Virus record (IMG/VR): IMGVR_UViG_2531839237_000023
Reading direction: 5' to 3' (one strand)
DNA from: a virus
Lineage: Duplodnaviria; Heunggongvirae; Uroviricota; Caudoviricetes
DNA length: 4,395 nt
Both the position numbers and the translations under genes were made by a program. The notes beneath the pieces are model-generated. The model was not told where the DNA came from. It saw only the letters and a list, made by a program, of their open reading frames with translations, and ran no database searches. Below are positions 1 through 4,395 of this stretch, one piece after another. Within the stretch, counting starts at the first letter, position 1. Each line of letters begins with the position of its first letter.

Positions 1-49
1 ATCCCTCGCCACCGCTGATGTGTCAGGCATCCTCAACGCACCCGCACTT

Positions 50-76
50 AACCCGCTTCGGCGGGTTTTGTTTTTT
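50..76 (+). terminator. Rho-independent terminator: 7-bp stem AACCCGC/GCGGGTT, TTCG tetraloop, T-rich tail TTGTTTTTT
   Basis: Seen directly: inverted repeat 50-56 / 61-67 around loop TTCG (57-60), followed by T-rich run 68-76. The reverse complement has no T-run after the hairpin, so it is + strand specific. It lies upstream of the first plausible ATG (149) of the nin-region ORF. Confidence 0.6.
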
Positions 77-148
77 CTGGTCGTTCTGGTTTACAATCCA
101 TCCGTCAGCCTGAACAACTGGCACCTGCTGCGCCAGCAGAGAAAACAG

Positions 149-427
149 ATGGCGCACGATACCAAATTTTACAATTCGGATAACTCTGCCGCCCCTGCCA
201 GCAGGCACGGGCGGCGTTCTCATGCATTCAAATCTGACTGGTATCAGCACGCCCCATGCACCGAAGAACAGGCCGAATGGCTGATTCAGAACTACCGCAG
301 ACGTGGGTATGAGTTTAGGAAAGCCCTCAGCCTCGATTATCGTCACTGGATAATCTACGTCAGGCTGCCGTACTCCGAGCGCCCACCGCGTCCGTCCCGC
401 ACATTCCAGCAACGCATCTGGAGGTAA
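149..427 (+). CDS. Hypothetical small phage protein (92 aa), nin-region ORF of unknown function
   Basis: Open frame 20-427 from the ORF track; first ATG in frame is at 149, downstream of the terminator hairpin at 50-76. Stop TAA 425-427 lies 1 nt before the GTG start of the next gene (tight operon arrangement). Weak Shine-Dalgarno (AGAGA). No family recognised. Confidence 0.4.
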   Translation: MAHDTKFYNSDNSAAPASRHGRRSHAFKSDWYQHAPCTEEQAEWLIQNYRRRGYEFRKALSLDYRHWIIYVRLPYSERPPRPSRTFQQRIWR

Positions 428-428
428 C

Positions 429-1478
429 GTGCGGGTATTACTTCGACCTGTTCCGGTACCGGAACTTGGGGTGGTGGTCCTTAAACCAGGCCGTGAATCC
501 ATGCAGGTATTCCATAACCCTCGAGTGCTTGTGGAGCCGGAGCCGAAAAGCATGCGCGGTCTGCCGTCCGGCATCGTCCCTGCCGTTCGCCAGCCGCTGG
601 CGGAGGATAAATCATTACTGCCGTTTTTCAGCAATGAGCGAGTGATTCGTGCTGCTGGTGGCGCTGGCGCACTGTCTGACTGGTTACTGCGCCATGTTAA
701 ATCCTGCCAGTGGCCACATGGCGATTATCATCACAGTGAAACCGTTATTCACCGTTATGGTACCGGCGCAATGGTGTTGTGCTGGCACTGCGACAACCAG
801 TTGCGTGACCAGACCTCCGAATCACTTGAGCAACTTGCTCACCAAAACCTGTCAGCATGGATGATTGACGTCATTCGTCACGCAATGAATGGCACACAGG
901 AGCGTGAATTATCGCTGGCTGAATTATCCTGGTGGGCGGCCTGCAATCAGGTGGTGGATGCACTACCTGAGGCAGTAGCGCGTCGTTCGCTGGGATTACC
1001 AGCGGAAAAAATCCGCTCCGTATACCGTGAGAGTGACATCGTACCGGGAGAACAGACAGCCATCAGCATACTGAAGCAGCGCACAAAAAATATTGCGCTG
1101 CCACTTCACGTCCACCAGCAACAAAATCCACCACAGAAAAAAACGGTTGTCAGTATCGCCGTTGATCCGGAGTCTCCTGAATCGTTCATGAGGCGGCCTA
1201 AACGTTGCCGCTGGGTTAATGAGAAATACACGCGCTGGGTAAAGACACAGCCGTGTGCGTGTTGTGGTAAGCCTGCTGACGATCCGCATCACCTGATTGG
1301 TCATGGTCAGGGGGGAATGGGGACAAAGGCCCACGATATTTTCACGCTACCGTTGTGCCGGGAGCACCACAACGAACTTCATGCAGACCCGCTGGAGTTT
1401 GAGAAAAAGTACGGCTCTCAGATTGAGTTAATTTTTCGTTTTCTTGATCACGCCTTTGCGACTGGCGTGCTCGGGTAA
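429..1478 (+). CDS. DUF968-like lambdoid prophage protein (YdfU-like), 349 aa, with two Cys/His-rich HNH-like modules
   Basis: Long ORF from the track. GTG start at 429 is preceded by GGAGG (420-424); alternative ATG starts at 501 and 552 (the latter with GGAG at 539-542). C-terminal motif CACCGKPADDPHHLIGHG...CREHHNELH and an internal CQWPHGDYHH...CWHCDN module resemble HNH/zinc-finger-type nuclease motifs. Position immediately upstream of rusA and Q is typical of this family. Family name is recalled, not searched. Confidence 0.75.
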   Translation: MRVLLRPVPVPELGVVVLKPGRESMQVFHNPRVLVEPEPKSMRGLPSGIVPAVRQPLAEDKSLLPFFSNERVIRAAGGAGALSDWLLRHVKSCQWPHGDYHHSETVIHRYGTGAMVLCWHCDNQLRDQTSESLEQLAHQNLSAWMIDVIRHAMNGTQERELSLAELSWWAACNQVVDALPEAVARRSLGLPAEKIRSVYRESDIVPGEQTAISILKQRTKNIALPLHVHQQQNPPQKKTVVSIAVDPESPESFMRRPKRCRWVNEKYTRWVKTQPCACCGKPADDPHHLIGHGQGGMGTKAHDIFTLPLCREHHNELHADPLEFEKKYGSQIELIFRFLDHAFATGVLG

Positions 1479-1490
1479 AAGAGGTGACTG

Positions 1491-1862
1491 ATGCTCATAG
1501 ATTTGGTTTTACCTTACCCGCCGACGGTGAACACTTACTGGCGACGCCGTGGCAGCACATATTTTGTATCAAAAGCCGGGGAGCGTTATCGCCGGGCAGT
1601 GGTGCTTATTGTTCGCCAGCAGCGACTGAAATTAAGCCTGTCCGGACGGCTGGCAATAAAAATTATTGCAGAGCCACCGGATAAGCGTCGTCGTGACCTG
1701 GACAACATTCTGAAAGCACCGCTGGATGCGCTGACGCATGCGGAAGTGCTCATTGATGACGAGCAGTTTGATGAAATCAATATTGTGCGCGGTCAGCCTG
1801 TGCCAGGTGGACGGCTGGGCGTGAAGATTTACGAAATCAGAGGTGGTAACGATGGCGCGTGA
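1491..1862 (+). CDS. rusA: Crossover junction endodeoxyribonuclease RusA (Holliday junction resolvase), 123 aa
   Basis: Translation shows RusA hallmarks: [15 protein letters not shown] near the N-terminus, the acidic catalytic block [30 protein letters not shown], and [11 protein letters not shown] near the C-terminus, closely matching E. coli RusA as I recall it. SD GAGGTG at 1481-1486, ATG at 1491. Confidence 0.93.
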
Positions 1863-2223
1863 TATCCAGATGGTTCTTGAGCGATGGGGGGCATGGGCAG
1901 CAAATAATCATGAAGATGTAACATGGCCCTCGATAGCTGCTGGTTTTAAAGGATTAATCCCGACTAAAGTGAAATCACGTCCTAAGTGTTCTGATGATGA
2001 CGCCATGATAATTTGTGGTTGTATGGCACGATTAAACAAGAATAATCAGTATTTGCACGATTTGTTGGTGGATTATTACGTAGGTGGAATGACATTTATG
2101 GCTCTTGCACGTAAGCATAGATGTTCTGATGGGCTTATTGGTAAAAGGCTTTATAAAGCGGAAGGTATTATTGAAGGAATGCTTATGGCTCTGAATGTCC
2201 GGTTAGATATGGATATGCGGTAG
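1852..2223 (+). CDS. Late-gene antitermination protein Q (phage 82 / QuuD-like family), 123 aa
   Basis: Translation [25 protein letters not shown]...[14 protein letters not shown]...[16 protein letters not shown]...[13 protein letters not shown] matches the QuuD/Q82-type antiterminator as recalled. The ATG at 1852 overlaps the rusA stop (TGA 1860-1862), indicating translational coupling. The track's GTG at 1843 is an alternative start. Confidence 0.88.
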
Positions 2224-2314
2224 GGATATATAGTGATGAGGGTTATGTTTTCTGTGTTTATAATTAACATGTTTATTTTTTGATGGTCATGTATTGTGGA
2301 AGGTAGATAAAATG

Positions 2315-2343
2315 TTGCCTGGTGAATTGAAAATATTGATAAT
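2315..2343 (+). promoter_or_regulatory. Candidate sigma70 promoter upstream of the CPBP gene (-35 TTGCCT 2315-2320, 17-bp spacer, -10 GATAAT 2338-2343); possibly the prophage late promoter PR'
   Basis: Hexamers read directly from sequence, 4/6 and 5/6 matches to consensus with optimal spacing. A perfect TATAAT also occurs at 2259-2264 but lacks a good -35. The Q-to-CPBP intergenic region 2224-2374 is very AT-rich. Which element, if any, is PR' with its Q-utilisation site cannot be decided from sequence. Confidence 0.3.
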
Positions 2344-2374
2344 CAATCTTCATCATTAAATAAAAGGAGTGCTT

Positions 2375-3193
2375 ATGTGGATTGTGTTAGTACTGTCACT
2401 GTCAACTCTCAGTTGGCATAAGGTAGTGGCTTTTTCATTGTTGACGGTGTCTGTTGTCCTGGCTGTGCTTAATGATATTATTGATTGGTCGGTGTTATTT
2501 TTTGTTGCTACAATCGTTTTTTTTATTATTTTGAAGTTCAACTGGAAATATAACGCCTGGGCTAAATCTATATATGAAGTTGGCATAGTTTTATCAGCCA
2601 TAGCATTATTTTTCCATCTATGGCCAGGGTTTCACAATCCTGTAGTGCTAAATTCTGTTACTGTTGGCCCTCAAAGTACTCCCTATACAATGTATTTTAA
2701 TTTTGATAAAGCGCTGGTGCCATTTTTGTTAGTCCTGTGTACATCTTCTTTGTTTAAAAAAGAAGTAAAATCAGAAGTGTCTTTGTGGAAGTGGGGGGCT
2801 CTGTCGCTCTCTGTTCCTCTTATCCTGTTTTTGGCTGTTTTTTTTGGTGGATTAAAGCCAGAGATTCATTTTCCTGAGTGGTTGCCAGAGTTTATATTGG
2901 CTAATTTGTTTTTTGTGTCTCTGGCAGAGGAATCATTATTTAGAGGGTATATTCAATCACGGCTATCAGAAGTAACGTCTCCATTGGTTGCATTAATTGT
3001 GGCGGCTTTGTTGTTTGGTTTTTATCACTATTCAGGTGGTGCTTTACTTGTATTATTTGCCACGTTATCTGGTGTTGTGTATGGATTGTCATGGATGTGG
3101 AGTGGGCGTTTGTGGGTTGCCACCCTTTTCCATTTTGGTTTGAATCTGTGTCACTTGTTATTCTTTACCTATCCATTTTTAAAACATAATTGA
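2375..3193 (+). CDS. CPBP family intramembrane glutamic metalloprotease (CAAX protease / Abi family), 272 aa, polytopic membrane protein
   Basis: SD AAGGAG at 2364-2369 with ATG at 2375 (the track's GTG at 2369 sits too close to the SD). Protein is highly hydrophobic with multiple predicted TM segments and carries the three CPBP motifs in canonical order: EESLFR (motif 1, EExxxR), FGFYH (motif 2, FxxxH), HFGLN (motif 3, HxxxN). The gene is much more AT-rich than the upstream phage genes. Confidence 0.85.
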   Translation: MWIVLVLSLSTLSWHKVVAFSLLTVSVVLAVLNDIIDWSVLFFVATIVFFIILKFNWKYNAWAKSIYEVGIVLSAIALFFHLWPGFHNPVVLNSVTVGPQSTPYTMYFNFDKALVPFLLVLCTSSLFKKEVKSEVSLWKWGALSLSVPLILFLAVFFGGLKPEIHFPEWLPEFILANLFFVSLAEESLFRGYIQSRLSEVTSPLVALIVAALLFGFYHYSGGALLVLFATLSGVVYGLSWMWSGRLWVATLFHFGLNLCHLLFFTYPFLKHN

Positions 3194-3273
3194 TTTTTTC
3201 TATGGTTTTAAATTTATAAGACTGAAAAATAGCAGGACGTGACATTTGCATGAAAAATATGCACGGCAAAGCA

Positions 3274-3287
3274 TTTACGTACGTAAA
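3274..3287. repeat. Perfect 14-bp palindrome TTTACGTACGTAAA; nearby shorter inverted repeat TGCAT-N7-ATGCA (3247-3263)
   Basis: Read directly; the sequence equals its own reverse complement. Located in the 286-bp intergenic region between the CPBP gene and the small winged-helix gene. Candidate dimeric-regulator operator; function unknown. Confidence 0.3.
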
Positions 3288-3334
3288 AAATCAGGTATGC
3301 TGTTAAGAGTGGTTATTTCGCCGCATAGCTTGAC

Positions 3335-3356
3335 CCCGCCTCTGAGCGGGTTTTTT
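3335..3356 (+). terminator. Candidate rho-independent terminator (5-bp all-GC stem CCCGC/GCGGG, 6-nt loop, T6 tail) downstream of the CPBP gene
   Basis: Stem 3335-3339 / 3346-3350, loop CTCTGA, then TTTTTT 3351-3356. Short stem, so moderate confidence. A second CCCGC at 3360-3364 could alternatively pair with the GCGGG arm. Confidence 0.5.
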
Positions 3357-3479
3357 GTGCCCGCAAAGTAGCGCAGTGCGTTAAATGTGCTGGTAGTTAT
3401 TAATACAGGTCTTTCAGCTTGCTGGCTTTTTCGACAAGAGTTATTGGTGTGTCACGTTAACCGGAAAGGGTAAAAAGAC

Positions 3480-3677
3480 ATGCTGAAACAGCAGGATATG
3501 ACAGAAACCGCCAGAGTTGTGTTTGATGAATTAAGCGTCACCGAACCGGCGACAGTCGGGGAGATTGCGCAGAATACTTACCTTTCACGCGAACGCTGCC
3601 AGTTAATACTGACCCAGCTGGTTATGGCGGGTCTGGCAGACTATCAGTTCGGTTGTTACAGACGCCTTCAGTCCTGA
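3480..3677 (+). CDS. Small (65 aa) putative winged-helix DNA-binding protein (PapI/FaeA-like pattern)
   Basis: ORF from the track. SD-like GGAAAGGG at 3463-3470 before ATG 3480. Sequence pattern TVGEIAQNTYLSRERCQLILTQLVMAGLA resembles small winged-helix regulators. Stop codon TGA (3675-3677) lies inside a strong terminator hairpin. Family assignment is inference. Confidence 0.55.
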   Translation: MLKQQDMTETARVVFDELSVTEPATVGEIAQNTYLSRERCQLILTQLVMAGLADYQFGCYRRLQS

Positions 3678-3691
3678 AGGCTTTTTTATTT
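3664..3691 (+). terminator. Rho-independent terminator: 7-bp stem GCCTTCA/TGAAGGC, 4-nt loop GTCC, tail TTTTTTATTT
   Basis: Perfect inverted repeat 3664-3670 / 3675-3681 followed by T-run 3682-3687; + strand specific (no T-run on the complement). Immediately terminates the 65-aa ORF. Confidence 0.8.
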
Positions 3692-3711
3692 GTGGTAAAT
3701 GGGCGGCTGGT

Positions 3712-3719
3712 GGGGGGGG
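3712..3719. repeat. Homopolymeric G8 tract within a G-rich block (GGGCGGCTGGTGGGGGGGGCGG, 3701-3722)
   Basis: Read directly. Lies between the terminator at 3664-3691 and the candidate promoter of the AraC-family gene. This is a potential slipped-strand mispairing site. Confidence 0.9.
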
Positions 3720-3747
3720 CGGCACCTGTCAGTCCTTTGCTTATGTG

Positions 3748-3778
3748 TTGATGATAATTTACCTTTTGGGGCTATAAT
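3748..3778 (+). promoter_or_regulatory. Candidate sigma70 promoter for the AraC-family gene (perfect -10 TATAAT 3773-3778; weak -35 TTGATG 3748-3753 at 19-bp spacing)
   Basis: Hexamers read directly. The spacer is suboptimal and there is no extended -10 TG. Location is appropriate, about 35 bp upstream of the ATG at 3814. Confidence 0.3.
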
Positions 3779-3813
3779 TGAGCTAACCAATTGCTAATGA
3801 AAGTAAAATTATA

Positions 3814-4395
3814 ATGGCTGTTGTCTGTTCAGTTATCATGGTTTGCTCCCCAATTAATATTTTTCTTGAAAAGGATACGTTGTCACTTAAGCCAGGCTCA
3901 GTCGTTCTGGCCACCAAATGCATCAGGGAGCTTTTCCTTATGCATTATGGCAAAGTTAAAATTGTCGATATAAGCGAATCCGTCGTAAGTCAATATCTGG
4001 AAAGTCAGCATAAGCTGACGAGGACTCGTCTGACTGACATTCCGCTTTACCTGTTGCTGGAACCCAACAATCCTGCGTTGGCTGCGGCTTTAATTACCAG
4101 CCAGGGATTTTCCGGAGAGGTCACGGATATGTTTCTTATGATGGCCTGCCTGTCTCTGTTTGAAACAGATGAACGGATATTATTATTTTTAAGTGGATGT
4201 TTATCCAGCATAAGTGCCAAAGTCAGGGCGATAATTCAGACAGATATATCAGCAAGCTGGACGCTTGGTGCGATTGCTCTACAGTTGCATATGAGTGAGA
4301 GTTTGTTAAAGATAAAACTGAAAAATGAAGGGGGCATGTTCAGTCGCTTGTTGCTGGAAGAGCGGATGCGTGTTGCTGTAAATATGTTATGTTCC
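3814..4395 (+). CDS. AraC/XylS-family transcriptional regulator, YdeO/AppY/GadX-like subgroup; 3' end truncated by window edge (194 codons present)
   Basis: Frame open from 3787 to the window end with no stop, checked codon by codon. N-terminus MAVVCSVIMVCS resembles the YdeO/AppY N-termini as recalled (M..VCSV..). C-terminal portion SISAKVRAIIQTDISASWTLGAIALQLHMSESLLKIKLKNEGGMFSRLLLEERMRVAVNML is the first HTH of an AraC-type DNA-binding domain. Alternative start ATG 3838. AT-rich with a weak RBS, typical of horizontally acquired AraC regulators. Confidence 0.8.
   Translation, partial: MAVVCSVIMVCSPINIFLEKDTLSLKPGSVVLATKCIRELFLMHYGKVKIVDISESVVSQYLESQHKLTRTRLTDIPLYLLLEPNNPALAAALITSQGFSGEVTDMFLMMACLSLFETDERILLFLSGCLSSISAKVRAIIQTDISASWTLGAIALQLHMSESLLKIKLKNEGGMFSRLLLEERMRVAVNMLCS

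Follow-up and report, generated by a model that had tools for sequence, protein, structure and literature searches.

The gene block downstream of Q in a Caudoviricetes sequence is very probably the Z1787–Z1789 segment of EHEC lambdoid prophages, a stack of three independent cassettes

Which genes separate Q, the antiterminator gene, from the lysis genes in this phage DNA, and do they make up a system of their own? The stretch analysed (4,395 nucleotides, hereafter the window) belongs to the Caudoviricetes record IMGVR_UViG_2531839237_000023. An earlier note, made from the letters alone, had described the three genes that follow Q as an AT-rich cargo cluster and a possible lysogenic-conversion or phage-exclusion module. 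The analysis showed that the trio is very probably Z1787–Z1788–Z1789 (Sakai ECs1085–1087), a segment of EHEC lambdoid prophages made up of three independent cassettes that follow one another in the interval from Q to the phage tRNA genes.

Gene content and base composition of the window

The Q gene, which is QuuD-like, was assigned to positions 1852–2223 (+ strand, as are all features described below; PF06530, E 8.7e-52), and it ends at 2223 as had been proposed. Following RefSeq, its start was set to the ATG at 1852; a GTG at 1843 is an alternative. Three + strand genes follow: the gene for a CPBP (Rce1-like) intramembrane glutamic endopeptidase of 272 amino acids (2375–3193; PF02517), the gene for a 65-amino-acid protein predicted to be a winged-helix protein (3480–3677), and the first 194 codons of a gene for a Psr-family AraC/XylS regulator (psr; 3814–4395). 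The identities given in the earlier note (CPBP protease, small winged-helix protein and YdeO/AppY-like AraC regulator) were correct, as was its placement of the cluster in the late leader between Q and the lysis genes. All three genes are annotated in hundreds of RefSeq genomes.

The GC content was 0.404 at 2224–4395 compared with 0.538 at 1–1842, in agreement with the reported drop downstream of Q; however, low GC is already reached in the Q gene (0.42) and does not first appear at 2224. The description of all three genes as AT-rich applies to CPBP (0.378) and psr (0.423) but not to the small gene, whose GC content (0.51) is that of the backbone. A sequence scan found 15 promoter-like sites, compared with 7.2 ± 3.1 expected, and 10 terminator-like sites, compared with 4.5 ± 2.2 expected. 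The architecture looks moron-like, with two terminator-like hairpins with T-runs and promoter-like hexamers that are consensus matches only; deviant composition is limited to CPBP and psr. Known lambdoid morons (bor and lom of lambda, stx 3′ of Q, and the nmpC/lc porin gene beside quuD in DLP12 and PA-2) are likewise extra genes of the late leader with their own terminators and deviant composition, and they share with the cluster expression in the lysogen, seen for its O157 orthologue, and an expected boost by Q. The cluster differs from them in consisting of three stacked cassettes, the middle one of which appears to act as a conserved backbone element and not as cargo.

Identity and prophage context of the three genes

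The RT-PCR primers published for Z1787 match the CPBP gene exactly, at 2392–2412 (+) and 2867–2886 (−), and the trio was therefore identified as Z1787–Z1788–Z1789. The CPBP gene, 100% identical in DNA to the O157:H7 copies, is Z1787 of EDL933 and ECs_1085 of Sakai, where it is annotated as 'phage CAAX amino terminal protease family protein'; the small gene is Z1788, ECs_1086, L23 of phiP27 and orf47 of SfV. The link to the Z numbers was made by the published primers and the EDL933 gene table, which lists Z1785 (endonuclease), Z1786 (Q), Z1787, Z1788, Z1789 and, with Z1790–1792 unlisted, Z1794 (holin). In Sakai Sp4 the order runs from ECs_1082 to ECs_1087 and continues with ileZ, argN and argO, and the gene order at psr was confirmed in Sakai, EDL933, O103 and PV15-279.

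In full-length relatives the cluster is followed by three tRNA genes, then by nanS-p, an esterase gene, and the lysis cassette, which is the normal EHEC lambdoid layout. The cluster does not replace the lysis cassette, as had been supposed, since the lysis genes follow the tRNA genes and nanS-p in these relatives. Nor does it occupy the position of stx, which, where present, lies downstream of the tRNA genes, after the cluster and not in place of it. The view that the cluster was undescribed also has to be abandoned: the segment and its genes are already known from reference EHEC strains and annotated as Z1787–Z1789 (ECs1085–1087), and phenotypes have been published for two of them. Two reviews place Z1789 in OI-50/CP-933N (PMC10877973, PMC8565820), whereas the trio is missing from the potB-adjacent prophage of Sakai (Sp6) and from that of the 2014 EDL933 assembly, which points to an assembly or nomenclature discrepancy.

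The CPBP protease gene and its linkage to Q

The CPBP protein scored 70.6 bits against PF02517 (cut-off 22.4) and contains the three motifs EExxxR, FxxxH and HxxxN. Their residues (E185, E186, R190, F214, H218, H253 and N257) do not vary among 17 homologues with identities as low as 47%. The catalytic motifs are intact, and proteolytic activity is predicted. A sequence search detected no solved structure for this protein. It shares the domain and the three motifs with the CPBP/Rce1-like family, which includes bacteriocin-immunity proteins and SpdC, LyrA and MroQ of S. aureus, but falls into an enterobacterial subfamily of its own, whose members have about 275 amino acids and a conserved HLxPGFHNP...FNFDKALVPF segment, and it has no linked bacteriocin or regulator partner gene.

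The same gene, with no difference at the sequence level, was studied by Jandu et al. (2009; PMC2654852), who called Z1787 a 'putative protease on OI-50', detected its transcript by RT-PCR and reported that it is required for blocking IFN-gamma/STAT-1 signalling; the STAT-1 phenotype of the deletion was only partly complemented. The authors also proposed that the protease might be released from the bacterium, a proposal that fits poorly with a CPBP protease embedded in the membrane.

The Q protein is 85% identical in amino acid sequence to QuuD of K-12 DLP12 and has a distant sequence match to the phage 21 Q structures 6p18/6jnx (E 1e-7). The homology to DLP12 stops at the Q stop codon, where an AT-rich spacer begins (2224–2374; GC 0.276). 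This spacer contains the CPBP ribosome-binding site (AAGGAG, 2363–2368), and, within 2224–2368 (28% GC), several sigma-70-like hexamer pairs (2284–2313, 2315–2343 and 2327–2356) that match less well than the site before psr. It is 100% identical between the O157 and O103 copies, and no element conserved with the sequence 3′ of quuD in DLP12, with phiP27 or with L014 was found. The spacer may house PR′, the late promoter, or some other promoter that is active in the lysogen; a search of the window for PR′/qut by consensus and by conservation did not locate it. Together, this allele of Q, the spacer and the beginning of CPBP were found in 572 genomes, which is also the count for the CPBP gene, and Q belongs to one low-GC cassette with CPBP.

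The small winged-helix gene, its leader and its terminators

The 65-amino-acid protein matches PHROG 331 (unknown function) with an E value of 3e-37. Its AlphaFold2 model (pLDDT 89) has an H-H-H-beta-beta topology, with helices at residues 4–16, 26–33 and 37–49 and strands at 53–56 and 59–62, and the best Foldseek matches were the winged helix-turn-helix domains of IclR and MarR regulators (2g7u, TM 0.81, rmsd 1.5 Å). As modelled, the protein would have the three helices and the following beta-hairpin wing of a winged helix-turn-helix. Membership of the TrmB family (PF01978) was rejected at 17.6 bits, below the Pfam gathering threshold of 25.6, and the RefSeq label 'TrmB family transcriptional regulator' overstates what can be read from the protein sequence. 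Homologues with 75–98% identity occur in Escherichia, Salmonella, Klebsiella, Citrobacter and Buttiauxella. The orthologues phiP27 L23, SfV orf47 and PHROG 331 are 94–98% identical, with no difference noted, and where the context was inspected they adjoin Q downstream or are one inserted gene apart from it.

An intrinsic terminator at 3335–3360 (CCCGCC-loop-GGCGGG, then T6) marks the start of the small-gene cassette. The hairpin was present in all six contexts compared, always about 130 nt before the small gene, with stem and loop letters that vary, and it is plausible that it serves as a tR′-type stop for transcripts from upstream. It is followed by a conserved non-coding leader (3361–3479), whose last ~70 nt were nearly invariant in a six-way alignment of prophages with different Q types. 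An Rfam search with the leader gave no match, and its predicted RNA fold was not unusual (z = −1.49). The second intrinsic terminator (3664–3690), GCCTTCAGTCCTGAAGGC then TTTTTTATTT, is a hairpin plus T-run that overlaps the small gene's stop codon. In Sakai and PV15-279 (the O157:H7 Sp4 copy) a frameshift after residue 49 disrupts the small gene; CPBP and psr beside it are intact. Thousands of prophages, Stx2a, 2c, 2d, 2e and 2k phages among them, carry the small gene in the interval from Q to the tRNA/stx region.

The Psr-family regulator

The psr gene starts with the ATG at 3814 and runs off the window end within the DNA-binding domain; its relatives encode 237 amino acids. The regulator is identical at 190 of 193 residues (98%) to the product of the AraC gene of EDL933 OI-57 (Z2104, PsrB) and at 176 of 192 residues (92%) to that of the Sakai Sp4 and PV15-279 copy (Z1789, ECs_1087, PsrA). 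The two O157 paralogues share 215 of 237 residues (91%), a value that fits the 90% identity given for PsrA and PsrB in the reviews (PMC10877973, PMC8565820). The window allele is a mosaic of the two paralogues.

In the window, where the domain is only partly included, HTH_AraC scored 18.5 bits, below threshold, whereas full-length orthologues (92–98% identical) pass both HTH_18 (36.6–37.8 versus 33.6 bits) and HTH_AraC (35.3–50 versus 26.6 bits). With this C-terminal double helix-turn-helix in its full-length orthologues, psr is a gene for an AraC/XylS member, and its close identity to Z1789 and Z2104 and its prophage location between Q and the tRNA genes place it in the Psr family. The best NCBIfam resemblance was to YdeO (residues 1–229 against 1–230 of 253, E 2.8e-30), with GadX next. 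The possibility that the regulator is YdeO itself was rejected by the equivalog model NF007407, which it matched at 105.7 bits against a cut-off of 348 despite the end-to-end alignment; it represents instead a YdeO-like paralogue family.

YdeO, GadX and AppY of K-12 and PatE (Z0321) of EHEC are AraC/XylS activators of the GAD acid-resistance regulon; AppY and PatE, like Psr, are prophage-borne. According to the reviews (PMC10877973, PMC8565820), Psr acts on the same gadE/hdeA circuit as these activators: PsrA/PsrB (Tree et al. 2011; Yang et al. 2015) activate gadE/yhiF and hdeA, and their repression of LEE type III secretion is indirect. The window gene resembles PsrA/PsrB in the length of its full-length relatives (237 amino acids) and in its position after the small gene and before the ileZ/arg tRNA genes, and the prophages that carry PsrA/PsrB, like the window relatives, are lambdoid and also have a PerC/Pch-family gene. 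It differs in being a mosaic allele cut by the window end, and its activity is putative. The best sigma-70-like site in the window, ATGATA-16-TATAAT at 3751–3778 (10 of 12 consensus positions), lies about 36 nt before the psr start and is a consensus match only. What stands of the lysogenic-conversion proposal is limited to this AraC gene, a member of the characterised PsrA/PsrB family.

Distribution of the genes and alternative readings

Of 5426 complete E. coli genomes, 2268 carried the small gene (at 4241 places), 726 carried psr and 572 carried CPBP. The small gene and psr were together in 725 genomes, and the whole block was present with 98–99% identity in 540, that is, in 94% of the genomes carrying CPBP. 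The CPBP records are almost clonal (548 of 572 at least 99% identical), and the shared neighbourhood therefore carries little independent weight, since it represents essentially one evolutionary event. Other neighbours were found for each gene. The small gene adjoins a GIY-YIG nuclease gene and a DNA methyltransferase gene in phiP27 and a DNA methyltransferase gene in Stx2_EH2201; psr occurs without CPBP in EDL933 OI-57 and phiSTEC1575-Stx2k; a CPBP gene at 62% identity follows a QuuD-like Q (81% identity) where psr is absent; and CPBP homologues at ~53% identity are chromosomal singletons beside unrelated genes. Co-occurrence across independent lineages, by which a three-gene operon or system was judged, was not found, and with nested counts (2268 > 726 > 572) the idea of one functional unit did not survive.

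Taken together, the segment is composed of three separately assorting cassettes and is not a new three-gene system. One comprises the QuuD-like Q allele, the AT-rich spacer and the CPBP gene. Another, backbone-like, comprises the terminator, the conserved leader, the 65-amino-acid gene and the gene's own terminator, and is found downstream of several Q types in thousands of enterobacterial prophages. The remaining one comprises the promoter-like site and the PsrA/PsrB-family AraC regulator gene, and its slot holds a DNA methyltransferase gene in other prophages.

It is extremely unlikely that the trio is a single module, whether for phage exclusion or abortive infection or as a protease-controlled regulatory circuit, with the membrane CPBP processing the two DNA-binding proteins or signalling to them. 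Such a module would fit the maintenance of the block at 98–99% identity in 540 genomes and its presence in 94% of CPBP carriers, as well as the former label 'Abi' of the CPBP family and the fact that Gram-positive CPBP proteins act with regulators or as immunity proteins; but the near-clonality of CPBP reduces the shared block to one event, the gene distribution is nested, the 62%-identical CPBP after a QuuD-like Q lacks psr, the ~53% homologues are chromosomal singletons, all three genes are separated by terminators, and in O157:H7 Sp4 a frameshift disrupts the small gene while CPBP and psr beside it are intact. A search of PADLOC-DB 2.0 gave no match for CPBP, psr or Q, and the phage-exclusion idea found no support; a SWIM_XIII match of the small protein in that database (E 0.0036) was taken as chance. 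A two-gene regulatory unit in which the small protein controls or partners Psr is very improbable as well. Although psr almost always lies directly 3′ of the small gene (both in 725 of the 726 psr genomes) and a joint query adds only ~31 places to the small gene's own, the small gene occurs without psr in ~1540 genomes, beside a DNA methyltransferase gene or other cargo, and where both are present psr is set off from it by a terminator and a separate promoter-like site. In addition, the frameshifted small gene of Sakai and PV15-279 stands beside an intact psrA, and a phenotype of psrA deletion in O157 is reported in a review (PMC10877973).

A further reading, that Q allele and CPBP are a functional pair in a constitutive PR′-to-tR′ leader, with the protease made in every lysogen and serving the prophage (for example by superinfection exclusion, envelope remodelling or lysis timing) and not host virulence, seems unlikely. 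It would explain why Q allele, spacer and CPBP always occur together (572 genomes) and why a second, diverged pair exists (Q 81% and CPBP 62% identity), and it is in line with a CPBP signal ~8 times that of Q in EDL933 that drops past the terminator; the terminator 3′ of CPBP is, moreover, the element found ~70–150 bp 3′ of Q where no gene separates Q and the small gene. However, PR′ was not located, the spacer differs between the two Q–CPBP pairs, related CPBPs are ordinary chromosomal genes, and the linkage may be purely positional; we know of no phage-related phenotype for CPBP. We consider it quite improbable that the small gene, its ~70-nt invariant leader and the preceding terminator are a conserved late-leader regulatory module that modulates late or stx read-through or timing and is not cargo, and the same holds for a weaker variant in which CPBP lies within a constitutive PR′–tR′ leader and provides a membrane protease in every lysogen. 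Three independent stacked cassettes remain the preferred reading.

Expression and proposed working of the cassettes

Published RNA-seq of EDL933 in uninduced LB culture gave RPKM values of 39 for Z1787, 5 for Q, 11 for Z1788 and 7 for Z1789, which are values of the O157 orthologues; paralogues that EDL933 carries may confound those for Z1788 and Z1789. CPBP reads were about eightfold those of Q, and the signal fell after the terminator. Judging from these data and the anatomy of the segment, CPBP would be transcribed in the lysogen from a promoter in the Q–CPBP spacer, and most of its transcripts would end at the 3335 terminator. The consensus match before psr suggests that this gene may be transcribed from its own promoter. 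By homology to the proteins in the literature (91–98% identical), Psr would activate gadE/yhiF and hdeA, thereby raising acid resistance, and would indirectly shut down LEE type III secretion. Once the prophage is induced, RNA polymerase modified by Q would pass both terminators and co-express the three genes with the late genes, read-through of this kind being established for lambdoid Q proteins.

Implications for EHEC prophages

The segment should be filed as a Psr-type regulator locus of EHEC effector-carrying prophages, not as a new system for defence or conversion. It also holds a membrane protease, apparently catalytically intact by motif and probably expressed in lysogens, that occurs in ~10% of the complete E. 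coli genomes, chiefly those of EHEC, and whose sole published phenotype is weakly supported. In many Shiga-toxin phages, a very conserved small protein, predicted to bind DNA, is encoded next to the tRNA genes and stx, on their upstream side. The Psr locus would tie prophage content to acid resistance and to the control of type III secretion.

The segment 3′ of Q is a variant copy of Z1787-Z1789 of reference EHEC genomes

Annotation of the window showed that it is the right-hand end of a lambdoid prophage nin region. A small ORF ending at 427 (PHROG 1212) is followed by a DUF968 gene (429-1478), rusA (1491-1862) and the Q antiterminator gene (1852-2223; PF06530, E 8.7e-52). Three plus-strand genes lie beyond Q, namely a gene for a 272-aa CPBP/Rce1-like protease (2375-3193; PF02517, 70.6 bits against a cut-off of 22.4), a small 65-aa ORF (3480-3677) and an AraC-type ORF, psr, which starts at ATG 3814 and runs beyond the window end. 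Intrinsic-terminator-like hairpins with T-runs were found at 3335-3360 and 3664-3690, and the top sigma-70 match in the window (ATGATA-16-TATAAT, 3751-3778; 10 of 12 positions) lies just 5′ of the AraC-type gene. The lower GC content after Q described in the earlier note held for 2224-4395 overall (0.404 against 0.538 for 1-1842). However, the GC content of Q is 0.42 and that of the small gene is 0.51, indicating that the compositional break is already at the rusA/Q junction and that AT-richness is confined to two of the three genes. Two further features were observed in the left part of the window. A terminator-like hairpin rated strong, at 50-77 (AACCCGCTTCGGCGGGTT followed by a T-run; within 20-113), is located in relatives after the hokD (hok/sok-type) locus, itself just 5′ of the window, and the DUF968 protein has a sub-threshold match to PF16784 (HNH-type nuclease; 22.8 bits against 26.6) over its Cys/His-rich C-terminus.

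The three genes had been proposed as an undescribed system, but the segment is already present and annotated in reference EHEC genomes as Z1787-Z1789 (ECs_1085-1087), of which the window carries a variant copy. In Sakai, the genes are annotated as ECs_1085 ('phage CAAX amino terminal protease family protein'), ECs_1086 and ECs_1087 ('AraC-family transcriptional regulator') and lie in prophage Sp4, followed by ileZ1, argN1 and argO1. The EDL933 gene table (PMC4048457 supplement) lists Z1785 endonuclease, Z1786 Q, Z1787, Z1788 and Z1789, the last labelled 'putative envelope protein', and then, with Z1790-1792 unlisted (a numbering gap), Z1794 holin. The position of this gap is occupied in Sakai by three tRNA genes. 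The label of Z1789 stands for EnvY-like, EnvY being a member of the AraC family.

In Jandu et al. 2009 (PMC2654852), Z1787 is described as encoding a putative O-island 50 protease and as upregulated 2.7-fold upon contact with HEp-2 cells, and its deletion resulted in loss of the EHEC block on IFN-gamma-induced STAT-1 phosphorylation, with partial complementation only. The two primers published for Z1787 have exact matches in the window, at 2392-2412 (+) and 2867-2886 (-). A literature search on prophage CPBP proteins in E. coli returned nothing besides this study.

Z1789 and Z2104 are PsrA and PsrB, prophage-encoded AraC-like regulators that share 90% identity. They bind at the promoters of hdeA and gadE and induce gadE and yhiF; acid resistance is increased, and repression of LEE type III secretion is indirect (reviews PMC10877973, PMC8565820). 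Comparison of the AraC proteins of Sp4 and EDL933 OI-57 showed that 215 of 237 residues are identical (91%), reproducing the published value; the OI-57 copy is the sole AraC-like gene in a 50-kb stretch at the expected OI-57/CP-933O position. The window Psr protein is identical to the OI-57 (PsrB-type) copy at 190 of 193 residues and to the Sp4 (PsrA-type) copy at 176 of 192. Full-length Psr orthologues score above the Pfam AraC HTH thresholds, and the nearest curated family is YdeO (end-to-end alignment, E 2.8e-30, well under the equivalog cut-off), with GadX second, so the earlier label 'YdeO/AppY-like' was accurate. The observation in the earlier note was essentially right, as were its gene identities. 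Taken together, Psr is well characterised, Z1787 is partly studied and the small gene is a ubiquitous small phage gene.

Mosaic psr allele and the naming of OI-50

The window psr (3814-4395) is a patchwork of two O157 paralogues, those at 30274-30987 of the EDL933 OI-57 region (L007) and at 10440-11153 of the PV15-279 sequence (L008). For example, ERILLFL is like the Sp4 copy, and ALQLH and NEGGMF are like the OI-57 copy. This pattern in the alignment suggests gene conversion between prophage copies within one genome.

Z1787-Z1789 are assigned to CP-933N/OI-50 in reviews (PMC10877973, PMC8565820) and in the 2001 EDL933 annotation. However, the cluster was absent from the places that the reviews give for psrA and psrB: Sakai Sp6 and Sp10 lack it, as does the prophage next to potB in the 2014 EDL933 assembly. 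In this assembly as in Sakai, the potB-adjacent prophage has a different Q and neither CPBP nor psr. The psr gene was located in Sakai Sp4, with the whole trio, and in EDL933 OI-57, with the small gene and without CPBP. Either the 2001 assembly confused lambdoid prophages or the island nomenclature drifted.

The segment consists of three stacked cassettes

The three genes had been regarded as a possible unit, and their co-occurrence in 5426 complete E. coli genomes did not bear this out. The distribution was strictly nested: the small gene was found in 2268 genomes (4241 places, up to 7 per genome), psr in 726 (1324 places) and the CPBP gene in 572 (577 places; 548 records at at least 99% identity). 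The small gene and psr occurred together in 725 genomes and the whole block, at least 80% covered, in 540. Each gene also has other neighbours. The small gene lies directly 3′ of Q genes of several unrelated types, 5′ of a DNA methyltransferase gene in Stx2_EH2201 and strain 23555, and between a GIY-YIG nuclease gene and the same DNA methyltransferase in phiP27, and it accompanies psr without any CPBP in EDL933 OI-57 and phiSTEC1575-Stx2k. Because the CPBP copies are near-clonal, their shared neighbourhood provides no independent evidence for functional linkage. The segment is thus three stacked cassettes. Membership of a defence system was also considered and rejected, as PADLOC gave no meaningful match and none of its models was matched by the cluster genes.

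The Q allele of the window, the spacer and the CPBP start were found together in 572 genomes, the same count as for the CPBP gene, and homology to K-12 DLP12 (QuuD, 85% identical at the protein level) does not extend past the Q stop codon. Another E. coli prophage (L014:4495-7571) contains a second Q-CPBP pair that has diverged (Q 81%, CPBP 62% amino acid identity). This prophage lacks psr and carries tRNA-Arg and tRNA-Gly in place of tRNA-Ile/Arg/Arg; on the 3′ side of the pair are a truncated small gene, a minus-strand ORF of 115 aa that is unrelated, and these two tRNA genes. Homologues of the CPBP protein with about 50% identity occur widely in Enterobacterales, and that of Enterobacter asburiae (53% identity; one chromosomal context inspected) is a singleton beside unrelated genes. 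All three catalytic motifs are kept in the CPBP protein, with E185, E186, R190, F214, H218, H253 and N257 invariant among 17 homologues down to 47% identity, and on this conservation the protein is probably an active membrane protease. Sequence searches for solved structures gave none for CPBP, none for the small protein and only the distant Q21 (phage 21 Q) for Q. Two records labelled Pseudomonas aeruginosa (L016 and L017; the assignment is that of the record label) encode a CPBP protein about 60% identical over 77% of the query, in a different chromosomal context, at contig starts beside M23 and S41 peptidase and polysaccharide deacetylase genes.

The small gene and its leader are conserved across prophages

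The small protein is 75-98% identical across Escherichia, Shigella, Salmonella, Klebsiella, Citrobacter and Buttiauxella, and its carriers include SfV (orf47), phiP27 (L23), Stx2a/2c/2d/2k phages, phage cdtI and mEp460. The predicted fold is a three-helix winged helix (pLDDT 89), and the nearest structures to this model are DNA-binding domains of IclR and MarR regulators (TM up to 0.81); the protein falls under the Pfam TrmB threshold. All six contexts compared share a terminator hairpin 5′ of the small gene, together with a conserved leader some 130 nt long. Over roughly the final 70 nt ahead of the start codon there is hardly any variation, less than in many coding regions, and in the hairpin the stem and loop letters vary between copies while pairing is kept. 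This element (3335-3479) is shared with the EDL933 OI-57 region (L007) and with the compared loci L011 (4030-4178), L012, L003 and L002, where the Q types and upstream cargo are unrelated. A structured RNA in the leader was considered and rejected, as there was no Rfam match at E <= 1 and the predicted fold was not unusual (z = -1.49).

In O157:H7 Sp4, a single base pair is missing from the small gene after codon 49 (Sakai ECs_1086, L009:48343-48582; PV15-279, L008:10106-10302), so that 30 unrelated residues stand in place of the conserved C-terminal wing; the adjoining CPBP gene and psrA are intact. The window's copy of the small gene is intact.

Prophage context and expression

The entire window is about 95% identical to lambdoid prophages of O26, O103, O145, O45 and related EHEC strains, and the cargo part alone is 98-99% identical. 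For 1-1842 the best complete genomes are only about 95% identical, whereas the stretch from Q up to and including the CPBP gene has 100% identity with the O157:H7 copies, indicating that the window itself arose by recombination between different prophage lineages, which meet near the rusA/Q boundary. The prophage of O103:H2 strain 12009 carries, in this order, hokD, DUF968, rusA, Q, CPBP, small ORF and HTH (AraC-type) gene, followed by tRNA-Ile, tRNA-Arg, tRNA-Arg, a SASA esterase gene (nanS-p), holin, lysozyme and Rz, and then a PerC/Pch-family gene and terminase. The lysis cassette is therefore not missing: the holin and endolysin genes, which the earlier note had seen as displaced by the cargo, are present 3′ of the tRNA genes and nanS-p in this strain. 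The site of the cluster is the long late leader that EHEC lambdoid prophages typically have.

Published strand-specific RNA-seq of uninduced EDL933 in LB gave RPKM values of 5 for Q, 39 for Z1787, 11 for Z1788 and 7 for Z1789. Cross-mapping should have little effect on the RPKM of Z1787, which is present as a single copy in the genomes examined. These values fit a lysogen-active promoter, either PR′ or another, within the AT-rich spacer between Q and CPBP, together with substantial termination at the 3335 hairpin. A consensus scan of 2224-2368 gave several weak PR′/qut candidates. PR′/qut could not be located by consensus or conservation, as alignments of the window with the sequence 3′ of DLP12 quuD (Q 85% identical), phiP27 or L014 contained no conserved element. 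Phage 21 Q is a distant relative of the Q protein. Given established knowledge of lambdoid Q proteins, Q-dependent read-through of both terminators would be expected on induction. Psr would act as described in the literature for proteins 91-98% identical to the window copy.

Where present, stx lies 3′ of the tRNA genes, downstream of the cluster (phiSTEC1575-Stx2k, phiP27, Stx2_EH2201). Two points of interest remain in this segment: what the CPBP protease does, and the conserved small-gene module found upstream of stx.

Follow-up and report, generated by a model that had tools for sequence, protein, structure and literature searches.

Rce1 (MmRce1, PDB 4CAD) is a type II CAAX prenyl endopeptidase and the founding glutamic intramembrane endopeptidase. 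Bacteria are, to our knowledge, without prenylated CAAX substrates, and we know of few substrates for the prokaryotic CPBP proteases in general. The name “Abi”, which is also attached to proteins of this family, is historical and does not reflect evidence for abortive infection. Lambdoid phages can harbor morons between the Q gene and the lysis genes, such as the nmpC/lc porin genes of DLP12 and PA-2.

Competent CPBP proteases are characterized by the motifs EExxxR, FxxxH and HxxxD/N, which are retained in the catalytic members MroQ, MrtX and Rce1; in SpdC, LnsB and SpbR, non-catalytic members whose action does not involve proteolysis, they are degenerate (PMC12260438, PMC11980579). SpdC, with its degenerate motifs, is a non-catalytic partner of the glucosaminidase SagB (PMC12260438). 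The myxosortases (MrtX, MrtJ, MrtC, MrtP, MrtS and MrtZ) are catalytic inner-membrane CPBPs of Gram-negative bacteria and carry the EExxxR and HxxxN motifs (PMC11980579).

The locus considered here lies in a window of 4,395 nucleotides, the whole stretch of viral DNA that was analyzed, which represents the nin/Q region of a lambdoid prophage (Table 1). The encoded CPBP protein shares only 17% identity with Rce1/MmRce1 and has an additional N-terminal region with its own invariant loop. Identity to SpdC (LyrA, lysostaphin resistance protein A of S. aureus, PDB 6U0O) is 14%, but unlike SpdC, the prophage protein keeps all of the catalytic residues. Like the myxosortases, which cleave Cys-containing C-terminal sorting signals, it has the EExxxR and HxxxN motifs, and its core gives weak matches to the NCBIfam Mrt models. 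These matches are, however, far below every cutoff (score/cutoff: MrtP 33.1/250, MrtS 31.3/130, Mrt_core 29.6/100, MrtC 27.4/195, MrtJ 20.5/75), and no small sorting-signal partner gene adjoins the CPBP gene in the neighborhoods examined. With the Abi-type immunity proteins SkkI, PlnI and PlnLR it shares the family and the small, stand-alone, polytopic character. The genes for those proteins sit inside Gram-positive bacteriocin loci, whereas the neighbors of the prophage CPBP gene are phage regulatory and lysis genes, and those of its chromosomal homologues are housekeeping genes. In its position, the gene resembles other lambdoid morons of the Q-to-lysis region, such as stx in Stx phages, in that a gene of foreign composition is placed between Q and the lysis cassette. 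The arrangement differs in that stx is located 3' of pR'-tR' and is Q-dependent, whereas the CPBP module is apparently 5' of the likely pR'-tR', between Q and the promoter. In a related Stx2a phage, stx2 is found further down the same region.

Table 1. Features of the CPBP locus and its surroundings (positions in the window)
Feature	Position	Strand	Basis or remark
DUF968 gene	429-1478		
RusA gene	1491-1862		
Q antiterminator gene, Q21 family (PF06530)	1852-2223	+	Pfam E 8.7e-52
AT-rich cargo module (moron) with CPBP gene	~2214-3273	+	GC and homology breakpoints
Perfect TATAAT, candidate -10 of the moron's own promoter	2259-2264	+	consensus match, weak -35
Ribosome-binding site AAGGAG, 5 nt 5' of ATG	2364-2369	+	read from sequence
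CPBP-family gene, 272 aa	2375-3193	+	ORF and translation, RefSeq/Sakai annotation, AlphaFold
Subfamily block outside the Pfam domain	2615-2725	+	invariant alignment columns; modeled beta-hairpin loop
Pfam PF02517 (Rce1-like / CPBP) core domain	2879-3148	+	hmmscan
Motif 1 EESLFR (EExxxR), aa 185-190	2927-2944	+	E185, E186, R190 invariant
Motif 2 FGFYH (FxxxH), aa 214-218	3014-3028	+	F214, H218 invariant
Motif 3 HFGLN (HxxxN), aa 253-257	3131-3145	+	H253 invariant, N257 at least 90%
Conserved promoter-terminator unit, probably pR'-tR' of this Q type	3274-3356	+	comparative
Perfect 14-bp palindrome TTTACGTACGTAAA	3274-3287	+	first six bases are -35-like TTTACG
-10-like TATGCT	3296-3301	+	16-nt spacer 5' of it
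GTTAAGAGTGG	3302-3312	+	directly 3' of TATGCT
Hairpin CCCGCC/GGCGGG and T6	3335-3356	+	terminator scan
65-aa helix-turn-helix-like ORF	3480-3677		
Another helix-turn-helix gene, start only	3' of the 65-aa ORF		

Catalytic motifs and predicted fold

The initial annotation had assigned the gene to the CPBP/Abi family, and this assignment is borne out by an hmmscan match to PF02517 (Rce1-like) with an E-value of 1.4e-19 and a score of 70.6 bits, clearly above the gathering cutoff of 22.4, in one stretch that covers profile positions 3-92 of 93. The open reading frame as listed begins at an in-frame GTG at 2369. RefSeq places the start at the ATG at 2375, M1 is at least 90% conserved among homologues and W2 is invariant, indicating that this ATG is the true start. 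All three family motifs, earlier described as occurring in canonical order, are indeed present and intact, and their catalytic residues are invariant in an alignment of 46 full-length homologues with 48-84% identity. The ordered pattern EE...R, F...H, H...N/D with similar spacing arises in 3 of 200,000 shuffles of the protein. Outside of the Pfam domain, the subfamily has invariant residues of its own, both in the block listed in Table 1 (H81, PGFHN 84-88, S101, N109-F-D-K-A 113, P116 and F117) and at E163 and H165; these subfamily-specific residues are in loops that are predicted to face the periplasm. The gene is under purifying selection: between prophage alleles with a dS of at least 0.5, dN/dS is 0.17 (83% identity, dS 0.53), 0.12 (62%) and 0.23 (59%), and the reading frame stays at 272 aa in all of the diverged prophage alleles.

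An AlphaFold model built on the homologue alignment is confident (pLDDT 95.8, pTM 0.92) and consists of ten helices, with strands at residues 90-95 and 104-107. The helices match the hydropathy segments, in agreement with the earlier description of a polytopic protein, and the predicted polytopic helical fold resembles that of the solved CPBP members. A fold search of the PDB with this model yielded SpdC (the best) and Rce1 as the only strong matches; sequence and profile searches of the PDB with the protein retrieved no CPBP structure and did not reach 4CAD. The viral structure library gave weak CPBP-like matches only, for example in Bacillus phage G and giant viruses. When the modeled helices are combined with the positive-inside rule, 11 K/R residues fall in predicted cytoplasmic loops versus 3 outside. 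E186, H253 and N257 are modeled 4-12 residues from arginines that face the cytoplasm, and H218 is predicted to terminate a short helix of 15 residues. By this rough predicted topology, the motif residues fit a location within the membrane core, consistent with a mid-membrane site. On the pattern of MmRce1 and MrtX, activation of a water molecule would fall to E186 and H218, and the oxyanion hole to H253 and N257.

The initial annotation had further concluded that the protein is likely active rather than an immunity-only homologue, a statement that is partly supported. The motif rule from the literature fits “likely active”. The contrast between active and immunity-only members is not clean, because the motifs are reportedly needed for Abi-type immunity, as Kjos et al. 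are said to have found in 2010. An active glutamic intramembrane endopeptidase is the most likely reading of sequence and model, given the invariant motifs in 46 homologues, the confident model, the low dN/dS and the motif rule.

The CPBP gene is a real feature that was correctly identified, and it is an ordinary one. It is identical to ECs_1085 of the Sakai prophage Sp4, which is labeled a “phage CAAX amino terminal protease family protein”, and the coding sequence is 100% identical to copies in many O157:H7 genomes. RefSeq names the gene in E. coli “CPBP family intramembrane glutamic endopeptidase”. Since public records carry the same annotation, the identification as such was already known and is not novel. 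In PHROGs, the protein belongs to the full-length family phrog_13291, labeled as of unknown function, and for some members of the subfamily, databases give the name “CAAX amino terminal protease self-immunity”, an automatic label. No experimental literature, biochemical or genetic, was found on the protein or any close homologue, and the gene is not listed in the supplements of an EHEC transcriptome compendium.

A moron between Q and a putative late promoter

The gene had been placed in a prophage cargo position, and comparison with related prophages confirms this and defines the edges of the cargo. The Q protein upstream is a distant relative of Q21, to which it matches in the PDB (6p18/6jnx, E 9.6e-8). 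In prophages with a Q protein of about 79% identity, homology to the window is lost at 2213, ten bases 5' of the Q stop codon, and regained at 3274; the slot in these prophages (L009/L010) is occupied by an ORF6N-domain gene that brings a promoter and a terminator of its own. In the Stx2a phage EH2201 (L007), the slot is empty, and the segment that corresponds to the window from 3301 begins 38 nt past the Q stop. The intervening unit of about 1.06 kb, whose left edge is the end of homology to the ORF6N prophages and whose right edge lies just 5' of the conserved palindrome, has a GC content of 0.36, versus 0.52 on its left and 0.45 on its right. As the slot is empty or filled with ORF6N in relatives and the base composition is foreign, the CPBP unit is a moron, a piece of cargo in a slot of variable content. 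The block at 1751-3500 is 100% identical to Sakai and O26 within flanks of 84-97% identity, indicating that Q, the CPBP gene and the promoter unit travel together. Sp4 is a lambdoid prophage that is defective yet still mobilizable (PMC2669165), and the CPBP gene is intact even there.

A promoter-terminator unit follows every CPBP allele, however diverged, and also follows the ORF6N cargo. The ORF6N prophages carry TTTACGATCGTAAA instead of TTTACGTACGTAAA, with the symmetry kept. The unit tracks the Q type, and in one phage, where Q identity drops to 45%, the palindrome is missing. In two E. albertii prophages (L014/L015), no called gene of recognizable function lies between the unit and the holin gene. 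Work on StxS has described pR' as a constitutive promoter that follows the phylogeny of Q and from which transcription stops a short way downstream in lysogens (PMC7547250). On the strength of this precedent, the unit is probably the pR'-tR' of this Q type. If this holds, the CPBP gene separates Q from the promoter on which Q acts and is not part of the late operon. Rfam has no match anywhere in the window, even at E-values up to 1, so the unit is not a described RNA family. Taken by itself, the terminator region folds no better than shuffles (z -1.03), and the support for it is consequently comparative, not thermodynamic. A pR' within the Q-CPBP intergenic region, which would put the CPBP gene in the pR' leader, was ranked below the downstream palindrome unit because the intergenic region is unconserved between alleles with Qs of 76-90% identity, whereas the downstream unit is conserved and tracks Q.

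The Q-CPBP intergenic region is 151 nt long with a GC content of 0.29 and contains, in addition to the perfect TATAAT of Table 1, further promoter-like consensus matches at 2284-2356. Such matches are common in AT-rich DNA, and 13 were found in 1800-4395 versus 6.4 expected. A terminator scan revealed no terminator-like hairpin between the TATAAT and the ATG of the CPBP gene. The only terminator 3' of the gene is the one that it shares with the putative pR' unit. With this layout, the CPBP gene may be transcribed from its own AT-rich intergenic promoter and/or by read-through from Q, and not from the late promoter, with a transcript that would end at the shared terminator.

Distribution and chromosomal relatives

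The gene is found in 572 of 5,426 complete E. coli genomes, with 548 of the 572 copies at least 99% identical. It is annotated as a CDS in every genome listed, the match in one of them (H57) being 1 nt shorter, and the carriers among the matches listed are mostly O157, O26, O103, O111, O145, O121 and O45 strains. The linkage to Q is tight: the Q allele is present in 605 complete genomes, 571 of which also have the CPBP gene, and in 40 of 43 testable subfamily loci in IMG/VR, Q lies at most 400 nt 5' of the CPBP gene and, likewise in 40 of 43, the palindrome is found 78-103 nt 3' of it. Split CPBP matches, possibly frameshifts, occur in 3 of 44 IMG/VR loci. More distant alleles, with 83% identity in E. 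albertii, 62% in E. coli and 59% in Shigella flexneri, are similarly positioned: a PF06530 Q lies 120-140 nt ahead of them, and the lysis genes follow. Other moron slots are occupied by related genes as well. One of 55% identity (L056) follows an unrelated lambda-type Q (PF03589) and precedes an S-type holin, and one of 47% identity is placed after a tail-fiber gene. Among 50,697 deposited phage genomes, nucleotide and protein searches revealed no copy of the CPBP gene, indicating that it is dispensable for lytic growth; only the conserved segment 3' of it had matches in this collection, to Stx phages.

An exhaustive profile search yielded 601 cluster representatives with full-length matches at an E-value of 1e-30 or better. 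Relatives of about 50% identity that match over the full length are found on chromosomes, with a GC content like that of the host, in Providencia, Photorhabdus, Hafnia, Dickeya and P. aeruginosa. The first three have the gene right after modF, in the mod-gal region; the P. aeruginosa copy is flanked by gpmI on one side and, on the other, by a cluster of an M23 peptidase, an S41 Ctp protease and a YibQ-like protein, and the Dickeya copy occupies another chromosomal site. No partner gene is common to all of the chromosomal contexts examined. A recent transfer into P. aeruginosa was ruled out, as the coding sequence has a GC content of 0.71, like its host. Because these relatives are chromosomal and host-like in composition, the phage CPBP gene appears to be a captured gammaproteobacterial housekeeping gene, and its own GC content of 0.36-0.41 points to a low-GC donor.

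Possible roles of the CPBP protein

The reading that we favor, with a probability of about 0.6, is that of a CPBP protease which is competent for catalysis and travels as a lysogen-side moron. In a lambdoid prophage of the Sp4 type, this moron is inserted between the Q gene and the probable late promoter-terminator unit that depends on Q, and its cargo would derive from a gene that other Gammaproteobacteria have on the chromosome. The product would be proteolytically active in the inner membrane and would serve the lysogen, not virion production. Its targets would be membrane-embedded or membrane-proximal peptides or proteins, that is, an incoming toxin, a phage component or a host envelope protein. 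Superinfection exclusion, toxin immunity and envelope-protein processing, the roles suggested in the initial annotation, are all possible, but none of the findings speaks for them, and any one of these roles taken singly is unlikely. No PADLOC defense model matches the protein at E-values up to 0.1, and no bacteriocin, toxin, export or defense-partner gene, nor a substrate candidate, lies beside the CPBP gene.

The catalytic part of this reading competes with the notion of a membrane scaffold or regulator, which would bind a host membrane enzyme and alter its activity but cleave nothing. S. aureus provides models for this in SpdC, which binds SagB, SpbR, which inhibits the signal peptidase SpsB, and LnsB, a partner in lipoprotein N-acylation, and the best structural match is to SpdC, a non-catalytic member. 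Known non-catalytic members have degenerate motifs (PMC12260438), however, and the invariance of the motif residues down to 48% identity is hard to explain without catalysis, making a scaffold improbable. It is more improbable still that the gene is a neutral passenger, kept through the recent spread of a prophage block and without current function. The near-identity of most E. coli copies implies that there was little time for decay within this species, and the split IMG/VR matches could be frameshifts in such a passenger, but the low dN/dS between alleles that are well diverged, their constant reading frame and the invariant catalytic residues all argue against it.

Kinship in Pfam, the suitability of a stand-alone protective gene as a lysogenic-conversion moron and the “self-immunity” names in the subfamily, automatic as these are, suggest Abi-type immunity to a bacteriocin or peptide toxin, as for SkkI, PlnI and PlnLR of lactic acid bacteria, a particular form of the protective role by which lysogens would be shielded from a membrane-active peptide. 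This is an unlikely role, as a bacteriocin, toxin or export gene adjoins neither the gene in the window nor any of its homologues in 12 contexts, and the characterized examples are all Gram-positive. The gene could instead belong to the lytic cycle, as the last gene of a delayed-early transcript read through from Q, its product processing holin, antiholin, a spanin lipoprotein or a host membrane protein and thereby affecting the timing of lysis or the takeover of the envelope. Its place immediately behind Q and ahead of the lysis cassette, kept even in alleles that have diverged to 59% and recurring after the unrelated lambda-type Q, is consistent with such a role, as are the want of a strong terminator between Q and the CPBP gene and the exchange of Q, CPBP gene and promoter as one fully identical unit. 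Yet sister phages of the same Q type have the slot empty or filled with the unrelated ORF6N gene, none of the 50,697 sequenced phages carries the gene, close relatives stand alone on chromosomes without a phage context, another phage copy follows tail-fiber genes, and the base composition is foreign to the phage backbone. A lytic role is, on balance, somewhat less probable than Abi-type immunity. A more specific form of the lysogen-side reading, offered here tentatively and at odds well below even, is that the protein acts in the lysogenic conversion of Shiga-toxin-type E. coli; it would be expressed from the repressed prophage and would cleave a host envelope protein or an incoming membrane-targeting agent, for which a phage ejection protein, a colicin, a microcin or a host peptide are candidates.

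The identification of a CPBP gene alone adds nothing to the public annotation. The modest added value of this analysis is in the boundaries of the moron, the conserved arrangement of Q, CPBP gene and promoter, and the chromosomal orthologues, which together make a test based on mutants well posed. The gene is uncharacterized, under purifying selection, present in about one tenth of complete E. coli genomes and endowed with clear catalytic residues, rendering it an inexpensive and well-defined experimental target, and its conserved place between Q and the probable late promoter offers a route to study the integration of cargo into the regulatory circuits of lambdoid phages. Should the protein prove to be a lysogenic-conversion factor, it would represent the first exclusion or immunity function of a Gram-negative CPBP enzyme that depends on proteolysis, and the prophage would supply its host with a gene that is chromosomal in other Gammaproteobacteria. 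With few prokaryotic substrates known to us, a phenotype for this protein in a prophage would help the study of CPBP proteases at large.

The cargo slot and a putative late promoter

The slot between the antiterminator gene Q and a conserved promoter-terminator unit is a variable cargo site, as found by comparing the window with prophages L009 and L010 and with the Stx2a phage EH2201 (L007; Table). The ORF6N-domain gene that fills the slot in L009 and L010 is accompanied by a predicted strong promoter of its own (TTGACC-18-TATATT) and a terminator. Downstream of the slot, the 14-bp palindrome TTTACGTACGTAAA is perfectly conserved and overlapped by a -35-like hexamer. In L009 and L010 the palindrome takes the form TTTACGATCGTAAA, with its symmetry retained. 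The presence of the unit tracks the Q type of the window, and a phage whose Q shares only 45% identity is without it. An Rfam search with the unit returned no match. In this Q family, the unit probably serves as the pR'/Q-loading site and tR'. As the QBE of phage 21 is a direct repeat (bioRxiv 10.1101/651190), a palindrome serving as the Q-loading site would represent a different arrangement.

The block comprising Q, the CPBP gene and the promoter (1751-3500) matches both Sakai Sp4 and an O26 prophage at 100% identity, whereas identity falls to 84-95% in the flank on the DUF968/RusA side and to 93-97% in the right flank. This mosaic pattern of identity suggests that the block is swapped as one piece. 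Among the complete RefSeq E. coli genomes, none matches the window over its whole length at more than 95.5%.

Table. Features in the window or, where a locus is named, in that locus
Feature	Location	Remarks
135-aa ORF	20-427	PHROG 1212 match confined to last 66 residues
Cargo slot, window	2214-3273	CPBP
Cargo slot, L009	3315-4118	ORF6N-domain gene
Cargo slot, L010	3315-4225	ORF6N-domain gene
Cargo slot, L007	3464-3500	empty
Invariant polar residues, CPBP	2615-2725 (aa 81-117); aa 163-169	outside Pfam domain
Promoter-terminator unit	3274-3356	in order: TTTACGTACGTAAA, TATGCT, GTTAAGAGTGG, hairpin plus T6
65-aa ORF	3480-3677	PHROG 331; weak TrmB-type winged-helix match (E 0.0034)
Terminator-like hairpin	3664-3681	the 65-aa ORF's own
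Candidate sigma-70-like site	3751-3778	ATGATA-16-TATAAT, 10/12; top score in scanned region
Chromosomal CPBP orthologue, L005	6001-6831	synteny conserved
Chromosomal CPBP orthologue, L060	4001-4828	synteny conserved
Chromosomal CPBP orthologue, L061	4001-4918	synteny conserved
Chromosomal CPBP orthologue, L064	5001-5819	synteny conserved

Neighboring reading frames

The 65-aa ORF is the first past the putative pR'-tR'. In Stx2a phages it is found at 91% nucleotide identity, with a methylase, tRNAs and stx2 downstream of it; its Sakai counterpart, ECs_1086, is annotated with other bounds, and its annotation in O157:H7 PV15-279 is frameshifted. The sigma-70-like site lies upstream of an AraC/HTH gene that is cut by the window end. 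At the other end, the long 135-aa ORF is probably an over-extension, since the equivalent in RefSeq is either a gene of 279 nt or a pseudogene with a frameshift.

CPBP and its chromosomal orthologues

Eight polar residues of CPBP (H81, N88, S101, N109, D111, K112, E163 and H165) are invariant and specific to its subfamily. The loops that bear them are predicted to face the periplasm, and a beta-hairpin is modeled among them. In three otherwise near-identical IMG/VR loci (L049, L054 and L058), CPBP is matched only in part or in separate pieces, which could represent frameshifted copies or sequencing errors; one complete-genome match (H57), at 818 nt, is shorter by one base.

In Providencia, Photorhabdus and Hafnia, modF directly precedes the CPBP orthologue. 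The P. aeruginosa orthologue is flanked by gpmI and a cluster of M23 peptidase, S41 Ctp protease and YibQ-like genes, and in locus L062 the orthologue overlaps the start of the M23 gene. This gene context may be a hint of a role related to the envelope.

Follow-up and report, generated by a model that had tools for sequence, protein, structure and literature searches.

The locus studied here raises the question of what a protein of only 65 residues, encoded in a prophage between a membrane protease gene and an AraC-family regulator gene, is there to control. The initial annotation of its gene (hereafter ORF65) described a PapI/FaeA-like winged helix expressed from a compact stand-alone unit, and suggested that it works as a co-regulator or anti-repressor with one of its two neighbours. 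The whole stretch of DNA that was analysed (4395 bases, hereafter the window) is the late-early junction of a Qin-like lambdoid prophage of enterohaemorrhagic E. coli, and is 99% identical to O145:H28 RM12581 and its relatives. The genes and signals discussed below are collected in Table 1; a search of the entire window against Rfam gave no match at E ≤ 1.

Table 1. Genes and candidate control elements of the window, in map order.
Feature	Position	Strand	Basis or remark
rem-like small gene			first gene in the order of the window
DUF968 gene	429-1478
RusA gene	1491-1862
PF06530-type Q antiterminator gene	up to 2223
CPBP/Rce1-like membrane protease gene	2369-3193
candidate late promoter pR' of the Q gene, TTTACG-16 nt-TATGCT (3274-3301), with initially transcribed block GTTAAGAGTGGT (3302-3313)	3274-3313	+	upstream alignment
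tR'-like intrinsic terminator, CCCGCC-TCTGAG-CGGG and T6	3335-3356	+	terminator scan; precedes ORF65
invariant element, CTTGCTG-N10-CAAGAGTTA	3418-3447	+	candidate promoter/operator of the cassette
Shine-Dalgarno-like GGAAAGGG	3463-3470	+	9 nt 5' of the ORF65 ATG; read directly from the sequence; moderate match
ORF65 (65 codons)	3480-3677	+	PHROG 331; identification, homologs, intactness, fold, purifying selection
intrinsic terminator, GCCTTCA-GTCC-TGAAGGC followed by TTTTTTATTT	3664-3691	+	terminator scan, folding
remnant of leader 5' domain (AAUGGGC, long hairpin, GCUUAU)	3698-3745	+	alignment, megablast end points
promoter-like ATGATA-16 nt-TATAAT for the AraC gene	3751-3778	+	highest-scoring promoter of the scan (10 of 12); begins at the homology break
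YdeO/GadX-like AraC-family regulator gene, 5' part (first 194 codons)	3814-4395	+	occupies the methyltransferase slot

ORF65 runs from ATG to TGA, and no other reading of its frame is available, because an in-frame stop lies two codons upstream of the ATG. The Shine-Dalgarno site, the reading frame of 65 aa and the terminator with the embedded stop codon were all found as previously described, and a purine-rich block followed by AAAAGAC-ATG is kept across the homologs. The protein is 98% identical to RefSeq WP_000917737.1 ('hypothetical protein') and matches PHROG 331, a family of unknown function, with E = 3e-37 (residues 1-64 on profile positions 35-98 of 111). From 5.8 billion proteins searched, 332 relatives were retrieved, all from Enterobacterales or their phages, which their sources call either 'hypothetical' or 'TrmB family transcriptional regulator'. 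The family is narrow, since an exhaustive HMMER scan of 1.84 billion cluster representatives gave just 61 matches; within E. coli, 2268 of 5426 complete genomes (42%) carry the gene. Frameshifts or stops in related loci had been named as evidence that would speak against ORF65. Instead, an intact homolog of 63-67 aa is present in 34 of 36 loci, from Escherichia to Plesiomonas, the set spanning Escherichia, Salmonella, Klebsiella, Citrobacter, Kluyvera, Buttiauxella, Hafnia, Proteus, Providencia, Mangrovibacter, Mixta and Plesiomonas, and the median pairwise dN/dS is 0.27 (302 pairs). Each residue of the invariant block CQLILTQL is encoded by up to six synonymous codons, so that the constraint lies on the protein and not on the DNA. 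These comparisons indicate that ORF65 is a genuine, conserved prophage gene under purifying selection.

AlphaFold2, run on an alignment of 39 sequences, gave a model with a pLDDT of 89.6 and the classic order of a winged helix: helix 7-17, a short strand, helices 26-33 and 37-49, and a β-hairpin at 53-62. This is the H1-b1-H2-H3-b2-wing-b3 topology, and solved winged helices are close structural neighbours of the model; among them are winged helices that bind RNA hairpins (SelB-SECIS), and the fold matches also include the winged-helix dimerisation domains of SAM-dependent methyltransferases, which do not bind DNA. Helix 3 is invariant among the homologs, C40 is the sole invariant cysteine, and the proteins are mostly acidic (pI 4.6-6.5). 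The fold anticipated by the initial annotation is thus predicted, but the profile searches reached no family threshold. TrmB (PF01978), the name that NCBI applies to many of the homologs, stopped at 17.6 bits with a cut-off of 25.6 (E = 0.0034), and comparable sub-threshold scores were obtained for DprA_WH, MarR_2, HTH_20, HTH_65 and Rrf2. NCBIfam returned no match, a sequence search of the PDB found no solved homolog (the best hit being the winged-helix segment of DsyB, E = 0.007), and the viral structures of BFVD yielded generic winged helices only. The specific likeness to PapI/FaeA did not hold either: at E ≤ 1 there was no Pfam match to this family, and it is missing from the top 50-60 structural neighbours. 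Membership of PapI/FaeA, TrmB or MarR was accordingly rejected, with scores below threshold or absent. With PADLOC, the CPBP and AraC genes had no match and ORF65 only an insignificant one, to SWIM_XIII, so that a defence or anti-defence family role was set aside as well.

Known small winged helices (PapI/FaeA, Zalpha, and the N-terminal domains of TrmB, MarR, ArsR and IclR) can be compared with ORF65 in build and in setting. TrmB proteins join an N-terminal winged helix to a C-terminal domain that binds an effector sugar, whereas ORF65, 65 aa in all, has neither a ligand-binding nor a dimerisation domain. The genes for PapI and FaeA sit in fimbrial operons controlled by Dam and Lrp, whereas ORF65 loci are prophage late regions. 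In Zalpha domains a conserved Asn and Tyr of helix 3 and a Trp of the wing contact Z-form nucleic acid; by inspection, the residues of ORF65 at what we take to be these positions are Q41, T45 and L63. The prediction is that of a tiny, stand-alone winged-helix protein.

The main result concerns the genomic setting of the family. When one genome per species was considered, a methyltransferase gene was found 142-154 nt 3' of ORF65 in 28 of the 29 loci that have downstream sequence, and this arrangement is constant across four types of Q and varied types of holin and endolysin. Conversely, ORF65 adjoins the 5' side of the methyltransferase in 78 of 79 viral contigs bearing the enzyme gene, the lone exception being a deletion that fuses Q to the last seven codons of ORF65. 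The same order, with an ORF65 homolog after Q and some 150 nt ahead of a methyltransferase gene coding for about 350 aa, is seen in phages P27, SfV (orf47), mEp460, Hafnia yong2 and 1720a-02, and the homolog in 1720a-02 is 98.5% identical to the window copy. Every ORF65 locus falls in a prophage late region, with Q on one side and the lysis genes on the other; a terminator and then holin or tRNA/stx genes come after the methyltransferase, and the cassette includes no endonuclease gene. Among the 2268 E. coli genomes with ORF65, the junction with the methyltransferase occurs in 2002 and the junction with the AraC gene in 725; if every such genome has at least one of the two junction types, at least 459 have both, by inclusion-exclusion. 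The association is not one of matched sequence types: near-identical methyltransferases and leaders go with ORF65 variants that are only 50% identical, no co-variation of ORF65 type with methyltransferase sequence was found, and in one locus (L033) methyltransferase and leader are kept with a truncated ORF65.

The partner enzyme belongs to PF01555, measures 350-352 aa in the related loci, and has DPPY (residue 35) ahead of FMGSG (residue 310), the motif order of the β class. It resembles M.EcoGII, a prophage-borne, non-specific adenine methyltransferase of 349 aa that its host does not express and that does harm when it is expressed; the enzyme of phage 1720a-02 is 'very similar' to it (Murray et al. 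2018, PMC5778455). In the passages searched in that paper, neither a small upstream gene nor a leader is mentioned, and the word 'upstream' does not occur in its text. A methylome study of O111 likewise describes such prophage enzymes as 'nonspecific' M.EcoGI/GII homologs, inactive in lysogens. On the strength of its size, motif order, prophage location and the relative in 1720a-02, in which ORF65 lies directly upstream, we take the partner to be an M.EcoGII-type non-specific adenine methyltransferase, like those of the M.EcoGII and M.EcoGI loci (PMC5778455); unlike these loci, the window has no enzyme gene. Taken together, the alignments describe a cassette of lambdoid and related enterobacterial prophages, composed of a winged-helix protein of 63-67 aa, a leader of about 150 nt and the methyltransferase. 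The arrangement recalls the controller (C) proteins of restriction-modification systems, in that a small protein of DNA-binding type lies just upstream of a modification gene that needs timing. However, C proteins are Xre-type helix-turn-helix proteins which precede a restriction gene and bind C-boxes, whereas ORF65 is a predicted winged helix and its cassette has no restriction gene.

The spacer between ORF65 and the methyltransferase is strongly conserved and rich in compensatory changes. A covariance model of this leader was found in all 36 loci searched, namely 33 methyltransferase loci, L007, L024 (whose downstream sequence is missing) and L023 (from which the methyltransferase has been deleted), with 107-172 bits; the window scored 15.4 bits. 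Two structures were considered. In the favoured one (fold 2), AAUGGGC/GCUCAU closes a hairpin of 12-14 bp, GGCCCAC/GUGAGCC surrounds a small hairpin, and a long-range helix, GGUCA-AAGC/GCUU-UGAUC, ends 3 nt 5' of the methyltransferase AUG. This helix pairs the 11 nt from -4 to -14 before the AUG (93.7% paired, with compensatory changes in 3 pairs). Over the whole of fold 2, 90% of the cells are paired, compared with 31-41% when the partners are slid, 14 pairs show two-sided changes, and none of 500 shuffles matches it. The other structure (fold 1), a three-way junction that leaves the start region free, is 85.5% paired with 17 double-change pairs. The RNA alignment had been fitted to a structure model (fold 1), and such fitting inflates pairing statistics. 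The energy of fold 2 lies below that of fold 1 in 27 of 35 sequences (median -6.9 kcal/mol), and fold 1 is energetically poor in Proteus and Providencia. For these reasons fold 1 was rejected as the main structure in spite of its covariation support, and is regarded only as a possible alternative state. The models thus depict a leader RNA with two partly exclusive folds, the favoured of which is predicted to sequester the region just 5' of the methyltransferase start. The leader is non-coding, since its length varies by non-multiples of three; a 32-aa reading frame in the window (MGGWW..., 3699-3797) was discarded as a leader peptide because P2 differs by 1-3 nt in length from locus to locus and the frame is not maintained. 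Rfam, applied to the SfV cassette, gave weak, terminator-driven leader matches at tR' only and nothing in the methyltransferase leader.

Upstream of ORF65, the initial annotation had singled out the 14-bp palindrome TTTACGTACGTAAA at 3274-3287 as a binding target. The alignments gave a different result. The block made of this palindrome, a TATnnT hexamer and GTTAAGAGTGGT is common only to loci with the Q type of the window (L003, L007, L019, L030, L032 and L038), and loci with other Q types have different sequences in its place. An intrinsic terminator is found 75-130 nt before ORF65 in nearly all of 34 aligned loci, with differing stems (L019 and L024 are less clear), and in the SfV record the terminator at this position is annotated as rho-independent. 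Because the sequence upstream of the terminator depends on the Q type, we infer that 3274-3356 is the late promoter pR' with its terminator tR', a putative pR'/Q-utilisation site, and that ORF65 is the first late gene, placed directly after them. The palindrome tracks the type of the antiterminator and sits in the apparent pR', and its proposal as a target of ORF65 is not supported. Short promoter-terminator units of this kind resemble the pR'-tR' units of lambda 6S RNA and StxS type. The Pas sRNAs of prophages map elsewhere, adjoining sialate esterase, holin and lysozyme genes, and were dismissed as candidates for this region.

An invariant signal lies closer to the gene. In 112 of 122 loci the element TTGCTG-N10-13-AGAGTTA is present exactly once, invariably some 36 nt 5' of the ORF65 ATG, and the whole 37-kb genome of SfV has a single copy. 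It may be read as a weak sigma-70-like promoter (TTGCTG-17 nt-TATTGG, 3419-3447; family form TTGCTG-17-TAYNTG) whose -10 hexamer has no usual final T. Its spacing or its -10 hexamer does not suit a sigma-54 or a standard sigma-70 promoter, and a multi-site operator was rejected since neither a locus nor the SfV genome has more than one copy.

At the other end of ORF65 lies a hairpin (3664-3681) with a 7-bp stem, four pairs of which are G-C, and a 4-nt loop; its 3' arm starts with the stop codon (3675-3677). The hairpin segment folds at -10.8 kcal/mol (z = -2.4; 2 of 200 shuffles equal or better), and the region scanned holds 6 terminator-like sites compared with 2.0 ± 1.7 in shuffles. Of the 36 homologous loci, 28 have a hairpin across the stop, in which about 15 different 5' arms, all coding, each go with their own matching non-coding 3' arm; it is absent from all 8 Proteus and Providencia loci, and only 14 loci have a T-rich tail after it. 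The pattern argues that the hairpin across the ORF65 stop is not due to chance. In P27, 1720a-02 and E. albertii the strong terminator version of the window is likewise found, there in front of a methyltransferase leader, and the terminator therefore belongs to the cassette and not to the AraC junction. As to the description of ORF65 as a stand-alone expression unit, terminators do flank the gene, but they bracket it because it is the putative first gene of a Q-antiterminated late operon. In being so bracketed ORF65 resembles a phage moron, its promoter being only the weak candidate at 3419-3447; unlike a moron, it is not sporadic in relation to the methyltransferase but a constant element of the cassette.

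How, then, did ORF65 come to stand before an AraC gene? The homology of the window to the methyltransferase-linked copies stops at ~3714 or ~3750, inside the leader. The remnant of the leader folds no better than shuffles (z = -0.47), and was not retained as a functional hairpin. The AraC gene encodes 237 aa in relatives that have it at full length, and tRNA Ile-Arg(-Arg) comes after it in every full locus. Outside the EHEC-type lineage, none of the 31 species-level loci has this gene, and the slot belongs to the methyltransferase. Its product matches NCBIfam YdeO with E = 1.8e-20, below the cut-off. Prophage AraC proteins of YdeO-like kind include PsrA, PsrB and PatE (reviewed in PMC10877973), and by its sequence the window protein is of this YdeO/Psr-like kind, a Psr/PatE-like candidate. 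Downstream, the five loci in the AraC context, one of which lies in an Stx2k phage, share the same AraC-tRNA block. Upstream, four kinds of neighbour occur among them, namely the CPBP gene, genes for a 237-aa hypothetical protein and for a DUF1133 protein, and a divergent nucleoid-associated protein gene. Each of the five keeps ORF65 intact; the window copy and the most divergent of them (L119) differ by 10 synonymous and 3 non-synonymous codons. The break points indicate that the methyltransferase gene and the 3' two-thirds of the leader were swapped by recombination for an AraC gene with its own promoter. Read in this way, the CPBP and AraC genes are the true later additions in the window, ORF65 is the constant cassette element, and the gene is best described here as the intact, orphaned first gene of a methyltransferase cassette. 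That it persists where the enzyme is gone suggests a role for which no methyltransferase is needed in cis; recombination with methyltransferase-linked copies is an alternative explanation.

A precedent for the cassette is offered by phage Mu, in which Com, a Cys4 zinc finger of 62 aa, opens an RNA structure that blocks translation before the toxic late gene mom. In both systems the gene for a toxic, late enzyme that modifies DNA adenine directly follows that of a small protein (62 aa for Com, 63-67 aa for the ORF65 family), the enzyme start lies in an RNA helix (predicted in the ORF65 cassette), and control would be layered over transcription termination or activation and translation. The parts are nevertheless different: ORF65, a predicted winged helix with one invariant Cys, is related to Com neither in sequence nor in fold, the cassette enzyme is a β-class SAM methyltransferase and not Mom, and the window has lost its enzyme gene, the small gene standing upstream of one elsewhere in the ORF65 family. 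Based on linkage and on this analogy, we give an even chance to ORF65 being a dedicated regulator of the methyltransferase cassette, akin to com-mom and orphaned in the window. This is the most likely single role because the methyltransferase is toxic and silent in lysogens (PMC5778455). ORF65 would then license synthesis of the enzyme solely in the late lytic phase, its target being either the leader RNA or the invariant control element that precedes its own gene. The terminator at its stop codon would keep transcription without Q modification out of the downstream gene and, with the start-sequestering fold, would add further layers of safety. A more specific version, a control module of a kind not described before, is tentative and clearly the less probable of the two: ORF65 would bind the bistable leader, as RNA or as its DNA, and so unlock translation of, or read-through into, the toxic methyltransferase only in lytic growth, the window copy being a trans-acting orphan. 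Such an orphan may act on the methyltransferase cassettes of co-resident prophages, while in the window its terminator would now insulate the AraC gene from late-operon transcription.

Several observations weigh against ORF65 as a regulator of the cassette, namely the acidic pI, unusual for a nucleic-acid binder, its survival of methyltransferase loss in the AraC context, the truncated copy in L033 and the way in which ORF65 types 50% identical to each other combine freely with near-identical enzymes. Three of these, the pI, the survival and the mixing, make a role at the protein level a serious rival, although on balance we consider it unlikely. ORF65 could act on the methyltransferase, as its partner, inhibitor or chaperone, or could blunt the response of the host to massive adenine methylation, for instance by inhibiting a methylation-dependent restriction enzyme of Mrr type. 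Mrr restricts DNA containing m6A, and persistence without a methyltransferase in cis would suit an anti-host function; moreover, the tight linkage fits a protein-level role equally well, and methyltransferase dimerisation domains, with the DsyB profile from the PDB, are among the fold matches. Against it, ORF65 type does not co-vary with methyltransferase sequence, the matches to PADLOC and anti-defence families are not meaningful, and the conserved leader RNA and the invariant upstream element are left unexplained. More doubtful still is that ORF65 is a general late-phase DNA-binding factor for transcription or host take-over, linked to the methyltransferase only because both occupy a variable slot between Q and the lysis genes. 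Its winged-helix fold is as generic as that of many transcription factors, and its survival when the methyltransferase is replaced would agree with this; but a purely positional linkage is hard to accept when spacing and leader are kept across four Q types and several lysis modules, and the single copy of the invariant element in the SfV genome gives no sign of a multi-site regulon.

The least supported option, and in our judgement a very improbable one, is that of the initial annotation, in which ORF65 works as co-regulator or anti-repressor with the AraC regulator or the CPBP protease gene. In its favour, the ORF65-AraC-tRNA block is held together, with ORF65 intact, in the 725 E. coli genomes and in several prophage backbones. 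However, the AraC gene is a lineage-specific replacement of the usual methyltransferase, and has a strong promoter match of its own behind a terminator; the ORF65 family long predates the junction and has homologs in Proteus, Providencia and Plesiomonas. CPBP lies upstream in the window-type prophage only, and three other neighbours take its place in the remaining AraC-context loci. ORF65 is thus probably not a co-regulator of its window neighbours, since its usual partner, the methyltransferase, has been swapped out here for AraC.

Taken by itself, ORF65 is an ordinary-looking small winged-helix gene, already catalogued and uncharacterised, and the cassette is the more interesting object. The locus can be re-read as the left-over of a methyltransferase cassette, and not as a partner of the virulence-related AraC regulator or of the CPBP gene, with the upstream palindrome assigned to the late promoter. 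The association of a gene so widespread in E. coli with the M.EcoGII family matters because this enzyme serves widely as a tool, and because its toxicity and its silence in lysogens are known. Together with a covarying leader RNA unmatched in Rfam, the association provides a testable hypothesis for the silence of the enzyme until lysis. If the hypothesis is true, the module of ORF65, leader and methyltransferase would match Mu Com-Mom in function although its parts are unrelated, and would explain why M.EcoGII is silent in its native host.

The spacer between ORF65, the gene of the 65-aa winged-helix protein, and the M.EcoGII-type methyltransferase gene that usually follows it was found to hold a conserved leader, which is a candidate for a new cis-regulatory RNA. 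Strong covariation was observed across the leader in the equivalent spacers, taken from the other loci searched with the covariance model R1 (L003–L038), and two partly exclusive folds were recognised; in the more stable of them, the 11 nt directly 5′ of the methyltransferase AUG are predicted to be paired. A comparison of the leader with Rfam gave no family match.

In the window, where an AraC gene takes the place of the methyltransferase gene, a remnant of the leader is present. Its G-run (3711–3722) varies among the copies of ORF65 with an AraC gene downstream, being GGTGGGGGGGGCGG in both the window and L121, GGTGGGGGTTAGCGG in L001, GGTGGGTGTTAGCGG in L119 and GGTGGGGGGGCGA in L120, as expected for a hairpin freed from selection.

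Features of the window and of the homologous loci
Feature	Location	Description
Intrinsic terminator	window 52–76	further clean terminator at the left edge, CCCGC-TTCG-GCGGG + T-run
CPBP/Rce1-like gene	window 2224–3193	region with the membrane protease gene (2369–3193), between Q and the putative pR′
Putative late promoter unit	window 3274–3356	one unit: palindrome TTTACGTACGTAAA (14 bp), TATGCT hexamer, block GTTAAGAGTGGT, terminator 3335–3356
Invariant element	window 3418–3447	CTTGCTG-N10-CAAGAGTTA
Leader remnant	window 3698–3745	
Leader	L004:4193–4350 (SfV)	conserved, ~150 nt, between ORF65 and methyltransferase gene
Decayed cassette	L118:900–1510	deletion joins Q to the final 7 ORF65 codons; leader and methyltransferase intact
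Decayed cassette	L033:6001–6070	ORF65 premature stop at codon 23; methyltransferase intact
Decayed cassette	L023:6001–6305	ORF65 N-terminally truncated; leader retained; methyltransferase deleted at start codon

Judging from the sequence comparison, ORF65 itself is a mosaic gene, because in the IMG/VR contigs L039–L118 methyltransferases 98–100% identical to the SfV enzyme accompany either of two ORF65 types, whose mutual identity is only ~50%. The types differ in helices 1–2 and in the wing; they share an invariant N-terminus and an invariant helix 3. Three decayed cassettes were also found (L118, L033 and L023).

The invariant element upstream of ORF65, which may serve as promoter, operator or RNA element, is single-copy in each locus and lies constantly ~36 nt 5′ of the ORF65 start, in taxa ranging from Escherichia through to Plesiomonas. 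The whole SfV genome has one copy of it, and a related CAGAGTTAC is located 13 nt 5′ of the SfV methyltransferase start. As a separate observation, the same genome contains 19 copies of CAGAGTTAY, with at most one mismatch allowed, compared to 9.8 ± 3.0 in shuffles; these copies are scattered, the majority on the minus strand, and the excess is probably compositional.

At the left edge of the window, the terminator is downstream of the position that hokD has in the corresponding locus of RM12581. In the mechanical ORF list, the gene of the antiterminator Q begins at GTG 1843 (region 1843–1862); in the RefSeq relatives the start is the ATG at 1852, giving a 372-nt CDS that overlaps the RusA end by 11 nt. 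The CPBP/Rce1-like gene, with three overlapping promoter-like sites in its region (2284–2356), is placed outside the late operon proper and was not found in the other prophages examined with an AraC gene downstream of ORF65, on which basis we regard it as a separate insertion.

Only loci that carry the window's type of Q antiterminator share the unit at 3274–3356, which looks like the Q-dependent late promoter pR′ with its Q-utilisation region and the terminator tR′. If this reading is true, a short RNA of ~48 nt would be produced.

Follow-up and report, generated by a model that had tools for sequence, protein, structure and literature searches.

Upstream of a gene for an AraC-family regulator in an E. 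coli prophage, an uninterrupted run of eight G is found, and its presence raises the question of whether the run acts as a slippage-driven switch of the gene that follows or belongs to something else. The sequence-only reading of this DNA had proposed that the run would be prone to slipped-strand mispairing and could thereby cause phase-variable expression of the AraC-family gene, and that the G-rich block around it could adopt a non-B structure. We have examined the run within the whole stretch of 4,395 nucleotides in which it lies (IMG/VR record IMGVR_UViG_2531839237_000023), which is called the window and whose positions are used as coordinates throughout. The answer that we consider probable is that the G-rich block is composed of a conserved Chi octamer and a mutation-prone G/T-rich tail in the lambdoid-prophage backbone at a cassette boundary and is not a promoter element of the AraC-family gene.

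The window corresponds to the segment from Q to the tRNA genes in a lambdoid prophage of E. coli. Over its entire length, it is collinear (94.6%) with ECs1082-ECs1087 of Sp4 in O157:H7 Sakai, and the same architecture is found at ~95% identity in 564 complete E. coli genomes, with the best full-length match being 95.5%; no exact match to the window was hit among the complete E. coli genomes. The first ORF (20-427), which matches phrog_1212 over its C-terminal half, is followed by the genes for a DUF968 protein (429-1478), RusA (1491-1862), the antiterminator Q (1843-2223), and an AT-rich CPBP/Rce1-like intramembrane protease (2369-3193; phrog_13291). In the O26 strain RM10386, the counterpart of the first ORF is annotated as frameshifted, and other strains have it as a shorter gene of 279 bp. 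Also, the CPBP/Rce1-like gene, with T8 runs at 2517-2524 and 2838-2845, sits between Q and a tR'-like terminator. This intrinsic terminator (CCCGCCTCTGAGCGGG and a T run; 3335-3360) probably represents the tR' of the late promoter region and matched no Rfam family; it lies at the point where homology to prophages with other Q types starts (3286-3348). A Rfam scan of the whole window gave no match at E up to 1.

Further downstream is a conserved 65-aa ORF on the + strand (3480-3677), which matches phrog_331 at 3e-37 and is weakly winged-helix (TrmB)-like, its value for Pfam TrmB (0.0034) falling under the family cutoff. This small ORF is found upstream of AraC cassettes and of methylase cassettes alike and, as judged by hits to a 77-nt query with GGGTGTTAG, is kept in ~1,950 of 5,426 complete E. 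coli genomes. It ends in its own intrinsic terminator on the + strand (stem-loop 3664-3681 and then T6, 3664-3687 as a whole), of which the stem is conserved and the loop variable among the relatives, and the hairpin was reproduced in the RNA fold.

The G-rich block, GGGCGGCTGGTGGGGGGGGCGG, then follows on the + strand (3701-3722), exactly where it had been described, with GGGCGGC at both ends (3701-3707 and 3717-3723), and the G8 homopolymer lies inside it at 3712-3719. The first two G of the run are the last two bases of the Chi octamer, and the other six constitute a polymorphic tail. G8 is the sole G/C run of at least 8 in the window, and 7 of 200 dinucleotide-preserving shuffles contained such a run, so that G8 is mildly unusual; one other G/C run of this size was found in 90 kb of sampled O157 Sakai DNA. 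In Sakai Sp4, a G9 run (L066 25314-25322) is located within the annotated gene for the terminase large subunit, ECs_1106, where a frameshift could inactivate packaging; being coding and multi-copy, this run was dropped as a baseline of homopolymer instability. A 40-aa ORF on the - strand (3603-3725) crosses the block and was treated as spurious, because its proline run merely complements the G run. As for the proposed non-B structure, a regular-expression search of either strand for the canonical G-quadruplex motif (four runs of at least 3 G with loops of 1-7 nt) found none, with a two-tetrad pattern at most, and RNA folding of 3655-3790 gave the terminator hairpin only and was no better than shuffled sequence (z = +0.41); this proposal is hence not supported.

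The AraC-family gene itself (3814-4395, + strand) is cut by the end of the window, and its N-terminal 194 codons specify a sequence 98.5% identical to ECs2191 of Sakai Sp11 and 91.2% identical to ECs1087 (psrA) of Sp4. The full-length Sakai orthologue (237 aa) matches HTH_AraC at 2.9e-13 and HTH_18 at 2.4e-09, and in terms of identity, HTH_AraC, and synteny, the product is an AraC-like regulator of the PsrA/PsrB type, with the psrB-like sequence being the closer. The start of the gene has been annotated in two ways: PGAP places it at ATG 3814 (237 aa), which has no clear Shine-Dalgarno sequence, and the original Sakai annotation at the ATG equivalent to 3941 (195 aa), with GGGAG upstream at 3925-3929. 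The 5' UTR length therefore exists in two versions as well. The coding sequence is annotated as intact with every allele of the tract that was seen.

On the + strand, the only sigma-70-like match is a predicted promoter at 3751-3778, in which a -35 hexamer ATGATA (3751-3756) and a -10 hexamer TATAAT (3773-3778) are separated by a 16-nt spacer; the prediction is a consensus match. The run is upstream of the AraC-family gene, and its earlier description as lying just upstream of the -35 hexamer is roughly correct: 31 nt separate the end of G8 from the predicted -35 hexamer, and the run is located at about -66 to -73 from the putative start near 3785. G8 is thus not within the spacer of the predicted promoter and is further upstream than an UP element usually lies.

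The run is outside the AraC cassette as well. The left junction of the cassette is placed approximately at 3750-3756 (near 3753), where alignment with methylase-type prophages is kept to the left and lost to the right; homology to phiP27 stops at 3750, an alignment is recognisable to about 3752, and the GC content changes from about 0.5 to 0.34. The predicted -35 hexamer straddles this junction, the -10 hexamer is in AT-rich DNA specific to the AraC cassette, and G8 lies in the shared flank, ~35 bp away from the cassette. Furthermore, in JJ1886, CFSAN018748, phiP27, and an Stx2a phage, the small ORF, the terminator, and the Chi block are followed by a DNA methyltransferase gene. As seen in these alignments, the G-rich block is backbone DNA common to methylase-type prophages and not a part of the AraC cassette.

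A comparison within Sakai bears directly on the role of the run. Sp11 carries nleG2-3, nleG6-2, and nleG5-2, and with these neighbouring nleG genes we take it to be the equivalent of OI-57, by which ECs2191 would be psrB (Z2104). The tail at Sakai psrA is GGGTGTTAG with no run, and that at the psrB-like locus of Sp11 is G8; since GGGTGTTAG is found at the functionally studied paralogue, psrA, the run would appear to be dispensable. ECs1087 has been named psrA (PMC13502914), and, in a review (PMC10877973, summarising Tree et al. 2011 and Yang et al. 2015), PsrA and PsrB are prophage-encoded AraC-like regulators of EHEC O157:H7 with a reported identity of 90%; we obtained 90.8% between Sakai PsrA (ECs1087) and the psrB-like ECs2191. 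Within the 130 bp before the start codon, the psrA and psrB-like loci of Sakai differ only at the tract and at 3782 (an A/G SNP). The review also reports little effect of a psrB deletion and an effect of a psrA deletion (PMC10877973), and given that the upstream difference is limited to the tract and 3782 while the knockouts differ, some effect of the tract on native expression is conceivable. Our literature search found no promoter data by the psrA/psrB locus tags and no reporter or transcript data by tract length. A link to the HnrS sRNA was considered and rejected, as psrA is an indirect target only and the sRNA is encoded elsewhere.

Directly 3' of Chi, a hypervariable segment is found at 3714-3723 (+ strand), with 10 haplotypes among 44 loci, the most of any stretch of 10 columns in 3400-3900. 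Also among 30 IMG/VR loci, which were not selected by allele, 3714-3723 is the sole region with 5 haplotypes. The variation begins at +2 past the octamer and spans ~8 nt, the 30 nt on the 5' side are invariant, and the flanks of the variable segment are 95-100% conserved when the variable bases are counted after the first six of Chi (GCTGGT). The alleles form a graded series, namely GGGTGTTAG, the interrupted alleles GGGGGTTAG, GGGGTTAG, GGGTGTG, and GGGGGGTG (also given as G6TG), and the pure-run alleles G6, G7, G8, and G9. Carriers of GGGTGTTAG include Sakai psrA, O26, O145, an Stx2k phage, phiP27, Stx2a phages, and non-STEC strains.

Length variation was seen in each collection in which long runs occur. 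When complete E. coli genomes were searched for exact matches of 75-77 nt with the CGG flank, G8 was found in 287, G9 in 13, and G7 in 28 records, where a record with several copies may enter more than one length class. The AraC-type loci in the IMG/VR viral contigs carry GGGTGTTAG (20), G8 (8), G9 (2), G7 (1), and GGGGTTAG (1), and the metagenome contigs carry G7-CGA (9), G6-CGA (1), G8-CGA (1), and GGGTGTTAG (7); a pattern scan of genome contigs for the block gave no match. The 121 methylase-type instances in the IMG/VR viral contigs have one length throughout and no long runs. Indels were accordingly seen in long-G-run alleles only and in none of these 121 loci with GGGTGTTAG-like alleles, and a spread sample of the hits to the GGGTGTTAG query showed no one-off variants. 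The G8 length is hence not invariant among related genomes, and the suspected proneness of the run to slippage is supported by the presence of G6, G7, G8, and G9 in related loci; a run of seven or more G is expected to be modestly unstable.

The lengths nonetheless do not appear to switch rapidly. Strain 86-24 has G9 in each of its three assemblies, and G7 was found in both assemblies of strain RM9872 and also across a group of O145 strains, while G7 with the linked flank changes CGA and GTGA represents a separate common haplotype. Because repeat assemblies of one strain and related strains agree, the tract lengths look inherited within strains and clades. Concerning the origin of the run, the GGGTGTTAG tail is probably ancestral, since it is common to loci with different downstream cassettes (AraC, methylase, phiP27, and Stx2 phages), and the intermediate alleles point to a lengthening of the run through T-to-G changes together with small deletions. 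G8 would thus have derived from GGGTGTTAG by this route, and at six or seven G the run would start changing by ±1 through ordinary slipped-strand mispairing.

What is conserved in the block is the canonical Chi octamer, 5'-GCTGGTGG-3' (3706-3713, + strand), which the sequence-only reading had overlooked. The window contains three Chi where 0.15 would be expected, a number reached by none of 200 shuffles; the second one is on the + strand inside the DUF968 gene (654-661), and the third is on the - strand (1112-1119). In addition, a degenerate Chi that is one base off, GCTGGTAG (3389-3396, + strand), corresponds to an intact Chi in Sp11 and most relatives, position 3395 being A in the window and Sp4 and G in Sp11. 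In most relatives, the 65-aa ORF is bracketed by two co-oriented Chi ~316 bp apart. The Chi at 3706-3713 is intact in all AraC-type loci examined, whether retrieved by BLAST or by pattern, and the one at the same position is intact in 120 of the 121 methylase-type IMG/VR instances, many of the loci having been retrieved by patterns that hold most or all of the octamer. Across 40 kb of the wider Sp4 region, 7 Chi are present on both strands taken together, a density that is near the average for E. coli (one per 4.6 kb) and does not demonstrate selection for the Chi at 3706-3713.

In terms of orientation, the + strand is the direction of the Q, lysis, and terminase genes and of late transcription, and it thus corresponds to the top strand in the lambda map. 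The Chi at 3706-3713 is placed between Q and the lysis/cos end, the position of cos being deduced from the terminase genes of Sp4, and would be met from its 3' side by RecBCD entering at the right (cos) end. In Chi-rich lambdoid phages, top-strand Chi is reported to be the active orientation, and the sites cluster toward the right end (Zheng et al. 2025, PMC12315714). The octamer would therefore be readable by RecBCD coming from the cos end and, if active in vivo, would turn the enzyme from degradation to RecA loading. The cut made by RecBCD falls a few nt on the 3' side of Chi and leaves a recombinogenic 3' end, and flank positions 4-7 alter the cutting several-fold (Taylor et al. 2016, PMC5041463); in vitro, G at flank positions 1-4 is mildly disfavoured and purines at 4-7 are favoured, which leaves the G run with no clear predicted effect on Chi.

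When 3300-4395 was compared with Sakai Sp4 and Sp11, the window was found to be mosaic: it is Sp4-like to 3682 except for a Sp11-like patch at 3554-3626 and, from 3714 on, Sp11-like except for Sp4-like patches at 4179-4185 and 4313. The switch from Sp4-like to Sp11-like sequence falls in a 31-bp interval that includes Chi (3683-3713), bounded by the last Sp4-type marker at 3682 and the first Sp11-type marker at 3714. A junction at this position would fit a Chi-promoted exchange, as a single event measured against two references. BLAST homology with many Stx2 phages also ends at 3714, but this end reflects an allele difference only, because the true cassette junction is near 3753.

If the tract were a phase-variable control, slippage would alter the spacing or the helical phasing of an upstream site relative to the psrB-type promoter, and subpopulations would then differ in the level of PsrB and hence in acid resistance and type III secretion. 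Length variants from G6 to G9 in three data sets are in line with such a control, as is the fact that no other spot in 500 bp is as polymorphic as the tract; so is the Sakai pair, with upstream regions that differ at the tract and one SNP only and knockout phenotypes that are reported to differ. Upstream of the run, however, we found just Chi and the terminator and no recognisable activator site, and the run is away from the predicted spacer, in backbone that methylase-type prophages have in common, while an allele with no run precedes the functional psrA. The variants are ±1 around a modal length and look inherited, whereas classical contingency loci have broad length distributions; E. coli is, moreover, mismatch-repair proficient, and repeat-mediated phase variation is rare there. 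Indeed, the tract is located neither in a reading frame nor in the spacer of the predicted promoter nor in a defined regulator site, and the repeat is not maintained across homologues, among which GGGTGTTAG and other interrupted alleles are common. With the coding sequence also intact, phase-variable expression of the AraC-family gene through the tract is unsupported, and we consider it very unlikely. It might alternatively be supposed that the ±1 variants stem from homopolymer miscalls in 454, Ion Torrent, PacBio, or Nanopore data and that the true length is fixed per haplotype. The variants are nearly all ±1, many of the complete genomes were assembled from long reads, and the drafts in IMG are old; a part of the ±1 variants in public assemblies may well be errors of this kind. 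As an account of the variation as a whole, nonetheless, this is quite unlikely when set against the concordant assemblies of 86-24 and RM9872, the O145 group, and the common G7 haplotype with its linked CGA and GTGA flanks, and the SPAdes-style metagenome contigs, presumably from short reads, have G6 and G8 beside the modal G7.

The coincidence of the variable segment with the place where RecBCD would nick leads to another possibility, in which end processing or priming at the nick is mutagenic or the 3' flank is selected for tuning Chi. Several-fold changes in cutting by flank positions 4-7 (PMC5041463) would agree with this, and so would the confinement of the variation to ~8 nt from +2 beside an invariant 5' side, the Sp4/Sp11 breakpoint within 31 bp including Chi, and the end of Stx2 phage homology at 3714. 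A G/T-rich run accounts for the instability without Chi, however, the 3714 end is an allele difference, the effect of the G run on cutting has no clear prediction (PMC5041463), and only one breakpoint is at hand; the other conserved Chi gives no clean signal, since the Q-specific variable region lies on its 5' side and makes it uninformative. We therefore find this possibility rather improbable, and highly improbable in its strongest form, namely that the bases directly 3' of Chi are a Chi-dependent mutational and recombinational hotspot rewritten repeatedly by RecBCD nicking, end processing, and priming to yield both the allele series and the mosaic junctions; if true, Chi would leave a mutational footprint that can be measured in natural populations of prophages. 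The methylase-type relatives suggest still another origin. In JJ1886 (L069 2513-2550), a perfect 12-bp inverted repeat, GGCTGGTGGGTG-TTAGGGG-CACCCACCAGCC, places Chi on both strands 21 bp apart. The block could then be the left arm of a palindrome serving as an operator or RNA hairpin before the methylase gene, the right arm of which decayed on replacement by AraC while the left arm and the loop drifted into the G run. The perfect repeat is present in about 50 of the 121 methylase-type IMG/VR instances, 3704-3735 of the window is its degenerate counterpart, every AraC-type locus has a degenerate right arm, and the long G runs seen are confined to AraC-type loci. About half of the methylase-type loci have two stem mismatches (CACCTGCCAGCC), though, with no compensatory changes seen in the left arm, and no T-run follows the repeat, so that it is not an intrinsic terminator; we know of no protein that binds the repeat. 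Since the left arm is perfectly conserved in AraC-type loci where its partner is lost, a constraint by Chi or plain recency fits better than a hairpin, and a decayed inverted repeat is considered unlikely.

We thus favor a conserved Chi with a mutation-prone tail as the probable nature of the block, which sits between the terminator of the small ORF and a slot for a DNA-methylase cassette or a psrA/psrB-type AraC cassette; the tail length would then probably have no effect on transcription of the AraC-family gene. This reading removes a tempting interpretation by phase variation from the locus of a virulence-related EHEC regulator. The upstream regions of psrA and its psrB-like paralogue, differing as they do at the tract and one SNP only, offer a clean comparison for reporters, and the tract can also be used as a simple strain marker (G7, G8, and G9). 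Furthermore, Chi, a hypervariable 3' flank, and a mosaic breakpoint coincide here, an association that can be tested more widely.

Compared with known systems, the locus shares with those of PsrA and PsrB the gene order of Q, the small ORF, AraC, and then the ileZ/arg tRNAs, together with the identities of 98.5% and 91.2%; the window differs from them in joining a Sp4-type left part to a Sp11-type right part and in having no exact match among the complete E. coli genomes. It also resembles the moron or cassette slots of lambdoid phages in the late operon upstream of tRNA/stx, where a DNA methylase or an AraC regulator alternates between conserved flanks and the AraC cassette is AT-rich with its own -10 hexamer, but the G run lies outside the cassette by about 35 bp. 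With respect to homopolymers, promoter phase variation is known for the poly-G/C spacers of Neisseria porA/opc and the poly-C tracts of Bordetella fim, and G8 is like them in being in non-coding DNA upstream of a regulator gene and in varying by ±1 between isolates. Unlike them, G8 lies outside the -35/-10 spacer and in no known activator site, its host is mismatch-repair proficient, its length is stable within strains and clades, alleles with no run are common, and the block also occurs where there is no AraC cassette. As a Chi, finally, the octamer agrees with known ones in its exact sequence, its placement in the lambda map (top strand, between Q and the lysis/cos end), its conservation, and its association with a mosaic breakpoint, and it departs from those of Chi-rich lambdoid phages in that the Chi density of Sp4 is only about the E. 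coli average and that its 3' flank is a G run. The block is, therefore, a further instance of features of known kinds.

Follow-up and report, generated by a model that had tools for sequence, protein, structure and literature searches.

The final 582 nt of the 4,395-nt stretch of DNA analyzed here (the window) very probably represent the 5′ four-fifths of a psr (prophage-encoded secretion regulator) gene, encoding an acid-resistance regulator, in the form of a PsrB-type allele carried by a PsrA-type lambdoid prophage resembling Sakai Sp4 and EDL933 CP-933M. Draft contig AOEB01000049.1, in E. coli assembly GCA_000335255.2, is identical in extent to the window; its record lists the product as a partial AraC-family protein, and our protein database search returned only close relatives bearing equally generic names (“helix-turn-helix domain-containing protein,” “AraC family transcriptional regulator”). 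Because the Psr family has been characterized experimentally, the regulator is a member of an already known group. The features on which this identification draws are collected in Table 1.

Table 1. Features of the 4,395-nt window and the evidence for each
Feature	Position (nt)	Strand	Evidence or extent
DUF968 gene, lambdoid nin region	429-1478	+	Gene call, Pfam
RusA Holliday-junction resolvase gene, lambdoid nin region	1491-1862	+	Gene call, Pfam
Phage Q antiterminator gene, marking the start of the late region	1852-2223	+	Pfam PF06530, E = 8.7e-52
CPBP/CAAX-type intramembrane protease gene, a second cargo gene, lying after Q and ahead of the regulator	2375-3193	+	PF02517, E = 1.4e-19
65-aa ORF, possibly a small winged-helix protein	3480-3677	+	Weak TrmB match, E = 0.0034, under the cut-off
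Intrinsic terminator-like hairpin, GCCTTCA-GTCC-TGAAGGC plus T-run	3664-3690	+	Scan, fold energy
G8 homopolymer, intergenic, upstream of the promoter-like site	3712-3719	+	Sequence
Sigma-70 promoter-like site, ATGATA-16 nt-TATAAT	3751-3778	+	10/12 consensus matches
PsrB/PsrA-type AraC/XylS regulator gene, 5′ part	3814-4395	+	582 nt, codons 1-194 of an expected 237
Internal GGGAG, 9 nt, ATG (codon 43), possible alternative start	3926-3942	+	Sequence
First helix-turn-helix of the regulator (residues about 141-172)	4234-4329	+	Pfam

The regulator fragment is identical at 191 of 194 residues (98.5%) to EDL933 protein WP_000301797.1 and is 91% identical to ECs1087 of Sakai prophage Sp4, the gene named psrA by the laboratory that named the family (PMC13502914, 2026). 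WP_000301797.1 is encoded in the prophage at ydfJ in the resequenced EDL933 genome, which we take to be CP-933O/OI-57 and whose end holds NleG-family effector genes; its gene has a DUF1133-family gene (which the Sakai record annotates as an “antiterminator”) on one side and tRNA-Ile/Arg genes on the other. We assigned WP_000301797.1 to PsrB (Z2104) from this genomic location and from the 90% identity between PsrA and PsrB given in two reviews (PMC10877973 and PMC8565820), a figure with which our own comparison of ECs1087 and WP_000301797.1 agrees (216/237, 91%; the L001 copy, one residue away from WP_000301797.1, gives 91.1%). At the 39 nucleotide sites that vary between psrA and psrB, the window follows psrB at 35 and psrA at 4, and the four psrA-like sites give I122, L123, and I167, the three residues at which the fragment departs from PsrB, all of them PsrA residues. 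We therefore read the gene as an allele of PsrB type that carries a small patch of PsrA-like sequence, and none of the full-length proteins that we retrieved matches this allele exactly.

The chromosomal address of psrA differs between the literature and the assemblies. The reviews list psrA as Z1789 (OI-50), psrB as Z2104 (OI-57), and patE as Z0321 (OI-8) (PMC10877973, PMC8565820), whereas we found the PsrA-type gene in Sakai Sp4 and in EDL933 CP-933M (WP_000261909.1). There is no AraC gene in Sakai Sp6 or in CP-933N of resequenced EDL933, both taken as OI-50 counterparts, or in Sakai Sp9 or Sp10. The Z1789/OI-50 address probably reflects the original EDL933 assembly.

That the regulator is prophage-borne, as the first-pass annotation of this DNA had proposed, is borne out by its surroundings: it lies downstream of the DUF968, RusA, and Q antiterminator genes, and the complete order (DUF968, RusA, Q, CPBP protease, 65-aa ORF, AraC) is that of Sakai Sp4 from ECs_1082 to ECs_1087, with the DUF968 and RusA genes syntenic with ECs_1082-1083. 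The window as a whole is 94.7% identical to Sp4 and positions 1801-3400 are 100% identical, as are the nucleotides of the CPBP protease gene (37.7% GC) and ECs_1085. Members of the Psr family sit in the late regulatory region of lambdoid prophages, and synteny with both Sakai Sp4 and EDL933 CP-933M puts this regulator there too, after Q and ahead of the lysis genes. In phage records, matches reach only window bases 1-1837, and none of these records has the AraC part. The 65-aa ORF, which some NCBI records call a TrmB family regulator, is found in the same position, after Q and before the cargo gene, in related prophages, and in other prophages it is followed by a DNA methylase gene that stands in place of the AraC gene or ahead of it. 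More distant homologues of the regulator (63%, 58%, and 39% identity) are likewise found just downstream of a Q antiterminator gene in other prophages, and at two of these three loci the DNA methylase separates the AraC gene from the 65-aa ORF. Those psr relatives that share the left flank of the window carry, 4-6 kb further downstream, either pchA or a gene of the PerC family.

The regulator gene is arranged as a phage cargo gene (“moron”) would be: a terminator closes the upstream ORF, a promoter-like site that is conserved comes next, and the AT-rich gene itself follows. The AT richness reported previously is real, the regulator gene having 43.1% GC against 52.7-53.6% in the neighboring RusA and DUF968 genes, and so is the weakness of its ribosome-binding site, in that no GGAG-like Shine-Dalgarno sequence occurs in the 20 nt before the ATG at 3814 (CTAATGAAAGTAAAATTATA). 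The first-pass annotation had also placed a strong terminator and a G8 tract directly ahead of the gene. A terminator is indeed present upstream, consisting of a 7-bp stem at 3664-3681 followed by TTTTTTATTT, but its fold energy of -10.8 kcal/mol (z = -2.4) is ordinary rather than strong, and it lies about 130 nt before the ATG rather than abutting it. The hairpin overlaps the final 14 nt of the 65-aa ORF and is kept in related loci, of both psrA and psrB type; it would shield the regulator from upstream Q-dependent or late read-through. The G8 tract is likewise present and is kept in psrB-type loci, but the psrA locus of Sakai Sp4 has GGGTGTTAG instead. We considered whether the tract might act as a phase-variation switch and found no support for the idea, the tract being constant in length in five loci, missing at Sakai psrA, and located upstream of the candidate -35 hexamer.

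A feature absent from the earlier list is the sigma-70 promoter-like site, which is the top-scoring site within positions 2200-4395 and whose second hexamer stops 35 nt short of the ATG. All five of the loci that we aligned, EDL933 psrB and Sakai psrA included, have this site unchanged. On these grounds the site is a candidate for the regulator's own promoter, as would be expected of moron-type expression. An Rfam scan of the window found no RNA family at E ≤ 0.1.

A role for this gene in host acid resistance and lysogenic conversion had been put forward from the sequence, and the effect in question has in fact already been published for the near-identical PsrA and PsrB. According to the two reviews (PMC10877973, PMC8565820), both proteins turn on gadE and yhiF and lower type III secretion, the repression by PsrA acting through GadE and YhiF and that by PsrB being reported for the gene supplied in trans. 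PsrB is also reported there to bind upstream of hdeA and gadE, at their promoters, and to increase acid resistance. In addition, psrA and gadE respond together in hnrS experiments concerning the prophage small RNA HnrS (PMC13502914), which the HnrS paper locates in Sp9, Sp10, and Sp12. By analogy with PsrA, PsrB, and PatE, we envisage that in a lysogen the regulator would be expressed from a promoter of its own, not as part of the phage late operon, and would bind AT-rich sites upstream of gadE and hdeA, in the way that its chromosomal kin GadW, YdeO, and AppY act on acid-resistance genes, and would also induce yhiF. Glutamate-dependent acid resistance would thereby be switched on, and in hosts carrying the LEE, type III secretion would be repressed indirectly through GadE and YhiF.

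A different view of function would make prophage and other horizontally acquired genes (neighboring cargo, pch, and effector loci, with anti-H-NS derepression in general) the main targets and attribute the effects on the GAD system to overexpression. The linkage of psr genes to pch (PerC-family) regulators and effector loci speaks for it, as does a description, in one review, of AT-rich DNA recognition and derepression of H-NS-repressed genes; the same literature indicates that part of the published evidence comes from the gene supplied in trans and that deletion of psrB had little effect on secretion (PMC10877973, PMC8565820). However, these reviews also report that deletion of psrA alone raised type III secretion activity and reduced persistence in sheep, and they report the binding of PsrB to the hdeA and gadE promoters as direct. 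Moreover, gadE and the AR2 genes are acted on by the closest chromosomal relatives, GadW, YdeO, and AppY alike, and AppY, a relative borne by the DLP12 prophage, targets gadE directly. We consider it quite unlikely that the acid-resistance genes are secondary targets.

The reading frame itself is as first described: it runs open from the ATG at 3814 through the final base, 4395, giving 194 sense codons with no stop or frameshift, and the translation starts MAVVCSVIMV, in which the claimed N-terminal signature M-x-x-V-C-S-V is read as MAVVCSV. The string previously quoted for the first helix-turn-helix, SESLLKIKLKNEGGMFSRLLLEERMRVA, is also present. The full protein is expected to consist of an N-terminal domain of about 130 aa and a double helix-turn-helix DNA-binding domain, of which the window holds the N-terminal regulatory domain and the first helix-turn-helix; the second would lie past the contig end, in the last 43 codons. 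Since the contig ends exactly at 4395, we attribute the truncation of the ORF to an assembly break and not to a lesion. The last kilobase of the window (a 996-nt query comprising the 65-aa ORF and the psr gene) matches 2,284 of 5,426 complete E. coli genomes, with at least 80% of the query present in 725 of the 5,426, and in related complete genomes it matches at up to eight places each. On the 3′ side of the psr relatives that we inspected lies a tRNA-Ile gene (ileZ), followed at every locus except one by a tRNA-Arg gene. A contig break inside the regulator is what multicopy psr-tRNA repeats would do to a short-read assembly, and the contig probably broke at such a repeat.

Insertions of IS629/IS1203 are common in prophages of this kind. 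The gene could accordingly be a pseudogene or remnant with no functional product, disrupted just past 4395 by such an insertion, for example, given that the window stops inside the gene and that the late regions of related prophages often contain IS3-family elements and decayed genes. We regard this as very unlikely, not only because the break falls precisely where a draft contig ends but also because all seven of the full-length relatives that we inspected are annotated as intact genes of 714 nt encoding 237 aa (three of them were translated), and the 194 codons present here are undamaged.

The same relatives bear on the assignment to the AraC family. Because the window holds only the first helix-turn-helix, the fragment falls under the Pfam AraC cut-off (HTH_AraC, PF00165, residues 141-172, 18.5 bits against 26.6). 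The full-length 237-aa relatives, which are 98-99% identical to it, score 50 bits with PF00165 and 37.8 bits with PF12833, for which the cut-off is 33.6. In BLASTP comparisons with K-12 regulators taken from NC_000913.3, the fragment alone matched GadW (E = 9e-27) and YdeO (E = 6e-23), and a full-length relative matched GadW, YdeO, and AppY from residue 1 to about 230 (E = 2e-40 to 3e-33), with identities of 34% for GadW (residues 1-230), 31% for YdeO (residues 1-233), and 29% for AppY (residues 1-232). GadX, EnvY, and AdiY aligned at 32-42% identity through their C-terminal part only, from residue 50-108. In an alignment of 16 proteins, M-x-x-V-C-S-V was common to the Psr alleles, the Sp1 homologue, GadW, YdeO, and AppY, the cysteine at position 5 being invariant in proteins of the GadW/YdeO/AppY branch, and it was not found in GadX, EnvY, or AdiY; a neighbor-joining tree likewise set the GadW/YdeO/AppY-type proteins apart from these three. 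These comparisons place the regulator in the GadW/YdeO/AppY branch of the AraC family. The earlier placement in a YdeO/AppY/GadX subgroup thus stands for YdeO and AppY, which share the motif and align end to end, and has to be amended for GadX, which is related through the C-terminal DNA-binding half only; GadW is the closest K-12 relative.

NCBIfam models do not make the regulator an orthologue of either named K-12 protein. The best model is that of YdeO (NF007407), which spans residues 1-229 but scores 106.9 bits against an equivalog cut-off of 348, so that the regulator is a relative of YdeO rather than its orthologue, and the GadX model (NF007432) scores 88.3 bits against 500, its match being confined to residues 107-232.

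The annotated start of the Sakai gene calls for comment. The 195-aa annotation of ECs1087 begins at codon 43 (MHYGKV), and in the window this codon is preceded by the internal GGGAG motif. In the 16-protein alignment, however, residues 1-42 are conserved as far out as GadW, YdeO, and AppY, whereas Met43 is absent from the more divergent homologues. The 237-aa form is favored for this reason, and the full-length product is most likely the 237-aa protein that starts at the ATG at 3814.

The first-pass annotation had named a closest similarity to Rns/AggR-type virulence regulators as the finding that would overturn its placement, and the comparison came out the other way. Among solved structures, Rns, CsvR, and ToxT align from residue about 97-123, and CfaD, VirF, AggR, HilD, and a plasmid-borne Salmonella AraC-family regulator match at 31-41% over residues about 95-231. 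An AlphaFold2 model of the regulator was poor (pLDDT 60, pTM 0.38, from a 12-sequence alignment), and in Foldseek this low-confidence model ranked Rns, CsvR, and ToxT at the top, with about 245 aligned columns and a TM score of about 0.29. Membership in the Rns/CfaD/AggR/VirF/ToxT group, with control of fimbrial or adhesin operons, can draw on Rns and CsvR being both the best full-length solved structures by sequence (E = 6e-16) and the best Foldseek matches (E about 1e-9), but it is scarcely credible given that the sequence matches to Rns, CfaD, AggR, VirF, and HilD are limited to the linker and DNA-binding domain (residues about 105-230), that GadW, YdeO, and AppY align from residue 1, that the superpositions are poor (rmsd about 17 Å), and that there is no fimbrial operon nearby.

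The model does give a hint that the Psr proteins have a compact N-terminal domain of the same general type as Rns, CsvR, and ToxT. One could go further and suppose that this domain is an Rns/ToxT-type sensor of a small molecule (a fatty acid, for example) and that a further isoform, shortened at its N-terminus and starting at codon 43 behind the conserved internal Shine-Dalgarno sequence, is regulated differently. We think this unlikely; its support is the Foldseek ranking of a low-confidence model and the internal GGGAG-9 nt-ATG. If the sensor reading were true, a gut metabolite would feed into the control that prophages exert over acid resistance and type III secretion. The poor conservation of Met43 among divergent homologues weighs against the isoform.

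Identification of the regulator as a psr gene opens no new question, and its main value lies in correct annotation, the database labels being generic even though functions have been published for proteins almost identical to it. Through PsrA and PsrB, carriage of a prophage is tied to acid resistance and LEE control, and the source strain probably carries effector prophages of the EHEC/EPEC type. The occurrence of a PsrB-type gene in a PsrA-type prophage is another case of module shuffling among such phages, for which mosaics of this kind are routine.

Among known systems, GadX and Rns, CfaD, AggR, VirF, and ToxT resemble the regulator in the AraC-type DNA-binding domain (31-45% over about 95-125 residues), expected to be a double helix-turn-helix in the regulator too, but differ from it in that its N-terminal 105 or so residues are without detectable sequence similarity to theirs and in that they lack its M-x-x-V-C-S-V motif. 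GadW, YdeO, and AppY have a very similar first helix-turn-helix (SESL[LI]K.[KR]L), and AppY is itself prophage-borne, on DLP12. K-12 YdeO and GadW, however, take their inputs from EvgAS and from the gadXW operon with GadY, respectively, which the regulator does without, and the regulator differs from all three K-12 proteins in occupying a cargo slot in a phage late region. PatE (Z0321, OI-8/Sakai Sp1), presumed from its position in Sp1 to be ECs_0287, is an AraC regulator of prophage origin as well; it has the N-terminal motif and aligns over its full length, and the reviews report that, like PsrB, it targets gadE, gadBC, and hdeAB and acts through the same hdeA promoter segment; yet it is only about 36% identical to the regulator and forms a separate branch together with P0051.

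Within the Psr family, the regulator gene differs from psrA of Sp4 at 35 nucleotides within 582 nt, in each case agreeing with psrB, and the Sakai locus is without the G8 tract. PsrB (Z2104, CP-933O/OI-57) is the closest counterpart, its locus matching the window in the upstream terminator, the G8 tract, and the promoter-like site, except that its T-run is one T shorter. The difference lies in the neighbors, as the EDL933 psrB locus has a DUF1133-type protein and no CPBP gene, whereas the PsrB-type allele described here follows a PF06530-type Q and a CPBP protease gene, as in Sp4.

Alignment of the window (1-4395) with Sakai prophage Sp4 (positions 14865-19259 of that locus) revealed a sharp mosaic. 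Identity to Sp4 is 85-90% across window bases 1-1600 and 100% across bases 1801-3400, and it is only 91-95% in the psr gene because the window copy follows the psrB allele instead. The recombination junctions of the mosaic lie near 1600-1800 and 3400-3800. We also found that the window is the whole of AOEB01000049.1, a draft contig of 4395 bp from the E. coli assembly GCA_000335255.2, and that the contig stops within psr. The break probably falls inside psr because this gene and the downstream tRNA genes are multi-copy repeats, which break short-read assemblies.

Reviews put psrA at Z1789 on OI-50 (PMC10877973, PMC8565820), which we take here to be CP-933N. We found no AraC gene in the current assemblies of EDL933 CP-933N or Sakai Sp6; the PsrA-type gene sits in EDL933 CP-933M and in Sakai Sp4, and a 2026 paper likewise gives ecs1087 (Sp4) as psrA (PMC13502914). 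The conflicting Z1789/OI-50 address probably goes back to the first EDL933 assembly. The length assigned to the protein also differs between annotations: the RefSeq form of the ECs1087-type protein has 237 aa, versus 195 aa in the Sakai annotation of ECs1087, in which translation starts at the codon-43 ATG. The start codon included may vary between published constructs.

Additional features of the window
Feature	Position	Strand	Remark
GC-rich hairpin then T-run (ACCCGCTTCGGCGGGTTTTGTTTTTT)	42-66		very start of the contig
92-aa ORF	149-427		directly upstream of the DUF968 gene, almost abutting
CPBP/CAAX-type intramembrane protease gene	2375-3193		between Q and the regulator
65-aa ORF	3480-3677		weak TrmB/winged-helix match
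Internal GGGAG, 9 nt, ATG (codon 43 of psr)	3926-3942	+	matches the Sakai start

Many prophages carry the 65-aa ORF, which some records name “TrmB family transcriptional regulator”, 3' of their antiterminator gene, and it is kept whether an AraC regulator or a DNA methylase comes next (Sakai Sp9 ECs_1779 and the related loci L015 and L016); its copy in EDL933 CP-933M is frameshifted. The CPBP gene, which is very AT-rich (37.7% GC) and 100% identical to Sakai ECs_1085, is probably a further cargo gene, and an abortive-infection or immunity role for it would be speculation.

At the left end, window bases 1-69 match the stretch that immediately follows the Hok/Gef toxin gene in related prophages (positions 3002-3070 of prophage locus L001), and the hairpin is for this reason probably the hok-locus terminator. 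A family search with the 92-aa ORF gave no match; relatives keep this ORF as a hypothetical protein, and the copy in O26 RM10386 is frameshifted.

Within the plasmid collection, one E. coli record of 171 kb carries a psr copy that is 99% identical. Full-length homologues with ~31-34% identity over residues 1-233 occur on plasmids of E. coli, Shigella flexneri, and E. fergusonii (H52-H57), where they are unannotated or described just as helix-turn-helix proteins. These would be plasmid-borne members of the GadW/YdeO/Psr branch.
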